Part shown: one piece after another, positions 1 to 64,000 of the stretch | How the letters are laid out: every line of letters starts with the position of its first letter | Position numbering within the stretch: the first letter of the stretch is position 1 | Assembly (NCBI GenBank): GCA_964536725.1 | Contig: CAZHYJ010000002.1 | Coordinates: forward strand, 27,219 to 91,218 | From: an uncultured Gammaproteobacteria bacterium | GTDB lineage: Bacteria > Patescibacteriota > Patescibacteriia > Magasanikbacterales > GWA2-37-8 | Direction of reading: 5' to 3' | Length of the DNA stretch: 64,000 nt | Position numbers and translations under genes: made by a program | The notes under the pieces: generated by a model | Seen by the model: only the letters and a program-made list of their open reading frames with translations | Told to the model about the DNA's origin: nothing | Database searches by the model: none

Positions 1-132
1 CCTTTGTCGTGCAGCTCTTTAATGAGCAGGTAGTCATCGTAGTCTTTGTCTGGTTTGTCACGATCTCTCAGCCAGCGGTAGTAACCACTGCGTGATACGC
101 AAGCGATGTTGCAGAGTAAACCAATGTCCATT
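1..132 (-). CDS. IS3-family transposase OrfB (integrase), N-terminal fragment continuing beyond the window.
   Basis: Reverse-strand translation gives MDIGLLCNIACVSRSGYYRWLRDRDKPDKDYDDYLL, the YYRW motif region of IS3 OrfB. Confidence 0.55.
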
Positions 133-317
133 ACTATCTTCCTAATTAATCGATATTTCTGTCCTGGCCTAAGTTTTACTCCGCTCGTTTGGCCCGGAGT
201 TTGGCTAAAAAATCGTTTTCGGCTTTAAGGTAGGCAACCTTTGCTTCTAGATATTTAATTTTGTTAGCATCGGTTAATTCTTCTACCTTACTTTCCCATC
301 TGTTCTTACCTCTAACC

Positions 318-587
318 TCATTTTGTAATCCCCCCAAGTCCTTTTATTCTAAATATTTTTCGCCAACGTTTTAAACAACCTTTAGCAACGTCTTTGCCAA
401 TTACATTTAAATCAAACCCTGCTTCTTTAAATATCCCCCTCGCCGTCTTGCCTTCTTCGTTGTATTGTTTAACGGCTCTAATCTTAAACTCCTTGTTGTA
501 GGTGATCGCCCTGTCACTACACTTATCCACATTGCAATTAACCAACAACACCTTGATTTGTTCCTCAGAAAATTTACTTTTGTTCAT
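318..587 (-). pseudogene. IS3-family transposase OrfA, frame broken at a G6/C6 homopolymer (about 322-330).
   Basis: The ORF-track product ends ...KGLGGITK*. Removing one G restores ...GLQNEVRGKNRWESKVEELTDANKIKYLEAKVAYLKAENDFLAKLRAKRAE, the canonical OrfA C-terminus. Confidence 0.6.
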
Positions 588-626
588 ATATGTTTAGTTA
601 GGTGATTATATTTTACCTGTAAATAC

Positions 627-657
627 AAAAAGTGGACACTATTCGTGTCCACTTTTT
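627..657. repeat. Perfect 13-bp inverted repeat, AAAAAGTGGACAC-tattc-GTGTCCACTTTTT, at the IS boundary.
   Basis: Read directly from the sequence. It is either the IS terminal structure or a terminator that the IS inserted next to. Confidence 0.5.
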
Positions 658-860
658 GGGGTACAGATCATAGGTGCGGGGATTGAGACTATTTCTTTTT
701 ACTTGCTTTTGGTTTTTTTACTTTTTTCTGTTGAGCGTTGTTTCCTTTTGCCATATAGGTTAAATATTAAAAATTAAGTTAGGAATATTATACCATAAAT
801 TTGTATTGTTGCATAATATTTTACGACAGGGTAAAATACAGGCAATATTAAAAAAATATT

Positions 861-1568
861 GTGATAAAAGAGTTCAAAAATGCGTTGTATAAATTTTCTA
901 ATCCTGCAAAAGCAAAACTTTTGCAGCGGTTTTTTAAAACCGGGAAAGGGGAATACGGAGAAGGGGATCGGTTCTTAGGGATAGTGGTTCCAGACATTCG
1001 TCGAACGATTAAAATCTTTTGGGACAAACTATCTTTAGTTGAGGTGGTTTCAATTTTGCGCTCTTCTTTTCACGAGGAGCGCTTAGCCGCCCTGCTTGTT
1101 TTGGTAGAAAAATATCGGCACGGATCAGACAAAGAAAAGGAAAAGATTTTTAAATTATATTTGAGAAATATTAAAAAATATATTAATAACTGGGACTTGG
1201 TTGATTTGACTGCCCCACATATTGTTGGTGATTTTCTTAAAAATAAAAACAGAAAAATTTTGTTTAGCTTGGCACAATCGAAAAATCTATGGGAAAGACG
1301 CGTGGCGATATTAGCTACTTTTAATTTTATTTATTTCGGAGAGTGTACAGAAACACTTAAAATTGCCAAAATCTTACTTACGGATAAACAGGATTTGATT
1401 CACAAAGCGGTTGGTTGGATGTTGCGAGAGGCGGGCAAGAGATGTTCCGAAGAAGCGTTGGAAGACTTTTTACAAAAAGAGGTTTGTAATATGCCGCGCA
1501 CTATGTTGCGCTATGCAATCGAACGTTTACCTGATAAAAGGCGGCTATTTTGGCTAAAATATAAGTAA
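861..1568 (+). CDS. DNA alkylation repair protein (AlkD/AlkC-like HEAT-repeat glycosylase family), GTG start.
   Basis: LLQRFFKTGKGEYGEGDRFLGIVVPDIRRT and WDLVDL motifs typical of Pfam DNA_alkylation family proteins. Confidence 0.6.
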   Translation: MIKEFKNALYKFSNPAKAKLLQRFFKTGKGEYGEGDRFLGIVVPDIRRTIKIFWDKLSLVEVVSILRSSFHEERLAALLVLVEKYRHGSDKEKEKIFKLYLRNIKKYINNWDLVDLTAPHIVGDFLKNKNRKILFSLAQSKNLWERRVAILATFNFIYFGECTETLKIAKILLTDKQDLIHKAVGWMLREAGKRCSEEALEDFLQKEVCNMPRTMLRYAIERLPDKRRLFWLKYK

Positions 1569-1580
1569 AAAAAGGTTTTT

Positions 1581-2321
1581 TTGTGGACAAAATATCGTTT
1601 TTGTGCTATACTTATCCCTGTAACTATGTTATCAGCATTTTGGTTTTACTTCCTCTATCAACCGCTATTCAACGCTCTAATCTGGATATATAGCAACATC
1701 GCCGACCTTAACTTGGGTTGGGCGGTTGTTTGGTTGACTATTTTTTTGCGCATTATTCTTTTACCTCTATCTATTATTTCTGAGCGTAATGTCGGTCGTG
1801 AAGAAGAAGCTGAGGCTGAAGCGGAAAAAGCTGTAGCTGCTTTAAAGTCTGATTCGGTGGCACAAAAAGAGGCTGTGCGTCAGATCATGAAAAAGCACAA
1901 AATATCTCCATGGGCAAAGGTGCTCACATTGGGTATTCAATTGTTAGTTTTGGTTTTGCTTTACCAAGTGTTTGTGCGTGGTATTACTGGTGAAAAAATG
2001 GCCAAGATTTTGTATCCGATGATTGATTTTCCTGGTAAGATTAACACTCTTTTTTACGGTTTTGAGATTGGTGCTGTGCATGATGTTTTCTGGGCGGGGG
2101 TTTGTGCGGCTTATTTATTCATTACAATTATTGTTGAGAATCGCAATCGCAAACATTGGCAACCGGGTCAAGCGGTGTTTCTTTTTATCTTTCCGATTTT
2201 TACTTTTGCGTTGCTTTGGGTGTTGCCGATGGTTAAGTCCCTCTTTATTTTGACTTCAATGGTGTTCTCTAGTATAATAGACTTATTCCGTTGGATATTT
2301 TTCTCATCTAAACCAAAATAA
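1581..2321 (+). CDS. yidC: Membrane protein insertase YidC/Oxa1, short form.
   Basis: Multi-TM protein with the LTIFLRIILLPLS motif matching the conserved YidC TM2 region. Confidence 0.65.
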   Translation: MWTKYRFCAILIPVTMLSAFWFYFLYQPLFNALIWIYSNIADLNLGWAVVWLTIFLRIILLPLSIISERNVGREEEAEAEAEKAVAALKSDSVAQKEAVRQIMKKHKISPWAKVLTLGIQLLVLVLLYQVFVRGITGEKMAKILYPMIDFPGKINTLFYGFEIGAVHDVFWAGVCAAYLFITIIVENRNRKHWQPGQAVFLFIFPIFTFALLWVLPMVKSLFILTSMVFSSIIDLFRWIFFSSKPK

Positions 2322-2322
2322 T

Positions 2323-2895
2323 ATGGCCGGAGATTCATTAGATAAATTGATGTATTCGTTTGTTGTGGAGGATGTTTTAAAAGGCTTTTTTATTTACGTT
2401 CCACCGGGGTATGTGGCTTGTGTGTATGATTTGGGTCGGGGAGTATTAAAAAAAGTTTTGACTCCGGGATTACATTTAAAAATTCCGTTTTGGCAGAAGG
2501 CTAAATTGTTTAATGTTCAGACTTTGGAATATAGTATCAATCGCCAGTTTCAGGTGGAGAACGAAAAAGCATTGGGTGATATTCCGATTGCCGCCGTTAC
2601 TCAGGATGGTAAGCGTGTGGGCACTGAAGGTACAATTTTGCTCCGTTTAGACGTGCACCAGATTCCAAGTATTTGGCAGACAATTGGTGAGGATTTTGTT
2701 GCCAAGATTGTTCGTCCTACTATTCGTAGTCGGGTGCGCATGGTTTTTTCTCGTTTTGATTATCAAGATATTATCGGTCCAAAACGTGATGCCGTGGAGA
2801 TGGAGTTGAAGAACGAGCTAGAAAGAATCTTCTATTCGCGCGGGATCTACGTGGAAAACATCTTGCTCTCAGAAATTGGCACGATTAACTCCTAA
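2323..2895 (+). CDS. SPFH/band-7 (prohibitin/HflC-like) domain protein, short.
   Basis: VPPGYVACVYDLGRGVL...PGLHLKIPF pattern of SPFH-domain proteins. Confidence 0.5.
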   Translation: MAGDSLDKLMYSFVVEDVLKGFFIYVPPGYVACVYDLGRGVLKKVLTPGLHLKIPFWQKAKLFNVQTLEYSINRQFQVENEKALGDIPIAAVTQDGKRVGTEGTILLRLDVHQIPSIWQTIGEDFVAKIVRPTIRSRVRMVFSRFDYQDIIGPKRDAVEMELKNELERIFYSRGIYVENILLSEIGTINS

Positions 2896-2906
2896 ATTAT
2901 TTCAAC

Positions 2907-2935
2907 TCGGACTCCCCTTAATTGGGGAGTTTTTT
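2907..2935 (+). terminator. Intrinsic terminator, GGACTCCCC-ttaa-TTGGGGAGTTTTTT.
   Basis: Hairpin followed by a T-run. Confidence 0.6.
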
Positions 2936-3006
2936 GCTTGTGTATACCGAAGGCATGCTTCGCAAAGCCATAGCCCAAAGGGCGACGGCTTGTGGATAAC
3001 TTTACC

Positions 3007-3036
3007 CTTGACCTAGGCAAAAACAGGGTGTATATT
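3007..3036 (+). promoter_or_regulatory. Sigma-70-type promoter of the hrcA operon (TTGACC-18-TATATT).
   Basis: -35 and -10 hexamers read from the sequence immediately upstream of the CIRCE element. Confidence 0.5.
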
Positions 3037-3061
3037 ATCACTCGTAAGTTTAGAGTGATAA
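3035..3061 (+). promoter_or_regulatory. CIRCE-like HrcA operator, TTATCACTC-N9-GAGTGATAA.
   Basis: Perfect 9-N9-9 inverted repeat overlapping the -10 and ending 2 nt before the hrcA ATG. It differs from consensus TTAGCACTC-N9-GAGTGCTAA by a single compensated G to T change. Confidence 0.75.
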
Positions 3062-3062
3062 T

Positions 3063-3737
3063 ATGGATAAACGCCAAGAAACCTTAATGAAACTAGCTGT
3101 AGAAAGCTATATCAACACTGCCGAACCGGTGGGGTCAAGGTTTTTGTTGGCTGAATCTGAGCTAGACTGTGGTGAAGCCACGGTTCGTAACGAGCTTAGG
3201 GCTTTGGAAGAAGAAGGGTATTTAACTCATCCACATACCTCGGCTGGTAGAATTCCGACTGAGAAAGGCTATCGTTTCTATCTATCACAGATCAATTTCG
3301 ATAAGGTAAATATTTCTAAAAAAGACGCAGAGTTTTTTCAAAACTTGGTTGGTGCTCTGTCTGGCGAAGACAAGGCCAAAGCGATTGCTAAAGGTTTAGC
3401 TGAATCAGCCAACGCAGCTGTGTTGGTAGCTTTTGGTCTTGATAGGTTTTATTACACTGGATTATCTAACCTTTTCAGTCAGCCAGAATTTAAAGAATTA
3501 GATTTGGTAATGGACGTATCAGCGATGTTTGATCGTTGTGAAGAATGTTTACATGATTTTTGTGACAAAGTGAATGATGCTCCGGGATTTTATCTAGGCA
3601 GTGATCATCCCTTTGGTACGGCACTGAGTGTAGTTTCGTATCGTTTAAACGATGGTTTAATCGCTCTAATGGGGCCGATGCGGATGGATTACAAAAGAAA
3701 TTTTAGTTTAATGAATAAAATTAAAGAATTAATATGA
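3063..3737 (+). CDS. hrcA: Heat-inducible transcription repressor HrcA, short 224-aa form.
   Basis: N-terminal wHTH LMKLAVESYINTAEPVGSRFL...TVRNELRALEEEGYL. Heads a grpE-dnaK-dnaJ operon behind a CIRCE element. Confidence 0.8.
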   Translation: MDKRQETLMKLAVESYINTAEPVGSRFLLAESELDCGEATVRNELRALEEEGYLTHPHTSAGRIPTEKGYRFYLSQINFDKVNISKKDAEFFQNLVGALSGEDKAKAIAKGLAESANAAVLVAFGLDRFYYTGLSNLFSQPEFKELDLVMDVSAMFDRCEECLHDFCDKVNDAPGFYLGSDHPFGTALSVVSYRLNDGLIALMGPMRMDYKRNFSLMNKIKELI

Positions 3738-4297
3738 GTGACAACCAAAAACCATTAGACGAAGAAAATACTGATGCTGAATCGGCTGAAACAGTCGAAC
3801 CAGTGGAAGAAGTCAAGGATGAGCCCGAAGAGAAAAAGAAAAGTTTTTTCTCGCGTGATTGCAAAAAATGCGAAGAGACAAAAAAAGAATGTGAAGAATA
3901 CAAAACCGGTTGGCAAAGAGCGTTGGCCGATTACAAAAATTTACAAAAAGAAATCTCTGCTCGTCGCAGTGAGTGGATACAGATGAGTGAACAGCAAATT
4001 TTGGAAGAGTTTATTCCGGTTTATGACCATTTAAAAATGTCGGTAATGGGCGTGGTAGAAACAAGTCCGTGGGTAGAAGGAGTAAAACATGTGTTGCGAC
4101 AATTTACGGAAATATTAAAAAGCCACGGAGTAGAAGAGGTAAAAACTGTGGGAGAAAAGTTTGATCCAACAAAACATGAGGCGGTGAGCGAAGAAGAAGG
4201 CGAAGGAGAGACAGGGACAATTATCAAAGAAATATCGAGTGGGTATATTATGGGTGGTCGGACAATTAAGGCGGCGAAGGTAGTGGTGAATAAATAA
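3734..4297 (+). CDS. grpE: Nucleotide exchange factor GrpE.
   Basis: Acidic N-terminus, coiled coil, and a C-terminal ...FDPTKHEAV...IKEISSGYIMGGRTIKAAKVVV beta-domain. Overlaps the hrcA stop. Confidence 0.85.
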   Translation: MSDNQKPLDEENTDAESAETVEPVEEVKDEPEEKKKSFFSRDCKKCEETKKECEEYKTGWQRALADYKNLQKEISARRSEWIQMSEQQILEEFIPVYDHLKMSVMGVVETSPWVEGVKHVLRQFTEILKSHGVEEVKTVGEKFDPTKHEAVSEEEGEGETGTIIKEISSGYIMGGRTIKAAKVVVNK

Positions 4298-4350
4298 AAT
4301 TTTAATTTACTTAGGTATTGCACGATGCCTGAGTAATAAAGGAGAAGTTT

Positions 4351-4800
4351 ATGTCTATCGTTCGTTGGGCCCCCATGTGGGATCCATTTGAAGAGATGGA
4401 ATCGGCCATGGGCCAATTCCCAGCAATGGCTAATTTAAGCCAGATGCAAAAGGCATTTACTCCAGCTATGGATATCTATCAAACCGACAAAGCGGTGATG
4501 GTAGAGACTCCGCTCGCTGGTGTTCGTCCAGAAGATGTTGAAGTCACCGTTGAAAAAGGTGTCTTGACAGTGAAGGGCGAAAGTAAAAAAGAACACGAAG
4601 TGGACGAAAAGGACTATTATCGCAAAGAAGTCCGCTCTGGTTCTTTCTTTCGTCAGGTTGCTTTGCCTACACCCGTAGTTGAGGGCGAAGTTTCTGCTGA
4701 GTTTACCGATGGGATATTAAAAATTACCTGTCCTAAAGCCCAGCCAACCATCGCGAAGAAAATTGCGGTGAAGGTGACAAAAAAAGAGGAGAAGAAATAG
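4351..4800 (+). CDS. Hsp20/alpha-crystallin small heat-shock protein.
   Basis: PAMDIYQTDKAVMVETPLAGVRPEDVEVTVEKGVLTVKGE...GILKITCPK. SD sequence AAAGGAGAAG upstream. Confidence 0.85.
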   Translation: MSIVRWAPMWDPFEEMESAMGQFPAMANLSQMQKAFTPAMDIYQTDKAVMVETPLAGVRPEDVEVTVEKGVLTVKGESKKEHEVDEKDYYRKEVRSGSFFRQVALPTPVVEGEVSAEFTDGILKITCPKAQPTIAKKIAVKVTKKEEKK

Positions 4801-4803
4801 TTT

Positions 4804-4849
4804 GTCTTTTTACCGAGTTCCGATTTAGTCGGGATTCGGATAAAAAGAC
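4804..4849 (+). terminator. Composite hairpin (GTCTTTTTA...CCGAGTTCCGA-tttag-TCGGGATTCGG...TAAAAAGAC) between hsp20 and dnaK.
   Basis: Nested inverted repeats. It is one of three copies of the CCGA-TTWAG-TCGG terminator motif in the window. Confidence 0.5.
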
Positions 4850-4885
4850 AATAAAATATTTAATAATTTATATAAAATAATATAT

Positions 4886-6796
4886 ATGTCAAAAGTACTT
4901 GGAATCGATTTGGGAACAACTAACTCTTGTGTGGCGGTCATCGAAGGTGGCCAGCCAAAGGTGTTAGAAAACAAAGAGGGGGCACGCACCACGCCGTCCA
5001 TTGTGGCTGTGTCAAAATCCGGCGAACGTTTGGTGGGTCAACTGGCTAAACGTCAGGCGGTAACTAATCCGGAAAATACTTTGTATTCTATCAAGCGTCT
5101 TATCGGTCGCAGATTTGGCGATGCGGAAGTACAACGTGATTTGAAGTTGATGCCCTACAAAATTACCCAATCGGGTGATGCTGTAACAGTAGCGTTACAG
5201 GGCAAAGCACATTCTCCACAAGAAATTTCCGCAATGATCTTACAGAAATTAAAAGCGGATGCGGAAGAACGTTTAGGCGAAAAAATTACTGAGGCGGTTA
5301 TCACCGTACCAGCATATTTTGATGACTCACAACGTCAGGCTACTAAAGATGCCGGTGAAATTGCTGGTTTGAAAGTTTTGCGTATTATCAACGAACCAAC
5401 TGCTGCCGCTTTGGCCTATGGTTTTGATAAAAAAATTGAACAAAAAATTGCTGTCTATGACTTGGGTGGTGGTACCTTTGATATTTCCATTTTGGAAGTA
5501 GCCCCAGATAATGTACAGGTATTGTCTACCAATGGTGATACTCATTTGGGTGGTGATGATTTTGATCAGAAAATTATTCATTGGATTTTGGATGAATTCA
5601 AACGTGATCAGGGGATTGATTTAAGTAAAGATCCGTTGGCCCTACAACGTATTAAAGAAGCCGCTGAGAAAGCCAAGATCGAACTATCTACTTCTCAAGA
5701 AACAGAAATCAATCAGCCGTTTATCACTTCTGGTGCCGATGGACCAAAACATTTGGTAATAAAAATGACTCGTGCGAAAATGGAAGAACTGGTGGGTGAG
5801 TTGGTGGAAGCTACTTTTGTCCCAGTGCGCAAAGCGATGGAGGACGCTGGGTTGAAAACAGCTGATTTACACGAGGTAGTAATGGTTGGTGGTATGACTC
5901 GTATGCCATTGGTATTAAAGAAAGTAGAAGAATTTTTTGGCAAAAAGCCTAACATTAGTGTTAACCCAGATGAGGTTGTGGCCGTTGGCGTTGCTATTCA
6001 AGGTGGTGTGTTACACGGCGATGTTAAAGATGTATTGTTGTTGGATGTTACCCCACTTTCTCTTGGTATTGAAACCATGGGTAGTGTGATGACTAAATTA
6101 ATTGAGCGCAATACTACTATTCCAACTGCAAAGTCGCAAGTGTTTTCTACCGCCGCTGACAGTCAGCCTAGTGTAGAGATTCACGTGTTACAAGGTGAAC
6201 GTCCGATGGCGACCGACAACAAAACTCTTGGTCGGTTTATCTTGGATGGAATTCCACCTGCTCCCCGCGGTGTGCCACAGATTGAAGTAACTTTTGATAT
6301 TGACGCTAATGGTATCTTGAGTGTAAAAGCAAAAGACAAGGCTACCAGCAAAGAGCAATCGATTCGTATCGAGGCTTCCTCTGGTTTGTCGAAAGAAGAT
6401 ATTGAAAAGATGAAAAAAGATGCAGAGGCACATGCCACTGAGGATAAACAAAAACAAGAGTTGATTGAAGCACGCAATTTGGCGGATACCATGGTCTATA
6501 CCACTGAAAAGATGATGAAGGATGTTGAGGAAAAGAAAATTGATGTGACTGAAGAAGAAAAAAACAAGGTGAATGAAGCTCTTAAGGTTGTTAAGGAGGT
6601 AAAAGACAAAGACGATGTGGAAGCAATCAAAAAAGCGGGCGAGGAATTGTCTAAAGTCGCTCAAGCTGTCGGTATGAAGATGTACCAACAAGAGCAGGCG
6701 AGTAAGACTGAAAAGCCAGCCGACCAACCACCAACCGATCAGGGCGGAAACACCCCTCCAGAGCAAGGACCGATTGAGGGTGAAGTGGTGAAATAA
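4886..6796 (+). CDS. dnaK: Molecular chaperone DnaK (Hsp70).
   Basis: [13 protein letters not shown] and DLGGGTFD motifs, full length. Confidence 0.97.
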
Positions 6797-6841
6797 AAAA
6801 CAAATTGTGATAGAATGTAAGGGCCCCGTTTTGGGGCTCTT

Positions 6842-7108
6842 GTGAATAATTATATGAATCCAGAATCTGCGCGTGGAAATAATTTGGGATCCGCATCAGA
6901 TATTGAACTTGCCGCTTATTGGGCAGGGGAGTTGGAGCATCCTTGTGCTGACCCAAGCAATCCAGGGTGCACTATGCGTCTTGATTGGTTGCGTGAGGCG
7001 AAGGCGGTTTTAGCTGACATGGAGGCTAAGCCAGTTAGCGAACAAAATCCTTTTGCAGTTAAATTGTTGCAAGATGCTATTTCTAAATACGACCAATCAG
7101 AAAAGTAA
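6842..7108 (+). CDS. Hypothetical small protein (88 aa) inserted between dnaK and dnaJ.
   Basis: ORF with slightly elevated GC and a Cys-containing HPCADPSNPGC segment. No SD sequence. An imperfect hairpin (AAGGGCCCC-gtttt-GGGGCTCTT) precedes it. Confidence 0.35.
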   Translation: MNNYMNPESARGNNLGSASDIELAAYWAGELEHPCADPSNPGCTMRLDWLREAKAVLADMEAKPVSEQNPFAVKLLQDAISKYDQSEK

Positions 7109-7110
7109 CT

Positions 7111-8223
7111 ATGTCCAAAGATTATTACAAAATATTAGGTCTAGAAAAAAACGCTTCAGCAGATGAGGTTAAAAAAGCTTTTAAAAAGATGGCGATGGAA
7201 CATCATCCTGATCGACCGGGTGGAGATGAAAAGAAGTTTAAAGAGATCAACGAAGCTTTTCAAGTCCTAAGCAATCAAGAGAAGCGTCAAAAATATGACC
7301 AGTTCGGCTCTGACTTTGAACAGCAGGGTGGTTTTGGTGGTGGTGCGAATTGGGAAGATTTTATGCGCGCGGCTCGTGGCCAAGGTGGTCAGGGTGGATA
7401 TGGTGGTGCCAATTTTGATTTTGGCGGAGTTGATCTCGGTGATATCTTTGGTGATCTTTTTGGTGGTGGCGGACGCGGTCGTGGCCAACGTCAACAGGCA
7501 CGTGGTCGCGACATTCAGGTTGATGTAGAGATGGATCTCAAAGAGGCAGTATATGGAGTGGAGCGTGAAATATCTTTACGTAAACAGTCAACCTGTGATG
7601 TCTGCAACGGCTCTGGCGGCGAGCCAGGCAGTAAAATGGACACTTGCGCCACTTGTCAGGGGCAAGGCCAGGTGGTGCAACACCAGCGGACGTTTTTGGG
7701 TACTATGCAAACAGTGGTTGCCTGTCCAGATTGCCAAGGGCGAGGACAAAAGACAAGTAAAAAATGTAAACACTGCGGTGGCGATGGAATCTTGTCCAAA
7801 CAAACAACAGTTAAAGTAAAAATACCAGCTGGTATTGATAACGGCGAATCAATTCGCTTAACGGGTTATGGTGAAGCTGCGCCACATGGTGGGGTTAGTG
7901 GCGACCTGTATGTTCGGGCTCATGTTCGTTCGCACAAAGGGCTGCAACGTGAGGGTTTCGATATTTATTCAGAAAAAGAAATCAGTTTTGTACAAGCAGT
8001 ATTGGGAGATAAAGTGGAAGTAGAAACTGTTGATGGGGTAGTAAATTTAATGATTCCAGAAGGTGTCGAATCTGGTCAGTTGATTAAAATTAAAGGTAAG
8101 GGTGTGACGCATTTGGGTCGTAGCACTCGTGGTGACCAACTGGTAAAAGTAAAAATTCGCGTACCAAGAAAACTGAGTCGCGATGCCAAGAAGAAACTGG
8201 AAGATCTGAGAGGGGAGTTGTAG
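7111..8223 (+). CDS. dnaJ: Chaperone DnaJ.
   Basis: J-domain with HPD, G/F-rich region, and four CxxCxGxG zinc-finger repeats. Confidence 0.95.
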   Translation: MSKDYYKILGLEKNASADEVKKAFKKMAMEHHPDRPGGDEKKFKEINEAFQVLSNQEKRQKYDQFGSDFEQQGGFGGGANWEDFMRAARGQGGQGGYGGANFDFGGVDLGDIFGDLFGGGGRGRGQRQQARGRDIQVDVEMDLKEAVYGVEREISLRKQSTCDVCNGSGGEPGSKMDTCATCQGQGQVVQHQRTFLGTMQTVVACPDCQGRGQKTSKKCKHCGGDGILSKQTTVKVKIPAGIDNGESIRLTGYGEAAPHGGVSGDLYVRAHVRSHKGLQREGFDIYSEKEISFVQAVLGDKVEVETVDGVVNLMIPEGVESGQLIKIKGKGVTHLGRSTRGDQLVKVKIRVPRKLSRDAKKKLEDLRGEL

Positions 8224-8226
8224 TTT

Positions 8227-8262
8227 TAGAGACATTTAAAAGTATACCTGAAATATGGTATA
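8227..8262 (+). terminator. Terminator hairpin, AAAAGTATACC-tgaaatat-GGTATACTTTT.
   Basis: 11-bp perfect stem followed by Ts, after dnaJ. Confidence 0.55.
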
Positions 8263-8270
8263 CTTTTGTT

Positions 8271-8771
8271 ATGCCTTCCAAAAGAGAGTTTGAAAAGTTT
8301 TATTTGGCCAATTTTGATAAAATTTATCGTTTTGTTATTTTTCGTGTTGGACACAACAAAGAATTAGCCGAGGATTTGGTCTCGGAGATATTTATGAAAG
8401 CGCTCGGTGGTTTTGATAGTTACGACCCTAAAATTAGTGCCAGCGCTTGGGTTTTTACAATTGCTAAGAATCATTTGGCCAACTATTGGCGCGATTTAAA
8501 ACCGATGAATCAGTTGCCGGATGAGGAAGAGGGAATAGGATTGGACAAAAAATGGCTAGATTTAGCCAAAAAAGAAGCAGAGAAATCACAGGAAATATTG
8601 GAAATATATGATCTTTTGGAGAAATTATCGCCGGAAGAACAAGAAATTGTAACTTTTCACTACCTTTTTGGGTATAGTTATTTAGAGGTTGCCAAAATGC
8701 GTGGTATGACTGAGGGGGCGGTTAAGGTAGCAGCTCATCGTGCTGTTGATAAACTAAGGAAAAACATATGA
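8271..8771 (+). CDS. ECF-type RNA polymerase sigma-70 family factor.
   Basis: Region 2 (FVIFRVGHNKELAEDLVSEIFMKAL) and region 4 HTH (YSYLEVAKMRGMTEGAVKVAAHRAVDKLRK). Confidence 0.8.
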   Translation: MPSKREFEKFYLANFDKIYRFVIFRVGHNKELAEDLVSEIFMKALGGFDSYDPKISASAWVFTIAKNHLANYWRDLKPMNQLPDEEEGIGLDKKWLDLAKKEAEKSQEILEIYDLLEKLSPEEQEIVTFHYLFGYSYLEVAKMRGMTEGAVKVAAHRAVDKLRKNI

Positions 8772-9403
8772 TTTTAAAGGTCTGGTACAATTTATTATCA
8801 AAGAGAAAAGAATTAAGTGCTGATTCTAAATTCAAAAAAGAGCTGTGGTGCGATTTATCCAGTCGTTGGCAACAGGTCTATCACACCGATTTAAATTGGT
8901 ACCAAACTTTTTCTTTTCGAATGGCTGTGTCTGGTTTAATTGTAATTATCGTGTTGGGAGGTTTTGGCACTGGCGCTTATGCCTATACAAGTTCAGAAGT
9001 TACCTCCGATAATATTCTTTATCCGGTAAAGAAAAGTTTAGAAAATATTGAGGGTTTAACAAAAATAACTCCGCAAGCAAAAGCAAAATTTTATCTAAAG
9101 ACTATTGAAAAGCGAGAAAAGGAAAAGAAGATTTTAGAGAAAAGAAAACAAGCTGTTGTACAAATAGTTATTGAAAACACCGAAAAACAAATTGAACAAA
9201 TAGAGGAGAAGTTGATAAAAATAAATAAAGATATATCAAAGGACGACAAGGTTAAAACAAAAGTAGAAAAACAAATCGAAAAAAGACAAGAACGTTTACA
9301 AGAAAAAATAAAAAAAATAGAGGAGAGAGAAAAAAACAAAGGTCGAAATAACGTTTTTGACCAATCATCTGAAGAAAAAAAGTCAGATGAAAAGAGAGAT
9401 TAA
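8768..9403 (+). CDS. Putative anti-sigma factor: membrane-anchored, with a K/E-rich coiled-coil tail.
   Basis: ATGA start/stop overlap with the sigma gene, a single TM (VSGLIVIIVLGGFGTGAYAY), and a charged repetitive C-terminus. Confidence 0.45.
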   Translation: MILKVWYNLLSKRKELSADSKFKKELWCDLSSRWQQVYHTDLNWYQTFSFRMAVSGLIVIIVLGGFGTGAYAYTSSEVTSDNILYPVKKSLENIEGLTKITPQAKAKFYLKTIEKREKEKKILEKRKQAVVQIVIENTEKQIEQIEEKLIKINKDISKDDKVKTKVEKQIEKRQERLQEKIKKIEEREKNKGRNNVFDQSSEEKKSDEKRD

Positions 9404-9417
9404 TTAACTCTAAATAT

Positions 9418-9915
9418 ATGAAAAAAACATTAGTAACTTTAACAATCGCTGGTTTGTTGCTCGCTGTATCTCCAGCGCTAGCCGATACTACAACTGCTTC
9501 CAACACTAGTACAGTTCGTGCGGAGAAAACTGCTTTAGTAGAACAATTAAAAAATTTAAGAAAAGAGTTAGGCGATAAGATTAAGGCCGCTCGTGATGCC
9601 GCTAAAACAAAGACAGAACAATTGCGTGCTGAAAATAAGGTTAAACAGACCGCTGTGTCCAATGCTTTGAAAGAAATGCAAGCTGCTAAAAAAGCTGCTT
9701 TAGAAGCGCGTAAGATTGCTTATAAAGCTGCTCAAGACAAATATTTAGCAGCTTTAAAAACTGCTTTGGAGGTTCGTAAAACTGAATACAAAAAAGCACA
9801 GGATACTTATTTGGCTGCTATAAAGGCTGCGCAAGATAAATACAATCAAACAAAAAATGTTGTTGCTTCGTCTACTGCTACCACCTCTACTCCAACTACC
9901 TCCACCACACCTTAA
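9418..9915 (+). CDS. Secreted repetitive coiled-coil protein with a Thr-rich C-terminal tail.
   Basis: Signal peptide MKKTLVTLTIAGLLLAVSPALA, then repeated AAQDKYLAALK-type heptads. Confidence 0.5.
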   Translation: MKKTLVTLTIAGLLLAVSPALADTTTASNTSTVRAEKTALVEQLKNLRKELGDKIKAARDAAKTKTEQLRAENKVKQTAVSNALKEMQAAKKAALEARKIAYKAAQDKYLAALKTALEVRKTEYKKAQDTYLAAIKAAQDKYNQTKNVVASSTATTSTPTTSTTP

Positions 9916-9964
9916 TAATTGGTTTTTAAAACTCTACCTTTTGATAGGGTGGAGTTTTTTTGGC

Positions 9965-10366
9965 TTAAATATTTTTGTCCAGTGTGTCGTTTACTAATCT
10001 GTCGGCCTCTTTATTTTTTGCACGTAGGACATGTTTGTAATTTACTTTTTGAAAGACAGCGGCAGCATTGTATGCCTGGATAAATAGTTTTTGTAGCGTT
10101 GCTTCACGTACTCGATATTCTTGTTTCATCTGTTTGGTAACGAGTTCGCTATCCAAAATACAATTTACCTCTGTTGCACCCAAACTCCTTGCTCTTTTTA
10201 ATCCCGATATTAATGCCATGTATTCGGCGTAGTTATTTGTTTGTTCTCCCAAATATTCACCGTAAGCGGCCAATATTTTACCCGCTTCGTCTTTTATAAC
10301 AACTCCTGTAGCCGCTGGTCCGGGATTTCCGCGCGCTCCACCATCGGTAAATATTGTTAATTTCAT
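9965..10366 (-). CDS. Ribonuclease HI family protein.
   Basis: TDGGARGNPGPAATG...TNNYAEYMALISGL catalytic motif pattern. Confidence 0.75.
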   Translation of the reverse strand: MKLTIFTDGGARGNPGPAATGVVIKDEAGKILAAYGEYLGEQTNNYAEYMALISGLKRARSLGATEVNCILDSELVTKQMKQEYRVREATLQKLFIQAYNAAAVFQKVNYKHVLRAKNKEADRLVNDTLDKNI

Positions 10367-10385
10367 AGTTCGTTTGGTAAGGTTA

Positions 10386-11756
10386 TTAATATTCTAATTG
10401 CCAGATCCCACTTTGTTTTGGTTGGTTGGTGGAATAATAAAATATCTTATTATTACCTTCAACTGCACTGCTGTTTATTTGTTTGTCTACCAAAGTATGC
10501 CCAACATCGTAGTAGGGGAAAAATATCGTGGCCTTGTCGCTCCAAATCAATGCTAGAGTGTTGTATTCGTCTAATGGCCAAACCTGGCGCAGCTGTTCTC
10601 CTGAACGATTAAGCAGTACCGGCTCATTGTTTTCGCTAAAAGAAATTAATTCCCATGGTGTCCAAATTAACCACCAAGAATTGTAGTTGGAGACAAGTGA
10701 ATGTTCGCCGTTAATAGTGAAGTATTTGTCGGAATTGACAAGGACCATTTCGTTGGTACCAGACTTTTTAATCAAAGCAGTATTTCCTTTTGCTGTTTGT
10801 AGTGACCAACTATTATTTTCAAGGTTAGTATTGTCTGATAAGGAAATTTTGGTAGTTATGTCTGTAGCAAATCCTAAAGTATCTTTGATTATTTTTATCT
10901 GTTTAGTGGTAGAATTAGTTTGCAGCGTCCATAGTGCGCCGTTTTCCACTGTCCAATCTAAGTATTTATTATCTGTCATCTTGATTATTTTCTGCGTGCT
11001 TGGTCGGGCAACAAATATTTTTTGGGTTGTACTGAAAATTAATTCTGGCTCAACTGTTACCTGCCACTCATATTGATTGATTTCTTTTTCGTCAGGGCTG
11101 GCGACCGACCATTGTTTTTGGTTTTCTGCATCAATTATTAATATGTCGTTACTGTTTTTTCTAGCCACTGCTAGGTAAGATAATTTTTTTGACCACCGTA
11201 ATTCAGGTATTTCTTTTCCAAGCAGTTTTAGAACAGCTTTTTCTGTCTGAGTATTGCGATCATACACCCAAATATTTTGTTCTGAATAATAGGCAAGGTA
11301 GCGTCCGTCAGCAGAGAGGGACAGATTGTCTCCCGAGCGATTTATTATCTTTTTTGGTTCGTTGTTTTTTAACAAGGATATTTCTTTGATGTAGGTGGTC
11401 TGTTTGTTTTTTACCTCGACCTCTTTCTGCCAATCATAATATCCCAAAGCAGTAATTTTGATCACGTATTTACGAGGAGTAATGTTGTTTAATCGTACTG
11501 GAACGCTTCCCTTAATTTCAATATCATTTAGAAAGACTTTGGCATTGGCTGGCTTAACATCAATGCTGATTGATCCGGTTTCGCGCAAGAGGCCGTTTTT
11601 CCAATCATAGCGATAGCCGGCAGCGAGCATAACGATAATGGGGAATAAAACAAAAAAGAGCACAAAACAAGCGATTAGCAGTGCGCGTCTCCATGGTTTA
11701 GTAAGATGACTACCAGGATATTCCATAATTGCCAAAAAGACATTTTTAAGATACAA
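10386..11756 (-). CDS. PEGA-domain membrane-anchored protein with a C-terminal beta-rich domain.
   Basis: N-terminal TM, then a PEGA-like segment ISIDVKPANAKVFLNDIEIKGSVPVRLNNITPRKYVIKITALGYYD. Confidence 0.45.
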   Translation of the reverse strand: MYLKNVFLAIMEYPGSHLTKPWRRALLIACFVLFFVLFPIIVMLAAGYRYDWKNGLLRETGSISIDVKPANAKVFLNDIEIKGSVPVRLNNITPRKYVIKITALGYYDWQKEVEVKNKQTTYIKEISLLKNNEPKKIINRSGDNLSLSADGRYLAYYSEQNIWVYDRNTQTEKAVLKLLGKEIPELRWSKKLSYLAVARKNSNDILIIDAENQKQWSVASPDEKEINQYEWQVTVEPELIFSTTQKIFVARPSTQKIIKMTDNKYLDWTVENGALWTLQTNSTTKQIKIIKDTLGFATDITTKISLSDNTNLENNSWSLQTAKGNTALIKKSGTNEMVLVNSDKYFTINGEHSLVSNYNSWWLIWTPWELISFSENNEPVLLNRSGEQLRQVWPLDEYNTLALIWSDKATIFFPYYDVGHTLVDKQINSSAVEGNNKIFYYSTNQPKQSGIWQLEY

Positions 11757-11791
11757 TTACTATAATTTAAAACCTAAGATAAGTCAATTTT

Positions 11792-13096
11792 ATGCCATAT
11801 TTATCCATTCACGGTGGAAAGAAATTATCTGGTAGTATTACTAATCAAACCGCCAAGAATTCCGCTCTGGCTATTATTTGTGCCAGTTTGATGATTAAAG
11901 GAAAAACTACCATGGTTGATCTTCCGGAAATTGAGGAGGTAAAGCGCATGTTAGAGCTACTATCCAGTATTGGCGTTGTTTGTACTTGGCAAGGGAATGG
12001 TAAATTGACTATTGATGCCTCACGACCACTGCAGATGGAAAAAATGGATCGGGTGGCTGCAGAAAAGATGCGTTCTTCTTTGTTTTTGTTTGGTGCATTA
12101 GCGGCGCGAGAGAAAGATTACAAACTATACAAATCGGGTGGTTGTAAATTAGGGGCACGGACAATTCGCCCACATCTTTTTGCGTTGGAAAAAATAGGTG
12201 TACAAGTAGAATCGAAAGAACATTTTTATCAAGTAAATAACAGTCCGTTAAAGTCGGCTGATATTGTGATGTATGAATCGGGTGATACGTCAACAGAAAA
12301 TGCGATCATGGCGGCAGTGTTGGCTACTGGTGTAACAACGATTAAAATGGCGTCTTCAAATTACATGGTACAAGACCTGTGTTACTTCTTGTTGAAAGCT
12401 GGGGCAAAGATAAAGGGGGTAGGCACTACTACTTTAATAATCACCGGAGTTAAATCACTAAGGCCAGTAAAAAATTATCCGATAATTCCAGATCCGATTG
12501 TAGCGATGACATATTTAGCAGTAGCGATTACTACAGAATCGCGTTTAACAATAAAAAATTGTCCACTAGATTTTCTCGAATTAGAATTGTGCAAATTAGA
12601 AGTGATGGGACAAAAATATGAATTGAAAAACAAGCGAAAGAGCAAAAATGGCAAGTTTGTAATTGTGGATATTGAAACTACGCCCAGTCGTCTAATTGCT
12701 TTACCAGACAAAATTGAAGGTCGGCCTTTCCCAGGGTTAAATATCGACAATTTACCTTTGTTTGCGCCGATTTTGGCTCGTGCTGAGGGGCGGACGCTGA
12801 TGCATGATTGGGCCTATGAAAATCGGGCAAATTATCTATTAGATTTACAAAAATTGGGAGTAAAAGTTACTTTGTTGGATCCGCATCGTGTGTGGATTGA
12901 AGGGCCTACCAAGTTTGTTTCCAATGAAATGGTCGCGCCGCCAGCATTGCGTCCAGCGGTAAATGTACTTGTTTGTATGTTGGCAGCTAATGGACATTCG
13001 ATTTTACATAACCCTTATGAGATTGACCGAGGTTATGAGAATATTTATGAAAACTTAAACCGCGTTGGTGCGGATATTAAAATAGTAAAAGAATAA
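11792..13096 (+). CDS. murA: UDP-N-acetylglucosamine 1-carboxyvinyltransferase MurA.
   Basis: EPSP-synthase-family architecture with N-terminus IHGGKKLSGSITNQTAKNSALAIICASLM. Confidence 0.8.
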   Translation: MPYLSIHGGKKLSGSITNQTAKNSALAIICASLMIKGKTTMVDLPEIEEVKRMLELLSSIGVVCTWQGNGKLTIDASRPLQMEKMDRVAAEKMRSSLFLFGALAAREKDYKLYKSGGCKLGARTIRPHLFALEKIGVQVESKEHFYQVNNSPLKSADIVMYESGDTSTENAIMAAVLATGVTTIKMASSNYMVQDLCYFLLKAGAKIKGVGTTTLIITGVKSLRPVKNYPIIPDPIVAMTYLAVAITTESRLTIKNCPLDFLELELCKLEVMGQKYELKNKRKSKNGKFVIVDIETTPSRLIALPDKIEGRPFPGLNIDNLPLFAPILARAEGRTLMHDWAYENRANYLLDLQKLGVKVTLLDPHRVWIEGPTKFVSNEMVAPPALRPAVNVLVCMLAANGHSILHNPYEIDRGYENIYENLNRVGADIKIVKE

Positions 13097-13099
13097 ACT

Positions 13100-14353
13100 A
13101 TGTTGGAAAACAACTCTTCTCCTCAAAGGTCACGTGCGAAGAAGTACGCCGGATTTTATCTTGGGGTAATTTTGTTTATCATTGCTTTCGGTTTGGGGAT
13201 ATTGGCCGGTCAACGCATGGCAATGAAAAACAATCCTCAACAAATCGCTGGTGAAGCGGGAATTTCCAAAGTGTTAAATCTCTATTCAGCTAGTCGCAAA
13301 GTGGACAGTGTTGATTTTGAACAGTTTTGGAAAGTTTGGGACGAAGTGAAGGAGAAATACTACAAACAGCCGGTAAGCGATTCTGATCTTTTTTATGGCG
13401 CAATTCAGGGTATGGTCTATGCGCTTAATGATCCATACTCAATGTATTTACCCCCGACTGCAGCGGCAGATTTTATGAAAAGTTTATCAGGAGAATTCAG
13501 TGGTATTGGTGCTGAAATTGGTGTAAAAAATAATCAATTGGTAGTGGTTGCGCCGATAGCAAACACGCCAGCAGCCAAAGCAGGGCTTCGACCAGGAGAT
13601 AAAATTTTGGCAATTGATAAAATAGATACTGCCGGAATGGATGCTAGCGCTGCAGTAGAAAAAATTCGTGGTGAGGCCGGTACAACGGTTGTTCTGACAA
13701 TTTCACGAGATGGCTGGACTAAAGCAGAAGAAATTAGTATTGTGCGTGCCAAGATTAGTGTGCCAGCAGTCTCGTGGGAAGAAAAACCTGGGAGCGTAGC
13801 CTATGTTCGTATTATGCAGTTCAACGATGATACGACGCCGATGTTTACTAAAGCAGTTAAACAGATAAAAAACAAAGGGATAAATAAGATGATTTTGGAC
13901 TTGCGCAACAATCCAGGAGGATATTTAGATGGTGCGATTGAGATGGTAAGTGAATGGGTTTCAGAAGGGAAAATTGTTAGTGAAAAATTTAGCGATGGTA
14001 AAATGAATGATCAAATGGCTTTGGGAAATCCAAAATTGGGTGGGTTTAAGACGATAGTTTTAGTTAATGGGGGTTCAGCCTCAGCGTCGGAAATTGTTGC
14101 TGGTGCTTTGCAAGATTATCAGAAAGCAACAATAGTTGGCGAGAAAACATTTGGCAAAGGATCGGTTCAAGATTACGAACCATTTTCTGATGGCTCTGCG
14201 TTAAAAATTACTGTGGCTGCATGGTATACGCCCAAAGGAAAATGTATTAATGAACTGGGGATCACGCCGGATGTGGAAGTAAAAGAAGATTGGTCCAAGG
14301 AAGATGTTGGTGTTGATAAGATGGTTGATAAGGCGTTGGAGCTACTTAAGTAA
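13100..14353 (+). CDS. ctpA: Carboxyl-terminal processing protease (S41, PDZ domain).
   Basis: GIGAEIG, PDZ segment (AKAGLRPGDKILAIDKIDT), and the catalytic region with ILVNGGSASASEIVAGALQD. Confidence 0.8.
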   Translation: MLENNSSPQRSRAKKYAGFYLGVILFIIAFGLGILAGQRMAMKNNPQQIAGEAGISKVLNLYSASRKVDSVDFEQFWKVWDEVKEKYYKQPVSDSDLFYGAIQGMVYALNDPYSMYLPPTAAADFMKSLSGEFSGIGAEIGVKNNQLVVVAPIANTPAAKAGLRPGDKILAIDKIDTAGMDASAAVEKIRGEAGTTVVLTISRDGWTKAEEISIVRAKISVPAVSWEEKPGSVAYVRIMQFNDDTTPMFTKAVKQIKNKGINKMILDLRNNPGGYLDGAIEMVSEWVSEGKIVSEKFSDGKMNDQMALGNPKLGGFKTIVLVNGGSASASEIVAGALQDYQKATIVGEKTFGKGSVQDYEPFSDGSALKITVAAWYTPKGKCINELGITPDVEVKEDWSKEDVGVDKMVDKALELLK

Positions 14354-14365
14354 TTAATCAAAAAA

Positions 14366-14395
14366 ATATTCTCGATTAAGTCGGGAATATTTTTT
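14366..14395. terminator. Bidirectional terminator, AATATTCTCGA-ttaag-TCGGGAATATT plus T8.
   Basis: Hairpin between the convergent ctpA and era genes. Member of the CCGA-TTAAG-TCGG family. Confidence 0.6.
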
Positions 14396-14403
14396 TTGAG
14401 TTT

Positions 14404-15297
14404 TTAAATTCTTTCCTGCCAATGTTTGTCCGTTTCTACTTCTAATTCGAGGAAGACTTTTTTGTTCATAGCGGTGGACAATTCTTTCCTTGCGGCAATG
14501 CCGATTTCTTTAATGGCCCGACCACCGGCACCGATAATCATACTCTTGTAACGACTATCATTGGTATAGATCGTGGCCTTGATTACTATCACATCTCCCT
14601 TGTCTTCTAAGCTACCCACTTCGACATGTACAGAGTAAGGCACCTCTTGGCGTAAAGCCAAAAGAATTTTTTCGCGAATTATTTCTGCCGCCCAAAAATT
14701 TTTGTCGATATTGGTGATTTGATTGTCTAAATACAGTTCGCCACCTTCTGGTAAAAGTTCAAGTACCTTTTGGCGTAATGGTTCAACGTGGCGATCGAGT
14801 AGGGCAGACAATTCGAGGGTGGCGACAAAGCCTTCATCGAGAGCTTTGTAATCATCGAGATATAGTTTTTGTTTTTCTGGTAAGTCGGATTTGTTTATCA
14901 CCAAAATTTTTGGTGCTTTAAGTTTTCGAAGTAATGCCAAGATATATCGCTCCTCAACTCCGATTGATTTGGTTGGGTCGACGACATAAATCGCGACATC
15001 TACATCTTGTACTGCCTCTTTTACCCGTTCTTCCAATTTGCCATTGATGGAACTGTGTCCACCTTTAAAAACACCAGGGGTATCGATAAAAACAGCCTGG
15101 CCTTCTGGTCGGTTTAGTACCCCGTGTATAATGGTTCTGGTAGTCTGGGGCTTGTGCGTCACCGCCGCCACTTTCGTACCTATCAGGGAGTTTAAAAGAG
15201 TGGATTTACCCACATTAGAACGGCCGATTAGAGTAACAAAACCGGACTTAAACGGGGCTTTTTCTTCTGTTTTTTGCATATAGAATTTAGTTGTCAA
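14404..15297 (-). CDS. era: GTPase Era.
   Basis: G1 (GRSNVGKST), G-domain motifs, and a C-terminal KH domain. Confidence 0.9.
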   Translation of the reverse strand: MTTKFYMQKTEEKAPFKSGFVTLIGRSNVGKSTLLNSLIGTKVAAVTHKPQTTRTIIHGVLNRPEGQAVFIDTPGVFKGGHSSINGKLEERVKEAVQDVDVAIYVVDPTKSIGVEERYILALLRKLKAPKILVINKSDLPEKQKLYLDDYKALDEGFVATLELSALLDRHVEPLRQKVLELLPEGGELYLDNQITNIDKNFWAAEIIREKILLALRQEVPYSVHVEVGSLEDKGDVIVIKATIYTNDSRYKSMIIGAGGRAIKEIGIAARKELSTAMNKKVFLELEVETDKHWQERI

Positions 15298-15356
15298 AAT
15301 ATTGCTTAGATGCTATACTAACATAAATAGCATAAAAATCAAGCTAAGGACTATTT

Positions 15357-15794
15357 ATGAAGGTTATTTTACTACAAAAAGTACCAGGAATCGGGGACGT
15401 AGATGAGCTAAAAGAAGTGGCCGATGGCTATGCTCGTAATTTTTTGTTCCCCCACCATTTGGCGGTTCAAGCGTCTGTTTCGGCTGTTGCTCAAGTAAGC
15501 GCACACAAGAAAAAACTGATGAAGGACGCAGAAAATGATTTACAAGAACAACAGTCATTGGCGGATCGATTGGACGGAATGGTGATAGAGATAAAAGAAA
15601 AAGCTAGTGACAAAGGATTGTTGTATGCAGCGGTCGGTCCGCAGCGGCTAGTAGACGAACTGAAAAAGCGCGGTGTGGTCATTTTAAAAACGCAAATTGT
15701 GATGAAACCAATCAAAGAAGCTGGTGAATTTCAGGCCACCGTTCGTTTGCGTCATGGTTTAGAAGCTAACGTTAATATCATTGTCTCCGCTTAA
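15357..15794 (+). CDS. rplI: 50S ribosomal protein L9.
   Basis: [32 protein letters not shown]. Promoter TTGTCA-17-TATACT upstream. Confidence 0.9.
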
Positions 15795-15872
15795 CACTAC
15801 CTGCCCCTACATTGGCAGGTTTTTTATGTTTTAATTTTGTGATATAATCCTTACGTAATTTTAAATTAAATT

Positions 15873-17495
15873 ATGCAGACAAAATATATCTTTGTTTTGG
15901 GAGGGGTGTTGTCAGGAGTGGGTAAGGGGGTAACGAGCGCGTCAGTTGGTCGCATGTTTAAAAACCGTGGTTACAATGTGTCGGCGATTAAAATTGATCC
16001 ATATATCAATGTGGATGCGGGCACAATGAATCCAGTAGAGCATGGCGAAGTATTTGTGACTGACGACGGTGACGAGACCGACCAGGACATTGGTAACTAT
16101 GAAAGATTTTTGAATACTGATATTTTGTCTTTGAACTACATGACAACTGGTCGTATCTATCAGACTGTGATTGAAAAGGAGCGAAGTATGTATTACAAAG
16201 GTAAGTGTGTACAAGTGGTACCACATATCCCACTGGAAATTATTAGTCGGATTAAAAAGGCTGCTGAACATGCAAAGTGTGACATAATGATTGTGGAAGT
16301 TGGTGGTACGGTGGGGGAATATGAAAACATTCTGTTCTTGGAGGCGGCGCGCATGATGAAGTTGGACAATCCGGATGATGTAGCTTTTGTCTTGGTAAGT
16401 TACATGCCAGTTCCAGGACATTTAGGTGAGATGAAAACCAAGCCTACTCAACACGCCGCTCGGGCTTTGAATAACTGCGGTATCCAACCGGATTTCATTG
16501 TGGCGCGTGGAAAAGAAGCGTTAGACAAACCGCGTCGAGAAAAACTTGCTTTCTTCTGTTGGTTGCGTTCAGAAGATGATGTGATTTCCGCACCAGATAT
16601 CGATAGCATCTATGATTTGCCCAATGTTTTTGAAAAACAAAATTTTGCAGCACAGATAGCGAAGAAATTGCATTTTAAATCTAAACCGAAGGTAGATAAC
16701 GCTTGGGACAAATATGCTAACAAGATTAAAACTGTTGGTCGGGTGGTAAAGGTGGCGGTGGTAGGAAAATATTTCGGTACAGGAAAATATACGTTGGCGG
16801 ATTCATATATTTCGGTGATTGAAGCGGTTAAACATGCGGCCGCTAATAGTAGTGTGGTTGTTGAGTTGACTTGGATTGATGCGGAGGAATATGAAAGTAA
16901 CGCCACCAAGGTAAAAGAATTAAAAGACTTTAACGCGATCATCGTCCCTGGTGGTTTTGGTGGTCGGGGAGTGGAGGGGATTATTACCGCAATTCGTTTT
17001 GCACGGGAAAACAAAATTCCGTATTTAGGTTTGTGCTATGGCATGCAATTGGCAACCATCGAATTTGCACGTAATGTTTTGGGGTTAAAGGACGCGAATA
17101 CTGAGGAGATTAATCCGAAGAGTGAAAACCTGATAATCCGTACATCACCTAATCAGGTAGAGAACGTCAAAAACAATCGCTATGGTGGCACAATGCGTTT
17201 GGGGGCGTATAACTGTGATTTGAGAAAGGGTTCCAAAGCCCAAGCAGCTTATCGTGCCGACCAGATCAGCGAACGCCATCGCCATCGCTATGAGTTTAAC
17301 AACGAATACATTAAACCGATGGAAGAAAAAGGGTTGCTGGTGTCAGGAATGAATCCAGAGAGAAATTTGGTGGAGATAATAGAATTGGAAGATCATCCAT
17401 ATTTTATCGGCTCACAGTTTCATCCAGAATTTAAATCTCGTCCGCTCAGTCCGCACCCATTGTTTGTGGGGTTGATAAAGGCGGCGTTGAAATAA
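15873..17495 (+). CDS. pyrG: CTP synthase.
   Basis: N-terminal KYIFVLGGVLSGVGKGVTSAS, C-terminal GATase domain (GLCYGMQ), full length. Confidence 0.95.
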   Translation: MQTKYIFVLGGVLSGVGKGVTSASVGRMFKNRGYNVSAIKIDPYINVDAGTMNPVEHGEVFVTDDGDETDQDIGNYERFLNTDILSLNYMTTGRIYQTVIEKERSMYYKGKCVQVVPHIPLEIISRIKKAAEHAKCDIMIVEVGGTVGEYENILFLEAARMMKLDNPDDVAFVLVSYMPVPGHLGEMKTKPTQHAARALNNCGIQPDFIVARGKEALDKPRREKLAFFCWLRSEDDVISAPDIDSIYDLPNVFEKQNFAAQIAKKLHFKSKPKVDNAWDKYANKIKTVGRVVKVAVVGKYFGTGKYTLADSYISVIEAVKHAAANSSVVVELTWIDAEEYESNATKVKELKDFNAIIVPGGFGGRGVEGIITAIRFARENKIPYLGLCYGMQLATIEFARNVLGLKDANTEEINPKSENLIIRTSPNQVENVKNNRYGGTMRLGAYNCDLRKGSKAQAAYRADQISERHRHRYEFNNEYIKPMEEKGLLVSGMNPERNLVEIIELEDHPYFIGSQFHPEFKSRPLSPHPLFVGLIKAALK

Positions 17496-17500
17496 AAATA

Positions 17501-17531
17501 TTTAAAAACTCTCGATTATTTCGAGAGTTTT
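17501..17531. terminator. Bidirectional terminator, AACTCTCGA-ttatt-TCGAGAGTT plus Ts.
   Basis: Perfect 9-bp stem between convergent genes. Confidence 0.6.
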
Positions 17532-18878
17532 TTATCGTCCTTTTAATCCGAGGATAATATTGATTGTGCGCAAGATGATTGCTATATCCAAGAGTGGTGA
17601 GCGATTTTTAATATAGTAGAGATCGTATTCCAACTTGCGGAGATTTTCATCGACGGTGCCGTAATAGTTGTGTTGTAATTGTGCCCAACCAGTTAGGCCG
17701 GGTTTTACTAAATGTCTGATCGCGTAAAAAGGCATCGCCTGAGTGAGAGTGTTAACAAACTCTGGTCGCTCTGGCCGGGGGCCAATCAAAGTCATCTCAC
17801 CTTTAAAGATATTAATTAATTGGGGTATTTCATCTAGACGTGTTAGGCGCAAAAATTTTCCAACAGCAGTAATGCGGTTGTCTTTTTGTTCAGCATATTG
17901 TGGTCCAGCGGTTTCGGCGCTACCGTCAGCGTTTAATACTTTCATTGAGCGGTATTTGTATATTTTAAAAATCTTTCCATCACGTCCAATGCGATCTTGG
18001 GAGTAAAAAATCGAACCAGATGAACCGAGTTTAATTGCTAAAGCAATTATCGGAAAAGTAATGATAAAAAATATGGACATTACCGCGGCAGCTAAATAAT
18101 CTAAAATTAATTTTGCGCGGTCGTAAATCTTTTTATTTTGTTCTTGCAAGTTGGTTAAGAACCAAGTCTCCGACAAAACAAAAGGGGGGACGCGTTTGAT
18201 TATTTTTTCATAAAATTCTGCCAAAGTTTCAATTTGAGCTCGACGGAAAAGATTTTTGTAAAGATGTCTGGTCAGTGCTGGGTCAGCCTCAAAAGCCGGT
18301 GCTACGACCATAACGTCAAATGGGGGTAGCTCTTCTGGGTTTTTGTATTGTGTGATACCAGTAGGGAGATTTTCGGTGTTAGGAGAAAACACTCCGGTTA
18401 TCTTGTATCCAAACTGCGGTCGCTTAATTAAAAAATCAATCAATTCTTTTGTTTCAGGAGTGACGCCAGCAAATGCAATGATTGCTTTCCAGATTGTGGT
18501 AGACAGCAGTCGGTTATATATCGTTCGCCAGATGGCGATAAAAATGAAACCAATGAGTCCAGTTAGCGCCAAAATTGTTCGAGGTGAGGCGGTGGCTTTG
18601 ATGTTTAAATAGAAAAAGATAATACCGGTGACAATCCAGATGCAGACCGCCAAAGTTAATTTACCATACATCTCTGCTTTGTTTTTCAAGCGGGTGACAT
18701 CGTAAAGACCGGTGACAAACATGATGATGGTGGCAAAAAAGAACAACACGGTCATCGGTGAGATGATACCGAGCAGATTATCTAGGTGGCCTTGGCGTAC
18801 AGTTAGGGCCACAAAAAGACCAAGGTAAAGACAAACCAGGTCACCGCCCAAGAGGGTTAGTTGTTTCAATCTGTACAC
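17532..18878 (-). CDS. Polyprenyl-phosphate sugar-1-phosphate transferase (bacterial sugar transferase, WbaP/EpsL-like).
   Basis: Four N-terminal TMs and a C-terminal Bac_transf domain with DEIPQLINIFKGEMTLIGPRP. Confidence 0.8.
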   Translation of the reverse strand: MYRLKQLTLLGGDLVCLYLGLFVALTVRQGHLDNLLGIISPMTVLFFFATIIMFVTGLYDVTRLKNKAEMYGKLTLAVCIWIVTGIIFFYLNIKATASPRTILALTGLIGFIFIAIWRTIYNRLLSTTIWKAIIAFAGVTPETKELIDFLIKRPQFGYKITGVFSPNTENLPTGITQYKNPEELPPFDVMVVAPAFEADPALTRHLYKNLFRRAQIETLAEFYEKIIKRVPPFVLSETWFLTNLQEQNKKIYDRAKLILDYLAAAVMSIFFIITFPIIALAIKLGSSGSIFYSQDRIGRDGKIFKIYKYRSMKVLNADGSAETAGPQYAEQKDNRITAVGKFLRLTRLDEIPQLINIFKGEMTLIGPRPERPEFVNTLTQAMPFYAIRHLVKPGLTGWAQLQHNYYGTVDENLRKLEYDLYYIKNRSPLLDIAIILRTINIILGLKGR

Positions 18879-18898
18879 AAATTTGATATAATAGATGT

Positions 18899-20419
18899 AT
18901 GTCTAAACACTATCATTTTTTAGGGAAAAAATCAATTGCCCTCGCTTTGGCGGTTGTTTTGCTTTTGCCAAGTCTTGTTTTTGCCCAAACTCCTTCGGAT
19001 GACTTCTATCCTAAACAAAAAGAGTTCTGGGATGTAGTTGGAATGGAAAAAGCCTGGGATTTTGCTACGGGTTCTCCCCACGTAGTGGTAGCAGTGATCG
19101 ATACTGGTGCTGATATTTTGCATCGTGATTTAGAAAACAACGTTTGGATTAATCCTTATGAAATTGCAGACAATGGTGTTGATGATGATAGCAACGGCTA
19201 TGTGGATGATGTGAATGGTTGGAATTTTATCGAGGATAACAACAATGTGCGTCCGTCAGTTTTTGAAAATGCTGATGACCCTGAAGCAGTTCGTCATGGA
19301 ACAGTGATTGCCGGTTTGATTGGTGAACAGGGGAATAATGATAAAGATGGGACGGGTGTTAATTGGCAAGTAAAGATTATGCCCTTGCGGGCGATTGGTA
19401 GTGATGGGTCTGGTGTGATGGAAGATGTGGCCAAAGCGGTTGATTATGCTGTTAGCAACGGGGCGATGGTGATCAGTTTGAGTATGGTAAGTTATGAAAA
19501 CAGTGAAATTTTACGGATGAGTTTGCGCGCTGCTTATGAAAAGGGGGTTGTGATCGTGGCTGCCGCGGGTAATGACAGGGAAAGGGTGGATATAAACAAC
19601 CCAGTTTATCCCATCTGTCTGGATCAGGGCGACAAAGAAAATTGGATCATTGGGGTTGGCTCGATCAAGCCGGCTGTTCAAAAGTTAAGTTGGTTTTCTA
19701 ACTACGGTGATTGTGTGGATTTGTTCGCTCCGGGAGATGATATCTTTAGTATTGAAAGATACGCTCCGCAGTTTGGCTACAACGAAGAGTTTGGTGGTCC
19801 GTGGAAGGGGACTTCTTTTGCTACACCAATAGTGGCCGGGGGAGCGGCATTGCTCAAATCAATACATCCTGAATGGAAGGCAGACAAAATTATCGAAACT
19901 CTTTTGGCTACTACGACAAAATTTTATTTAGACAAAGACCAAAAGATGGCGGGAAAAATTATTAATATTGGTGCAGCAGCAGAACTGGCGGCGGAAACAA
20001 AAACACCAGATGAGGCCTATGCTGCCTATACGTATTATTTTACTAAAAATGAAATTCGTCGCAAAGATATGATGCGGCGCGATCGGGGGGCGATTGCACG
20101 TTTACAAGATGTTAAAATAATCGACCTGGCAGTTAAAACTGATTTGTTTGGTCGCACAGATTTGGCGGCATTGATTCAGCGTGGTAAATATTTTTATGTT
20201 CGCTTTTACAAAGAAAATGGTGTTTGGTGGAAAGAGTTTGCCGTTGCTCCGGAAAAGATCGGTAAAGAAATAGGGGCACTCAAAAAGTTAGCGTGGAGTG
20301 GTAATGAAGTGAAATTATCTTTTTCTTTCAAGAAAAAGACACGTTTAGCTTTTTATGATAATTTAGGTAAACGGTTGCGGACCAGTGATCAAACTGGGCC
20401 GGTTTTGGCTAAAAAATAG
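18899..20419 (+). CDS. Secreted subtilisin-like serine protease (S8 family) with a C-terminal extension.
   Basis: Signal peptide, then catalytic D (VAVIDTGAD), H (HGTVIAG) and S (GTSFATPIVAG) motifs. Confidence 0.85.
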   Translation: MSKHYHFLGKKSIALALAVVLLLPSLVFAQTPSDDFYPKQKEFWDVVGMEKAWDFATGSPHVVVAVIDTGADILHRDLENNVWINPYEIADNGVDDDSNGYVDDVNGWNFIEDNNNVRPSVFENADDPEAVRHGTVIAGLIGEQGNNDKDGTGVNWQVKIMPLRAIGSDGSGVMEDVAKAVDYAVSNGAMVISLSMVSYENSEILRMSLRAAYEKGVVIVAAAGNDRERVDINNPVYPICLDQGDKENWIIGVGSIKPAVQKLSWFSNYGDCVDLFAPGDDIFSIERYAPQFGYNEEFGGPWKGTSFATPIVAGGAALLKSIHPEWKADKIIETLLATTTKFYLDKDQKMAGKIINIGAAAELAAETKTPDEAYAAYTYYFTKNEIRRKDMMRRDRGAIARLQDVKIIDLAVKTDLFGRTDLAALIQRGKYFYVRFYKENGVWWKEFAVAPEKIGKEIGALKKLAWSGNEVKLSFSFKKKTRLAFYDNLGKRLRTSDQTGPVLAKK

Positions 20420-20499
20420 GCAAAAAATAAAGCAAAAAACACTTGTATTATCTAGTCGGGGATGCTATAATATCCCCATAAAATAACCCATAATATTCT

Positions 20500-21525
20500 A
20501 TGCCAGCTAATCAAATTTTTGAGAAAAAGAATGTTTTAGTAACCGGTGGTGCCGGCTTTATTGGTTCGCATCTTTGTGAGCGTTTGCTCAAAGAGGCTAA
20601 TGTTATTTGTATCGATGATTTTTCCAATTCTCATCCGGACAATGTTAACCATCTTTTACAATATCCTGATTTTGAGTTTATCAATCATGATATTAATCTA
20701 CCGTTGGACTTAGACAAGTTTGATGAATTAGATAAATTCAAAGTGAAGTTTCAGGGTATTCAGGAAGTTTATCATCTCGCCTGTCCGACTAGCCCTAAGG
20801 ATTTTGAAAAACTAAAAATGAAATCACTTTTAGGTAATTCGGTGGCGATGATTAATACCTTGGATCTTGCCGTGAAGTATCACGCTAAATATGTTTTTGC
20901 CTCTAGTTCAGTGGTGTACGGTGATCCAACTGACAAGGTCAGCGTCTTTCCGGAAGACTATCAGGGAATAGTAAATCATTTAACTCCACGTGCTTGCTAC
21001 GACGAAGGTAAGCGTTTTGCTGAAACTTGTGTGGAAACCTATCGTCAGATGTATGGATTAGATGCAAAAATCGTGCGTGTCTTTACTTCTTATGGTCCAC
21101 GCATGATGTTACGTGAAGGTTTGTTTATCCCAGATTTTACCTTGGATGCATTGAGTGGAAAAGATTTGGTTATTTATGGTGATGACTCGTTTTCTACCTC
21201 GCTTTGTTATGTGTCTGACACAGTCTCGGCCATGGTACGTCTGATGGCTACGGGGCCGGAGGTAAAAATTGTTAATGTGGGTGGTGATCAAATTTATCGT
21301 CTGGTTGATGTGGCTAATATGATTATCAAAATGACAGGTTCTTCGTCAAAGGTAGTCTTTGAACCAGCGTTGCTGTTTGCCACTAAAAAAGGCATGCCTA
21401 ATTTAACTTATACTAAAGATGTTTTAGGTTGGATGCCGCTAGTGCGCTTGGAAGACGGTTTGCAAAAAACAATTGATTATACTATTGCCAACAAAGAAGC
21501 GTTGTTATACAACCACGAAAAGTAG
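20500..21525 (+). CDS. NAD-dependent epimerase/dehydratase (UDP-glucuronate decarboxylase-like SDR).
   Basis: VLVTGGAGFIGSHL Rossmann motif and an extended SDR fold. Confidence 0.75.
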   Translation: MPANQIFEKKNVLVTGGAGFIGSHLCERLLKEANVICIDDFSNSHPDNVNHLLQYPDFEFINHDINLPLDLDKFDELDKFKVKFQGIQEVYHLACPTSPKDFEKLKMKSLLGNSVAMINTLDLAVKYHAKYVFASSSVVYGDPTDKVSVFPEDYQGIVNHLTPRACYDEGKRFAETCVETYRQMYGLDAKIVRVFTSYGPRMMLREGLFIPDFTLDALSGKDLVIYGDDSFSTSLCYVSDTVSAMVRLMATGPEVKIVNVGGDQIYRLVDVANMIIKMTGSSSKVVFEPALLFATKKGMPNLTYTKDVLGWMPLVRLEDGLQKTIDYTIANKEALLYNHEK

Positions 21526-21526
21526 T

Positions 21527-22177
21527 ATGGAGTTAGTTGTTGTCCCTGCCTACAATGAATCCGCCAACATAGGTCGCGTAGTTCGCGACCTTTTTCAACA
21601 TGGTTGGAAAGATGTTTTGGTTGTCAGTGATGGTTCGACTGACATGACTGTTTCTTTGGCAGAAGAGGCTGGTGCGAAAGTGGTATCACATCTGGTAAAT
21701 CGCGGTCAGGGGGCGGTGCTTGAAACTGGCAATGAATATGCTCGACGTAATGGGTATGATATTGTGGTGCATTTTGACGGTGATGGCCAATTGAGCGCTG
21801 CTGACATTAAAGGGGCGATAGAAAAAATTAACGCTGGTTATGATGTGGTTTTAGGTTCGCGTTTCCTCGACGAACGTTCCAAATTACCCTGGACCAAACG
21901 TTACTTGATTCTTCCGGTCGCACGTTTGATAAACTACTTTCTCACGGGCGTGCGTTTGTCTGACGCCCACAATGGTTTTCGTGTTTTAAACAAAACGGCC
22001 TTGGAAAAAATTCGCATCGCGCAAAGTGGTATGGCACACAATTCAGAAATTGTGGCGGAGATGAAGCGTTTGGGCTTGCGTCATGTGGAACATCCGGTAG
22101 AGATTAAATATTTAGAATATGGTCAGGGAGTGACCGGAGGAGTTAAAATTATTTTTGATTGGATATTTAAAAATTAA
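21527..22177 (+). CDS. Family 2 glycosyltransferase (dolichyl/polyprenyl-phosphate sugar synthase-like).
   Basis: LVVVPAYNESANI and VVSDGSTD motifs. Start moved to the internal ATG. Confidence 0.75.
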   Translation: MELVVVPAYNESANIGRVVRDLFQHGWKDVLVVSDGSTDMTVSLAEEAGAKVVSHLVNRGQGAVLETGNEYARRNGYDIVVHFDGDGQLSAADIKGAIEKINAGYDVVLGSRFLDERSKLPWTKRYLILPVARLINYFLTGVRLSDAHNGFRVLNKTALEKIRIAQSGMAHNSEIVAEMKRLGLRHVEHPVEIKYLEYGQGVTGGVKIIFDWIFKN

Positions 22178-22179
22178 AT

Positions 22180-22512
22180 ATGTTAGCAATACAAATTATT
22201 TTATTAGTTTTTTTCTTGTTTGCCTGGAGTCGAGTATTAAAGAATTATCGTTTAGGTGAGATTAAGTTAAAAGAATTAATTATCTGGTCAGTGTTTTGGT
22301 TGGTTGCAGGTGTGGTGGTGATAGTGCCAAATTCTACCAACACCATCGCGAAATTCGTCGGCATCGGTCGCGGAGCCGATTTAGTTGTTTATGCGTCTTT
22401 GGCTTTGATATTTTACATCCTCTTTCGTATTTTTTATCGTTTAGAAGCTATTGAAAAGAATATTACAAAAATTACACGTGAAATTGCACTGAAAGATAAT
22501 AAAAAAGAATAA
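22180..22512 (+). CDS. DUF2304 small membrane protein, a common GT2 partner.
   Basis: Three-TM 110-aa protein directly downstream of a GT2, matching the recurrent GT2-DUF2304 pairing. Confidence 0.55.
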   Translation: MLAIQIILLVFFLFAWSRVLKNYRLGEIKLKELIIWSVFWLVAGVVVIVPNSTNTIAKFVGIGRGADLVVYASLALIFYILFRIFYRLEAIEKNITKITREIALKDNKKE

Positions 22513-22517
22513 AGAAG

Positions 22518-22617
22518 AATTTACAGTTCGAATATTTTTTGAGCGGGTTATGCGCCAAAGCGCATCCTTTTGCCCTCGCGGGCAAAAAAAGCGAAAAAAT
22601 TATTCGAACTGCAAATT
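22518..22617 (+). repeat. Structured repeat, copy B. Conserved core TTTTTTGAGCGGGTTATG...CATCC...AAAGCGAAAAAAT enclosed by a copy-specific 17-bp stem.
   Basis: Direct alignment to copies A and C. See findings. Confidence 0.7.
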
Positions 22618-22633
22618 CTGATAACTATTAGTT

Positions 22634-23761
22634 TTGTTTATGAAAATAGCCCAGGTAGTCTCAACATTTTCTCCACACTTCGGCGGAATGGGTTTGGTCT
22701 GCGAAGAGGAGGCTGATGGTTTAGTGGATCAAGGTCACGATGTTACCGTCTTTACTTTGTGTTACCCGCAAGTAAATTACACACCGGGGTTATTTTTGTT
22801 TAATGTTATCCGATTATTTCCCTGGCTGAAAATGGGGGACGCCGGCATGATTCCGCAGTTAACAAAACATTTGCGTGATTTTGATGTTATTCATTTGCAT
22901 TATCCGTTTTACGGCGGGGCAGAATGGGTATGGTTGGCCAGTGTATTGTACGGAAAAAAATATATTGTGACCTATCACATGATGGCTCGTCCAGCTGGGT
23001 GGGCTAAATGTTTTGTGCAAAAATTGTACGATTGGTTTTGGCAGAAAAGAATTTTGCTAGGAGCGGAAAAAATCTTAGTGGTGGATAAAAAATATTGGCT
23101 TAATTTACCATTTGCCAAAGATGTGTCAGAAAAAAAGGTAGTTGAATTTTCGAATGGAATAAATTTAAAAACTTTTCGATCCTGTTCCGTAGACTGGCAG
23201 GGTATTGGTTTGCAAGATTGGCAAGATAAAAAAATAATTTTATTTGTTGGGAATTTGTTGCCGGTAAAACGGTTGGATTTATTATTAAATTCTTTGGCAC
23301 AGATTAAAAATGATGATTGGCGACTAGTGGTTGTCGGTGGTGGGTATGCGGAATTTGATTATAAGAAATTGGCTGATTCGTTGGGTTTGAGCAGTCGCGT
23401 ACGGTTTGTTGGTTATTGTGTCGATCGAGAAAAATTAGCGGAATATTATAGTGCTACTTGGGTGACTGTTTTACCAACGGACAATGAATCATTTTCTTTG
23501 GTGGCGGTAGAATCGCTTGCCTGTGGTACACCTGTTATCTTGGCAGAAAATTCGGGTGGTGCAAATCGTATTAGTGCCGGGGAAGATGGTTGGCTTTTTA
23601 CTCCTGGTTCGACTGAAAGTTTACGTACCGCTTTGCTGTCTGCTCTTAGTTTGTCGGCTGAAACTCGGCATGCCTGGGGTCTTGCTGGTCGTCAATCAGT
23701 TGTGCAATACGATTGGGATAGTCATGTTGAAAAATTAACCAATATTTATGCCACAATTTGA
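22634..23761 (+). CDS. Family 4 glycosyltransferase (Glycos_transf_1).
   Basis: GT-B C-terminal domain with FVGNLLPVKRLD...VLPT...ESFSLVAVESLACGTPVI. Confidence 0.8.
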   Translation: MFMKIAQVVSTFSPHFGGMGLVCEEEADGLVDQGHDVTVFTLCYPQVNYTPGLFLFNVIRLFPWLKMGDAGMIPQLTKHLRDFDVIHLHYPFYGGAEWVWLASVLYGKKYIVTYHMMARPAGWAKCFVQKLYDWFWQKRILLGAEKILVVDKKYWLNLPFAKDVSEKKVVEFSNGINLKTFRSCSVDWQGIGLQDWQDKKIILFVGNLLPVKRLDLLLNSLAQIKNDDWRLVVVGGGYAEFDYKKLADSLGLSSRVRFVGYCVDREKLAEYYSATWVTVLPTDNESFSLVAVESLACGTPVILAENSGGANRISAGEDGWLFTPGSTESLRTALLSALSLSAETRHAWGLAGRQSVVQYDWDSHVEKLTNIYATI

Positions 23762-24572
23762 TTACGAAAAATCAATTTGGGGTCGTGGTATGGCGTCGTT
23801 GTATGCTTCTGATCCGACGGCTTTTCGGTTGTGGCGCAGTTTGGAGTGGTTGAAAGATCTGCCCACCGACAGTAAAGTATTAGAAGTTGGCGCCGGTGCC
23901 GGGCAATTTATTCGTGCTTTTAAAAAGAAACATGCGGAATGGGAATGTTTTGGTAGCGATATTAGCGCGTCGGCCTTGGAGGAGGCACGAAAGGTAAACG
24001 ACGGTGTCAAATATGATTTGACTAGTGGTGGTGTCTTACCGTATGAGGATAATTATTTTTCGGCAGTATTAATTTTTGATGTTTTGGAGCACGTAGACAA
24101 TCCGCAGATATTGTTAAAAGAAATTTTACGCATTTTAAAACCGGGTGGTAAGTTCTATTGTTTTGTGCCGTGTGAAGGGGACAAATTGTCGATGTGGTAT
24201 TGGTTAAAGGGGTTTAAAAGTTGGGCGGATTTAACCCAAAAATATGCCGGACATATCAATCGCTGGTCGCGTCAGGCTTGGTTGGATCTTTTTACCCAGA
24301 CTGGTTTTAAGATTAGAGCAAAAAATTATAGTGAACATTTTTTTGGGCAGTTGCTTGGTTTGGCAGCCTTTCGTATAATGAATCGTGCGGCTTTAAAAAA
24401 AGGAAGTGTTCAGATTAATAATGAATCTTTTTTTTCTGAGCTATCTTCCGGTCATGGTTGGTTTTGGTTTTTAAAAAATTTGATAAATGACCTTGTTTAT
24501 TTTGAATCAATATTTGGCAGACAAATTCCCTCGCCCAATATGCATGTTTTATTAGAAAAATATGTCGAATAG
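23748..24572 (+). CDS. Class I SAM-dependent methyltransferase.
   Basis: Motif I VLEVGAGAGQF and post-I LKPGGKF. Confidence 0.7.
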   Translation: MPQFDYEKSIWGRGMASLYASDPTAFRLWRSLEWLKDLPTDSKVLEVGAGAGQFIRAFKKKHAEWECFGSDISASALEEARKVNDGVKYDLTSGGVLPYEDNYFSAVLIFDVLEHVDNPQILLKEILRILKPGGKFYCFVPCEGDKLSMWYWLKGFKSWADLTQKYAGHINRWSRQAWLDLFTQTGFKIRAKNYSEHFFGQLLGLAAFRIMNRAALKKGSVQINNESFFSELSSGHGWFWFLKNLINDLVYFESIFGRQIPSPNMHVLLEKYVE

Positions 24573-25182
24573 TCTCCGCGTTCTTCATATTATTCCCGCC
24601 GCATTTGAATATTTTGACGATATTAAAGATTATGCTTTTGGTTTGGTGGGAGAGATGAATAGTTACAATAACATTGTCGCTGATGTTTTTACTTTGCAGT
24701 ATAGTTCACCGACCCGTTTGGAAAAAGCAAGCGTTGAGGCGTTGGCACCAGAGCAAGAATATGTCGGTTTGGAGTCGGTGGAGGAAGCTGTAGATGATTT
24801 TTCATCCTATGATATTATTCATCTTCATGCTCCATTTTTGGGTGGGGCAAAAAGGATTATGCAATGGAAAGATGATCACCCAGAAGTGCCTTTAATTATT
24901 ACTTATTATCGCAGTGTGGATGTTGTTGACTTGATTGCACTAGGGATAAGATGGTATAATAATTACTACTTGAATAAGTTGTTTAAACGAGCTAATTTTA
25001 TAACAGTTTTTCCTTGGAGCGAGAAGCGAGCGCGACAAATTGCGGCGCGGAGTGGGGCAGGGGAAAAGATTGAACTATTGGACGAGTTTAAAGGTGGTAA
25101 TTCTGGGATAGTACTGCATAAACATCTAAAACAAAAAGAGTTGGTCAAACATTTTTTTAATTTATACGGTCAATTTATTTAA
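24562..25182 (+). CDS. Hypothetical protein resembling a glycosyltransferase N-terminal (GT4_N) domain only.
   Basis: LRVLHIIPA...IIHLHAPFLGG pattern with no C-terminal catalytic domain. May be a fragment. Confidence 0.35.
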   Translation: MSNSLRVLHIIPAAFEYFDDIKDYAFGLVGEMNSYNNIVADVFTLQYSSPTRLEKASVEALAPEQEYVGLESVEEAVDDFSSYDIIHLHAPFLGGAKRIMQWKDDHPEVPLIITYYRSVDVVDLIALGIRWYNNYYLNKLFKRANFITVFPWSEKRARQIAARSGAGEKIELLDEFKGGNSGIVLHKHLKQKELVKHFFNLYGQFI

Positions 25183-25196
25183 TTATTTATTTATAT

Positions 25197-26015
25197 ATGG
25201 AAGAAAGAAAAACATTTTTTGCGAGCTTGGAACCAAAGAGTGCGCTTGTCGTTGGTTTGGTAGGTGGGGTATTAGTTCTTTGTACTGTTGGTTTTTTTGT
25301 GATGTTGGGCATGTCGCTTTCCGCTCGCGCTTCTGATAATAAGGCAAGCACGCCAGTAGTGACAGACGGTGAAGTGGCCACAGCGCCAGTAGTAGCAAAA
25401 TCTGACAAACCAAAAGTTGAATTGTTTGTGATGTCGTATTGTCCGTATGGTCTACAAATGGAAAAAGCGTATTTGCCAGCTTGGGAATTGTTAAAAAACA
25501 AAGCTGATATTAGTGTGAAGTTTGTTAATTACGCGATGCACGGCAAGAAAGAGATTGATGAGAACACTAGACAGTATTGCATTGGACAGAATTCGTCAGA
25601 TAAATTGATTGCTTACTTGAAATGTTTTGTTGCGGAGGATAATTTTTCTAAATGTTTGACCGCTGTTGGTTTGACTGATAGTAAATTGGCGGGTTGTGCT
25701 GCGGCTACTGATAAACAATACAAACTAACGGAAATGTTTAACGATAAATCTACCTGGTTGTCTGGTCGTTATCCAGTTTACGGAGTAGACAGTGTTTTAA
25801 ATGAAAAATATGGTGTTCAGGGTTCTCCAACTTTGGTGATTAATGGCTCTCAAGCGGAAGTGGGGCGTACACCAGAAGCTGTGAAACAGGCAATTTGTGC
25901 GGCCTTCAACAATCCTCCGGCAGAATGTCAGAAGACTTTGAGCAATTCTGGATATTCAGCTGGTTTTGGCATGACTGCTAGTGATAATGCTGCCAACGTT
26001 GAATGCGGCAGTTAA
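25197..26015 (+). CDS. Membrane-anchored DsbA-like thioredoxin-fold protein with a non-canonical CPYG active site.
   Basis: N-terminal TM, SYCPYG where DsbA has CxxC, and a cis-Pro loop motif GSPTLVING. Confidence 0.45.
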   Translation: MEERKTFFASLEPKSALVVGLVGGVLVLCTVGFFVMLGMSLSARASDNKASTPVVTDGEVATAPVVAKSDKPKVELFVMSYCPYGLQMEKAYLPAWELLKNKADISVKFVNYAMHGKKEIDENTRQYCIGQNSSDKLIAYLKCFVAEDNFSKCLTAVGLTDSKLAGCAAATDKQYKLTEMFNDKSTWLSGRYPVYGVDSVLNEKYGVQGSPTLVINGSQAEVGRTPEAVKQAICAAFNNPPAECQKTLSNSGYSAGFGMTASDNAANVECGS

Positions 26016-26051
26016 TTTTACCTTTCTTTAATTTCTTTAATTAATAATTTT

Positions 26052-26366
26052 ATGGGTAAATTTAACAAAGGTTTGTTTCTCGGAGGACTAGTGGGTGCCG
26101 CCATGATGTGGCTTAATGCTACCCCTAAGGGCAAAGAGATGCGCGCTAAATTATTGGAACATCTTAATCCGCTTTACAATGAACTTAAGGAAAGTATAAA
26201 ACAATTGGAGGGTCCAACTAAGGAAATGTATGATGCCTTGGTAGAGCGTGCAGTAGAAGAATATGCTGCCAAAAAAGAAATGGCCGTGGATATGAAGGCG
26301 GTGTTGGTTAGAAAATTAAAAAAGAAGTGGGTAGAGTTAGAAAAAGAGATTAAAAAACGCAAATAA
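26052..26366 (+). CDS. YtxH-like protein.
   Basis: Gly-rich N-terminal helix GLFLGGLVGAAMMWL, then a charged coiled coil. Confidence 0.5.
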   Translation: MGKFNKGLFLGGLVGAAMMWLNATPKGKEMRAKLLEHLNPLYNELKESIKQLEGPTKEMYDALVERAVEEYAAKKEMAVDMKAVLVRKLKKKWVELEKEIKKRK

Positions 26367-26368
26367 AT

Positions 26369-27517
26369 ATGCGAACAGTAGGTAGTATGGTTTTGCTTTG
26401 TTCCACTTTGCTTTTGGCTGGGGCGGGTTGTGTTTTTAACAATAGTGTAAAACCAACTGGCACCACTTACCCTGTCGTTATTACCACTAAAAAAGACTTT
26501 TACGTTAATCGAGGCGCAGGCGATAATTTGTCTGTGCCTTTTGCTGATTGGCAGGTTTTCTTTCAAAAGAAATATGGTTGGGAGTTTGCCTATCCCGAAG
26601 GTTGGGTAATACGAACGGAGAAGACTGAAAATCAGCTGCTGATTTTTCTTTCTAATGTGGGCTGCATTAATCAATGTCCACCGGAGTTTGTGGGTTTGAA
26701 AATGAAAGTGGGGGCGATCTATCCGGGCGGAGATTTTATTAAATATATCAAAGGTGAAATTAGTCGTAATAATAAAGGTAAAATTTTTCCGGGTGGTAAG
26801 GTTGAGGATATAAAGATATCTGGAAGATCGGCGGTAAAAGTATCGCGCTCCGATTGGACAGGTGCTGAAGCTGGTCCGGGATATTTTGTTAGTTTGGACA
26901 AAGATTATTACGCTTATATTTCCACTGGGCGAAACAACCTGACTAAGAATGCAGAGAAAGTGATCGGCCAGTTGATTGGTTCAGTTAAAATTCACAGTAA
27001 TTTTATCTTGCGTCCAAAAGTGGTGGAGAGGTTGAATCAGATTAAGGGTGGTATTATTACCGATGTGGATACGGGTGATAGTGGTGATGCGGTAAAAGAA
27101 GAAACAGTCGATAGTATTTACACCAGTCGACGTTACAAATTCACTTTAAACTATCCAGAGCATTGTTATTTTGCTGACATGACCAACCAAACACAGTCGC
27201 CGATCGATTTGGAATTGGCTTTGTGTGGAGTACAGCCCGATGAACGGGTGGTTGGTGTGCGTGTGTACAGGGGTAATATCGATGCCGCCTGGATGAGTGT
27301 TTATAACGGACGGGATTTAAATTACCAAATGCAGAAAGTGCTGGTTTCGGATACGCCGGGCAGAATGTATACGGTGGCCGCTAGTGCACGTAGTCGTACC
27401 GAACGCTGGTTGATGATGGAGAAAAATGGCCGCACTTATATTATCTATGTGATTGATGATGTGAGTAGCTATGCGAATGATTTTGATGAGTTGATTTCTG
27501 GATTTGAGTTTAATTAG
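26369..27517 (+). CDS. Hypothetical lipoprotein.
   Basis: Lipobox LLLAGAGC at the N-terminus. No recognised domain. Confidence 0.45.
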   Translation: MRTVGSMVLLCSTLLLAGAGCVFNNSVKPTGTTYPVVITTKKDFYVNRGAGDNLSVPFADWQVFFQKKYGWEFAYPEGWVIRTEKTENQLLIFLSNVGCINQCPPEFVGLKMKVGAIYPGGDFIKYIKGEISRNNKGKIFPGGKVEDIKISGRSAVKVSRSDWTGAEAGPGYFVSLDKDYYAYISTGRNNLTKNAEKVIGQLIGSVKIHSNFILRPKVVERLNQIKGGIITDVDTGDSGDAVKEETVDSIYTSRRYKFTLNYPEHCYFADMTNQTQSPIDLELALCGVQPDERVVGVRVYRGNIDAAWMSVYNGRDLNYQMQKVLVSDTPGRMYTVAASARSRTERWLMMEKNGRTYIIYVIDDVSSYANDFDELISGFEFN

Positions 27518-27537
27518 AAGATTAAAAGAGTCAAAAA

Positions 27538-27566
27538 AATATCCCGATTAAGTCGGGATATTTTTT
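27538..27566. terminator. Bidirectional terminator, ATATCCCGA-ttaag-TCGGGATAT plus T8.
   Basis: Perfect hairpin between convergent genes. CCGA-TTAAG-TCGG family. Confidence 0.65.
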
Positions 27567-29347
27567 TTAATGTCTTCAATCGTTAGTTGTAATTCACGAT
27601 TACCATTCCACTGGTTAACTCCTACTGTAAACGCCAAGTCAATTTTGTCTCCCGGTTTTAATTCAGTGCGCCATTTTTCGGGATGACGGTTGATATCACC
27701 TAGGCCGAAGCCGATAGTTTTTCGGACTAAGTGAGAATTATGTTTTACTAATAAACGTAAATGTTTGCCATCTTGTCCGACTGGTTCCACAGTAACAATC
27801 GTCAAGCCGCGGGCACAATATTTTGGTGTTTCATTTTTTTGTCCAAAGGGAGCAAATTTTTCTAGGGTATCAAACAGCTCCCAGTTTATTTCCTCCAGAT
27901 CAACTTCGGCGTCAATGTGGATAGTGGGGGACAGATCAACGTGTTTTAATTTTTCTGTAGCGTTGGCGATTAATTTTTCTTTAAACTCCTCCAATTTGTC
28001 TGTCGTTAAAAGAGAAAAACCACAGGCCTGGGGATGTCCACCGAATTTTGAAAATACTTCGGGGATTTCTTGAAGAGCGGCGATTAAGTTGAATTCATAA
28101 ATACTGCGACCTGATCCGGTTATCTCACCATTGGTTTTACCCATCACGATCACCGGACGGTAGTATTCATCCTTAAGACGGCCAGCAATTAATCCCAATA
28201 TTCCAGTGTTCCAATCTTCGTTGTAAACAAACAATACGGGATTTTCTTCCTGTTTAGTTTCTTTAAGTTGTTTACGCGCCTGGTTGGTTATCTGTTCCGT
28301 CAAACGTTGGCGGTCAAGATTGTTTTTGTTTAATTTGTCTGCCAGTATTATCGCTTCTCTCTCATCCTCACAAGTTAAAAGCGCAAAAGCAACATTGGCG
28401 TGATCCATTCTTCCAGCGGCGTTAATTCGGGGTACAAGTTGATACGCAACGGTATCGCTACTAATTTCTGTCTTTTTTAATTTGTCATTTTCATCGGTAA
28501 CGCCGGCAATTTGTAATAGTTTTTGTAAACCAAGGTTTTTTGTTTTGTTCAGTACAGTTAAACCATAACGAGTAATCGTACGTGCCTCGCCAATCAAGGG
28601 CATCATGTCGCCGATAATCGAGATGGCCGCCAGGTCGAGTGACCACTTTTCAAAAGATTCATGGGTTTGGCCGTCAATCAAAGTTGCATTGGTTTTTTGG
28701 TGTTCGCGGAGTAGTCCTTGTAGTAATTTAAAAGCGATACCACCACCAGACAATCCGTGGTCGGGGTAGGTTTCTCCCGGAACAAGTGCATGAATTATTG
28801 CGTCAGCTGGAGGTAATGTTTCTGGTACGGTGTGGTGGTCAGTCACAATCACTTCCATACCCAATCTTTTTGCTTCGGTGACTTCTGCGACGTTACTAAC
28901 ACCGCAGTCGCAGGTGATTATTAAATCAATTTTTTGTTCGGCAAAAAGTTTAACAGTGTTAATGTTTAGACCGTAGCCATCAGTCTCGCGATGAGGTAAA
29001 AATATCCCAACATCTTTTCCGCCTAACTTTTTAATTACCGATACCAATATTGCTCCGGCACAAACACCGTCCGCATCGTAATCGCCGTGGACAACTATTT
29101 TTTTGTTATTCTCAATGGCGGATAAAATTATCTTAACTGCCTTGTTCATGTCACGAAACAAAAAGGGATCGTGAATATTGGAAGAATAGTCAGGGTTCAA
29201 AAATTCATCAATTTCCTTCTGTGTTTTTAATCCACGATTGCGCAAAAGACGGACGGCCAAAGCAGGCAGTTCCGGGTAAGCTTGTCTTTCTGTTTCAGAA
29301 AGTTCGGGTGCGATTAACCAGCGACGTTGCATATTATTTTTTACCAA
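27548..29347 (-). CDS. recJ: Single-stranded-DNA-specific exonuclease RecJ.
   Basis: DHH motifs (VVHGDYDADGVCAGAIL, VTDHH) and a DHHA1 domain. Confidence 0.85.
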   Translation of the reverse strand: MVKNNMQRRWLIAPELSETERQAYPELPALAVRLLRNRGLKTQKEIDEFLNPDYSSNIHDPFLFRDMNKAVKIILSAIENNKKIVVHGDYDADGVCAGAILVSVIKKLGGKDVGIFLPHRETDGYGLNINTVKLFAEQKIDLIITCDCGVSNVAEVTEAKRLGMEVIVTDHHTVPETLPPADAIIHALVPGETYPDHGLSGGGIAFKLLQGLLREHQKTNATLIDGQTHESFEKWSLDLAAISIIGDMMPLIGEARTITRYGLTVLNKTKNLGLQKLLQIAGVTDENDKLKKTEISSDTVAYQLVPRINAAGRMDHANVAFALLTCEDEREAIILADKLNKNNLDRQRLTEQITNQARKQLKETKQEENPVLFVYNEDWNTGILGLIAGRLKDEYYRPVIVMGKTNGEITGSGRSIYEFNLIAALQEIPEVFSKFGGHPQACGFSLLTTDKLEEFKEKLIANATEKLKHVDLSPTIHIDAEVDLEEINWELFDTLEKFAPFGQKNETPKYCARGLTIVTVEPVGQDGKHLRLLVKHNSHLVRKTIGFGLGDINRHPEKWRTELKPGDKIDLAFTVGVNQWNGNRELQLTIEDIKKNIPT

Positions 29348-29795
29348 AAAGTGATTTTAAAGTTGTCTTGCTAAAATCCCAGTAAGAATCGGCGAGGAAA
29401 AGAGTGAAGATGATAAAGAAAGCACGGATGCTCCAGAAGTCGCGGGCGGCGACGGGGGTGGAATAGGTGAGGATCAGCGAAATTCCTAGTGCGATCCAAT
29501 AGATCATTGTTTTAGTAGTAGCTTTTCGACGGCTGGATAGTTCGATGCGACTACGCAAGTGAGAAAGATAAAAGAAATATATTGCCATTAAAGGTAGTGA
29601 TACTAGCCATTCAAAATTGTGTGGGTCAGCGCCAAGATACTCGAGGCCGTAAAAATATGACCAGATGATTAGAATAAAGGCAAAAAAGAGAAAGATAATA
29701 TCCAATTGATATTGGCGCAATATTTTCATACGCAAATTATTGAAACGCTGGCGCAACCGAGAAGAACAGCATTGCCAAGATGCCCAAGATAGCAA
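29334..29795 (-). CDS. Hypothetical four-TM membrane protein. Its stop overlaps the recJ start.
   Basis: Hydrophobic ORF co-oriented with recJ. Confidence 0.4.
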   Translation of the reverse strand: MLSWASWQCCSSRLRQRFNNLRMKILRQYQLDIIFLFFAFILIIWSYFYGLEYLGADPHNFEWLVSLPLMAIYFFYLSHLRSRIELSSRRKATTKTMIYWIALGISLILTYSTPVAARDFWSIRAFFIIFTLFLADSYWDFSKTTLKSLFGKK

Positions 29796-29857
29796 CGACT
29801 GCCCACAATGATTTTAATGTTTTTCTTTTCATGTACTTTTTAATTAAGTTAATATTA

Positions 29858-29962
29858 GGATTTGGGTGTCAAATATTTTTTGAGCGGGTTATGAAGCCCG
29901 CGGCTTCATCCCTGAGGCCTCGCGGCCGAGGAAAGCGAAAAAATTATTTGACACCCAAATCC
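29858..29962 (+). repeat. Structured repeat, copy A. 18-bp outer stem GGATTTGGGTGTCAAATA / TATTTGACACCCAAATCC around the conserved core.
   Basis: Direct alignment with copies B and C. Confidence 0.7.
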
Positions 29963-29971
29963 GGTAATTTG

Positions 29972-31786
29972 TTATCTTTTTAAAACTGCTAAATAAGCTT
30001 CAGAAGGGATGTCAATCTTGCCGTGTGCCTTCATACGTTTTTTACCCTTCTTCTGTTTCTGCAAAAGTTTCATCTTACGGGTGTAATCACCACCTGACAT
30101 TTTTGCCAACACATCTTTGCGGAGTGCAGAGAGGCGTTCGGAAGCAATAACTTTTCCGCCAATGGCCGCCTGGATTTTTAATTCAAATTGTTGTTTAGGT
30201 AAAGCTTCTTTTAATGATTCGACAATTTTTTTACCGACGTGAAAAGCTTCGTCGCGCCAAACCAATATCGATAATGCTTCTACTGGTTCTTCTGCTACCA
30301 AAATATCGATCTTCACCACGTCGGTCGGTTCGTAGCCGCGATATTCGTAGTTCATTGAGGCGTAGCCGGAAGTGTAGGTTTTTAATTTATCATAAAAATC
30401 AGTGATAAGTGAAGCGAGTGGAATTTGATAATGCAACAACGCGCGCTGATCAACGCCAGTACTTAAATATTCGGTGTTAATATATTTACCTTTACGTTCA
30501 GAAATTAACCCCATAATACTACCGACATAATCTTTGGGAGAAATAATATCCAAATTCATCCACGGTTCAGAAATTTCTTGGATGGAGCCGGGGTCGGGCA
30601 TTTCTTGTGGGCTGTGGATGACGATTTGTTCACCGCTGGTTTTAATTATTTGATAAGCAACACTCGGGGTGGTGATAATAACATCGAGCCCATGTTCGCG
30701 ACGCAAACGTTCTTGAAAAATATCCAAATGCAGCATTCCTAAAAAACCGCAGCGGAAACCAAAGCCTAATGCTTGGGAGCGTTCTGGTTCGTAAAATAGG
30801 GAAGAATCATTTAATTTTAGTTTGTCAATCGCATCGCGCAGATCCTGATAGCCGTCACCTTCGTTAGGGAAGATCCCAGCGTAGACCATCGGTTTTACCT
30901 CTTTATAACCAGGTAAGGGGTCTTTTGAGGCGATAATCATTTCTGCCACGTTGTTTATTTTAGTAATAGTGTCACCGACGCGACAATCACGCACTTCTTT
31001 TAATCCGGTAACCACATAGCCGATCTCGCCGTTTTTAATAGATTCGGTCGGAGAAAATTTGGGGCGATAATAGCCGATTTCCAAAATCTCCGCAGGTGTT
31101 TCTGTGGTTATCAAAAATATTTTGTCGCCTTTTTTTAATTCACCATCCGTCATACGAACCGACGCGACCACTCCTTTGTATTCGTTGTAAGTCGAATCAA
31201 AAATTAAAGCGCGTGGCGGATTGGTCGAGTTGTCCTTTGGTGGTGGTACCTTAGCAATGACCGCTTTTAAAATATCTTCCACCCCGACGCCGGTTTTTGC
31301 TGAAGCTAAGATGATATCTTTTTCGTCACAACCGATTAGGTGAACAATTTCCGCTTTGGTTTTTTCCACATTGGCAATTGGCATGTCGATCTTGTTGATC
31401 ACCGGAATGATGGTGAGATTTTGTTCGAGTGCTAAATACAGGTTGCCGATTGTTTGTGCCTGCACACCCTGCGTGGCATCCACCAAAAGAATAGCGCCTT
31501 CCACTGCGGCCAGTGAACGCGAAACTTCGTAACTAAAATCAACGTGTCCAGGAGTGTCGATTAGATTTAAGATATATGGTGTACCTGCTGAGGTGTATTC
31601 CATGCGTACCGGCGTGAGTTTGATAGTAATACCACGTTCACGTTCTAAATCCATGGAATCTAAAAGCTGCGCCTTCATGTCGCGTTTAGAAACAGTGCCG
31701 GTAAATTCCAAAAACCGATCAGCTAAAGTTGATTTACCGTGATCGATGTGGGCGATAATACAGAAATTACGGATTTTGTCATTCAT
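29972..31786 (-). CDS. lepA: Elongation factor 4 (LepA).
   Basis: IRNFCIIAHIDHGKSTLADR G-domain, full length. Confidence 0.95.
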   Translation of the reverse strand: MNDKIRNFCIIAHIDHGKSTLADRFLEFTGTVSKRDMKAQLLDSMDLERERGITIKLTPVRMEYTSAGTPYILNLIDTPGHVDFSYEVSRSLAAVEGAILLVDATQGVQAQTIGNLYLALEQNLTIIPVINKIDMPIANVEKTKAEIVHLIGCDEKDIILASAKTGVGVEDILKAVIAKVPPPKDNSTNPPRALIFDSTYNEYKGVVASVRMTDGELKKGDKIFLITTETPAEILEIGYYRPKFSPTESIKNGEIGYVVTGLKEVRDCRVGDTITKINNVAEMIIASKDPLPGYKEVKPMVYAGIFPNEGDGYQDLRDAIDKLKLNDSSLFYEPERSQALGFGFRCGFLGMLHLDIFQERLRREHGLDVIITTPSVAYQIIKTSGEQIVIHSPQEMPDPGSIQEISEPWMNLDIISPKDYVGSIMGLISERKGKYINTEYLSTGVDQRALLHYQIPLASLITDFYDKLKTYTSGYASMNYEYRGYEPTDVVKIDILVAEEPVEALSILVWRDEAFHVGKKIVESLKEALPKQQFELKIQAAIGGKVIASERLSALRKDVLAKMSGGDYTRKMKLLQKQKKGKKRMKAHGKIDIPSEAYLAVLKR

Positions 31787-31798
31787 ACAAAATATTAC

Positions 31799-33415
31799 CT
31801 AATCTTTCAATTCTACCACCTCTGTAGTAGTGATTTGGGCTGGTTTTAACCAGCGTCGTTTTAAGCTGTTTCTGATCTCTGTGAACTCGGGAACCCTTAA
31901 TATATAACACAAAAGGCAATAAATTACTAGGCCAGCCATACCGGCAACCAGACCTTGTCCCAAAATACCCCAGAAATACTGTTGATCAAAGATATTGGCC
32001 AATGGATGTTTTAAAGCTTGTACCGCCACTGCCATTATTAATGTTGCCACGGAAATTTTCAAAACCAGTGGAATTAGACTTTCTTCCTCTAGAGTTTTGG
32101 TATGAGTGCGTAAGGCGACAACTAACATGATAGCGTTCAAGATCACACCAATGGATGCGGCCAGAGCCAATCCTGGGGCGCCGTATGGTCGCATCAAGAC
32201 CAACGCTGCGATAATACTGACGAGCTCGGCAATTACGCCAATCACAAAAGGAGTTTTGGTGTTTTGCAAAGCATAGAACGCGCGAGCCAAAAGATGAATT
32301 AGTGATTGTGCTAAAAGCCCTAGCGAAAAAAAAGCCAAAGTATTAGCGGTGTTAATTGTTGCGTCCCAATCAAACGTGCCACTACCCAATATTACACGCA
32401 CTATCTGTGCGCGCAGCAAAAGGATTAAAACAGACAAGGGGGCGATTAAAAAAATAATCTGCCGGGCGGTGTTCATTAAATGGGTGACGAATTGTTTGTT
32501 GTCATTTTTCGCAGCAGCAGCGGAAAGGAGTGGAAAAATGGCCATGGCAAAAGGGATGCCAATAATTCCAATTGGTACCGCTTGCAGATTGTTAGCGTAA
32601 TTATAAACAGCAATACTGCCCACTGGTAAAAGCGACGCCAACATGGTAATCACCACTTGATTAACTTGGGTAATAGCTATTCCTAGCGTACGTGGGATCA
32701 TCATTTTTCCGATAGTTCTCGTTTCGGGATCGCGTAAATTAAAAATTGGTTGCCAGCGCCAGCCGGTCTTATAGGCGCCATATAATTGGATGCCAGCATG
32801 TATTCCCGCCCCTAGTACCACGCCAAGTGGTAAACCAATATAACCCCAAGCGTGTACTAATCCAGTAGCACCGGCGATAATGCCGAGATTATAAAAAATT
32901 GGAGCGAGGGCGTAAAGGGTAAAATGTCGCAGTGATTGTAAAATGCCACCAGCCACCATTGAAATACCCAAGAACAACGGAGAGAGAAACATGATACGGG
33001 TGAAGCCAACCATGCGCGTGAAATTCTCTCCAGAAAATCCGGGAGCGAGTATTCGAGAAAGGGGAGCGGTGAAAACCATTCCGAGTGCACAACAAATGAT
33101 TAAGGCGACGCCGGTAATGTTGATAATGTTGTTGGCTAATTTCCAAGCATCCTTTTTATCTTGGTGTTGATAAAATAGTTTGGTGAAACTAGGAATGAAG
33201 CCAGCGGTCAGAGCGCCGACGATTAACAGATTGTAAATTAGATCAGGAATTTTGAAAGAAGCGTAATAGACGTCGATGATTGGACCGGCGCCGAAATAGT
33301 GGGCTAGGACACGGTCGCGGATCACACCCACTGCACGTGATAACAAAGAAGCGGCAGATAATACCAATGCCGCCCCGGTTATCGATTTGTATTGTGAGTT
33401 TATTATCTTAAACAT
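31799..33415 (-). CDS. murJ: Lipid II flippase MurJ (MviN).
   Basis: N-terminus GAALVLSAASLLSRAVGVIRDRVLAHYFGAG and about 14 TMs. Confidence 0.85.
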   Translation of the reverse strand: MFKIINSQYKSITGAALVLSAASLLSRAVGVIRDRVLAHYFGAGPIIDVYYASFKIPDLIYNLLIVGALTAGFIPSFTKLFYQHQDKKDAWKLANNIINITGVALIICCALGMVFTAPLSRILAPGFSGENFTRMVGFTRIMFLSPLFLGISMVAGGILQSLRHFTLYALAPIFYNLGIIAGATGLVHAWGYIGLPLGVVLGAGIHAGIQLYGAYKTGWRWQPIFNLRDPETRTIGKMMIPRTLGIAITQVNQVVITMLASLLPVGSIAVYNYANNLQAVPIGIIGIPFAMAIFPLLSAAAAKNDNKQFVTHLMNTARQIIFLIAPLSVLILLLRAQIVRVILGSGTFDWDATINTANTLAFFSLGLLAQSLIHLLARAFYALQNTKTPFVIGVIAELVSIIAALVLMRPYGAPGLALAASIGVILNAIMLVVALRTHTKTLEEESLIPLVLKISVATLIMAVAVQALKHPLANIFDQQYFWGILGQGLVAGMAGLVIYCLLCYILRVPEFTEIRNSLKRRWLKPAQITTTEVVELKD

Positions 33416-34074
33416 TAGGGTTGAGTTTGGGGGAGATTGACGGTGAGAATGGCAAAGTCGGTTCCGGGTCGAGCGGTTTCGTCACCCTGAACATAAAGCG
33501 AACCACTAGTGCCATCTTCGCGCGTGAAAGAAAATTGACGGACGTTGTTTCCTTCGGATTCTACTTCAATTTTAAAATTTGCTTTGGTTAATTCTTTGCG
33601 ATAATAGGAAATGACAAAACTTGGTTCCGCGTCTAAATTACTCCAATTGATTTGGATGGTATCGCGATGGTCGCTAACGGGTGCAGTGATAACTTGCCAG
33701 ATGCCTTCCCATCTATCAGTGCTAGTGGTAGTTTGGTTTTGTTCCATTTTTACTAACAACGGTGAGAGGATTGCTTTAGGAAAGAAGGCGGCAATCTCAA
33801 TTCCGCGGTTTTTGTATTTTCCGGAGATGATTGTGATATTATCAATCGCGTCTTTGTCATAAACAGGGATGTCAGTAGGGAAGTTCGCTGGTACTGATTT
33901 TACAGCGGTTGGACCTGGGCCAATATAGAGGCGTAGCCCAATGATAGCCAGAATAATAACCAAAAACAGACAACCGCAGCCGCTAAGGCAGGTGCGTTTG
34001 TAGGAGTGTTTTTTGGTCAGTTCATTAAGTGGTGGTTCGATGATTTCGATGTTGTCTAAATTGCGTCGGACCAT
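33415..34074 (-). CDS. Hypothetical membrane-anchored protein.
   Basis: ORF with one TM. Its start codon overlaps the murJ start region. Confidence 0.35.
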   Translation of the reverse strand: MVRRNLDNIEIIEPPLNELTKKHSYKRTCLSGCGCLFLVIILAIIGLRLYIGPGPTAVKSVPANFPTDIPVYDKDAIDNITIISGKYKNRGIEIAAFFPKAILSPLLVKMEQNQTTTSTDRWEGIWQVITAPVSDHRDTIQINWSNLDAEPSFVISYYRKELTKANFKIEVESEGNNVRQFSFTREDGTSGSLYVQGDETARPGTDFAILTVNLPQTQP

Positions 34075-34158
34075 AAAAATGTTTGATTTAATTATAGCAA
34101 ATAGAACTAAAGTTGTATAGGTGATTTTTATCTGATATACTGTTGATAAAGAGGTGCA

Positions 34159-34275
34159 GATTTTGGTTTTTAGGTTTTGGTAATTTTTTCGCTTTCCTCG
34201 GCTGCGAAGCCTCAGGGATGAGGCCTTGGCCTCATAGCCCGCTCAAAAAATACCAAAACCTAAAAACCAAAATCC
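34159..34275 (-). repeat. Structured repeat, copy C, inverted orientation. Outer stem of 24 bp or more (GATTTTGGTTTTTAGGTTTTGGTA).
   Basis: The reverse complement aligns to copies A and B. Confidence 0.7.
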
Positions 34276-34301
34276 ATAGTTTAATCTATATTATCATCAT
34301 T

Positions 34302-35666
34302 ATGCATATAACATTCTTTGGTGCAGCGCGGGAGGTGACGGGGTCTTGTAATCTTTTGCATGCGGATGGTCTGAATATTTTAGTAGATTGTGGGATGTTT
34401 CAAGGTGGTCCAGAACACGAGAGTAAAAACTTTGATCCGTTGGCTTTTAATCCGAAGGATCTAAATTCTGTCTTGGTTACCCACGCTCATCTTGATCATG
34501 TGGGGCGTTTGCCATTGCTTATTCGCGGTGGTTTTACTGGATATTTTCATGCTACACCAGCGACAATTGAATTGGCGGAATTGATCATGGAAGACACCTT
34601 GCATATCATGACCTATAACAATGAAAAACTGGGTACGCCAATTTTGTATAGTCAAACAGATATCGCAGCGGTGATGACACAGTTTAAAGCATTGGATTAT
34701 CACGAACCGTTAATTTTATCTGGTAAAACTGGTGAGGTAAAAATCGAATTTTATGAGGCAGGCCATATTTTTGGTTCGGTGTTTATTGTGATTGATGCGG
34801 AAGGGAAGCGGGTGGTTTTTTCTGGCGATGTCGGCAATGTTAATGTGCCGATTCTGCGTGAGACCGAAAGTTTGCCAAGTGGTATTGATGTTTTGGTTTG
34901 TGAATCTACTTATGGTGATCGTCTGCACGAGACTCACGAAAAACGACAGGAGATTATTCAGCGTATGGTATCGGATGCGGTATTGCATGGTGGGGTTTTA
35001 ATGATTCCGTCTTTCTCTTTAGAGAGAACGCAGGAATTGATTTATGACCTCAACGATTTGATTGATCGTAAACACGAATTACCACGTATGCCGATATTTT
35101 TGGATAGTCCATTGGCAATCGGAGCGACCAAAGTATATCGCAAGTATACCAACTATTACGACGAGGCGGCGAAAAAATTAATTGATAGCGGAGACGAGTT
35201 GTTTGAGTTTCCAGGATTGACAATGTGTGACACTAAAGAAGAATCGAAACGAATTAATCAAGTGCCAGCACCGAAGATGATTATCGCTGGTGCGGGGATG
35301 ATGAATGGTGGTCGGATTGTGCACCATGCGAAAAGGTATTTGTCAGATGAAAGAAGTACTCTGCTGATTATCGGTTATCAGGCCTCTGGCACACTCGGAA
35401 GAAGAATTTTGGAAGGGGAGTCTCCAGTGATGATATATGGCGAACAGGTGCCAGTGCGTTGTCATATTGACGCCATCGGTGCGTTGTCTGCGCATGCTGA
35501 TCAGAAGAAATTGTTGGATTGGATTGGAGGTGCTAAGATGTTACCGAAAAAAGTTTGTTTGAACCACGGTGAACCTTTGGCTTCTGAGGGGTTGGCCGAA
35601 CGATTGAATGAAGATTTGGGGGTGAAGGTTGATGTGGCAAGTTTTGGAATGAGTGTGGAGGTGTAA
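34302..35666 (+). CDS. MBL-fold beta-CASP ribonuclease (CPSF/RNase J-like RNA-metabolising metallo-beta-lactamase).
   Basis: MHITFFGAAREVTGSC and HAHLDHVGRLP motifs. Start moved to the internal ATG. Confidence 0.75.
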   Translation: MHITFFGAAREVTGSCNLLHADGLNILVDCGMFQGGPEHESKNFDPLAFNPKDLNSVLVTHAHLDHVGRLPLLIRGGFTGYFHATPATIELAELIMEDTLHIMTYNNEKLGTPILYSQTDIAAVMTQFKALDYHEPLILSGKTGEVKIEFYEAGHIFGSVFIVIDAEGKRVVFSGDVGNVNVPILRETESLPSGIDVLVCESTYGDRLHETHEKRQEIIQRMVSDAVLHGGVLMIPSFSLERTQELIYDLNDLIDRKHELPRMPIFLDSPLAIGATKVYRKYTNYYDEAAKKLIDSGDELFEFPGLTMCDTKEESKRINQVPAPKMIIAGAGMMNGGRIVHHAKRYLSDERSTLLIIGYQASGTLGRRILEGESPVMIYGEQVPVRCHIDAIGALSAHADQKKLLDWIGGAKMLPKKVCLNHGEPLASEGLAERLNEDLGVKVDVASFGMSVEV

Positions 35667-35691
35667 AAAACACAAAACAAAAAGACAGACT

Positions 35692-35720
35692 AAAATGGTC
35701 TGTCTTTTTTCTTCTCAAAA
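35692..35720 (+). terminator. Intrinsic terminator, AAGACAGAC-taaaatg-GTCTGTCTTTTTT.
   Basis: Perfect 9-bp stem plus T-run. Confidence 0.7.
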
Positions 35721-35816
35721 TTTTTAAGCTTTTAAAAATTTAGTTGAAGGGTCGATTGTTCATGTCGACCAAGCGCGCTCATCAAAAACCTGATGAGTTG
35801 GTTTTGGTTGCTGGGT

Positions 35817-36194
35817 CTAGCAGCTGCGCTTCTCCGTGCGCAACTCCTCTGCTGGCAAGATCCAGAAAAGTACCTGGGTGACCATCAGGATGGTGGAAAC
35901 GATGTTGACCGTCTCTTCGGTGAACCATCCCGTGTACCGAAGCAGCAGAACCAGAATCGAGCAGAGGATGCAGTGGATGAAGCAGATCTTCGCGAAGAGC
36001 TTGAGATGGTCTGCTTTGTAGAAGATCCACCGGAACTCGTTGGTCGGACCGACCTCCATCCATCCGCCAGTCTTGAGGCACTTCCGCACACTCAGAAAGT
36101 GTACGATGAAGGCTAAGAAGCCCACAATCATCCCCTTGACCACCCAGTCGATGTTGCCGAAAAAGTCCAACATACGCCCCTCCCTCCCAACCAT
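35817..36194 (-). CDS. GC-rich foreign-looking small 3-TM membrane protein (125 aa).
   Basis: About 57% GC against about 38% background. Three predicted TM helices. Upstream AT-rich spacer with a terminator. Confidence 0.45.
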   Translation of the reverse strand: MVGREGRMLDFFGNIDWVVKGMIVGFLAFIVHFLSVRKCLKTGGWMEVGPTNEFRWIFYKADHLKLFAKICFIHCILCSILVLLLRYTGWFTEETVNIVSTILMVTQVLFWILPAEELRTEKRSC

Positions 36195-36441
36195 TTTTTA
36201 GTTGAACAACCGTTTTTCTTATATCGTATTTCAACAAAAATGTCAATGTGCTGTATTGTTTTTTTGGTGATGGTTTGAAAAAACAAAATCCGACTTTAGT
36301 AAGTCGGATTTTTGTATGTTATTCTGTCCGTGCTGCCGCAGAATTCAAATTTTAAATTCTATGGCAGGCACACGGACAGAAGGTTTTTCACTTCTTTGTC
36401 GTGCACCCGAAGTGGCGGGTGTGAGGGGTAGTGGGGGGGGG

Positions 36442-36846
36442 CTATCGCTTGTCCGGCACCTCGATGGGCACCAGGGGGTAGTGCCGGTACCCTTCCGGCG
36501 TCCAATCCAGTGCTCCAAGCGAGAATGACGTCCCTTCAGCTGGAACCTCTCGGAGTATTCCACCTCCGAAGGGGTCCAGCTTCGTGGCCTTCTGAACAGA
36601 CTGGACGTTCACTTTGAACGTCCACCCCGCGCCATTGCGCTTGGTGCGCATGACGCGCTCGTCCAGGCCGACGACCTTCCATGTGTCGCCGCTTCTCGCC
36701 TTGGCGAAGCGGAGGTCCTGGAAGTCGATGGTAAAGGGCGGATACCTCCTGGACAGCCACCTCCCAACGATGTTTCCGACCACGCACATGACCAAGAAAG
36801 ACACCCAGGCCCAAACACCTTCCAACATCGCAAAACTCCTCTGCAA
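36442..36846 (-). CDS. GC-rich foreign-looking membrane-anchored protein (134 aa).
   Basis: GGAGG SD 8 nt upstream. N-terminal TM VWAWVSFLVMCVVGNIVG. Codon usage unlike the surrounding genes. Confidence 0.45.
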   Translation of the reverse strand: MQRSFAMLEGVWAWVSFLVMCVVGNIVGRWLSRRYPPFTIDFQDLRFAKARSGDTWKVVGLDERVMRTKRNGAGWTFKVNVQSVQKATKLDPFGGGILREVPAEGTSFSLGALDWTPEGYRHYPLVPIEVPDKR

Positions 36847-37107
36847 CGGTTTTCTTCATCGGCGCACGTTACGCCAACAAATACTCACCGACCACGGGCT
36901 TGGGGAAAATCGTATTCCCGGCCTCGTTTTTGTTTTCTGTTTAAGAAGTCAAAAATGAGGCTAGGAAAACGTAATGTAAAGAACAAATTAACGTTTAAGT
37001 ATAGTACAAAAAAGCGGTTTTGTCAATGTACTTTTGCACTTTTTCTGCATCCCCACTTTTTCCCTTGTTTTAGCCATTTTTTCTGTGGATAACTATGGTA
37101 AAAAATG

Positions 37108-37160
37108 TTGACGAGTGTAGGTAAGTGGTGTAAAATGGAATGTAGTGGGGAAAAGTGGTG
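37108..37160 (+). promoter_or_regulatory. mraZ promoter (TTGACG-17-TAAAAT) overlapping four direct repeats (AGTGGTG, AATGGAA, AGTGGGG, AGTGGTG) at 10-bp periodicity.
   Basis: Read from the sequence. MraZ is known to bind direct GTGGG-type repeats spaced 10 bp apart upstream of mraZ. Confidence 0.55.
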
Positions 37161-37170
37161 AAAAACTAAT

Positions 37171-37602
37171 ATGTTTATCGGCGAATATTCTCACAATTTA
37201 GATGACAAAGGACGCTTGGCCATACCGGTCAAATTTCGTCGTGAGCTCGCCAAAGGGGCGGTTGTTACGCGTGGACTCGACAACTGTCTTTTTTTATACA
37301 CAAAAAAAGAATGGGAGAAGTTAGCAGAAAAATTAGCCACCTTACCGATCAGCCAATCCAACAGTCGCGCCTTTTCTCGTTTGATGTTGGCGGGAGCGAT
37401 GGATGTGGAAGTAGACAAGCAAGGCCGGGTAGTATTGCCGGAATATTTGCGCACCTTTGCTGGTTTAAAGAAAAATACCGTGATCGCTGGTTTGTACAAC
37501 CGTGTTGAAATTTGGGAAGAAAGTAAGTGGACTGTTTACAAACAACAGACCGAAACCAACAGCAACGAGATCGCGGAGAAAATGGCTGAACTAGGAATTT
37601 AA
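37171..37602 (+). CDS. mraZ: Transcriptional regulator MraZ.
   Basis: Two SpoVT/AbrB-like halves. N-terminus MFIGEYSHNLDDKGRLAIPVKFRREL. Confidence 0.9.
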   Translation: MFIGEYSHNLDDKGRLAIPVKFRRELAKGAVVTRGLDNCLFLYTKKEWEKLAEKLATLPISQSNSRAFSRLMLAGAMDVEVDKQGRVVLPEYLRTFAGLKKNTVIAGLYNRVEIWEESKWTVYKQQTETNSNEIAEKMAELGI

Positions 37603-37603
37603 T

Positions 37604-38506
37604 ATGCGTCATATTCCCGTGTTACTAAATGAAGTGATCGATTCCTTACAACTCAAACCTGGTTTCAAAGTAGTTGATTGCACATTGGGTGATGCTGGAC
37701 ATTCCGAAGCGATGTTAGGGAAAATTGGTCCGAAGGGAAAATTACTTGGTATCGATGCTGACGCTGAATCATTGCTGCGCGCAAAAAACAATTTGTATAG
37801 TTTTGCCAGTCAAACCACTTTTGCTCGTAACAATTTTGCCGATTTGAAAAGTACTGCGGAGAAAAATGGTTTTATCCCAGCCGATGCGATTTTGATGGAC
37901 TTGGGTTGGTCCACACCACAATTCAAAGAACGCGGACGCGGTTTCACTTTTGCCGCCGACGAACCGCTAGACATGCGCTTTGACATTAGTGCCAACGTGC
38001 CCACCGCCGCAGAGATTTTGAACACTAACAGTGTCGACGAACTTTACAAAATTTTTCACAATTACGGTGAAGAGAATCTGTCTCTAGAAATTGCCAAAGC
38101 GATCGGAGAGTTTAGAAAAAAAATGGAGATCAAAACCACCGGACAGTTGGTGGAGATAGTTTTACAAGTGTACCGTCAGAAATTACACACCGACAAAGAA
38201 ATCCCGTGGGTGGGCGGAACTCATCCTGCGACCAAAGTGTTTCAAGCTTTGCGCATCGCAGTCAATCAAGAGTTTGAGGTATTAAAACAAGCATTGCCCC
38301 AAGCCCTCGAGGTGCTGGGCAAAGGTGGGCGGTTGGCAGTGATAACTTTTCATTCCTTGGAAGATCGAATCGTTAAACAATTTTTTCAGAGAAATGTTCA
38401 TTTGGTAAAGATGGTAAACAAAAAACCAATTGTGGCCGGAGAAAAAGAGTTGCTGGCCAATCCCAGTGCGCGCTCGGCGAAGCTCCGGGTGGTGGAAAAA
38501 ATTTAA
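37604..38506 (+). CDS. rsmH: 16S rRNA (cytosine1402-N4)-methyltransferase RsmH.
   Basis: HIPVLLNEVIDSL...DCTLGDAGHSEAML. Confidence 0.9.
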   Translation: MRHIPVLLNEVIDSLQLKPGFKVVDCTLGDAGHSEAMLGKIGPKGKLLGIDADAESLLRAKNNLYSFASQTTFARNNFADLKSTAEKNGFIPADAILMDLGWSTPQFKERGRGFTFAADEPLDMRFDISANVPTAAEILNTNSVDELYKIFHNYGEENLSLEIAKAIGEFRKKMEIKTTGQLVEIVLQVYRQKLHTDKEIPWVGGTHPATKVFQALRIAVNQEFEVLKQALPQALEVLGKGGRLAVITFHSLEDRIVKQFFQRNVHLVKMVNKKPIVAGEKELLANPSARSAKLRVVEKI

Positions 38507-38528
38507 ATAAAAAAATTAAAATTAAAAT

Positions 38529-38888
38529 ATGTCACTAAAACGTCGCTTGGAAAATCAATATCAACAATTTACTTTTGCCGTGAAGACCATCACTTTACCA
38601 GCTTGGTTTAGTCACTCATTGGTAAAGGCTGGTCTAGTATCAGTCACGATATTGTTTGGCGTTTTGTATCTTCTGCAAACCAGCAACACTGCGACCAGTG
38701 GTTATGAAATTCGTAATTTAGAAAAGCAGGCTGACGCATTGTCTGCTGAAATTCAGAAAGTGGAAATTGCAGTAGCAGAAGAAAGTGCTATGCCTAATAT
38801 TCAGAAACGTTTGTCTTCGGTCGGAATGGTGCCGGTAGAAAAAATCAAATTTGTTGCTTCGGTTGGTGGTGCGGTGGCTTTGCGCTAG
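38529..38888 (+). CDS. FtsL-like cell-division protein.
   Basis: Small single-TM coiled-coil protein in the mraZ-rsmH-ftsL position. Confidence 0.5.
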   Translation: MSLKRRLENQYQQFTFAVKTITLPAWFSHSLVKAGLVSVTILFGVLYLLQTSNTATSGYEIRNLEKQADALSAEIQKVEIAVAEESAMPNIQKRLSSVGMVPVEKIKFVASVGGAVALR

Positions 38889-38911
38889 TTTTTCACTTTG
38901 ATGCTTGTCCC

Positions 38912-38940
38912 ACTTACTTCGGTGAGTGGGTTTTTAATTA
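38912..38940 (+). terminator. Terminator, CCCACTTAC-ttcg-GTGAGTGGGTTTTT.
   Basis: Hairpin plus T-run. Confidence 0.6.
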
Positions 38941-38997
38941 TTAGTAGTTGTTGTGTATTTTGACTTTTTGTTGTATATTATTAAAGTAATTAGACAT

Positions 38998-39294
38998 ATG
39001 TCCACAGCAGAACTATTAAAAAAGATACAACCCACACTTACCGCCGGCAACGTCCAATTTGCCGCCCTTTTTGGCTCTCGTGCCAAGGGTTCTTTGCGTA
39101 CCAACAGTGACTACGATTTTTTAGTTCGGTTTGCACCGTCTTTTAAGTATACTGTTTTTGATTTATTGGATCTACGCGACAATTTAAGTCGTAATTTAAA
39201 AAAACCAGTCGACGTTATCACCGTTAATGGACTAAATCCTAAAATGAAATCTGAGGTTTACAAAACAATGAAAGTTGTATATGGAAACAGGTAA
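38998..39294 (+). CDS. Minimal nucleotidyltransferase (MntA-type antitoxin).
   Basis: GSRAKGSLRTNSDYDFLV = GSxxxG...SDxD nucleotidyltransferase signature. Confidence 0.7.
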   Translation: MSTAELLKKIQPTLTAGNVQFAALFGSRAKGSLRTNSDYDFLVRFAPSFKYTVFDLLDLRDNLSRNLKKPVDVITVNGLNPKMKSEVYKTMKVVYGNR

Positions 39295-39634
39295 GCGTGA
39301 TTATTTATATTTATCACATATTTTAGACGCCATCGGTGATGTGAATAAATTTTTGCGTGGAATTGAATATGCGGATTTTGCTCACAGTGATCTTTTACAA
39401 AGTGCAGTGATGCGTAAACTTGAGATTATGGGCGAGGCTACCAAGCGATTGAGCTTAGATTTTCGCAAAACACATGCAGATATCCCTTGGAAGAAAATTG
39501 CCGGCATGCGCGACGTCCTAATTCATGATTATTTCGGTGTGGATGCAAAAGCGGTTTGGAATACTGTAAAGGAGGATTTGTCGGATTTAAAGAAGAAAAT
39601 TACGTTGATTACCAAAATGAATCCAATTATTTAA
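39281..39634 (+). CDS. HepT-like HEPN-domain toxin (DUF86).
   Basis: Rx4HxY motif (MRDVLIHDY). The 14-nt overlap with the upstream MNT gene is the typical MntA-HepT operon layout. Confidence 0.7.
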   Translation: METGKRDYLYLSHILDAIGDVNKFLRGIEYADFAHSDLLQSAVMRKLEIMGEATKRLSLDFRKTHADIPWKKIAGMRDVLIHDYFGVDAKAVWNTVKEDLSDLKKKITLITKMNPII

Positions 39635-39758
39635 TTCTTGGTTTTCATATTACTTGGTCGTTCGGTTTTTTGTCCACCATTTCTGCATTTGTTGAAACGG
39701 TGGTTTCTTCATTTTTATGGGAAATAGTGTATAATAACCCAGACATAAAAAAACATAT

Positions 39759-40550
39759 ATGCTTGAAGCAATTAATTTAACAAAAAAATTCGGCGATTTT
39801 GTTGCGGTGGACAACATCTCCTTCAAGGTAGAAAAAGGTGAAATTTTGGCGTTTCTTGGACCAAACGGCGCTGGCAAGACTACCACTATTAAAATGTTTA
39901 CCACCTTGGCGGATCCGACCAGTGGGCATTTAACAATTAATGGTGTTGATCCGGTAAAAGATTCTGATGCAGCGCGTCGATCTTTTGGTATTGTTTTTCA
40001 AGATCAGAGTTTGGATGAAGAGTTGACTGCCTATGAAAATGTCCATATTCATACAGTATTGTACGGTCTAAAAAATCCTCAGAGAAAAGAACGGATCGAA
40101 CAGATGCTGAAGTTCGTTGAGTTGTGGGATCGTAAAGATGAACTGGTTAAAAAGTTTTCTGGTGGAATGCGTCGTCGGTTGGAAATTGCCCGGGCACTGA
40201 CACATCATCCCAAGATCTTGTTTTTGGACGAACCGACTTTAGGTTTGGATCCGCAGACCCGCAATCATATTTGGGAGTATGTCAAAGATTTAAACAAAAA
40301 AGAGGGGATGACGGTGTTTTTTTCCACCCATTATATGGAAGAAGCCGAGCGAGTGGCGGACCGGGTGGTGATTATTGACCATGGAAAAATTATCGGCACT
40401 GGAACGCCAGAGGCTTTGAAGCAACAAACTAATACTGCTAGTTTGGAAGATGCGTTTTTGAGTTTGACCGGTCGAGTCATTCGTGATGAAGAAGTGGGGG
40501 CAGTGGATAATTTACGCCTGCATCGTCGGGCTTGGACTAAGCAGAAATAA
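39759..40550 (+). CDS. ABC transporter ATP-binding protein.
   Basis: Walker A GPNGAGKTT, signature FSGGMRRRL, Walker B LFLDEPT. Confidence 0.9.
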   Translation: MLEAINLTKKFGDFVAVDNISFKVEKGEILAFLGPNGAGKTTTIKMFTTLADPTSGHLTINGVDPVKDSDAARRSFGIVFQDQSLDEELTAYENVHIHTVLYGLKNPQRKERIEQMLKFVELWDRKDELVKKFSGGMRRRLEIARALTHHPKILFLDEPTLGLDPQTRNHIWEYVKDLNKKEGMTVFFSTHYMEEAERVADRVVIIDHGKIIGTGTPEALKQQTNTASLEDAFLSLTGRVIRDEEVGAVDNLRLHRRAWTKQK

Positions 40551-40554
40551 CCAT

Positions 40555-41301
40555 ATGAGCACTATTTATATTTTGTGGTTAAGACAAATTAAACGTTACC
40601 TGCGTTCCAAATCAAGAATTATTGGATCGCTTGGACAGCCACTGTTGTTTTTTATTGCTTTTGGTTTTGGTTTTGGTCCAATTTTTCAAAAAGCCGGCGG
40701 AGGAAACTATATCGAATTTCTCGCTCCGGGCATTATCATCATGAGTATTTTGTTTACTGCGGTATTTTCCGGAATTGAAATGATTTGGGACCGCCAGTTT
40801 GGTTTCTTAAAAGAAACCTTTGTGGCGCCAGTACCACGTTATCAAATCGTGATCGGTCGGATTTTGGGTGGGGCGACAGTGGCGATGTTACAAGGGTTAA
40901 TTGTTTTGGTGTTGGTTTTTGTCGCCGGCTTTCGTGTGAGTAATTTTCTCGCTTTGCCGTTGGCGCTATTGATAATGTTTTTGACCGCACTTTTGTTTAC
41001 TGCCATTGGTACGGCGATCGCTTCTTTCATGGAAGATATGCATGGTTTCCAATTGGTGATAAACTTTCTGATCATGCCGATTTTCTTTTTGTCCGGCGCA
41101 ATGTTCCCGCTTAGTGGTTTACCCAAGGCGTTGACGGTGGTGGCTTCTTTGGATCCACTGTCCTATGGCGTGGATGGTTTAAGGGGTGCGCTGACTAATG
41201 CCGCTCATTTTGGTTTGTCGTTTGATCTGTTTATCTTAGCGGCGGCCTGTGCAGTAATGTTATCGTTTGCAACTTATCTGTTTTCGAAAATTAAGATGTA
41301 A
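40555..41301 (+). CDS. ABC-2 type transporter permease.
   Basis: Six-TM ABC2-like membrane protein following the ATPase. Start moved to the internal ATG. Confidence 0.75.
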   Translation: MSTIYILWLRQIKRYLRSKSRIIGSLGQPLLFFIAFGFGFGPIFQKAGGGNYIEFLAPGIIIMSILFTAVFSGIEMIWDRQFGFLKETFVAPVPRYQIVIGRILGGATVAMLQGLIVLVLVFVAGFRVSNFLALPLALLIMFLTALLFTAIGTAIASFMEDMHGFQLVINFLIMPIFFLSGAMFPLSGLPKALTVVASLDPLSYGVDGLRGALTNAAHFGLSFDLFILAAACAVMLSFATYLFSKIKM

Positions 41302-41381
41302 GTACTTCTTTGGGGTGGTGTGGTGGGGCAGTCATTTTTCTCTGTCCAAGTTTGTGGTATAATATATCCATCAAATTTACT

Positions 41382-41732
41382 ATGTGGATTCTGATTCTAC
41401 AACGATTGGCAATTGAGGCAATTCTTGATGTTTTGTATTTCCCGATCTGGTGGTATACAGGCGGTGTTTGGCATGCGCTGATGTTTTGTTTGGATATGTT
41501 GAAAGAGGGGAATCGTAATTTTGCACCTGGGGTTTGGTTGCGTAATATTTTTGTACCAATGTATGGTCAGTATGATTGGCAGGGGCGGATCATCAGTTTC
41601 TTTATGCGTTTGGCGCAGATTATTGGGCGCACCTTTGCTTTGCTTGTCTGGTTAGTAGTTTGTCTAATTTTCTTTTTAATTTGGTTGGCGTTGCCGCTCG
41701 TCGTGGTAGCGGGAATATTAACTTTACGTTAG
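41382..41732 (+). CDS. Hypothetical small membrane protein.
   Basis: Hydrophobic ORF. The start is uncertain (upstream TTG at 41310 in the track). Confidence 0.35.
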   Translation: MWILILQRLAIEAILDVLYFPIWWYTGGVWHALMFCLDMLKEGNRNFAPGVWLRNIFVPMYGQYDWQGRIISFFMRLAQIIGRTFALLVWLVVCLIFFLIWLALPLVVVAGILTLR

Positions 41733-41733
41733 T

Positions 41734-44505
41734 ATGTTGTTTGAAAAAAAACAACCTTTAAATATTTTAATCTGTTCCACCTGTCGTTCCACCGGTACGG
41801 TTAATTTTCGTAGTTGTCCCGAGTGCCACGGATTGGCGATGGGTTTTACAACCCGTGGGAAATTTTTATTTTGGGGTTTCCCTTTAACACGTTATCATCT
41901 GGCTTTAAGTAAAGCGCGCCGAATATTTAACAAAGTGCGTTTGATAACGATTTTAATTTTGGGGTTAAATTTTTGGTTTTGGTTTGGTTTTGCGGTTTAT
42001 CGAGCAGGGAATTTGAATGCACTGGTTGATGCGCTGTTAAAAAACAATATTACTTTATTTAAAACATTACTGCCTTCAATCTATCTGTTTTGGCTAGGAG
42101 CGATTTGTTTGCTATATTTTTGGTCATTAGCAGTACGCGGTAAAAAACGTCCAGTAATGGTGGAGAAATTTAACTATAACCTGGCGCCAGTTGATGAACC
42201 GAAAGAGTTGGTCTTAAACAATTGGATTGAAGCGCGCAAGATTTCTCGTAGTAGAAAGAAAAACATCGCGGCGGCATATACCGAGGAAGCGCGAATGGTA
42301 CTAGGCGAGGCCTATCGTCTCACCGATCGCAACGGTTACGATTCGGTCACGCCGGCGCATCTTTTTTACGCCTTGCTTTCGTTTAACCGAATTGCAAACA
42401 TTTTTATCCGCCTCGGGATTCCGGCGCATACGATTCAGGGTCAGCTGGGTTTAGCCTTAAAAAAAGAACAGACAAAAAACCAGGCAATGCCACTACCGTC
42501 AGATGATTTGATGCAGATATTGTTTCAAGCCTATGAAGAAGCATATTTAGCACATCAAGAATACGTTAGTGTTACCGAATTGTTATTGGCGACCATTAAG
42601 CAATCTCCGCTGTTGCAAGAAATTCTGTTTGCTTTAAATATTGATAAACAAAAATTACAAAATGTAGTGGAGTGGGTGCGAATTCGTGAGCGGCTTTATC
42701 GTGAGTATCAGTCACATCGTCGTTCTTCGTCCGGGCGTAGTAAAAAAGGGATGGACAAAGCCATGACCGCGATGCAAACACCGTTTTTGGACCAATTTAG
42801 TGAGGATATGACTTTGAGTGCAATGTATGGCAATGCTGAGCCATGTATTGCGCGCGAAAAAGAATTGGAAGAGATTTTCCGGGTGGTTGAAGGTGGGCAG
42901 TCTAATGTAATTTTAGTGGGTGATTCGGGGGTGGGCAAAAAGAGTATTATGGAAGGGTTGTCCGAAAGAATGGTGGCGGACGACGTGCCAGCACGTTTGA
43001 AAGACAAACGGTTGGTACGTTTGAGTGTTTCTTCGTTGTTGGCAGGTACTTCACCGGCTGGTGCAGTGGAACGTCTGCTGTCGATTATTTATGAAATCAA
43101 TCGGGCGGGGAATATTATTTTGTTTGTTCACAATATTCACGATTTAATCGGCGTAACTACCGGTGCTGGTGGTGGGTTGGATGTGGCCAGTTCTTTAGCG
43201 GAAAAATTATCGAGCGGACGTTTTTTAACTTTTGCCACTACCGATTCGGATGCTTTTACTAAACATATCACCAACTCGCCTTTGGGTGGAGTATTTACCA
43301 AAGTTGAGATTCGTGAAATGGATGAAAATCAAGCGATCCAGGTTTTGGAATCGAAGGTTGGTTATGTCGAATACAAAAACAATGTTTTCTTTTCGTATGA
43401 CGCGCTAGCCAAAGCGGTTTCTTTATCACGCCGTTTTCTGCATGATGTCTATCTGCCCGGGAGTGCTTTGGAGGTTATGACCGAAACGGCTGCCTATACC
43501 CACAACCACAAAGGACTAAACTCGTTGGTAACTGGCGAAGAGGTGGGGGCAGTAGTGGCAGAAAAAACTCATATCCCGGCATCCACAGTATCGTCGGATG
43601 AAAGTCAAAAATTGTTAAACTTGGAAACAGAAATGCACAAACGTGTCGTCGGGCAAGTTGAGGCGGTGGATTTGGTGGCCAATGCTTTGCGCCGGGCACG
43701 AGCGGAGATTCGTTCGACCAGCCGTCCGATTGCCAACTTTTTGTTTTTGGGTCCGACTGGTGTGGGTAAAACCGAATTAGCCAAAACAATTGCCGAAGTA
43801 TATTTTGGTGGTGAACAAAGAATGATCCGGCTTGATATGAGTGAATATCAAGACAAGTCTGGTATCTATCGGTTACTTGGTGCGCCCGGTGAAAAAGGCA
43901 CGGGCATTTTAACAGAAGCCGTGCGTAAAAATCCATTTGCTTTGCTTTTGTTGGATGAGGTAGAAAAAGCCGACAAAGATATTTTGAATTTGTTTTTGCA
44001 AGTAATGGATGATGGGCGCTTAACGGATAGTACGGGAAAAGTGGTAGATTTTACCAATGTGATTTTGATTGCCACTTCGAATGCAGGTACCGCCTATGTA
44101 CAAGAACAATTGCACGCCGGCTTGTCTTCAGAAGCGATTAAAGAGCGGATGTTACACGGCGAACTCGGACAATATTTTCGTCCGGAGTTTTTAAATCGTT
44201 TTGATGGGATTGTATTATTTAAATCTTTGGATCGTGAAGCGATTAAAAAGGTGGCCGGCATGATGTTAAAACGGGTGGCAAAAGATTTGGAAGCCAAGGG
44301 TGTGGAGTTGAAAATCGAAGAGGGGGCTTTAGAGTTTTTGGCAGATGTTGGGTTTGATCCGGATTTTGGTGCCCGTCCGATGCGTCGAGCGATTCAGGAA
44401 CGAATTGAGAATCGTTTGGCAGAATTGGTTTTGTCTGGTAAATTAGGGAGACAGGATATTGTGGTAGTAGGCGCTGGAGGAGAAGTGCGAGTGGAGGCCA
44501 AGTAG
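41734..44505 (+). CDS. Clp/Hsp100-family AAA+ ATPase (ClpC-like) with an N-terminal zinc ribbon, two TM helices, and a degenerate D1 ATPase domain.
   Basis: CSTCRS...CPEC at the N-terminus, then TMs and Clp_N repeats. D1 is degenerate (Walker A GDSGVGKKS, Walker B position HN instead of DE). D2 is intact (GPTGVGKTE, LLLDEVEKA). Confidence 0.75.
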   Translation: MLFEKKQPLNILICSTCRSTGTVNFRSCPECHGLAMGFTTRGKFLFWGFPLTRYHLALSKARRIFNKVRLITILILGLNFWFWFGFAVYRAGNLNALVDALLKNNITLFKTLLPSIYLFWLGAICLLYFWSLAVRGKKRPVMVEKFNYNLAPVDEPKELVLNNWIEARKISRSRKKNIAAAYTEEARMVLGEAYRLTDRNGYDSVTPAHLFYALLSFNRIANIFIRLGIPAHTIQGQLGLALKKEQTKNQAMPLPSDDLMQILFQAYEEAYLAHQEYVSVTELLLATIKQSPLLQEILFALNIDKQKLQNVVEWVRIRERLYREYQSHRRSSSGRSKKGMDKAMTAMQTPFLDQFSEDMTLSAMYGNAEPCIAREKELEEIFRVVEGGQSNVILVGDSGVGKKSIMEGLSERMVADDVPARLKDKRLVRLSVSSLLAGTSPAGAVERLLSIIYEINRAGNIILFVHNIHDLIGVTTGAGGGLDVASSLAEKLSSGRFLTFATTDSDAFTKHITNSPLGGVFTKVEIREMDENQAIQVLESKVGYVEYKNNVFFSYDALAKAVSLSRRFLHDVYLPGSALEVMTETAAYTHNHKGLNSLVTGEEVGAVVAEKTHIPASTVSSDESQKLLNLETEMHKRVVGQVEAVDLVANALRRARAEIRSTSRPIANFLFLGPTGVGKTELAKTIAEVYFGGEQRMIRLDMSEYQDKSGIYRLLGAPGEKGTGILTEAVRKNPFALLLLDEVEKADKDILNLFLQVMDDGRLTDSTGKVVDFTNVILIATSNAGTAYVQEQLHAGLSSEAIKERMLHGELGQYFRPEFLNRFDGIVLFKSLDREAIKKVAGMMLKRVAKDLEAKGVELKIEEGALEFLADVGFDPDFGARPMRRAIQERIENRLAELVLSGKLGRQDIVVVGAGGEVRVEAK

Positions 44506-44509
44506 TGCT

Positions 44510-44935
44510 ATGCAAGTTTACAAGACGAAGGCAAAAAAGTTTTCAGGTACAGATTTTCATGAGGTTCACAGCAAGGCTTTTGGTTCGTATACAAAGATAA
44601 AAAAGAAATCAAAACGCCGAACTTATATCAGGTCGGCGTATTTTAAGAAGGATAAAATATTTATTGATTTGTTTTGGCACCATTTGTTTGAAAAGGAAAA
44701 TTGGCGTGATAGGGTGCGGCGTATGAAATATTTTGACTGTGCGTTAGAGCTTATCCAGAACTCATCTTTCAAGCCCAATTCTATCAAAGATCCAAACAAG
44801 TCAACGGAGATGCTTTATCGTTTTTATGGCATCACCGCTGACAACGAACTTTTTTGTGTACAGATTAAGGAAAATTTGAAGAAAAAACAAAAATTTTTAA
44901 TTTCAGTTTTTCCTACCAATGGGCCTAATATGTAA
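44510..44935 (+). CDS. Hypothetical basic protein (141 aa) translationally coupled to the Clp ATPase.
   Basis: Starts 5 nt after the Clp stop and has its own downstream terminator. Lys/Arg-rich N-terminus. No recognised domain. Weak RelE/ParE-like pattern (MLYRFYGITADNELFCVQI). Confidence 0.4.
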   Translation: MQVYKTKAKKFSGTDFHEVHSKAFGSYTKIKKKSKRRTYIRSAYFKKDKIFIDLFWHHLFEKENWRDRVRRMKYFDCALELIQNSSFKPNSIKDPNKSTEMLYRFYGITADNELFCVQIKENLKKKQKFLISVFPTNGPNM

Positions 44936-45037
44936 ATAAAACAAAAAAGAACTTTCCGCTAAGTGTGGTGTAGAAACCACGGCCGAAAGTCTTTTTCTTG
45001 GTTATATGCTACCATATATATGGAGTAATGTCAAATT

Positions 45038-46063
45038 ATGATATATTTTATCGCCGCACTAGTTCTATCGTTAATTTTCTCTGGGCTTGTCAAACGCACC
45101 ATGCTAAAGTTGCGGATTGTTGACGTGCCGGATGGAACCAGAAAGTTACACCGCGGACCGGTGGCGTTGGGCGGCGGGGTTGCTTTGTTTTTATCGTTTT
45201 GGTTAGTAGTGGGGTACATTGTATTTTTTACAAACTTGCTTGGTAAAAATTTAAACCCAGCAGATTTGGTTGGGGTGTTTTTTGGCAGTCTACTTTTGCT
45301 CATTATTGGTCTGTGGGATGACAAGAAAAATATTTCGGCGCGGTGGCGATTACTAGCAACAGTGGCAGCAGTGCTGATGGCCGTTTTGGGAGGAGTGGGG
45401 ATTGATAAAATCACTAACCCATTTGGCGGAGTTTTGTCTTTAGGAAATATTTTGTTGTTGGCGGATGTTTTGGTTTTTTGTTGGATTTTGGGAATGACTT
45501 ACACAGTCAAGATTTTAGATGGGCTAGATGGCTTGGCTACCGGTATTACCGCAATTGGTGCTTTGGTAATTTATGGTGTAGCCAGTGGGGAACGTTGGCA
45601 TCAGCCGGATATGGCATTGCTCGCGTTAGTTTTTGCCGGTGTCTGTTTGGGCTTTTTGTTTTGGAATTTTTCTCCTGCCAAGATTTTTCTCGGTGAAGGC
45701 GGGGGATTGTTTTTAGGATATATCTTGGGTGTGTTGGCAGTAATTTCTGGCGGTAAAATTGCCACAGCACTTTTGGTAATGGCCATACCGATTTTAGATT
45801 TAATCAGAGTGGTGATCATCCGTTTTCGCCGGGGTCAGCCGATTTTTCAAGGCGATCGGGAACATTTGCATTTTTGGTTACGTGATCATGGTTTTTCGGA
45901 AAAGACCACTGTGCTCGGATTGTATGCCGTTGCCATTATCTTTGGTTCGTTAACTTTATTTTTACAAAGCATTGGTAAACTAGTCGCACTCTTATTTTTA
46001 TTTTTGTTAATGGGTATCGTCGCCTTAGTTATTCAAAGCAAAAAACCATATGTCCAAAAGTGA
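45038..46063 (+). CDS. GT4-family polyprenyl-phosphate N-acetylhexosamine-1-phosphate transferase (WecA/TagO-type rather than MraY).
   Basis: IVDVPDGTRKLHRGPVALGGGVAL matches the WecA/TagO N-terminal pattern, not the MraY K..TPTMGG pattern. Ten TMs and a DGLDGL motif. Confidence 0.65.
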   Translation: MIYFIAALVLSLIFSGLVKRTMLKLRIVDVPDGTRKLHRGPVALGGGVALFLSFWLVVGYIVFFTNLLGKNLNPADLVGVFFGSLLLLIIGLWDDKKNISARWRLLATVAAVLMAVLGGVGIDKITNPFGGVLSLGNILLLADVLVFCWILGMTYTVKILDGLDGLATGITAIGALVIYGVASGERWHQPDMALLALVFAGVCLGFLFWNFSPAKIFLGEGGGLFLGYILGVLAVISGGKIATALLVMAIPILDLIRVVIIRFRRGQPIFQGDREHLHFWLRDHGFSEKTTVLGLYAVAIIFGSLTLFLQSIGKLVALLFLFLLMGIVALVIQSKKPYVQK

Positions 46064-46532
46064 AAACGAAACCGGAGGCAAAAAGCCAAGTTGGCAGGTT
46101 GTTTTTGTTTTGATCATTATCGCCCTAGCCATCGGTTTAAAACTTTATTCATATTACTGGCCAAAGGCGGAAATCAAAGTTAGCGGCGAGCTGTTAAAAG
46201 TTTTGGTAGCCAAAGATTACAAGCATTTGGTCAAAGGGTTGAGTGGACGCAAAGATTTGGGTGGTTATGACGGTATGTTGTTTGTTTTTGGGAACAGTAG
46301 CCAACATACGATGGTGATGCGTGATATGGAGTTTTCAATTGACATTATCTGGATTGATAAAGGGCAGATCGTGGATATTGCTCCGAGCGTTCCAGTTGAG
46401 CCCGGAAAGACTGAAGGGGAGTATTTCCCTTATCTCGCCCGTAGCGCTTCTAGCCACGTTTTAGAGGTGCCAGCAGGGACCGCTGTAAGGCAGGGTTGGA
46501 AGATTGGGGACAAGGTGGATTTCTACCCTTGA
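46050..46532 (+). CDS. DUF192 domain protein (COG1430).
   Basis: N-terminal TM, then GMLFVFGNSSQHTMVMRDMEFSIDIIWIDKGQIV, which is DUF192-like. Confidence 0.55.
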   Translation: MSKSENETGGKKPSWQVVFVLIIIALAIGLKLYSYYWPKAEIKVSGELLKVLVAKDYKHLVKGLSGRKDLGGYDGMLFVFGNSSQHTMVMRDMEFSIDIIWIDKGQIVDIAPSVPVEPGKTEGEYFPYLARSASSHVLEVPAGTAVRQGWKIGDKVDFYP

Positions 46533-46594
46533 CTTTTAGTGGCTTTTCCTGTATATTATGAGCACTTAGCACTCAATTATTAATAACTATTATT

Positions 46595-46900
46595 ATGTTA
46601 GCTGTTATTGCTACCGGTGGAAAACAATATTTGATTAAAACCGGCGAAGAAATTAAAATCGAAAAACTACTTGCCAAAGAGGGTGAGACAGTAAAATTTG
46701 AAGAAATTTTACTTACTGCCAATGATGACGGTTCAAACGTCAAGCTTGGTAAACCGTTTGTTGAAGGCGTGAGCATCACCGCAACGGTGGTAAAGCAAGG
46801 CAAAGCTAGAACTGTGCGCGTGGAGAAATTCAAACGCAAAGTCCGTTACCACAAGGTGTATGGTCACCGCCAACCTTTCACTGCAGTAAAGATTGCCTAA
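46595..46900 (+). CDS. rplU: 50S ribosomal protein L21.
   Basis: MLAVIATGGKQYLIKTGEEIKIEKL. Promoter CTTGACT-17-TATATT upstream. Confidence 0.9.
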   Translation: MLAVIATGGKQYLIKTGEEIKIEKLLAKEGETVKFEEILLTANDDGSNVKLGKPFVEGVSITATVVKQGKARTVRVEKFKRKVRYHKVYGHRQPFTAVKIA

Positions 46901-46904
46901 AAGA

Positions 46905-46945
46905 AATTTTCAAAATCATCCGCCAACAAGTGGGTGATTTTTTGT
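46905..46945 (+). terminator. Terminator after rplU, AATCATCCGCC-aacaa-GTGGGTGATTTTTT.
   Basis: Hairpin plus T-run. Confidence 0.55.
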
Positions 46946-47014
46946 TTTAAAATATTGTTTTTGGGTTGGTGGGGTGGTATAATAAAAGCCAGCTTAAGAC
47001 ATAAGATTTCATAT

Positions 47015-48568
47015 ATGAATAGCGAGAGAGGGCACTCTTTCTTGCCGGTAGAAAAAATTAAAAAGGAGTCTGTGGGTGATCGTTTTAATGGGGCAGTGGT
47101 AAAAGAGATGGAAAAAAAATTTGATGCTACCCATGATGTAACTGGTGATTATTTTACCCATGCTTTTCCTTTTGATAATTTGGCGAGTATTGTAAATGTA
47201 GGTGGGTTGGTTACACCAAATGAATTAAGGAGGAGAAAGGTTGGTTTTAAGAGGGGGAGCGATGCTTCTTTCGGGTCAACGATATTCTTTTCTAAAAATG
47301 AAATTCAGGGTTACAGTATTTCACAGATGGGAGATAAAAAAGATAAGGTTATTTCTGCTGCGATTCTCGTTCCAACACAAGAGTTTCATAGGGTAAGTAG
47401 AACAAGAAATGATTTGGTTGGATCGCATGTGTTTAAAGAAGGCGACTATCGAGACCCAAATGCGAGGTCTGTTTCTAATGAATTTCCTTTATATACAGAA
47501 CATGCATATATGGTTAGTGATCGAGCAGTTCGTGCAGCTGAAGAAATATCACAAAAATTACTAAAACAAAAAATTGACAGAAGTAAGAATCTGTTAGATA
47601 AAATAATCGCACAAGCAGAGGCAGATTTTAAGGATGGAGTTGAAAGTTTGTCTGCCATCTCTGTGAACGAACGAGACAGTGTCATGAAGGAACTGGGTAG
47701 AGGTTATCATTTTGACGAAAACCCTTTTGTTTATTCGGTAGAACGAGGGATAAAAGAATTAGAAAATTTGATTCAAACAAAAGAAAAAGCTTTTAAAGAT
47801 TTAGAAATTGACTGTGGTTTTCAAAAAGAGACTATTCGGTTTTTTTTAGATCAAAAAAAGCCGAGTTTCTTACAAAATGTTGTTGAAAATTTGGGGTTTA
47901 AAACTAGGCGTCAATCAGATGTGGTAGGATTAGAAAAACAAGCGAAGGAGCAAGATGGAATTTTAGTTTCTGCCCAGGAAGAAATTGCCAAATTGAGAGA
48001 GCAGTTGTTAGAAAGTAAACAAAGGTATGAGCAGTTAAAGGTTGCTTACAAATTATTGATGGAAAAAAGAAGGGCGATAGGTGTAGCTCAACGTGCTTAT
48101 GATAATAGCGTCAATGAGTTTAAAAAATATTATAGGACAGAACCGGAGTATGATATGTTCGGTATAAACGCACTTGGTGAAGGTTTTTTAAAGGTGCTAA
48201 GTCAAATGAGAAAAGCTTATGGGGTTCCAGAGCTTGAAAGGGTAGCTAAAGTAAATATTGATCATTCTATAATATTAGTTGAAATTGAAGGGGCAGAGGA
48301 TGCTGTAAAAGCAACAGAAAATAAACCGGGTTTACGTTCTAGAATTATTTTATTTGATGGAAAAAAACTCTCAAAAGAAATAGAGGATAGAGTTTCGAAG
48401 GATGACCACAGTTTAGGAGATAGTGTGGATGTTTTAAATATATTAACCAAAACAGAGGATGGCTTTGCAATATTAAAAGCAGCACAGTCTGGGTCAGTAG
48501 GAGGCCAAAAGTTAAATGGCCTTATTTCGTTAGCAGATTATTTAGTTGATCAAAAAAAATTTAATTAA
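47015..48568 (+). CDS. Large hypothetical protein (518 aa) with an N-terminal globular region and a central coiled coil.
   Basis: Long ORF with its own TATAAT promoter. No motif recognised. Start set at the internal ATG (the track ORF begins at 46934). Confidence 0.5.
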   Translation: MNSERGHSFLPVEKIKKESVGDRFNGAVVKEMEKKFDATHDVTGDYFTHAFPFDNLASIVNVGGLVTPNELRRRKVGFKRGSDASFGSTIFFSKNEIQGYSISQMGDKKDKVISAAILVPTQEFHRVSRTRNDLVGSHVFKEGDYRDPNARSVSNEFPLYTEHAYMVSDRAVRAAEEISQKLLKQKIDRSKNLLDKIIAQAEADFKDGVESLSAISVNERDSVMKELGRGYHFDENPFVYSVERGIKELENLIQTKEKAFKDLEIDCGFQKETIRFFLDQKKPSFLQNVVENLGFKTRRQSDVVGLEKQAKEQDGILVSAQEEIAKLREQLLESKQRYEQLKVAYKLLMEKRRAIGVAQRAYDNSVNEFKKYYRTEPEYDMFGINALGEGFLKVLSQMRKAYGVPELERVAKVNIDHSIILVEIEGAEDAVKATENKPGLRSRIILFDGKKLSKEIEDRVSKDDHSLGDSVDVLNILTKTEDGFAILKAAQSGSVGGQKLNGLISLADYLVDQKKFN

Positions 48569-48582
48569 ATATTTTAAAAATT

Positions 48583-48978
48583 ATGACCACCTACACTTGG
48601 TATCAACAGCTCATTAAACCATCCTGGGCTCCACCATCATATTTGTTTGGTCCGGTTTGGTCGGTGTTGTATGTTCTGATCGCGATTTCTTTTGGCAAAG
48701 TGTTTCTGATGTTTTTTGGCAAACAAATTAAGTGGTATATACTTTTACCGTTTGTATTGAATATCATTTTTAACCTAATTTTTACCCCCATCCAATTTGG
48801 GTTGCAGAATAACTATCTAGCGGCTTTAGATATTTTATTGGTACTTGGTACCTTGATCTGGGCGATGGTGGCAATTTTTCCTTTTATGCGTTGGGTGACT
48901 TACCTGCAGATTCCATATTTGTTGTGGGTTAGTTTTGCGACGGTTTTGCAATTGACGATTACGGTGTTGAATAGATAA
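48583..48978 (+). CDS. TspO/MBR family tryptophan-rich sensory protein.
   Basis: Five-TM protein with WYQQLIKPSWAPPSYLFGPVWSVLY. Confidence 0.75.
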   Translation: MTTYTWYQQLIKPSWAPPSYLFGPVWSVLYVLIAISFGKVFLMFFGKQIKWYILLPFVLNIIFNLIFTPIQFGLQNNYLAALDILLVLGTLIWAMVAIFPFMRWVTYLQIPYLLWVSFATVLQLTITVLNR

Positions 48979-48981
48979 AAG

Positions 48982-49554
48982 ATGAAGAGCTTGATTAAGA
49001 AGAAAATATTATTAGCCGGTAACGAAGTCGAATACCTATTACAAAAAAGTATTCGGGCTGGGCGCATGCGTCTGTCGGTTGGATTCGGAGCGGTTGTTAC
49101 TGTGACAATTCCGTGGTATTTCAGTGAACGTAAAGTTGAGATGTTTTTGCGCGACAAGGCGGGGTGGATTTTAAAGAAGATGGCGCATTTTAAAAAGATT
49201 GGTAACGTAGTTAGAATTGGTGGAGGAAGAAAAGACTATTTAAAACACAAAGAACAGGCGAGACAGTTGGTGTTGCGAACGATTGAAGATATAAACAAAG
49301 ACGGACAGTTTGTGTTTAATCGCATTGCCATCCGAAACAACAAGTCGCGTTGGGGTAGTTGCTCAAAAAAAGGAAATTTAAATTTTAATTATCGGATTAT
49401 TTTTCTACCTGAACATTTGGTAAAGTATCTAGTGGTGCATGAACTGTCTCACTTAAAAGAATTTAATCATTCACATCGTTTCTGGAATTTGGTGGGGGAG
49501 TATGTGCCGGATTACAAAAAAGTAACGAAAGAATTGAAGAAAAATATATTTTAA
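48982..49554 (+). CDS. YgjP-like metal-dependent hydrolase (DUF45/M48 family, HExxH).
   Basis: RWGSCSKKGNLNFNYRIIFLPEHLVKYLVVHELSHL. Confidence 0.75.
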   Translation: MKSLIKKKILLAGNEVEYLLQKSIRAGRMRLSVGFGAVVTVTIPWYFSERKVEMFLRDKAGWILKKMAHFKKIGNVVRIGGGRKDYLKHKEQARQLVLRTIEDINKDGQFVFNRIAIRNNKSRWGSCSKKGNLNFNYRIIFLPEHLVKYLVVHELSHLKEFNHSHRFWNLVGEYVPDYKKVTKELKKNIF

Positions 49555-49573
49555 TATTTAATAGTGTAAATAT

Positions 49574-49873
49574 ATGAAAGGTTTTTTAAATTTTATTCGT
49601 GAACAAGGAGTGGTTGGACTGGCAGTCGGTTTTTTATTAGGCGGAGCAGTATCTCGAACAGTGACTTCTCTGGTGGACAATGTAATTAATCCATTAGTCG
49701 GTTTGTTACTGGGCAAGGTAAGTTTGGTAGATCGAGCTGTTGTTTTTGGTAATGCTTCTTTAAAGTATGGTGCATTCATTTCTTCGATCATTGATTTTGT
49801 TATTATCGCTGCAGTTATCTACTTTGGTATCAAATTGATAGGGATAGATCGGTTGGATAAAAAGAAGGAATAA
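49574..49873 (+). CDS. mscL: Large-conductance mechanosensitive channel MscL.
   Basis: FIREQGVVGLAVGFLLGGAV TM1, TM2, and a charged C-terminus. Confidence 0.85.
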   Translation: MKGFLNFIREQGVVGLAVGFLLGGAVSRTVTSLVDNVINPLVGLLLGKVSLVDRAVVFGNASLKYGAFISSIIDFVIIAAVIYFGIKLIGIDRLDKKKE

Positions 49874-49921
49874 TTTTTTAAATTATTTTAAAATCACTCA
49901 ATTTGTTTGGGTGATTTTTTG

Positions 49922-49950
49922 TTGACAGATAATATGTGATGTGGTGTAAT
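49922..49950 (+). promoter_or_regulatory. Promoter TTGACA-17-TGTAAT in front of the GC-rich ORF.
   Basis: Read from the sequence. Confidence 0.4.
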
Positions 49951-49982
49951 ATTTCAGGCTTCTTTCTTCGAGGAGGGAGAAA

Positions 49983-50243
49983 GTGTCTAGTAAAAAGTCT
50001 CCGTTGAGGCTGGAGCTGGAGGAGAGCCTTACCTTAGAAAAGTTGAAGTTCGTGTTCGAAGAGGGTAGGGGTGTATTCCTTCATGACTGGGAAGGGCTGA
50101 TCAAGAGCCATCCTCGCAAGAGGGGCGTGGTCGCGAGGTATCTCGCGACGGTCGTTGGCAGTCATGTCCAGATGCCCGTCGAGGTGACGGGTTGGACTAG
50201 TGCCGGCGAAGGACGATATCAGCTGCACTACAAGCTGATCTGA
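49983..50243 (+). CDS. GC-rich foreign-looking small protein (86 aa), GTG start.
   Basis: Strong SD GAGGAGGGAGAAA, about 55% GC. Followed by the hairpin CCCCCGAA...TTCGGGGG. Confidence 0.45.
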   Translation: MSSKKSPLRLELEESLTLEKLKFVFEEGRGVFLHDWEGLIKSHPRKRGVVARYLATVVGSHVQMPVEVTGWTSAGEGRYQLHYKLI

Positions 50244-50349
50244 AGGAGGGTGGCGAGTTGGAAACTCGCAATTACCCCCGAACGCGCGAACCTGCTCTTC
50301 GGGGGTTCGCTTTATATAAACCCAAGAGACGATAAAACAACAATTTTAA

Positions 50350-50385
50350 AACCGCCCCAGTTGGAGCGGTTTTGTTTTTTTACTG
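50350..50385. terminator. Bidirectional terminator, AAACCGC-cccagttgga-GCGGTTT.
   Basis: Hairpin flanked by A-run and T-run, downstream of recR (minus strand). Confidence 0.5.
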
Positions 50386-50976
50386 ATGTCGATGCTTCAA
50401 TGCGTTCCCCAGCGTAATCTCATCCGCATACTGAATATCACTCCCCGTCGGCAACCCACGTGCTAAACGTGTTGTTTTTATCTTAGGAAATTTTTCTTTT
50501 ATCTCCTTTTCCAAATACATCATGGTAGTCTCTCCCGCCATATCAGGATTAAGCGCTAAAATCACTTCTTGTATTTCCGTACTTTTTAATCTTTCCAGTA
50601 ATTCCGATATTTTTAGATTACCAATCTGGTCTAGGTCAGTTGCGTCAATCGTCCCGCGTAAAATATGGTAAGTGCCTTTGTATTCACCGGTACTTTCTAA
50701 TACAGGTACGGCCTGTGGATCGGACACCACGCAAATAATATTTTTCATTCGAGTTTTATCTTGGCAAATTGGACAAGGATTGGTGTCGGAGAAATTCCAA
50801 CAGGTTTCGCAACTTTTTACTTTAGCTAGAAGTTCTTCCAGTGAGTTCACCGTCTCCATCACTTCTTTTTTACCGGAGTTTAACCAATAAAAAACAAACC
50901 TTTCCGCGGTGTGTTGACCAACGGAAGGAAGTCTTTTCAAGACGGCAATCAATTTGTCAATTGAAGGCGAGTACAT
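50380..50976 (-). CDS. recR: Recombination protein RecR.
   Basis: C4 zinc finger (CETCWNFSDTNPCPIC) and Toprim domain. Confidence 0.9.
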   Translation of the reverse strand: MYSPSIDKLIAVLKRLPSVGQHTAERFVFYWLNSGKKEVMETVNSLEELLAKVKSCETCWNFSDTNPCPICQDKTRMKNIICVVSDPQAVPVLESTGEYKGTYHILRGTIDATDLDQIGNLKISELLERLKSTEIQEVILALNPDMAGETTMMYLEKEIKEKFPKIKTTRLARGLPTGSDIQYADEITLGNALKHRHQ

Positions 50977-50977
50977 G

Positions 50978-51283
50978 TTAACTTAGGCCGGGAATATTGA
51001 AGTCACCGGATTTTTGCATCTTCATCGCGATGGTGCGTTGCATTTTTTTCAAAGCGTCAGCGTGTGCTTCTTTGATCGCATTTTGTAATTTTTCTTTTTT
51101 GTCCGGTGTTAACATTTCATCATCAATTACAACTGCGGATAGTTCCAAATTACCATTCATTGTTAAAACAACTTTATCGTTAGCGGTACGGACAGTGACA
51201 GATTCATCCGCCAACAAGCTTTGCATTTTTTTACCTTGTTCACGTAAATCTTTAAACTGTTTTAATTTATTTAGCATTGACAT
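50978..51283 (-). CDS. ybaB: Nucleoid-associated protein YbaB/EbfC.
   Basis: About 100 aa, co-oriented immediately upstream of recR, with the characteristic sequence pattern. Confidence 0.8.
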   Translation of the reverse strand: MSMLNKLKQFKDLREQGKKMQSLLADESVTVRTANDKVVLTMNGNLELSAVVIDDEMLTPDKKEKLQNAIKEAHADALKKMQRTIAMKMQKSGDFNIPGLS

Positions 51284-51308
51284 ATTTTTTAGTTAAAATT
51301 TAATATTA

Positions 51309-52808
51309 TTAGTATTCTATTGATGCCCCAGCAGAATCATCCGGCGGTCGGGGAGCGTGATTTTGTTGACCTGGTCGGATAAAAGCCGACTTTGGTTTCA
51401 AGGCTGGGGGTGCAGCGGGTGCAGCTGGTTTGTTAACGTAGGAGTTGTCCAAATTTCTAAATGACGCAAACTGTTCGTTAAAAACACATTTTACTATACC
51501 AGTCGGACCATTTCTGTGTTTGGCGATATGAATTTCGGCAATATTTTTTTCATCGGGTGAAACATCCTCCGGACGATAGTTGCGATCGGCGGATTTTCGG
51601 TAGATGAATAATACCACATCTGCGTCCTGTTCGATAGACCCAGATTCACGCAAGTGTGAGAGTTTTGGAATAGCCGGCGTGCTTTGTTCTACCACACGTG
51701 ACAACTGAGACAGGGCCAAAACAGGAATACTTAATTCGCGGGCAATACCTTTTAAACCGCGGGTAATTTCTGCCACTTCTTGCACACGATTGTCGCCTCC
51801 GCCTTTTCCTTTTGATTCCATCAACTGCAAGTAGTCGATAACGATCAAGCCCAAACCATGCTCAGCCTGCAAACGGCGAGCTTTTGTTCTGATCTGCATG
51901 ATGTTCACGTTGGGGGAGTCATCAATAAAAATCGGGGCTTCAGAAAGCGAACCAATCGCATGGCCAATGCGCGGAAAATCATCAGAATCGGGACTGTCGG
52001 AAAGTTTGCCGGTACGCAAACGCCAAAGATCAATGTTGGCTTCTGAACACAACATACGATCTACCAACTGTTCCTTGCTCATTTCAAGAGAAAACAAACC
52101 CACTGGTATTCTCAATTTGGAGCCGATGTGTCTGATCATATCCATCGCCAGAGCAGTTTTACCCACACTCGGACGAGCAGCCAAGATAATCAAATCGGAT
52201 TTTTGTAAACCAGCCAGAAGATTGTCTAAACCGGTGAGACCAGTTGGCACACCGCGTAGCTTGCCTTTGTTTTTGTGTAGTTCGTCAATGCGGTCAAAGG
52301 CATCAGCCAAAACGCCGCGGATGGGAGTAAAAGTTTGTTTAAAATATATTTGTGAAACACCAAACAAATGTTGCTGGGCTTCGTCCAAAACATCTTCAAT
52401 TTCATTACTTTCATTGTAACCTAAACGGATAATCTCATGTGAAGCATTCAAAAGACGGCGACGAATGGCTTTGCGATGAACGATGCGGGCGTAGTTTTCA
52501 ACATTTGAAGCGGTTGGTACGGTGTTGGCCAAGGTGGCTAAGTAGCTGCGCCCACCAACACTATCTAAAGAATTTTTTTCTGTTAAACGATTGCTCAAAG
52601 TCAATAAGTCAATGGAATCGTTGCGCGAATACATTTCCAAAATCGTTTCGTAAATTCTTCCGTGACTTTCTTTATAAAAATCATCCGCGCGAGTGGTGTC
52701 GGCAATTTTTAATAGGGCCTCTTTATCCAAAAGAATTGAACCCAAAAGAGACATTTCTGCTTCCAGACTTTGGGGTGGTATTTTTTCGATGTCGTTGTTG
52801 TCGGACAT
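51309..52808 (-). CDS. dnaB: Replicative DNA helicase DnaB.
   Basis: Walker A LIILAARPSVGKTALAM and RecA-like C-terminal domain, full length. Confidence 0.9.
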   Translation of the reverse strand: MSDNNDIEKIPPQSLEAEMSLLGSILLDKEALLKIADTTRADDFYKESHGRIYETILEMYSRNDSIDLLTLSNRLTEKNSLDSVGGRSYLATLANTVPTASNVENYARIVHRKAIRRRLLNASHEIIRLGYNESNEIEDVLDEAQQHLFGVSQIYFKQTFTPIRGVLADAFDRIDELHKNKGKLRGVPTGLTGLDNLLAGLQKSDLIILAARPSVGKTALAMDMIRHIGSKLRIPVGLFSLEMSKEQLVDRMLCSEANIDLWRLRTGKLSDSPDSDDFPRIGHAIGSLSEAPIFIDDSPNVNIMQIRTKARRLQAEHGLGLIVIDYLQLMESKGKGGGDNRVQEVAEITRGLKGIARELSIPVLALSQLSRVVEQSTPAIPKLSHLRESGSIEQDADVVLFIYRKSADRNYRPEDVSPDEKNIAEIHIAKHRNGPTGIVKCVFNEQFASFRNLDNSYVNKPAAPAAPPALKPKSAFIRPGQQNHAPRPPDDSAGASIEY

Positions 52809-52925
52809 AGTTTTGTTTGCCCGTATATGTTAACTCAAAGAGGGTGTTTTAAGCAAGGCGGGGGTGGGGGTGAATTGTGATTAAAATGTGTGTATATAAA
52901 GTTGTAGCCGCGACGGGTATCGCGG

Positions 52926-53738
52926 CTACTTGTTTCCACGGGACTTGAAACGGGGGGTGATGTCGCTGATTAAGCGTCTGATGAGGTCGGCGGCAATGGG
53001 GAGGATCGGGGTGTGGTGCTTTTCGGTCGTTTGGTGCTTCGCCTTTTTTTCCGCGTACGATTTCCAGGAAAGCGGAATCGAAGCGAGGAAGGTGAACACA
53101 CCGACAGTGCCGATCACGCTGGTAGGCTCGTTGATGGAGCACATCATCAGCATGATTCCAGCGGACTGCAAGATCATCTTGATCTTCCCGGAGAGGGTAG
53201 ATGCAAGTGCTCGTGTGTCTGGGTGGTTTTGCACCACCTCGTAGGCGAAGTCGGCCAGGCGAATCTTCGTCAGCTTGACCTCCAGATAGGCGAAGCCGAA
53301 GAAATCTGTCGCAAGGACGACCCAGTACCACCACTCGACGGGGATGCTGTCTGCTACCACAAGGGCAATGATCACGACGGCGAGGCTGAATTGCGAGAGC
53401 AGTGTCAGAATCTGCGCTTTGTCAGCCAGCGGGTCTGAGACCTTGCCCAGTGCGGTGCAGTTCCGTCGGTAGCGTGCCAGCGCTCCGTCCAGAGCGTCTA
53501 GCAGCAGGGTGAACAAGAGTGCCACCACTCCGAGCCAGATCAGCACGTTGCTGTTGAGCACTGCCCCCAGAAGAAACAGCACGAAGACAAAAGGCGTCAT
53601 CGGCAGCACTCTGAAGACAGTGATCATGTTCGGCGTAATCCACACTGGAATGATCTTGCAGATCGGTTCCAGCAAGCGGTCGAAAATCCCAGCCGGGAAT
53701 TCCGATGTGCCGTTGTAAACGGCATTTTTCAAGTCCAT
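52926..53738 (-). CDS. CDP-alcohol phosphatidyltransferase family protein (PgsA-like phospholipid headgroup transferase). GC-rich and foreign-looking.
   Basis: Perfect DALDGALARYRRNCTALGKVSDPLAD = D-G-x2-A-R-x8-G-x3-D-x3-D signature. GGAGGG SD. CTG/GGC-biased codon usage. Confidence 0.75.
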   Translation of the reverse strand: MDLKNAVYNGTSEFPAGIFDRLLEPICKIIPVWITPNMITVFRVLPMTPFVFVLFLLGAVLNSNVLIWLGVVALLFTLLLDALDGALARYRRNCTALGKVSDPLADKAQILTLLSQFSLAVVIIALVVADSIPVEWWYWVVLATDFFGFAYLEVKLTKIRLADFAYEVVQNHPDTRALASTLSGKIKMILQSAGIMLMMCSINEPTSVIGTVGVFTFLASIPLSWKSYAEKKAKHQTTEKHHTPILPIAADLIRRLISDITPRFKSRGNK

Positions 53739-53816
53739 GGTTTTCCCTCCAATCAACTGATGGGAATAGTACAGGCGCTTTGCCTTTTTTGTCAACATTG
53801 AGTATAATCTATATGT

Positions 53817-55973
53817 ATGAATCAATGGAAACAATTGCTTAAACCGGTAGTTTTTTTGTTAGTGTTTTCGATTTTAATATTTCTTTCTTGGTCAAAATAT
53901 TTACCACAATTTTTTGGTATCTTTTTTGGGTTAATATTATTCTTCCGTATTGCCTCCTGGTGGCGTCATTCTCTCGGAGAAATGTTTGATATTCCACTGC
54001 GTTCTTTCCGGGCTTGGGTTTTCTCTGTCTTTTGGACGTTAGTTAATATCGGCACGTTTGCTGGAGTTGCCCTGTTCTTTGGTCGGTTGGATGCGTTGAC
54101 TGGTTCACTCGGTCTATTCTTTAGTGGTCTAGTGGCGGTAATATTTAAAAAATATAATTTCACTCGTGAGTCACGAACTATTGAAGTAGATGTTAAGGAA
54201 GAACGACCGTTAGACAAAATTTTAGTTTTGGTTTATTTGGTGCTGTTTTTTATCGGTCTTAATATTTTGGTGCACGCCAAAACCGGTTTGGTTGTCTCAA
54301 CACCATGGCAAGTGATTCCGGAAAATTATTTAATAATATATTTTCTTGCCACCGCCGCACTTCTACGTATTCTTTTTTCTGAATTGTCTGCCAAAGCAAC
54401 TTTGGTGTTGATTGTTTTTCATACTTTTTTAACTGTCTCGTATTTAGCCTTTACTCATGAATTGTTTTATGGCGCTGACATCTGGCGTCATCTGGCAACC
54501 GAAAATGCCATTATTCAAAGTGGTGGCTGGCGTGATGCGGTGGTGACGGGTGTACAATCGGTATTTGATTTTGGTAAATTATCTTACGCCCAGTTTTTGT
54601 CACTCGGCGTTGTTCTCAATCAAGTATTTGGTTTGGATCTTATTTTCATCAACAAATGGTTACAACCAATACTGTGGGCGTTTGTATTTCCAGCTTTGAT
54701 GTTTTCTTTTGCTCGTGAAATGGGGGCAGACAAAAGAGGGGGATTGCTCGCCGCGATTTTTGGTCTTTTGCCTTTTGCTTTACAGGCGTCTGGGTCTTTT
54801 GCTCTGCCGGTAAATTTTGGCTTTTTGGTGTGGTTGTTTTTGGTTTGGTTGTTGTTAAAATTCATGCACGAGCGCTTGAAAATTCAGGCAATATTTTTAA
54901 TTACTTTTGGTGCGTTATTAATTTTTAGTTACTCTTTGTATTTTGTCCTTTTTTGGCTTTTGTGGTTTGTGTTAGAGATTGCACGAGCAACGGGTGAGTG
55001 GTCACGTTGGAAAAAAATATTAACGAGTCTTGGTTTGTTCTTGATTGTTGCCGTTTCTATACCAGCTATAGAGTTGATATTTAATTTTGGTCATTTGCCT
55101 CGAACTTGGGATTTGCTATCAGGATTAAAACAATTTTTTGGCAACTTGTCCGGTTGGTATTTGGCTTTTGGTCCACGGTCGCATGATATTGCTACCGGTA
55201 ATATTCTATTTAATCAAACACCGGCAATGGCCTTTGTTCCCAATTTTCTAACTGTCGATCGCTATTGGTTAATCGCCGCTGCATTAGTTTTTTGGCTTTC
55301 CAGTTTGTTTGGTTTGATAAACGGTTTAAGGAAAAAAGATTTTCGTCTCAACGGTTTGGCTCTACTGATCGTCGGTTTGTTCTTTGGATATTTTTTCAGT
55401 CGTTATCTAATGGTGGGCGACAATATTTTAGCACGTCGTTTAGAGGTGGTATTAGCATGTCTGTCGGTATTTTTCGGTGCCCGATTTTGGATGGGGGTGT
55501 TTCTTAAAAAGCAAGAATTTTTTGCGCGCTTCCGCTATGTGGGTTTGATAATGGTGGTGATATTTAGTGCGGGTGCAATTACGGCTTCATATTCACTCGG
55601 ACCAGATACCAAGACTGTGAGTAGTGACGAATATCAGGCAGCGCAATATATTTGGCAACAAGTTTCGTCGGATAACAAATTTTGTGTTTTAGGTGATACT
55701 TATCCGCTCCTAGCGCTAGAAGCAGAGTCAGCCAAGAAAGTAGTGGGCGGCGGTTTTCCAATTGACACCAACTTTGGTCAGCCAGAGCGGGTGCAATTGT
55801 TTAAAGATTTAACAAATCGGTCGGTAGAAAATGTTTTGACTGACGCAAAGATATTGATAGACACAAAGAGCTGCTGGTTGGTATTTTCAGGTGATAACGG
55901 GAAAGTTAATTTGCGTTATGATAAAAAGAATATTCAAAAAGTTTTTGGTGATGTAATAATATTTAAAAATTAA
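53817..55973 (+). CDS. Large polytopic membrane protein (718 aa), possibly a GT-C-type glycosyltransferase.
   Basis: More than 14 predicted TMs and loop regions. No motif confidently recognised. Confidence 0.4.
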   Translation: MNQWKQLLKPVVFLLVFSILIFLSWSKYLPQFFGIFFGLILFFRIASWWRHSLGEMFDIPLRSFRAWVFSVFWTLVNIGTFAGVALFFGRLDALTGSLGLFFSGLVAVIFKKYNFTRESRTIEVDVKEERPLDKILVLVYLVLFFIGLNILVHAKTGLVVSTPWQVIPENYLIIYFLATAALLRILFSELSAKATLVLIVFHTFLTVSYLAFTHELFYGADIWRHLATENAIIQSGGWRDAVVTGVQSVFDFGKLSYAQFLSLGVVLNQVFGLDLIFINKWLQPILWAFVFPALMFSFAREMGADKRGGLLAAIFGLLPFALQASGSFALPVNFGFLVWLFLVWLLLKFMHERLKIQAIFLITFGALLIFSYSLYFVLFWLLWFVLEIARATGEWSRWKKILTSLGLFLIVAVSIPAIELIFNFGHLPRTWDLLSGLKQFFGNLSGWYLAFGPRSHDIATGNILFNQTPAMAFVPNFLTVDRYWLIAAALVFWLSSLFGLINGLRKKDFRLNGLALLIVGLFFGYFFSRYLMVGDNILARRLEVVLACLSVFFGARFWMGVFLKKQEFFARFRYVGLIMVVIFSAGAITASYSLGPDTKTVSSDEYQAAQYIWQQVSSDNKFCVLGDTYPLLALEAESAKKVVGGGFPIDTNFGQPERVQLFKDLTNRSVENVLTDAKILIDTKSCWLVFSGDNGKVNLRYDKKNIQKVFGDVIIFKN

Positions 55974-55980
55974 TTTTAAT

Positions 55981-56388
55981 ATGTCCGACTGTATCTTTTG
56001 TAAAATTGTCGCCGGAGAAATTCCCAATCATACGATTTACGAAGACGAAAACTTTCTAGCTTTCCTGGATGTTTTTCCGCACGCTCTGGGGCACACGGTG
56101 GTGATACCCAAAGTGCATCGTCATAATTTTATGGAGTTAAACGACTTGGAAATAGAAAAAATTATGTTGGCGGTAAAAAGAGCGATGGAAAAAATTAAGG
56201 CAGTTTTAAATCCAGATGGTTTCAATGTGGGGTGGAACGATGGTCCGGCAGGTGGGCAAGTGGTACCACATCTGCATGTGCACATTTTTCCGCGATATGA
56301 GGGTGATGGTGGTACAAGCGTCCATTCAATTATTAAAAATCCCGGCGCTATTTCCGTTGCGGAAGTAGCCGAAAAGTTTAAAATATAA
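55981..56388 (+). CDS. HIT-family (histidine triad) nucleotide hydrolase.
   Basis: CIFCKIV...HLHVHIFPR histidine triad. Confidence 0.85.
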   Translation: MSDCIFCKIVAGEIPNHTIYEDENFLAFLDVFPHALGHTVVIPKVHRHNFMELNDLEIEKIMLAVKRAMEKIKAVLNPDGFNVGWNDGPAGGQVVPHLHVHIFPRYEGDGGTSVHSIIKNPGAISVAEVAEKFKI

Positions 56389-56403
56389 ACAAAGATTAAA
56401 AAT

Positions 56404-56973
56404 ATGCTAAAACGTTGGAAAAAAATTTCTTCACAACTTAAAGAGGATAATACCTTCTGGAAATATTCTTCGGATATTTTTGAACTGCCCAGTGGTGAAC
56501 GACAGGAATATTTTTATGGCGAGATTAATGACGGGGCATTAGTTGTGCCGGTATTAGACGATGGTCGGTTGGTGTTGGTAATGCAATATCGATATTTGCG
56601 CGACAAACAGAGTGTTGGTTTTCCCAAGGGAAGGTTGCTGAGTGGTGAATCCGCCCAGGTGGGAGCGGAACGAGAGATGCGTGAAGAAATTGGTTTTACT
56701 TCTTCCAATTTTGTTAAGACTGGTTCGTTTGACAGTTTAGATAGTCACTTCAAAGAAACGATGCATATATTTGTGGCGGATGAATTGTCGCAGGTGCCCA
56801 AACCACCAGCCGAAACCACAGAAGATGTTGAAGTGATTATTCGTCGGGTTGAAGAATTTGAAGAAATGATTCGCCGCGGTGAAATTTGGGATGGACACAC
56901 CTTGGCCGCTTGGACTTTGTCTCGTGAACAGGTGTTAAAAAAGATTTATGAACGACAGCAACAGCAAAGTTAA
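56404..56973 (+). CDS. NUDIX hydrolase.
   Basis: Nudix box GFPKGRLLSGESAQVGAEREMREEIGF. Confidence 0.8.
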   Translation: MLKRWKKISSQLKEDNTFWKYSSDIFELPSGERQEYFYGEINDGALVVPVLDDGRLVLVMQYRYLRDKQSVGFPKGRLLSGESAQVGAEREMREEIGFTSSNFVKTGSFDSLDSHFKETMHIFVADELSQVPKPPAETTEDVEVIIRRVEEFEEMIRRGEIWDGHTLAAWTLSREQVLKKIYERQQQQS

Positions 56974-57775
56974 GATTGCTTGGTGGGGGAAACATTTTGG
57001 TGAAGAGCCACCACTCGTGGGTAGTAAAGATCAAGGTGCAGGTGGAATGTTCTTTTCTGGCTGTAATTTGCGCTGTGTTTTTTGTCAGAACAAACAAATT
57101 TCTCAAGAAAATCTCGGTCGCGATTATTCAATTGAAGAATTGGTGGAAATGATGTTAGTGTTACAAAAGCGGGGAGCGGTAAATATCGATTTGGTTACGC
57201 CGACAATTTGGTGGCAACAAATTAAGGCGGCGATTATTTTAGCCAAAGAAAAAGGTTTAACCATTCCAATTGTCTGGAATTCCAATGGCTATGAAGCGGT
57301 GGAAATTTTGCAAGAGATGAAAGGGTTAGTGGATATTTATCTGCCTGATTTTAAATACAGTGACGACGAATTAGCGTGGAAATATTCGGGTATTAAAAAA
57401 TATTTGGCAGTAACAAAAAAAGCGATTGAAGAAATGTATTCTCAAGTTGGTTTGTTTAAAGAAAACAATGAGGTGGGGGAGAGTGGTTTGATTGTTCGCC
57501 ATATGGTGTTGCCAGGGGCGGTGGAAAACAGTTGTCGTGTGTTGGAAGAGTTGGCTAGTATCGATACGCGCATACATGTTGCCTTGATGAATCAATATTG
57601 TCCGTTGTATGGAGCCAAAGATTTTCCGGAGATTGATCGAACGATAACGACCGAAGAATATGAGCTGGTGTATAACAAACTATTGGAGCTAGGATTTACC
57701 AACGGTTGGGCGCAGGGGGAAGAGAGCCCAAATAACTTTGTACCGAATTTTAACAAACCAGATCCGTTTAATTAG
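56948..57775 (+). CDS. Radical SAM enzyme (AmmeMemoRadiSam-like, PflA-like activase fold).
   Basis: GCNLRCVFCQNKQIS = CxxxCxxC cluster motif. 26-nt overlap with the Nudix gene. Confidence 0.7.
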   Translation: MNDSNSKVKIAWWGKHFGEEPPLVGSKDQGAGGMFFSGCNLRCVFCQNKQISQENLGRDYSIEELVEMMLVLQKRGAVNIDLVTPTIWWQQIKAAIILAKEKGLTIPIVWNSNGYEAVEILQEMKGLVDIYLPDFKYSDDELAWKYSGIKKYLAVTKKAIEEMYSQVGLFKENNEVGESGLIVRHMVLPGAVENSCRVLEELASIDTRIHVALMNQYCPLYGAKDFPEIDRTITTEEYELVYNKLLELGFTNGWAQGEESPNNFVPNFNKPDPFN

Positions 57776-57815
57776 TTTTAGTGATTAAACAATAAAATTG
57801 TGGTATAATATTCTT

Positions 57816-59678
57816 ATGGAAGAAAATATCCCAACAAATCCTGTTTCGTCAGCGGCGGAACCAGAGCAATCCGATATTAACTATTTCGGGTTGGTTAACT
57901 ATCGCAACCAAAACCGTAAGTTCGGTATCAAGACTGATGATCGTCGCCGACATATGTATGTTGTCGGTAAAACCGGTATGGGTAAGACGACGATTTTGGA
58001 GAACATGGTTTTGAATGACATCTACGCCGGACACGGCGTTGGTTTGGTTGATCCGCACGGTGACTTTGCCGAAAAAATTATCGACTATATCCCAGCCAAT
58101 CGTATTAATGATGTGGTATATTTTAATCCGGCGGATATTGATTTCCCGATTGGTTTTAATATTTTGGAAACTGTTAAAGCCGAACACAAACATTTGGTAG
58201 CTTCCGGTTTGATGGGAGTATTTAAAAAGATCTGGCCAGATGTTTGGAGTTCGCGTATGGAATATATCTTAAACAACACTCTGTTGGCGTTGTTGGATTA
58301 TCCCGGTACGACTTTACTTGGTATCAATCGCTTGTTAGCGGATGCTGATTATCGCAAGCGGGTGGTGCACAATTTAAAAGATCCGGTAGTAAAAGCTTTT
58401 TGGCAAAATGAGTTTGCGGCTTACAATGATAAATATCGTCAGGAAGCCGTCGCGCCTATCCAAAACAAAATTGGTCAATTTCTGTCTGCTTCGGTTATCC
58501 GCAATATTGTGGCACAGGTCAAATCGCGAATTAACATTCGTGAAATCATGGATACACAAAAAATATTTATCATGAATCTTTCCAAAGGAAGAATAGGTGA
58601 AGATAATTCGCGCTTGCTCGGCGGCATGTTGATCACTAAAATTCAGTTGGCGGCGATGGAGCGCGTTGATATTCCAGAAAAAGATCGTAAAGATTTCTTC
58701 TTGTATGTTGATGAGTTTCAAAATTTCGCGACCGAAAGTTTTGCCAACATCCTATCTGAGGCGCGTAAATATCGTTTAGATTTAACCATGGCACATCAAT
58801 ACATGGAACAGTTGGATGAAATGGTGCTAGCGGCAGTTATCGGTAACGTTGGCAGTATTATCACTTTCCGAGTTGGTTCGACGGATGCGGAAATTTTAGC
58901 TAAAGAGTTTATCCCAACCTTCGTGGAAGAAGATTTGGTGAATTTACCAAAGTATCATATCTATCTTAAATTAATGATCGACGGTATCGCTTCACGGCCG
59001 TTTTCGGCTTTGACGTTGCCGCCAATTGCCAAGACGACTCACAGTGAAGAAAAAGTAGTTAAAGTTTCGCGCGAACGCTATGCAGTGCCACGGGCGAATA
59101 TCGAAGACAAGATCGCGCGTTGGAGTGGAATGGTAATTATCCCGGATGAGGACGCGAGTGAATTAGAAGTGGATGAAGACGAGGAGATGTTTGGAAAGAT
59201 GGAAAAAAAGGTGGAACCGAAGACAGAGTCGAAGGTGGAGAAAAAAATTCCGTTAGAGGTTAAGCCAACAGCAGAAAACAAACCAGAGCCTCGGATTGAA
59301 CCGGCGGTGGCGCAAGTGGTGCCAAAGCCAGTGGTGGTCGTACAGAGTGCTCCAATGCCACAGGTGAATCGAGGGTCCAATGGTTCTTCGTTTGGTAATC
59401 AAAACTCTCAATCTGCTGGCGGGGGTAACAGGAAAAAGAAAAAGAAGAAACACAATAATAATCCGGGAAGTGGGGCACCGGTATCTTTAGTTGATACTAA
59501 TCAAAAAGGGCTTTCATTGAGCAGTCTAAAACCCAAGCTTGGACCAGAGACAATTGGTCTACTGCCCAAAGAGCAGCACGAAAATCCGCCGATTGTAAGA
59601 TCGCAACCTTCCAACCAACAACCCCGTCAACCAATTACGATTTTACCGGATACTGTGAAGAAGGTAGAAGAAAATTAA
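57816..59678 (+). CDS. TraG/VirD4-family coupling-protein-like ATPase (DUF87/TraM-recognition type) with a Pro/Gly-rich C-terminal tail.
   Basis: Walker A VVGKTGMGKTT, the DPHGD motif characteristic of TrwB/VirD4-type ATPases, and Walker B LYVDEF. TGgTATAAT lies 6 nt upstream of the ATG, which implies a leaderless mRNA. Confidence 0.65.
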   Translation: MEENIPTNPVSSAAEPEQSDINYFGLVNYRNQNRKFGIKTDDRRRHMYVVGKTGMGKTTILENMVLNDIYAGHGVGLVDPHGDFAEKIIDYIPANRINDVVYFNPADIDFPIGFNILETVKAEHKHLVASGLMGVFKKIWPDVWSSRMEYILNNTLLALLDYPGTTLLGINRLLADADYRKRVVHNLKDPVVKAFWQNEFAAYNDKYRQEAVAPIQNKIGQFLSASVIRNIVAQVKSRINIREIMDTQKIFIMNLSKGRIGEDNSRLLGGMLITKIQLAAMERVDIPEKDRKDFFLYVDEFQNFATESFANILSEARKYRLDLTMAHQYMEQLDEMVLAAVIGNVGSIITFRVGSTDAEILAKEFIPTFVEEDLVNLPKYHIYLKLMIDGIASRPFSALTLPPIAKTTHSEEKVVKVSRERYAVPRANIEDKIARWSGMVIIPDEDASELEVDEDEEMFGKMEKKVEPKTESKVEKKIPLEVKPTAENKPEPRIEPAVAQVVPKPVVVVQSAPMPQVNRGSNGSSFGNQNSQSAGGGNRKKKKKKHNNNPGSGAPVSLVDTNQKGLSLSSLKPKLGPETIGLLPKEQHENPPIVRSQPSNQQPRQPITILPDTVKKVEEN

Positions 59679-59693
59679 TGTTGTTTTGTTCGT

Positions 59694-60113
59694 ATGAGAT
59701 CCCTGATGCTGCATGTAAATAAATTCGCTGTTAATGTTGTAGAAGAATCTAAAAGGCCAAAGGGTATTAGTCCGGAAAAAAGAAAATCTGATTCTGAAGA
59801 AATGGGTCAGTGCCTTGTGGTATTTTTTTGTGTAGAAGAAGGCGACAGTAAAAAGCAGGTTGAAAAGATGTTTAAAGAAATTTTAAAGACTACTGACGAA
59901 GTTAAAACAAAAAAAATAATGATCTCTCCTTTTGTCCACTTGTCAAAAAATATTGCCAAACCAGAAGTAGCCAAGGATCTTTATGAGAAACTTGTAGAGA
60001 AATTTGTCGGTTTGGATTTTGTAGTCAAGTCATCGCACTTTGGTTATCACAAAAGTTTACTGCTTGATATTAAAGGATATCCCGGGTCGTTTCGTTATCG
60101 AGAGTTTTATTAA
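59694..60113 (+). CDS. Standalone archaeal-type threonyl-tRNA synthetase editing domain homologue (tRNA-Thr_ED, DTD-like fold).
   Basis: Similarity recalled from memory to the Pyrococcus ThrRS N-terminal editing domain: MRxLLxH start, VVFxxVEE, SPFxHLSxxxAKP, FGYxK. Confidence 0.55.
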   Translation: MRSLMLHVNKFAVNVVEESKRPKGISPEKRKSDSEEMGQCLVVFFCVEEGDSKKQVEKMFKEILKTTDEVKTKKIMISPFVHLSKNIAKPEVAKDLYEKLVEKFVGLDFVVKSSHFGYHKSLLLDIKGYPGSFRYREFY

Positions 60114-60125
60114 TGTGGTTACGAT

Positions 60126-60566
60126 ATGAATCAAAAGTTATTTCGTTTTGAAGTAGATCAATCCATCAGAGTCGAAGAATTATCGGGTGATACTATCGTA
60201 GCTTTGGCTAATACCGAAAGAAAGTTTACGGTCATCCTTACAGCCAAGGTTAAGAAGAGGCTGTATGAGCGATTTAGGTGCTTGGGTCAACCAAAGCGTT
60301 TTGCCCCTAAAGTTTTTTCTGCTTTAATTATTTTTATAATTAAAAATTCTGGTTTAAAATTTACTGAACTAGTTATTGACATAGAATATCCTGGGTACGA
60401 AATTTTAATAACAAATTGTTTATCAAAATATTTTCCAGAACTACTGGTGTATTTTAGTGTGATCGGGAAAAAGTCGCCGGCGCATTACGCTGCTTATGGG
60501 GTCCATACGAAAAAAAGTATGGCCGATGTGGCAGTAACCTTAAAAGAGATTTTGAAATTAATCTGA
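60126..60566 (+). CDS. Hypothetical protein (146 aa).
   Basis: ORF with a compatible upstream gene. No recognised domain. Confidence 0.35.
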   Translation: MNQKLFRFEVDQSIRVEELSGDTIVALANTERKFTVILTAKVKKRLYERFRCLGQPKRFAPKVFSALIIFIIKNSGLKFTELVIDIEYPGYEILITNCLSKYFPELLVYFSVIGKKSPAHYAAYGVHTKKSMADVAVTLKEILKLI

Positions 60567-60681
60567 TGAAAAACAAAAAAGACCCCCAGAATTGTTACAC
60601 ATTTAGACTAGCTAAACGATTCGCAATCCACAAGGATCAATTTCTATAATTATTCTAACAAATTTCCTTTTTTTTGTCAAT

Positions 60682-61662
60682 ATGCCCAAAACATCCCACA
60701 TAAAATTTTTCAAAAACATTTCCAAAAGTGATGTTAATATTGCTGGTGGCAAGGGGGCATCACTCGGTGAAATGACCCAAGCAAAAATTCCGGTGCCCAA
60801 TGGTTTTGTAATTTTAGCGGCGGCCTTTGATCGGTTTTTGGAAGAGACACAATTAAAAGAGGAGATTGCAGCACGTTTAGCAGCAGTCAATCCAGACGAT
60901 GCCAACTCGGTGGATAAGGCGAGCAATGTTATCCGCGATGCGATTCACGATCGATCCATGCCTAAAGATTTGGAAAAAGAAATTTTGGCAGGATTTGCAA
61001 AATTGGACACTAAATTTGTTGCGGTGCGTTCATCGGCTACGGCTGAGGATTCGTCGGTGGCCAGTTGGGCAGGGGAGTTGGAGAGTTATTTAAATACCGA
61101 TAAAAAGAATTTGATTGAACGGGTGCGTCGTTGTTGGTCTTCGCTCTATACCCCGCGGGCCATTTTTTATCGTTACGAAAAAGGGTTGATTGATCACTAT
61201 GTTTCAGTCGCGGTGGTGATACAAAAAATGGTACAGTCAGAAATTTCCGGTATTGCTTTTACCGTTCATCCGGTGACGGAGGATTATGATCAGATGATTA
61301 TTGAAGCGGGATATGGGCTGGGTGAAGCGATTGTATCGGGACAAATCACTCCAGACAGTTATGTGATTAGTAAAAGCAGTATGTCGATTGTGGACACTTA
61401 TGTTAGTTCGCAAACGCGACAGCTGATTCGTAAAAAATCTGCCCAGAGCAAAGGAGACAAAGAAAACGCCTCCAATGAATGGGTGGAGTTAGGTAAAAAA
61501 GGTGAAAAACAAAAAGTGGAAAACAAAAAAGTTTTAGCTTTGGCGAAAGTGTTTAAAAGAATTGAAGATCATTACAAGTTCCCTTGTGATATCGAATGGG
61601 CAATGGAAAAAGGGAAAATATATATTACCCAAAGTAGGCCGATTACTACTTTAAGTAAGTAG
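60682..61662 (+). CDS. Standalone PEP-utilising-enzyme N-terminal nucleotide-binding domain protein (PPDK_N, as in PEP synthase/PPDK/rifampin phosphotransferase).
   Basis: NIAGGKGASLGEM...VAVRSSATAEDSSVASWAGELESYLN motifs. There are no swivel or PEP-binding domains downstream, so it is truncated relative to PpsA. Confidence 0.7.
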   Translation: MPKTSHIKFFKNISKSDVNIAGGKGASLGEMTQAKIPVPNGFVILAAAFDRFLEETQLKEEIAARLAAVNPDDANSVDKASNVIRDAIHDRSMPKDLEKEILAGFAKLDTKFVAVRSSATAEDSSVASWAGELESYLNTDKKNLIERVRRCWSSLYTPRAIFYRYEKGLIDHYVSVAVVIQKMVQSEISGIAFTVHPVTEDYDQMIIEAGYGLGEAIVSGQITPDSYVISKSSMSIVDTYVSSQTRQLIRKKSAQSKGDKENASNEWVELGKKGEKQKVENKKVLALAKVFKRIEDHYKFPCDIEWAMEKGKIYITQSRPITTLSK

Positions 61663-61865
61663 AAGATGGTTAAAATACATCTGAAAACCACCCATTGACT
61701 AAATCATATTTTTGTGCTATAATGTCACCAATTAGTGGGCAATGTAGTAAGGGCCTTTAAAGCCAACAGGACGTTCCCAATATATCCAGGCTGGATTAAA
61801 ACCAGTCGGAGGTCGAATTTTATCTATCTCAAACAACATTTTGGGAACAAAACAATCAAAAATAT

Positions 61866-62195
61866 ATGGCTTTTGGTACTGACAGACAAATGTTTGATGT
61901 TGATCTTACCTGCGCTAAATGCGGGGCTCACATCTCTCAGTTGCCTTTTCAACCATCTGGTGATCGACCGGTTTACTGCTCTGACTGCAACCGTGCTTTC
62001 CGCCAGAATCGTCCTGACGATCGTGGTAGCCGTGGTGGTAGTTTTGGTGGACGCTCAGCTGGCCCTCGCCAGATGTTCAGCGTTAACCTAAGCTGCGCTT
62101 CCTGCGGAACTGCGATTACCCAATTACCTTTCCAGCCAACTGGCGATAAACCAGTTTACTGCCGAGAGTGTATGCAGGCTCGTCGTAACGACTAA
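61866..62195 (+). CDS. Tandem zinc-ribbon protein (two zf-trcl-like CxxC...C..C repeats).
   Basis: Two copies of CxxCGxxIxQLPFQPxGDxPVYCxxC. The promoter TGcTATAAT sits about 140 nt upstream and a terminator follows at about 62215-62240. Confidence 0.6.
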   Translation: MAFGTDRQMFDVDLTCAKCGAHISQLPFQPSGDRPVYCSDCNRAFRQNRPDDRGSRGGSFGGRSAGPRQMFSVNLSCASCGTAITQLPFQPTGDKPVYCRECMQARRND

Positions 62196-62269
62196 TTCTT
62201 TCGAGAATGAAAAAAAGAGAGTCCATCTGGACTCTCTTTTGATTTTGGTATAAAATATCAGCATAAAAT

Positions 62270-63337
62270 ATGTCTTTAATGAAAAAAGAGAAAATTTTGG
62301 TAGCGATGAGCGGTGGGGTAGATTCGTCTGTCGTCGCCGCTTTGCTAGTGCGTGCCGGTTATGACGTTACCGGTGCTTTTATGGTCAACTACGATGGTCA
62401 AGTGCCAAACGGGGAATCATGTTGGCACGGAGATTATCAAGACGCACTGCGAGTGGCGGCACATCTGGGTATTCCGCTAATGCGCCTGGATTTTGTGACT
62501 GAATACAAAAAATTTGTTTTGGACTATTTGTATAAAGAATATTCGGCCGGACGAACACCCAATCCTGATGTAATGTGTAATAAATTTGTGAAGTTTGGTT
62601 TTTGGCTAAAAGCGGCTGATAAGTTAGGGTTTGATAAATTGGCGACTGGCCACTATGCGACTCTGGTGAAGCGTGCTGGGAAATTTAAATTGTTGGCGGC
62701 TAAAGATGGTAATAAAGACCAAACATATTTTTTACATCAATTAAATCAAAAACAATTAAGCAAAGTTTTGTTTCCGGTAGGGGAATATACCAAAGACGAA
62801 GTGAGAAAGTTGGCCAAGAAATTTGGTTTGCCCACTGCTGAGAAGGAAGAAAGTATGGGTATCTGTTTTATTGGCGAAGTATCCATGCGTGATTTTCTAA
62901 AAGGCAAGGTCAAGGCCAGTCCAGGTAAGATTATTAACACTCAAGGTGAGGTTGTTGGCAAACATACCGGTTTGCCTTTCTATACTATTGGTGAGCGGGG
63001 AGTAGGTTTGGATAAAAGCGCTGGTCGGCCGTACTTTGTAGTAGGTAAAAATATTAAAAAGAACCAGCTGGTTGTCGGATTTGAAAATGATCCGGCTATG
63101 TTTAAAAAAGAGGTGTTGGTAAAAAGTGTTAATTGGATCAGTGGACAAACACCTAAATTTCCGTTAAAATGCCAAGTGAGGATGCGACATCGCCAGCCTT
63201 TAGTTAACTGTATTCTGCATGCTAACGGTCGCGATGTTTTAATTAATTTTAATAAACCAGAACGCGCTGTCACTCCTGGACAATTTGCTGTTTTTTTTAA
63301 AAACAATGAATGTTTGGGTGGGGGAGCGGTAAAATAA
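62270..63337 (+). CDS. mnmA: tRNA-specific 2-thiouridylase MnmA.
   Basis: PP-loop ILVAMSGGVDSSV and LATGHYA motifs. Confidence 0.9.
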   Translation: MSLMKKEKILVAMSGGVDSSVVAALLVRAGYDVTGAFMVNYDGQVPNGESCWHGDYQDALRVAAHLGIPLMRLDFVTEYKKFVLDYLYKEYSAGRTPNPDVMCNKFVKFGFWLKAADKLGFDKLATGHYATLVKRAGKFKLLAAKDGNKDQTYFLHQLNQKQLSKVLFPVGEYTKDEVRKLAKKFGLPTAEKEESMGICFIGEVSMRDFLKGKVKASPGKIINTQGEVVGKHTGLPFYTIGERGVGLDKSAGRPYFVVGKNIKKNQLVVGFENDPAMFKKEVLVKSVNWISGQTPKFPLKCQVRMRHRQPLVNCILHANGRDVLINFNKPERAVTPGQFAVFFKNNECLGGGAVK

Positions 63338-63338
63338 T

Positions 63339-64000
63339 ATGTCTTTTTTAACCCAAGAGAAAACTCGCTTTGTTCGTCTGGCCTATGTAGGTTTGGCGTT
63401 TTTGGTAGCGGTGTTATATGACCAGTTGTTTTGGAACAAGACACATGGTTTGGGTGCATTTTTATTTGTTGTTATTTATTTAATTGGTTTTATTACACTG
63501 GTGTATTGTACTAAGCATATTAAAAACCGACTTGCATTTTTGATGGTTGTGCCAATTTTGATTTTGGCTTTTGATCAGATGCTTTACACCAATGTATTAG
63601 TGCAATATTTATTACCATTTGTATTATTTGTTTTGTTAGTAGTATTTTCTTTCCTATTAACTTTGCGCAATGAAAACAAATTCCTTTTTTATTTCAGAAA
63701 TATTCCTCTAGTAAAAAATGTTGGTGTAATAATCAAAAATATTTTGGTTGTTTTTCGCGACCTATTTAGTTGGACTAAAAGCACAAAACATAGCGAAAAA
63801 TATAAACAGATTGCTGTGGGTTTAATTATCTCTGTACCAATCCTTTTGCTTTTTGTTTTACTCTTTGCGGGGGCAGACCAGGTGTTTGGCAATGGTATCG
63901 AAAGATTATTTTCGATTAAAATAGATGTTGATCCCTTGCTTACTTGGAGATTTGTCAGAACAGCCATCTTTACTTTTATCGGCGGCGCTTTCTTTTATGC
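63339..64000 (+). CDS. Hypothetical polytopic membrane protein, partial. Open to the window end.
   Basis: Uninterrupted reading frame of about 220 codons with multiple hydrophobic segments. It is absent from the ORF track because no stop codon falls within the window. Confidence 0.5.
   Translation, partial: MSFLTQEKTRFVRLAYVGLAFLVAVLYDQLFWNKTHGLGAFLFVVIYLIGFITLVYCTKHIKNRLAFLMVVPILILAFDQMLYTNVLVQYLLPFVLFVLLVVFSFLLTLRNENKFLFYFRNIPLVKNVGVIIKNILVVFRDLFSWTKSTKHSEKYKQIAVGLIISVPILLLFVLLFAGADQVFGNGIERLFSIKIDVDPLLTWRFVRTAIFTFIGGAFFY

What the first reader, a model, noticed from the sequence alone, without database searches (positions are those of the whole stretch)
52850..53760. GC-rich island 3: horizontally acquired CDP-alcohol phosphatidyltransferase (PgsA-like) between dnaB and a large membrane protein
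The gene at 52926-53738 (minus strand) has the perfect D-G-x2-A-R-x8-G-x3-D-x3-D signature (DALDGALARYRRNCTALGKVSDPLAD). It has about 55% GC, GGAGGG SD and CTG-rich codons in a genome using mainly TTA/TTG/AAA. Its own hairpin terminator (GTAGCCGCGA-cgggta-TCGCGGCTAC) sits at the 3' end. CPR bacteria generally lack complete phospholipid biosynthesis, so a laterally acquired headgroup transferase is functionally meaningful. It could remodel scavenged lipids.
Basis: partly seen in the sequence, partly recalled or inferred. Interest (0 to 1): 0.6.

Follow-up and report, generated by a model that had tools for sequence, protein, structure and literature searches.

The report
Swapped GC-rich lipid-enzyme gene in CPR
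A membrane-lipid head-group enzyme gene sits in a slot conserved across a group of ultra-small (CPR) bacteria; here it was swapped for a very different version, and every version is oddly G+C-rich, the most extreme ones with predicted tightly folded mRNA, so high G+C alone does not mark foreign DNA.

Summary
Window 52926-53738 (-) encodes a 270-aa CDP-alcohol phosphatidyltransferase with an intact catalytic motif. GC3 is 0.74 against about 0.40 for the window's other genes.

- **Not a new capability.** The gene fills a conserved slot (GT-C-fold glycosyltransferase <-> CDP-OH transferase -> dnaB-ybaB-recR) found in at least 10 Magasanikbacteria-like CPR lineages.
- **An exchange did happen, like for like.** A close relative (L081; flanking proteins 82-87% identical, flanks about 80% nt) carries a 30%-identical allele in the same slot. 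Similarity collapses exactly between the -35 promoter element and the terminator hairpin.
- **The donor was probably another CPR.** The window allele shares a subfamily-specific insertion motif, and its six best hits among 1.8 billion representatives are slot alleles or their class.
- **High G+C is not a donor fingerprint.** In all 10 loci this gene has the highest GC3, including a vertically inherited pair.
- **The most GC-rich alleles have unusually stable predicted mRNA folds** (z -4.3 to -11 against synonymous shuffles; 32 controls span -3.4 to +2.9). A natural variant preserves the fold.

Substrate is unresolved: PgsA is the nearest characterised enzyme, but the gene scores below every NCBIfam cutoff.

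The parts
52926..53738 (-). CDS, 270 aa: CDP-alcohol phosphatidyltransferase of a CPR-specific subfamily. GC3 0.74, with an unusually stable predicted mRNA fold.
   Evidence: PF01066 at 70.1 bits. Motif D81..D106. AF2 model pLDDT 79.6; Foldseek top hits are AF2299, S. aureus PgsA and PIP synthases, prob 1.00. Population variants differ at 17 synonymous and 9 nonsynonymous codons. mRNA MFE z is -4.5 to -6.8 against synonymous shuffles and -8.9 against dinucleotide shuffles.
53745..53750 (-). Shine-Dalgarno GGAGGG, 6 nt before the ATG
   Evidence: Direct reading. GGAGG-type SD in all orthologous loci.
53779..53795 (-). Conserved -35 element TTGACAAAAAAGGCAAA. It is the last conserved sequence before the swapped segment.
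   Evidence: Promoter scan gives TTGACA-18-TACTAT. TTGACA-N5-6-GCAAA is present in 9 of 10 lineages. The 32 nt around it are 100% identical to L081, then similarity is lost abruptly.
53766..53771 (-). Candidate -10 hexamer TACTAT, inside the swapped segment
   Evidence: Consensus match only.
52930..53778 (-). Segment exchanged relative to the close relative L081: -10 region, 5' UTR and CDS
   Evidence: Pairwise alignment shows 72-88% nt identity in MEM and dnaB flanks and 27-57% inside. dN is 0.87 for the CDS against 0.11 and 0.07 for the flanking genes.
52904..52929 (-). Terminator-type hairpin overlapping the stop codon. Homologous hairpins occur in relatives, with compensatory stem changes.
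   Evidence: Window GCCGCGA/UCGCGGC, L081 GCCUCGA/UCGAGGC, L079 GCCCCGA/UCGGGGC, each with loop (U/C)ACCCG.
52865..52891 (-). Conserved dnaB leader (ACACATTTTAATCACAATTCACCCCCA), where similarity to L081 resumes
53817..55973 (+). Divergently transcribed 718-aa polytopic membrane protein with a GT-C glycosyltransferase fold. It is the constant partner of the slot.
   Evidence: No Pfam or PDB sequence hit. AF2 model pLDDT 85, pTM 0.89. Foldseek matches STT3/PglB/AglB, AftA and ArnT, prob 1.00, E 2e-6 to 1e-3. UniRef names a homologue 'Glycosyltransferase RgtA/B/C/D-like'. Adjacent to the CDP-OH gene in all loci.
51309..52808 (-). dnaB, the downstream flank of the slot
   Evidence: Pfam DnaB and DnaB_C. 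72-87% aa identity to the relatives' dnaB.

Best explanation
**What it is (shown).** The gene encodes a six-helix membrane enzyme of the CDP-alcohol phosphatidyltransferase superfamily with an intact catalytic motif.

**Where it sits (shown).** It occupies a fixed chromosomal slot. It is transcribed divergently from a GT-C-fold glycosyltransferase and lies upstream of dnaB-ybaB-recR. The slot is conserved in at least ten lineages of Magasanikbacteria-like CPR bacteria, so the function is native to the group.

**What happened here (exchange shown; mechanism and direction inferred).** The resident allele was replaced by a very divergent allele of the same CPR-specific subfamily. The most likely route is homologous recombination in the conserved flanks. 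The exchanged piece runs from just after the -35 element to the terminator hairpin.

**Why it is GC-rich (pattern shown; cause inferred).** The high G+C is a property of the gene at this slot, not a donor fingerprint. All alleles, including a vertically inherited pair, carry excess G/C at synonymous sites. The most extreme alleles (window, L081, L079) fold in silico far more stably than synonymous-codon shuffles, and a natural variant of the window allele keeps that stability. I infer that third-position G/C is maintained by selection on mRNA structure (stability, or throttled translation of a membrane enzyme). Recombination-associated GC bias may add to it.

**What it does (inferred).** It performs metal-dependent transfer of a phosphatidyl or other substituted phosphate group from a CDP-activated donor to a hydroxyl acceptor. 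The acceptor is probably phosphorylated (G3P-like), giving an anionic head group. The product may serve the envelope-glycoconjugate pathway of the neighbouring glycosyltransferase. Such surface pathways are classic targets of allele exchange.
For: **Family and fold.**

**Nearest solved relative.** With the subfamily profile it is S. aureus PgsA, E 5e-18, against 1.7e-9 for PIP synthase.

**Conserved synteny.**

**Allele exchange, window against L081.**
- MEM is 82% and DnaB 87% aa identical; the CDP-OH protein is 30%.
- The nucleotide identity profile has sharp edges at 53778 and about 52930.
- dN is 0.87 against 0.11 and 0.07 for the flanking genes. The vertically related pair L008/L010 gives 0.19 against 0.16 and 0.07.
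- No protein 36-90% identical exists among 5.8 billion clusters, although MEM has relatives at 95, 81, 77, 70, 62 and 60%.

**CPR origin of the allele.**
- The top six phmmer hits among 1.8 billion representatives are slot alleles or their class.
- It shares the insertion motif [YW]LExxLxxxRxxD[FY], with E153, R160 and D163 invariant.

**GC3 excess in 10 of 10 loci**.

| Locus | Gene GC3 | Other genes GC3 |
|---|---|---|
| window | 0.74 | 0.40 |
| L081 | 0.74 | 0.26-0.31 |
| L079 | 0.68 | 0.275 |
| L008 | 0.64 | 0.49 |
| L009 | 0.52 | 0.375 |
| L010 | 0.55 | 0.42 |
| L012 | 0.54 | 0.43 |
| L161 | 0.48 | 0.356 |
| L166 | 0.58 | 0.53 |
| L169 | 0.66 | 0.55 |

The excess persists in L008/L010 despite dS of 1.3-1.8.

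**Predicted mRNA structure.**
- z is -4.5 to -6.8 for the window, -5.3 for L005, -4.3 for L081 and -10 to -11 for L079.
- 19 window genes and 13 other CDP-OH genes span -3.4 to +2.9.
- Dinucleotide shuffles give -8.9 and -12.8.
- Local 30-codon shuffles still give -4.0, -8.5 and -3.5.
- The sense strand is more extreme than the antisense in the strongest cases.
- Variant L005 keeps an MFE of -307.6, against -294.6 +/- 5.3 for the same synonymous changes placed at random; 0 of 120 simulations match it.

**Selection on the protein.** 17 synonymous against 9 nonsynonymous codon differences.

**GT-C partner.**
Against: - Only one close relative (L081, 3.4 kb) with DNA in hand shows the exchange.
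- The claim that the P0021-class allele is ancestral rests partly on P0021 and MEM homologue P0194 sharing a contig length of 4877 bp. That was not verified.
- A crude NJ tree did not place the window protein inside the subfamily clade.
- It scores equally against a subfamily HMM (141.6 bits) and an HMM of other PgsA-like proteins (144.3 bits). A donor outside the sampled subfamily is therefore not excluded.
- No donor was found.
- All RNA-structure evidence is in silico, and much of the excess stability comes from long-range pairs.
- Six of the ten alleles have z-scores (-1.3 to -2.6) inside the control range. Structure therefore cannot explain the GC3 excess everywhere.
- GC-biased conversion was not tested.
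- Substrate assignment is weak. Every NCBIfam equivalog model scores below its cutoff. One of the five PgsA phosphate ligands (R110) is replaced by Leu in a by-eye alignment.
Confidence: 0.6

Rival explanations
1. A recent lateral acquisition from a GC-rich non-CPR donor gave this CPR a new head-group transferase. The GC content and codon usage are the donor's, not yet ameliorated.
For: GC3 is 0.74 against 0.40, with a codon pattern typical of 55-60% GC organisms. The allele is confined to a population at least 96% identical. The exchange relative to L081 is real. The window protein is equidistant from the subfamily HMM and the general HMM.
Against: A homologue already occupied the same slot in all relatives. 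The best hits are all slot alleles or their class, and they share an insertion motif absent from short PgsA-type proteins. GC1 and GC2 are near native values. Alleles in nine other lineages are also GC-rich, including a vertically inherited pair. A donor signature does not explain the structure z-scores or structure-preserving variation. No integrase, tRNA or direct repeats lie at the edges.
Confidence: 0.12
2. No transfer at all. The window allele is the vertical ortholog that diverged in place through a burst of accelerated, GC-biased evolution.
For: Position, promoter element and terminator hairpin are retained. Identity matrices for CDP-OH, DnaB, MEM and HIT are roughly congruent among distant lineages. 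The gene evolves fast everywhere. GC1 and GC2 are also raised in L079 and L081, as expected from a biased substitution process.
Against: It needs dN of about 0.87 where the flanking genes have 0.07-0.11 and dS is about 1.2-2.3. That means near-neutral or positive evolution across a whole enzyme that now shows roughly a 2:1 synonymous to nonsynonymous codon ratio. The 5' UTR also loses all similarity at a sharp edge. No intermediates (36-90% identity) exist, although the neighbouring gene has a graded series of relatives.
Confidence: 0.15
3. The GC3 excess is caused mainly by GC-biased gene conversion at a recombination hot spot, not by selection on RNA. The structure signal is a by-product or a prediction artefact.
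For: The slot demonstrably undergoes allele exchange. Recombining bacterial genes tend to have higher GC3 (PMC4450053, title and abstract seen; not read further). Most alleles have only modest z-scores. L011, a GC-rich short-type gene in a Falkowbacteria MAG, has GC3 0.70 with z about 0.
Against: The adjacent MEM and dnaB genes show no GC3 rise although they would be the crossover regions. Conversion bias does not predict z of -4 to -11, or that natural synonymous variants preserve the fold.
Confidence: 0.2
4. The island is an assembly chimera or contaminant.
For: None beyond the composition step.
Against: Six independent assemblies from four run series reproduce both junctions, with strain-level variation. 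The flanking regulatory elements are continuous with relatives.
Confidence: 0.01

Closest known systems
PgsA (CDP-diacylglycerol--glycerol-3-phosphate 3-phosphatidyltransferase), e.g. S. aureus PgsA, PDB 7DRJ/7DRK
   Same: Same superfamily motif and six-helix fold. It is the best solved-structure match with the subfamily profile (E 5e-18) and gives Foldseek TM 0.67-0.68 normalised to the target. TIGR00560 is the best NCBIfam model. Lys after D4 (K107), R160 and the GKxK lysine (K187) correspond to PGP-phosphate ligands K83, R118 and K137 (PMC8640168; my by-eye alignment).
   Different: It scores 51.5 bits against the 109.1 cutoff. The single sequence is no closer to PgsA than to PIP synthases (E 4.6e-4 against 1.4e-4). 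It has an insertion of about 25 residues between TM4 and TM5, a long N-terminal helix and a 40-residue C-terminal extension. R110 is replaced by L152 and Y181 by K231. Activity is untested, and no cdsA was seen in the window.
Phosphatidylinositol-phosphate synthases (mycobacterial PgsA1; PDB 6H53, 6WM5) working with GT-C glycosyltransferases in PIM/LM/LAM synthesis
   Same: Same fold. Like AF2299, it has an N-terminal juxtamembrane helix. The genomic pairing with a GT-C enzyme (fold match includes AftA) resembles a lipid-anchor plus GT-C logic.
   Different: NF045883 scores 28.3 bits against a cutoff of 170. There is no evidence for inositol-phosphate synthesis genes. The functional link to the GT-C neighbour is inferred from conserved adjacency only.
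Xenologous (orthologous) gene replacement at surface-structure loci, e.g. O-antigen or capsule clusters exchanged through conserved flanks and atypical in GC (own knowledge)
   Same: A conserved slot, sharp similarity breaks at the gene ends, very divergent alleles in close relatives, atypical composition, and an envelope-related neighbour.
   Different: It is a single gene rather than a cluster. The GC deviation is upward in an AT-rich genome. The deviation also persists in vertically inherited alleles and is coupled to predicted RNA structure.
GC-rich islands marking structured RNA genes in AT-rich genomes (rRNA, tRNA, ncRNA screens; own knowledge)
   Same: A local GC rise coincides with strongly negative folding z-scores.
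   Different: Here the structured RNA is a protein-coding mRNA under purifying selection on the protein. There is no Rfam match.

Membership tests
CDP-alcohol phosphatidyltransferase superfamily (PF01066) | Motif D1xxD2G1xxAR...G2xxxD3xxxD4 | tested here: met
   D81, D84, G85, A88, R89, G98, D102, D106.
CDP-alcohol phosphatidyltransferase superfamily (PF01066) | Profile score above Pfam gathering threshold | tested here: met
   70.1 bits against 22, E 3.6e-19.
CDP-alcohol phosphatidyltransferase superfamily (PF01066) | Polytopic all-helical fold like the solved members | tested here: met
   AF2 pLDDT 79.6, pTM 0.73. Foldseek top 21 hits are all AF2299, PgsA or PIPS with prob 1.00.
PgsA equivalog (TIGR00560 / NF008090) | Score at or above the curated cutoff | tested here: not met
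   51.5 bits against 109.1, and 19.2 against 304. Slot-subfamily members score 50-66 bits and short CPR-type proteins 78-94.
PgsA equivalog (TIGR00560 / NF008090) | Ligands of the G3P 3'-phosphate (SaPgsA K83, R110, R118, K137, Y181; PMC8640168) | tested here: inconclusive
   K107, R160 and K187 are present and invariant in the subfamily. R110 corresponds to L152 and Y181 to K231. The correspondence is by eye, anchored on E153/R160 and S227.
PgsA equivalog (TIGR00560 / NF008090) | CDP-diacylglycerol supply (cdsA) in the same genome; PGP synthase activity | not testable with these tools
   Only 64 kb is available. No cdsA, plsC or plsY is among its genes.
PIP synthase / archaetidylinositol-P synthase / ClsA-type cardiolipin synthase / PssA | Score at or above the curated NCBIfam cutoff | tested here: not met
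   28.3 against 170, 40.3 against 180, 32.8 against 240, and 17.2 against 107.
Horizontally acquired genomic island | Atypical composition relative to the host genome | tested here: met
   GC3 0.74 against 0.40; codon-adaptation z -5.8. The same is true of vertically inherited alleles, so the feature is not diagnostic here.
Horizontally acquired genomic island | Different or absent in close relatives, with sharp boundaries | tested here: met
   L081 has flanks about 80% nt identical and a 30% aa allele. The breaks lie at 53778 and about 52930.
Horizontally acquired genomic island | Mobility signatures (integrase, tRNA target, flanking direct repeats, phage carriage) | tested here: not met
   There are no flanking direct repeats and no tRNA or other Rfam hit in the window. 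The neighbours are housekeeping genes. There is no relative in viral contigs.
Horizontally acquired genomic island | Identifiable donor lineage | tested here: not met
   The best non-self hits are 33-36% identical and are slot alleles or their class from CPR.
GT-C glycosyltransferases (for the 718-aa neighbour) | GT-C membrane fold; conserved acidic residue in the first external loop | tested here: met
   Foldseek matches STT3, PglB, AglB, AftA and ArnT with prob 1.00. The G219-A220-D221-x-W223-R224-H225 motif is invariant. The catalytic role of D221 is inferred.

The most novel reading that the evidence does not exclude
A CPR lineage keeps one envelope-lipid enzyme gene as an exchangeable cassette whose coding RNA is itself under selection to be GC-rich and hyper-structured. 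The mRNA fold (long-lived, translation-throttled or dual-function RNA), rather than ancestry, would explain why a single gene stands out as a GC island in ten genomes. Alleles of this structured gene would be swapped between lineages through conserved promoter and terminator flanks, possibly under host- or phage-driven diversifying selection on the cell surface.
Probability: 0.3. Interest if true: 0.75.

Novelty: new variant of a known kind. Interest (0 to 1): 0.55.

Why it matters
**Caution for island-based HGT calls.** A GC island in an AT-rich CPR genome is here a conserved property of one native gene slot. Composition alone would mis-date the event and mis-assign the donor.

**Lipid-handling machinery in CPR.** CPR bacteria are thought unable to make their own membrane lipids (PMC7242380, abstract). 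A lineage-wide CDP-alcohol transferase paired with a GT-C glycosyltransferase, fast-evolving and occasionally swapped, points to a dedicated head-group or glycolipid step. That step could be tested biochemically and may relate to host attachment.

**A natural test case for synonymous-site selection.** If the predicted mRNA structure is real, the gene shows selection on coding-RNA structure strong enough to override genome-wide AT pressure.

Tried and rejected
- **Overlapping or dual coding as the cause of high GC.** No alternative frame is consistently open across nine orthologues, and lengths match synonymous-shuffle nulls.
- **Known RNA family embedded in the gene.** There is no Rfam hit at E <= 1 in 52600-54000 and none at gathering threshold in the whole window.
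- **Phage carriage.** No relative in IMG/VR.
- **General sequestration of the ribosome-binding region.** The window allele is predicted 0.80 paired against 0.53 +/- 0.11 in controls. Other alleles give 0.51-0.71, so this is not a shared feature.
- **Highly-expressed-gene codon bias.** dnaK and the ribosomal-protein genes for L9 and L21 have ordinary GC3 of 0.38-0.40.
- **Phylogeny.** No ML software was available. An NJ tree left the window protein on a long branch outside the subfamily clade, and the HMM comparison was ambiguous.
- **Collection scans.** They returned mostly Chloroflexota-type proteins and did not return the window's own genome.
- **Profile search.** The profile search with the search for homologous proteins was capped at 8000 candidates and missed most subfamily members.
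- **Technical.** One folding script timed out.
- **L008/L010 consensus fold.** It gave 14 of 125 pairs with double changes, but with two sequences and no control I draw nothing from it.
- **Organism name.** The window's genome could not be named. Relatives are labelled Candidatus Magasanikbacteria.
Full report
**1. The observation**

The minus-strand ORF 52926..53738 encodes 270 aa. Its ATG is preceded by GGAGGG (53750-53745) and by a sigma-70-like TTGACA-18-TACTAT (53795-53766).

The protein carries the complete D81xxD84G85xxA88R89-x8-G98xxxD102xxxD106 signature. It matches Pfam PF01066 at 70.1 bits against a cutoff of 22.

The composition anomaly is real and coincides with the gene.
- GC is 0.55. 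GC1/GC2/GC3 are 0.52/0.38/0.74, against means of 0.49/0.35/0.40 for 67 other ORFs.
- A codon-adaptation index built on 60 window genes gives z = -5.8.
- The shift is almost wholly synonymous. TTC, GAC, AAC, TAC, CAC and TGC make up 83-100% of their families, against 17-39% in the background. CTG is 46% of Leu against 9%.
- The 10-11-bp hairpin at 52904-52929 overlaps the stop codon.

The same junctions occur in six independent assemblies from four run series, so misassembly is excluded. A strain variant (L005) differs at 17 synonymous and 9 nonsynonymous codons, so the protein is under purifying selection.

**2. What the protein is**

All NCBIfam equivalog models score below their cutoffs. The best is pgsA TIGR00560, at 51.5 bits against 109.1.

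With a profile of the subfamily, the nearest solved structure is S. aureus PgsA (E 5e-18), ahead of PIP synthase (1.7e-9). With the single sequence, PgsA and PIP synthases are equidistant.

An AlphaFold model (pLDDT 79.6) has the expected helical bundle. Foldseek returns only AF2299, PgsA and PIP synthases at prob 1.00.

Relative to short PgsA-type proteins, the protein has three additions:
- a long N-terminal helix;
- an insertion of about 25 residues extending TM4;
- a 40-residue C-terminal extension.

Three of the five residues that hold the PGP 3'-phosphate in SaPgsA (PMC8640168) have counterparts: K107, R160 and K187. R110 corresponds to L152 and Y181 to K231. This mapping is by eye. The acceptor is plausibly a phosphorylated alcohol, but it is unresolved.

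No cdsA, plsC or plsY lies in the window. Its other genes are chaperones, cell-wall and glycosylation genes, pyrG and similar.

**3. The slot is native to a CPR lineage**

An exhaustive search of 1.8 billion representatives found only 10 proteins with E < 1e-10. The best non-self hits are 35% identical.

The top hits form a subfamily of 200-235 aa. They share the insertion motif [YW]LExxLxxxRxxD[FY] and a C-terminal P..S...K.

Locus retrieval shows the subfamily gene always sits in the same place: mnmA - zinc-finger protein - TrwB-like ATPase - (radical SAM, NUDIX) - HIT - ~700-aa membrane protein <-> CDP-OH transferase -> dnaB - ybaB - recR.
- This holds for four MAGs. Three are labelled Candidatus Magasanikbacteria. 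The fourth is labelled Gammaproteobacteria, is syntenic with them and is probably mislabelled.
- It also holds for five further metagenomic lineages.
- DnaB is 72-87% identical to the window's across these loci.

The ~700-aa neighbour has no Pfam or PDB sequence match. Its model (pLDDT 85, pTM 0.89) matches the GT-C glycosyltransferases STT3/PglB/AglB, AftA and ArnT. UniRef calls a homologue RgtA/B/C/D-like.

**4. The allele in this window was exchanged**

L081 is a close relative. Its MEM fragment is 82% and its DnaB 87% identical to the window's, yet its CDP-OH protein is only 30% identical.

In a nucleotide alignment, identity is 72-88% across MEM and dnaB. It falls to 27-57% between window 53778 and about 52930.

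The left edge lies immediately after a 32-nt stretch that is 100% identical and contains the conserved TTGACAAAAAAGGCAAA. The right edge is the terminator hairpin, which is retained with a compensatory G:C to U:A change. Similarity resumes fully in the dnaB leader.

| Pair | dN, CDP-OH | dN, MEM | dN, DnaB |
|---|---|---|---|
| window / L081 | 0.87 | 0.11 | 0.07 |
| L008 / L010 (vertically related) | 0.19 | 0.16 | 0.07 |

Values are Nei-Gojobori estimates.

The word-indexed search of 5.8 billion clusters found no CDP-OH protein between 36% and 90% identity to the window's. MEM, by contrast, has relatives at 95, 81, 77, 70, 62 and 60%.

L081's allele is 58% identical to P0021. P0021's 4877-bp contig probably also carries MEM homologue P0194, which is 70% identical to the window's. 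This is inferred from the equal contig length only.

I conclude that the P0021 class is ancestral in this clade and that the window allele replaced it. An in-situ burst of divergence cannot be strictly excluded.

**5. High G+C belongs to the slot, not to a donor**

In all ten loci the CDP-OH gene has the highest GC3 of every gene present.

| Locus | Gene GC3 | Other genes GC3 |
|---|---|---|
| window | 0.74 | 0.40 |
| L081 | 0.74 | 0.26-0.31 |
| L079 | 0.68 | 0.275 |
| L008 | 0.64 | 0.49 |
| L009 | 0.52 | 0.375 |
| L010 | 0.55 | 0.42 |
| L012 | 0.54 | 0.43 |
| L161 | 0.48 | 0.356 |
| L166 | 0.58 | 0.53 |
| L169 | 0.66 | 0.55 |

L008 and L010 have inherited their allele vertically (72% aa identity, in line with MEM at 74%). 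Their synonymous divergence is saturated (dS 1.3-1.8), yet both keep an excess of 0.13-0.15. An un-ameliorated donor signature cannot explain that. Some continuing force is needed.

**6. Predicted RNA structure**

I compared the minimum free energy of each CDS with shuffles that permute synonymous codons. These keep the protein and the codon usage.

| Allele | z (synonymous shuffles) |
|---|---|
| window | -4.5 to -6.8 |
| L005 (window variant) | -5.3 |
| L081 | -4.3 |
| L079 | -10 to -11 |
| L010 | -3.7 |
| L008 | -2.6 |
| L169 | -2.2 |
| L009, L161, L012, L166 | -1.3 to -1.7 |

Sources.

- **Controls.** Nineteen window genes and thirteen CDP-OH genes from other genomes, several natively GC-rich, span -3.4 to +2.9.
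- **Other nulls.** Dinucleotide shuffles of the transcripts give -8.9 (window) and -12.8 (L079). Shuffling only within 30-codon blocks changes about 11% of bases and still gives -4.0, -8.5 and -3.5.
- **Strand.** The sense strand is more extreme than the antisense in the strongest cases, which points to RNA rather than DNA.
- **Natural variation.** Placing L005's 17 synonymous changes at random matched sites gives -294.6 +/- 5.3 kcal/mol. The real variant has -307.6, and 0 of 120 simulations reach it.
- **Location of the signal.** Much of the excess comes from long-range pairs. Only mRNA positions 76-300 are locally structured.

The strong signal is confined to the three or four most GC-rich alleles, which sit in the most AT-rich genomes. 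The milder alleles fall within the control range. Structure is therefore at best part of the explanation. All of this is prediction.

**7. Ideas tested and dropped**

- No conserved overlapping ORF.
- No Rfam family.
- No phage copy.
- No consistent masking of the ribosome-binding region.
- No codon bias of the highly-expressed-gene kind.
- No flanking repeats or mobility genes.
- GC-biased conversion at a recombination-prone slot (compare PMC4450053, seen) remains possible. It does not explain why the flanking genes are unaffected, or why there is a structure signal.

**8. Verdict**

The gene, motif, GC anomaly, SD and hairpin are confirmed.

'Horizontally acquired' is right only in the narrow sense of a like-for-like allele replacement inside a slot that is ancestral to a CPR lineage. 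The donor was most likely another CPR.

The GC-richness is a conserved, unexplained property of this gene. It is associated, in its extreme forms, with predicted hyper-structured mRNA.

The enzyme is a divergent PgsA-related CDP-alcohol transferase of unknown substrate. It is constantly paired with a GT-C glycosyltransferase, which suggests an envelope lipid or glycolipid role. That role is inferred.

The family and the mechanism of exchange are known kinds. The combination of a conserved slot, swapped alleles, lineage-wide synonymous GC excess and a structured coding RNA is an unusual variant worth follow-up.

Noticed in passing
window 35760-36210, 36380-36900 and 49960-50320: Three more GC-rich islands (GC 0.50-0.70) have the same foreign-like codon usage (adaptation index 0.45-0.49 against 0.715). 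Each holds a small ORF with no Pfam hit: 35817-36194 (-), 36442-36846 (-) and 49983-50243 (+). Predicted RNA folds give z = -1.6, -3.7 and -5.0 against dinucleotide shuffles. A C-rich run follows the stop of the 36442 ORF, as it does for the CDP-OH gene.
   Followed up: partly
window 53817-55973 (+): The unannotated 718-aa membrane protein is predicted with high confidence to have a GT-C glycosyltransferase fold (STT3/PglB/AftA/ArnT-like). It has an invariant GAD-x-WRH motif at residues 219-225. It evolves about as fast as the CDP-OH gene.
   Followed up: yes
window 53779-53795 and equivalent positions in L008, L009, L010, L012, L079, L081, L161: The intergenic element TTGACA-N5-6-GCAAA is conserved across lineages whose other intergenic sequence is unalignable. 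It may be a shared promoter or operator for the divergent gene pair.
   Followed up: partly
window 52865-52891 (dnaB leader); L012, L079 and L166 equivalents: The conserved leader upstream of dnaB contains DnaA-box-like nonamers: TTAATCACA here, TTATTCACA in L012, TTAGCCACA in L079 and TTACCCACA in L166.
   Followed up: no
window 46900-50380: A 517-aa protein, TspO, YgjP, MscL and a GC island lie between the L21 gene and recR. In the Magasanikbacteria loci L008, L009, L010 and L012, recR and the L21 gene are adjacent. This block is therefore an insertion, or a deletion in the relatives.
   Followed up: no
whole window: No tRNA or any other Rfam family reaches its gathering score in 64 kb.
   Followed up: no
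L009 (CAYOXC010000001.1): A 464-kb contig labelled 'uncultured Gammaproteobacteria' has GC 0.386 and is fully syntenic with the Magasanikbacteria loci. It is probably a mislabelled CPR MAG.
   Followed up: partly
L011:5974-6561 (Candidatus Falkowbacteria MAG): A short-type CDP-OH transferase in a different context is also a GC island (GC3 0.70 against 0.47) but has no structure signal (z about 0). GC-rich CDP-OH genes may be more widespread in CPR.
   Followed up: partly
L161:16376-16651: A bAvd/23S_rRNA_IVP-family gene, the accessory protein of diversity-generating retroelements, lies about 8 kb from the slot in one Magasanikbacteria lineage.
   Followed up: no
window 39281-39634 (+): HepT-like ribonuclease toxin gene (PF01934, E 6e-28).
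   Followed up: no

What the first reader, a model, noticed from the sequence alone, without database searches (positions are those of the whole stretch)
59694..60113. Free-standing archaeal-type ThrRS editing domain in a bacterial (CPR) genome
The 139-aa protein matches, block by block, the N-terminal editing domain of archaeal threonyl-tRNA synthetases. I recalled the Pyrococcus sequence MRVLLIHSDY...VLVAFISVE...VFVYPFAHLSSELAKP...FGYYK from memory. In some Crenarchaeota this domain exists as a separate trans-editing protein. A stand-alone copy in a bacterium suggests inter-domain transfer and a trans-acting Ser-tRNA(Thr) or D-aminoacyl-tRNA deacylase.
Basis: partly seen in the sequence, partly recalled or inferred. 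Interest (0 to 1): 0.55.

Follow-up and report, generated by a model that had tools for sequence, protein, structure and literature searches.

The report
Stand-alone archaeal-type tRNA editing protein
A small gene in a CPR bacterium encodes a free-standing copy of the proofreading domain that archaea normally carry on their threonyl-tRNA synthetase; this protein group is already annotated and was noted in a 2017 paper, it is shared with DPANN archaea, and its real substrate has never been tested.

Summary
ORF 59694..60113 (+) encodes a 139-aa protein that matches Pfam PF08915 (tRNA-Thr_ED) over its full length (92.8 bits, cutoff 30.2). Its model superposes on the P. abyssi, M. jannaschii and A. 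pernix ThrRS editing domains (TM ~0.9). The host is a CPR bacterium: LepA is 77-80% identical to Patescibacteria/Magasanikbacteria. It is not new. NCBI already names relatives "threonyl-tRNA synthetase editing domain-containing protein". Mukai et al. 2017 described stand-alone "tRNA-Thr-ED" homologs as widespread in prokaryotes, and their dataset holds a member of this exact subfamily. New here: the subfamily is rare (19 of ~185,000 species genomes) and under strong purifying selection (dN/dS 0.07-0.17). It is interleaved between CPR bacteria and verified DPANN archaeal contigs (window vs archaeal copies 69-70% identical), and an integrase gene often lies nearby. It keeps the His and Lys needed in the archaeal domain, but replaces the two side chains that contact the amino acid (Tyr120 to His, Glu134 to Phe) and has an invariant GSFRYREF C-terminus. 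It is most likely a trans-acting aminoacyl-tRNA deacylase. Ser-tRNA(Thr) is only one candidate substrate. I could not examine this genome's thrS.

The parts
59694..60113 (+). Gene for a 139-aa stand-alone tRNA-Thr_ED (archaeal ThrRS N-terminal editing domain-like, DTD-like fold) protein
   Evidence: ORF. PF08915 92.8 bits, full length. PDB sequence matches. AF2 pLDDT 95.2. Foldseek TM ~0.9 to PabNTD, MjNTD and ApNTD. 119 stand-alone relatives of about 139 aa.
59928..59945 (+). P79-F80-V81-H82-L83-S84 motif, equivalent to Pro80-Phe81-Ala82-His83 of P. abyssi NTD (active-site wall; the His positions the substrate carbonyl)
   Evidence: Alignment to 1y2q. P79, F80, H82 and S84 are invariant in 60 family members. 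Residue roles from PMC4491819.
60039..60053 (+). F116-G117-Y118-H119-K120 motif, equivalent to Phe117-Gly118-Tyr119-Tyr120-Lys121 of PabNTD. Lys is retained; Tyr120 is replaced by His.
   Evidence: G117 and K120 invariant; H119 in at least 90%. In PabNTD the main chain of this segment discriminates Ser from Thr, and Lys121 positions the catalytic water (PMC4491819).
60072..60110 (+). C-terminal K127-G-Y-P-G-S-F133-R-Y-R-E-F-Y139: the subfamily signature KG[HY]PGSFRYREF. Phe133 occupies the position of cross-subunit Glu134 of PabNTD. The window protein has Tyr129 where at least 90% of relatives have His.
   Evidence: G128, R134, R136 and F138 invariant. Gapless extension of the HMMER alignment beyond residue 131 is my inference. 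Loss of the equivalent Glu in stand-alone homologs was also noted by Mukai 2017 Text S1.

Best explanation
The gene encodes a functional, free-standing enzyme of the archaeal ThrRS editing-domain type (NTD, DTD-like fold). It most likely works in trans as an aminoacyl-tRNA deacylase. By analogy with the solved NTDs, a homodimer would bind only the 3'-terminal aminoacyl-adenosine of a charged tRNA and hydrolyse the ester bond. A water positioned by the conserved Lys would act, with catalysis assisted by the 2'-OH of A76. It has no anticodon-binding domain, so it could read at most the acceptor end or the discriminator base. Small L-aminoacyl groups (Ser, possibly Gly) are the most likely substrates, because in the archaeal domain main-chain atoms of the retained FGxxK segment exclude Thr and larger residues. 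Which tRNA it serves in the cell (tRNA-Thr, tRNA-Ala, tRNA-Cys or others) is not known. The window protein belongs to a tight subfamily that is a rare accessory gene, is under strong purifying selection, and has been exchanged between CPR bacteria and DPANN archaea. Shown: identity, fold, stand-alone state, conservation, distribution. Inferred: dimer, chemistry, substrate.
For: Family and fold. Residues needed in PabNTD/ApNTD are kept: His82 and Lys120 are invariant, and PF.H and FG..K are intact (roles from PMC4491819). Y120A/E134A mutants of the archaeal domains remain active and Ser-specific (PMC4491819), so the Tyr-to-His and Glu-to-Phe changes need not abolish that chemistry. The isolated archaeal domain is active in trans in vitro (same paper). 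Purifying selection: dN/dS 0.07-0.17 in 10 gene pairs, and mean column identity is 65% over 60 sequences. Stand-alone architecture is the rule: 119 relatives, nearly all 134-145 aa, and most of the best 150 of 885 profile hits are 135-190 aa. Cross-domain sharing. Accessory and mobile character: only 19 loci in ~185,000 species genomes; a tyrosine recombinase lies within 5 kb in 7 of 52 unique loci and is directly adjacent in at least 5; in the window a VirD4/TraG-like ATPase is directly upstream and GC is slightly lower (35-36% vs 41%).
Against: No activity has been measured for any member of this subfamily (no paper found). Both side chains that contact the amino-acid moiety in archaeal NTDs, and that are completely conserved there, are replaced by residues that are themselves conserved (His119, Phe133). 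Together with the invariant GSFRYREF tail, this pattern suggests a changed specificity rather than drift. Loss of the Glu that holds the alpha-amino group led Mukai et al. to suggest even hydroxyacyl-tRNA substrates. Gene neighbourhood gives no functional partner. No thrS or dtd occurs in 746 kb around 52 unique loci. aaRS genes are directly adjacent in only 3 of ~95 neighbour slots, against ~2 expected by chance. The dimer and the placement of the C-terminal tail were not modelled.
Confidence: 0.6

Rival explanations
1. It is the trans-editing half of a split ThrRS system, as in Crenarchaeota. The CPR host's ThrRS would lack or have lost a working N2 editing domain, and this protein would clear Ser-tRNA(Thr).
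For: It is homologous to the domain that does exactly this job in archaea. The isolated domain is active on Ser-tRNA(Thr), including E. coli tRNA-Thr, in vitro (PMC4491819). CPR synthetases can be trimmed: the ProRS in locus L053 is only 419 aa and matches bacterial ProRS models in two pieces, meaning it has no INS editing domain.
Against: The gene is present in only ~0.01% of species genomes and in a tiny fraction of CPR species spread over several classes. That is not expected for a housekeeping complement. It is never next to thrS in 52 unique loci. It lacks the anticodon-binding domain that all known Ser-tRNA(Thr) trans-editors carry (Mukai Text S1). Other stand-alone paralogs occur in methanogens, whose ThrRS has the domain in cis (established knowledge; SYT_METJA-type sequences). 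So stand-alone copies in general are not ThrRS complements. In the tree the subfamily branches with other stand-alone subfamilies, not inside the ThrRS-fused domains (NJ only).
Confidence: 0.2
2. It is a deacylase with a substrate other than Ser-tRNA(Thr). Candidates are another mischarged tRNA selected through the discriminator base (e.g. U73 tRNAs such as tRNA-Cys or tRNA-Gly), or an acyl group lacking a free alpha-amino group (hydroxyacyl, N-blocked, or a non-protein amino acid). On this view it is kept as a niche-specific protective accessory gene, comparable in logic to canavanyl-tRNA deacylase CtdA.
For: The Glu that binds the alpha-NH2 is replaced by an invariant or near-invariant Phe, and Tyr120 by His. 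There is a new invariant C-terminal tail. Mukai et al. proposed aminoacyl- or hydroxyacyl-tRNA substrates for such homologs, and Ser-tRNA(Cys) for the SepCysS-linked ones. The NTD alone is reported to read U73 (PMC8762117). The two CPR tRNA-Gly genes in my loci have U73. In one locus the gene follows cysS by 4 nt. The distribution is rare, patchy and integrase-associated, as for an accessory resistance-type gene.
Against: There is no direct evidence for any particular substrate. The cysS adjacency is a single case. Ala substitutions at the same two positions in the archaeal enzymes did not change specificity.
Confidence: 0.25
3. It substitutes for D-aminoacyl-tRNA deacylase (DTD) as the chiral proofreader in a reduced genome.
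For: It has the same fold as DTD, gives weak Pfam and TIGRFAM DTD matches, and is a stand-alone ~140-aa protein like DTD.
Against: The DTD signatures are absent: PFVHLS replaces SQFTL, and KGYPGS replaces the NxGPxT Gly-cisPro motif that enforces chiral selectivity (sequence; motif from PMC5802732 abstract). TIGR00256 scores 19.6 bits against a cutoff of 101.5. The fold match to DTD (TM ~0.7, E~1e-6) is much weaker than the match to NTD. The gene's rarity in CPR argues against a universal housekeeping role. One archaeal genome with a sister stand-alone paralog already encodes DTD2 3 kb away.
Confidence: 0.07
4. It is a non-functional remnant of a transferred archaeal thrS fragment, or a mis-called ORF.
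For: It corresponds to only the first domain of a multidomain enzyme and lies in a region of slightly lower GC.
Against: The ORF is intact, with conserved start and stop positions across more than 100 clusters. dN/dS is 0.07-0.17. The predicted fold is highly confident. No thrS-like sequence follows it.
Confidence: 0.03

Closest known systems
[quoted passage not shown] Pyrococcus abyssi (PDB 1Y2Q, 2HL1), M. jannaschii (4RRF), A. pernix ThrRS-2 (4RR6); Pfam PF08915
   Same: Same Pfam family over its full length, and the same DTD-like fold (TM ~0.9, rmsd 1.5-2 A). The PF(A/V)HLS and FG(Y/W)xK motifs are retained, with the functionally required His and Lys, as is KG(H/Y)P.
   Different: It is not fused to a synthetase. 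It is only ~29-30% identical. Tyr120 becomes His and cross-subunit Glu134 becomes Phe. A distinct invariant GSFRYREF C-terminus replaces the LSELSR linker. The host is a bacterium.
Stand-alone 'tRNA-Thr-ED' homologs described by Mukai et al. 2017 (mBio 8:e00561-17, Text S1, Fig. S4, Data Set S1) and mentioned in Mukai et al. 2022 (Front Genet 12:794509)
   Same: This is the group the window protein belongs to: small proteins made only of the editing domain, with no anticodon-binding domain and with the Glu that selects the amino acid not conserved. Their dataset contains EKD43573.1 (ACD_72C00217G0002, uncultured bacterium), which is 58% identical to the window protein and carries the same SPFVHLS, FGYHK and KGHPGSFRYREFY motifs.
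   Different: Their analysis centred on the SepCysS-linked archaeal clades (methanogens, MSBL1/Hadesarchaea). The CPR/DPANN subfamily was only one sequence in a supplementary tree. Its sharing between CPR and DPANN, its rarity, its integrase association and its selection regime were not described. No SepRS or SepCysS genes lie near the window gene.
Crenarchaeal ThrRS-ed / Ser-tRNA(Thr) hydrolase (Korencic et al. 2004; NCBIfam NF011500)
   Same: It is a trans-acting use of the same editing domain, separated from the aminoacylating enzyme.
   Different: ThrRS-ed is ~390 aa and keeps an anticodon-binding domain for tRNA-Thr recognition, and it co-occurs with an editing-less ThrRS-cat. The window protein is the bare 139-aa domain (67.7 bits against a cutoff of 362), and its partner ThrRS is unknown.
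D-aminoacyl-tRNA deacylase DTD (PF02580) and its animal paralog ATD
   Same: It has the same fold, is a free-standing ~145-aa protein, and acts (or is expected to act) on the aminoacyl-A76 end without anticodon recognition.
   Different: It has no SQFTL motif and no Gly-cisPro or Gly-transPro motif. It is much closer to NTD than to DTD in both sequence and structure.

Membership tests
Pfam PF08915 tRNA-Thr_ED (archaeal ThrRS editing domain, NTD) | Profile match above the curated gathering score over the whole domain | tested here: met
   92.8 bits against a cutoff of 30.2; residues 1-136 on profile positions 1-135 of 137
Pfam PF08915 tRNA-Thr_ED (archaeal ThrRS editing domain, NTD) | DTD-like fold that is closest to solved NTD structures | tested here: met
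   AF2 pLDDT 95.2. Foldseek TM 0.84-0.91 to PabNTD, MjNTD and ApNTD, with DTD at ~0.7.
Pfam PF08915 tRNA-Thr_ED (archaeal ThrRS editing domain, NTD) | Functionally required His83 and Lys121 (PabNTD numbering) within the PFAH and FGYYK motifs | tested here: met
   His82 and Lys120 are present and invariant in 60 relatives. Roles from PMC4491819.
Pfam PF08915 tRNA-Thr_ED (archaeal ThrRS editing domain, NTD) | Completely conserved amino-acid-pocket side chains Tyr120 and cross-subunit Glu134 | tested here: not met
   His119 and Phe133 occupy these positions and are conserved in the subfamily. The Glu134 equivalence beyond alignment residue 131 is a gapless extension (inference), consistent with Mukai Text S1.
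Pfam PF08915 tRNA-Thr_ED (archaeal ThrRS editing domain, NTD) | Hydrolysis of L-Ser-tRNA(Thr) but not L-Thr-tRNA(Thr) | not testable with these tools
   Needs biochemistry. No published assay for this subfamily was found.
Full-length archaeal ThrRS (NCBIfam NF003068) | Editing domain fused to class II catalytic and anticodon-binding domains (~610-640 aa) | tested here: not met
   The protein is 139 aa with a stop codon. It scores 91.7 bits against a cutoff of 484, and only model positions 1-132 are matched.
Crenarchaeal ThrRS-ed / Ser-tRNA(Thr) hydrolase (NCBIfam NF011500) | Editing domain plus C-terminal anticodon-binding domain (~390 aa) | tested here: not met
   67.7 bits against a cutoff of 362; model positions 3-127 of 387 only
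Crenarchaeal ThrRS-ed / Ser-tRNA(Thr) hydrolase (NCBIfam NF011500) | Co-occurrence with an editing-deficient ThrRS-cat in the same genome | not testable with these tools
   There is no thrS in the window or in 746 kb of related loci.
D-aminoacyl-tRNA deacylase DTD (PF02580 / TIGR00256) | Equivalog-level profile match and the SQFTL and NxGPxT (Gly-cisPro) motifs | tested here: not met
   TIGR00256 scores 19.6 bits against a cutoff of 101.5. PF02580 scores 29.9 bits from two short stretches only. The motifs read PFVHLS and KGYPGS, compared with E. coli DTD SQFTL and NDGPVT.
Stand-alone tRNA-Thr-ED homologs (Mukai et al. 2017) | Protein consisting only of the editing domain, with no anticodon-binding domain | tested here: met
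   139 aa, a single PF08915 domain. Definition in Text S1.
Stand-alone tRNA-Thr-ED homologs (Mukai et al. 2017) | Adenosine and aminoacyl contact residues conserved, except the Glu135 (MjNTD) position | tested here: met
   Phe133 is at that position, and the other motifs are retained
Stand-alone tRNA-Thr-ED homologs (Mukai et al. 2017) | Close relative present in the published dataset | tested here: met
   EKD43573.1 in Data Set S1 is P0097, 58% identical over 100% of the query

The most novel reading that the evidence does not exclude
The SPFVHLS / FGYHK / GSFRYREF subfamily is not a Ser-tRNA(Thr) editor. Instead it is a distinct trans-acting deacylase with a new substrate, for example an acyl-tRNA lacking a free alpha-amino group, or a non-protein amino acid. 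It would have been repeatedly exchanged between CPR bacteria and DPANN archaea as an integrase-associated accessory gene. That would make it a rare case of a translation quality-control factor moving recently between the two domains of ultra-small symbionts.
Probability: 0.22. Interest if true: 0.6.

Novelty: new member of a known kind. Interest (0 to 1): 0.3.

Why it matters
As it stands, this is a correct annotation of a protein group that databases already name and that a 2017 paper already catalogued, so it does not change what is known. Its residual value is as a pointer. The stand-alone archaeal-type editing domains are numerous: 885 cluster representatives in the profile search, most of the best ones being stand-alone. 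They have diversified into several motif subfamilies, and none has been characterised biochemically. The CPR/DPANN subfamily is a tractable test case. It is a 139-aa protein with a high-confidence model, strong purifying selection and two specific active-site substitutions. If its substrate differs from Ser-tRNA(Thr), it would add a new trans-editing activity. The 69-70% identity between copies in a bacterial and an archaeal genome documents recent inter-domain gene flow between CPR and DPANN organisms.

Tried and rejected
1. Looking for thrS near the gene. tblastn with E. coli ThrRS against the window plus 70 loci (746 kb) found none. The only weak hit (L053) is a 419-aa ProRS.

2. Looking for dtd in the same loci: none. 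This is uninformative, because dtd is one gene per genome.

3. Getting a CPR ThrRS from the protein database. I abandoned this because the tool scores only the 8000 candidates sharing the most words with the query and lists the best 120 (seen). An E. coli ThrRS query could therefore only return enterobacterial sequences, and no CPR seed was available. One search was left unused.

4. A conserved operon partner. The 146-aa downstream ORF occurs only in the window and its identical Logan contig. A suspected NTD-gatA-gatB operon in L007 was wrong, because the middle gene is a sugar transferase. aaRS adjacency (CysRS, LysRS, TyrRS) is at chance level.

5. A Rosetta-stone link to the window's radical SAM gene via P0201 (NTD fused to radical SAM). 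I rejected this because only the CxxxCxxC motif is shared (E=0.038) and P0201's NTD belongs to a different, archaeal subfamily.

6. A virus or plasmid vector: no relatives in IMG/VR, GenBank phages or PLSDB plasmids.

7. tRNA discriminator analysis: there are no tRNA-Thr or tRNA-Cys genes in any locus. The two tRNA-Gly genes found have U73.

8. A simple 'archaeal at the base, CPR in the crown' tree. I rejected this because verified archaeal contigs (L043/L039) fall inside the high-identity crown and a bacterial contig (L063) is near the base. The tree is neighbour-joining without support values.

9. Confirming that L042/L010 (Vogelbacteria label; 83-85% identical to the archaeal L043/L039 copies) is bacterial from its own genes. 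Its neighbours are not domain-diagnostic, so I do not rely on that pair.
Full report
**The observation.** ORF 59694..60113 (+) has an ATG start and a TAA stop and encodes 139 aa. [quoted passage not shown] The match runs over essentially the whole protein and the whole profile. NCBIfam aligns it only to the first ~132 positions of the archaeal ThrRS model and of the Ser-tRNA(Thr) hydrolase model, far below their whole-protein cutoffs. Its best solved relatives by sequence are the editing domains of P. abyssi ThrRS (E~5e-16), A. pernix ThrRS-2 and M. jannaschii ThrRS. An AlphaFold2 model built on 60 relatives has pLDDT 95.2. It superposes on those three crystal structures with TM 0.84-0.91 and rmsd 1.5-2.3 A, whereas bacterial and eukaryotic DTD come second at TM ~0.7. 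The protein is free-standing. The upstream gene, a VirD4/TraG/TrwB-like ATPase, ends 15 nt before it. The ORF that starts 12 nt after it has no family match.

**The host.** The window (41% GC) encodes bacterial-only functions: ribosomal proteins L9 and L21, MurA, MraY, MurJ, DnaB, RecR, MraZ/RsmH, an ECF-type sigma factor, and HrcA-GrpE-DnaK-DnaJ. Its LepA is 77-80% identical to proteins that NCBI names 'Patescibacteria group bacterium' and, repeatedly, 'Candidatus Magasanikbacteria'. 'Bacterial (CPR)' is therefore correct. The window has no tRNA gene, no Rfam family at gathering score, and no thrS.

**The family.**
- A word-indexed search found 119 relatives at 48-99% identity. Nearly all are 134-145 aa, and some are already named by NCBI 'threonyl-tRNA synthetase editing domain-containing protein [Patescibacteria group bacterium]'.
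- Sixty of them align with 65% mean column identity. The invariant residues are S19, P22, E48, D51, E62, P79, F80, H82, S84, G117, K120, G128, R134, R136 and F138, and the signature C-terminus is KG[HY]PGSFRYREF.
- An exhaustive profile search of 1.84 billion cluster representatives found 885 hits at E<=1e-3 but only 9 at E<=1e-30, so the window's subfamily is tight.
- Most of the best 150 hits are themselves stand-alone proteins of 135-190 aa belonging to other motif subfamilies (FGSDK...RFREF, FGTHK...SYFEF, FGYHK...VAFRSIP, FGWYK...IFREY). Full-length ThrRS (567-643 aa) and ~400-aa forms appear only from E~1e-20.
- In a neighbour-joining tree the window's subfamily groups with other stand-alone subfamilies, not inside the ThrRS-fused domains (no support values). 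Two of those sister subfamilies lie on archaeal contigs.

**Prior art.** Mukai et al. 2017 (mBio, PMC5424206) defined stand-alone 'tRNA-Thr-ED' proteins. They stated that these are widely distributed among prokaryotes, lack the anticodon-binding domain of all previously known Ser-tRNA(Thr) editors, and conserve the aminoacyl-adenosine contacts except the Glu135 (MjNTD) position. They suggested that the proteins hydrolyse aminoacyl- or hydroxyacyl-tRNAs. Their Data Set S1 contains EKD43573.1 from an aquifer CPR bin. This is my P0097 (58% identical) and has the same SPFVHLS, FGYHK and KGHPGSFRYREFY motifs. The dataset also holds other bacterial stand-alone groups, from Bacteroidales, Deltaproteobacteria, Nitrospira, Thermodesulfatator and Microgenomates. 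A 2022 review by the same group adds that the isolated domain can discriminate tRNAs through U73, and that bacteria, unlike archaea, have U73 in tRNA-Gly (PMC8762117). I found no biochemical study of any stand-alone bacterial member. So an 'archaea-specific' editing domain standing alone in a bacterium, including a CPR bacterium, is already on record. Only its function is open.

**Distribution and transfer.**
- A scan of one genome per species (~185,000) with three subfamily peptide patterns returned only 19 loci. They carry labels from several CPR classes (Vogel-, Falkow-, Berkel-, Magasanik-, Kuenenbacteria, Paceibacterota), from Woesearchaeota and Undinarchaeota, and some unreliable automatic labels. 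A metagenome scan added 46 loci.
- I checked the domain of origin from neighbouring genes. L017 and L018 are archaeal (Nre, GatD, GatE-type subunit, deoxyhypusine synthase, ATP-dependent DNA ligase with the archaeal N-domain). L043, and the syntenic L039, are archaeal (replication factor C large subunit at 358.6 bits against a cutoff of 280, archaeal-type ValRS, dimeric GlyRS). L063 is bacterial (RNase J with its bacterial C-terminal domain, SBP_bac_5, PnuC).
- The window protein is 56% identical to the L017 copy and 69-70% identical to the L043/L039 copies, compared with ~29-30% to ThrRS editing domains. Archaeal and bacterial copies are interleaved in the tree.
- A contig labelled Vogelbacteria (L010 = L042) carries a copy 83-85% identical to the archaeal L043/L039 copies. 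Its own neighbours are not domain-diagnostic, so I treat that pair as suggestive only.
- Close gene pairs have dN/dS of 0.07-0.17, so the gene is under strong purifying selection wherever it sits.

**Gene context.**
- Among 52 unique loci, the commonest neighbour family is a tyrosine recombinase (Phage_integrase). It lies within 5 kb in 7 loci and is directly adjacent in at least 5.
- In the window, the gene follows a VirD4/TraG-like ATPase, and the gene plus the next ORF have 35-36% GC against 41% overall.
- No relatives occur in IMG/VR, GenBank phages or PLSDB plasmids.
- Together this describes a rare, patchy accessory gene that has moved between CPR bacteria and DPANN archaea more than once. 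The direction of transfer is not resolved.

**Mechanism.** In PabNTD the side chains within 6 A of the scissile bond are Pro80, Phe81, Ala82, His83, Tyr120 and Lys121, plus Glu134 from the other subunit. H83A and K121M impair activity by mispositioning the substrate or the water. Y120A/E134A mutants remain active and still reject Thr, because discrimination rests on main-chain atoms of residues 117-121. Catalysis uses the 2'-OH of A76. The isolated domains also deacylate Gly-tRNA(Gly) (PMC4491819). The window protein has Pro79, Phe80, Val81, His82, His119 and Lys120, and, by gapless extension of the alignment, Phe133 at the Glu134 position. So the scaffold and the two functionally required residues are kept. 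The two residues that touch the amino-acid moiety are replaced by residues that are themselves conserved, and a new invariant tail is added.

My best reading (confidence 0.6) is a trans-acting aminoacyl-tRNA deacylase with NTD-type chemistry that recognises only the acceptor end. Ser (or Gly) on a non-cognate tRNA is the most conservative substrate guess. The specific 'split ThrRS' scenario gets 0.2, because of three points: the gene is rare within CPR, it is never linked to thrS in 746 kb of context, and stand-alone paralogs also exist in archaea whose ThrRS edits in cis. A changed substrate gets 0.25. A DTD substitute gets 0.07, because the DTD motifs are absent. A remnant gets 0.03.

**What could not be done.** It needs the rest of the genome, which these tools did not expose.

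**Verdict.** The protein is a new member of a known, already annotated but biochemically uncharacterised kind. Interest is 0.3. The residual interest lies in the unresolved substrate and in the clear CPR-DPANN gene sharing.

Noticed in passing
window 35750-36950: Two GC-rich islands (53-59% GC against a 41% window mean) lie in the 1.5-kb gap between a beta-CASP/metallo-beta-lactamase gene and mraZ. No Rfam family matches. MFE z-scores are about -4 on both strands for 36330-36960. The islands contain minus-strand ORFs 35817..36194 (125 aa, hydrophobic) and 36442..36846 (134 aa, N-terminal TM-like). They look more like foreign small membrane-protein genes than an RNA.
   Followed up: partly
window 57798-59678 (+): A VirD4/TraG/TrwB-like coupling ATPase (626 aa) with a ~190-aa low-complexity Lys/Pro/Glu/Gln-rich C-terminal tail lies immediately upstream of the editing-domain gene, with a 15-nt gap. 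A 42%-identical homolog lies 7 kb from the editing-domain gene in locus L030.
   Followed up: partly
window 60682-61662 (+); L052 645-1718; L012 6478-7488; L072 1217-1522: A protein made only of the PPDK_N (ATP-grasp-like nucleotide-binding) domain of pyruvate phosphate dikinase recurs within a few kb of the editing-domain gene in four lineages. It is directly downstream in L052 and L072. This could be lineage synteny or a functional link.
   Followed up: partly
window 61866-62195 (+): A 109-aa protein has two tandem zf_Tbcl_2 treble-clef zinc-finger domains (PF23477, E=2.2e-28) separated by a Gly/Arg/Ser-rich linker.
   Followed up: no
L053 2768-4027: The CPR ProRS is only 419 aa and matches bacterial ProRS models in two pieces, meaning it lacks the INS editing domain. 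In the same locus the editing-domain gene follows lysS by 3 nt.
   Followed up: partly
L006, L031, L042/L010, L044, L046, L047, L049 (next to the editing-domain gene): A tyrosine recombinase (Phage_integrase plus SAM-like N-domain, ~270-297 aa) lies beside or near the gene in 7 of 52 unique loci, usually divergently oriented 90-280 bp away. I did not search for att-like repeats there.
   Followed up: partly
P0201 (502 aa, metagenomic protein): An editing-domain paralog of the archaeal FGTHK...SYFEY subfamily is fused to a radical SAM domain with a Cys-rich C-terminus. This is an architecture I have not seen described. It is unrelated to the window's radical SAM gene 56948..57775.
   Followed up: partly
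L075 2477-3268 and 6052-6474: An archaeal contig encodes DTD2 (PF04414) 3 kb from a stand-alone editing-domain paralog. So in that organism the paralog is not simply the D-aminoacyl-tRNA deacylase.
   Followed up: no
L008 and L009 (same MAG, CAZFDH01, labelled Woesearchaeota): One MAG carries two copies of the gene on two contigs (75% and 71% identical to the window protein), each next to an N6-adenine methyltransferase / restriction-modification gene. The domain of origin of these contigs is unresolved.
   Followed up: partly
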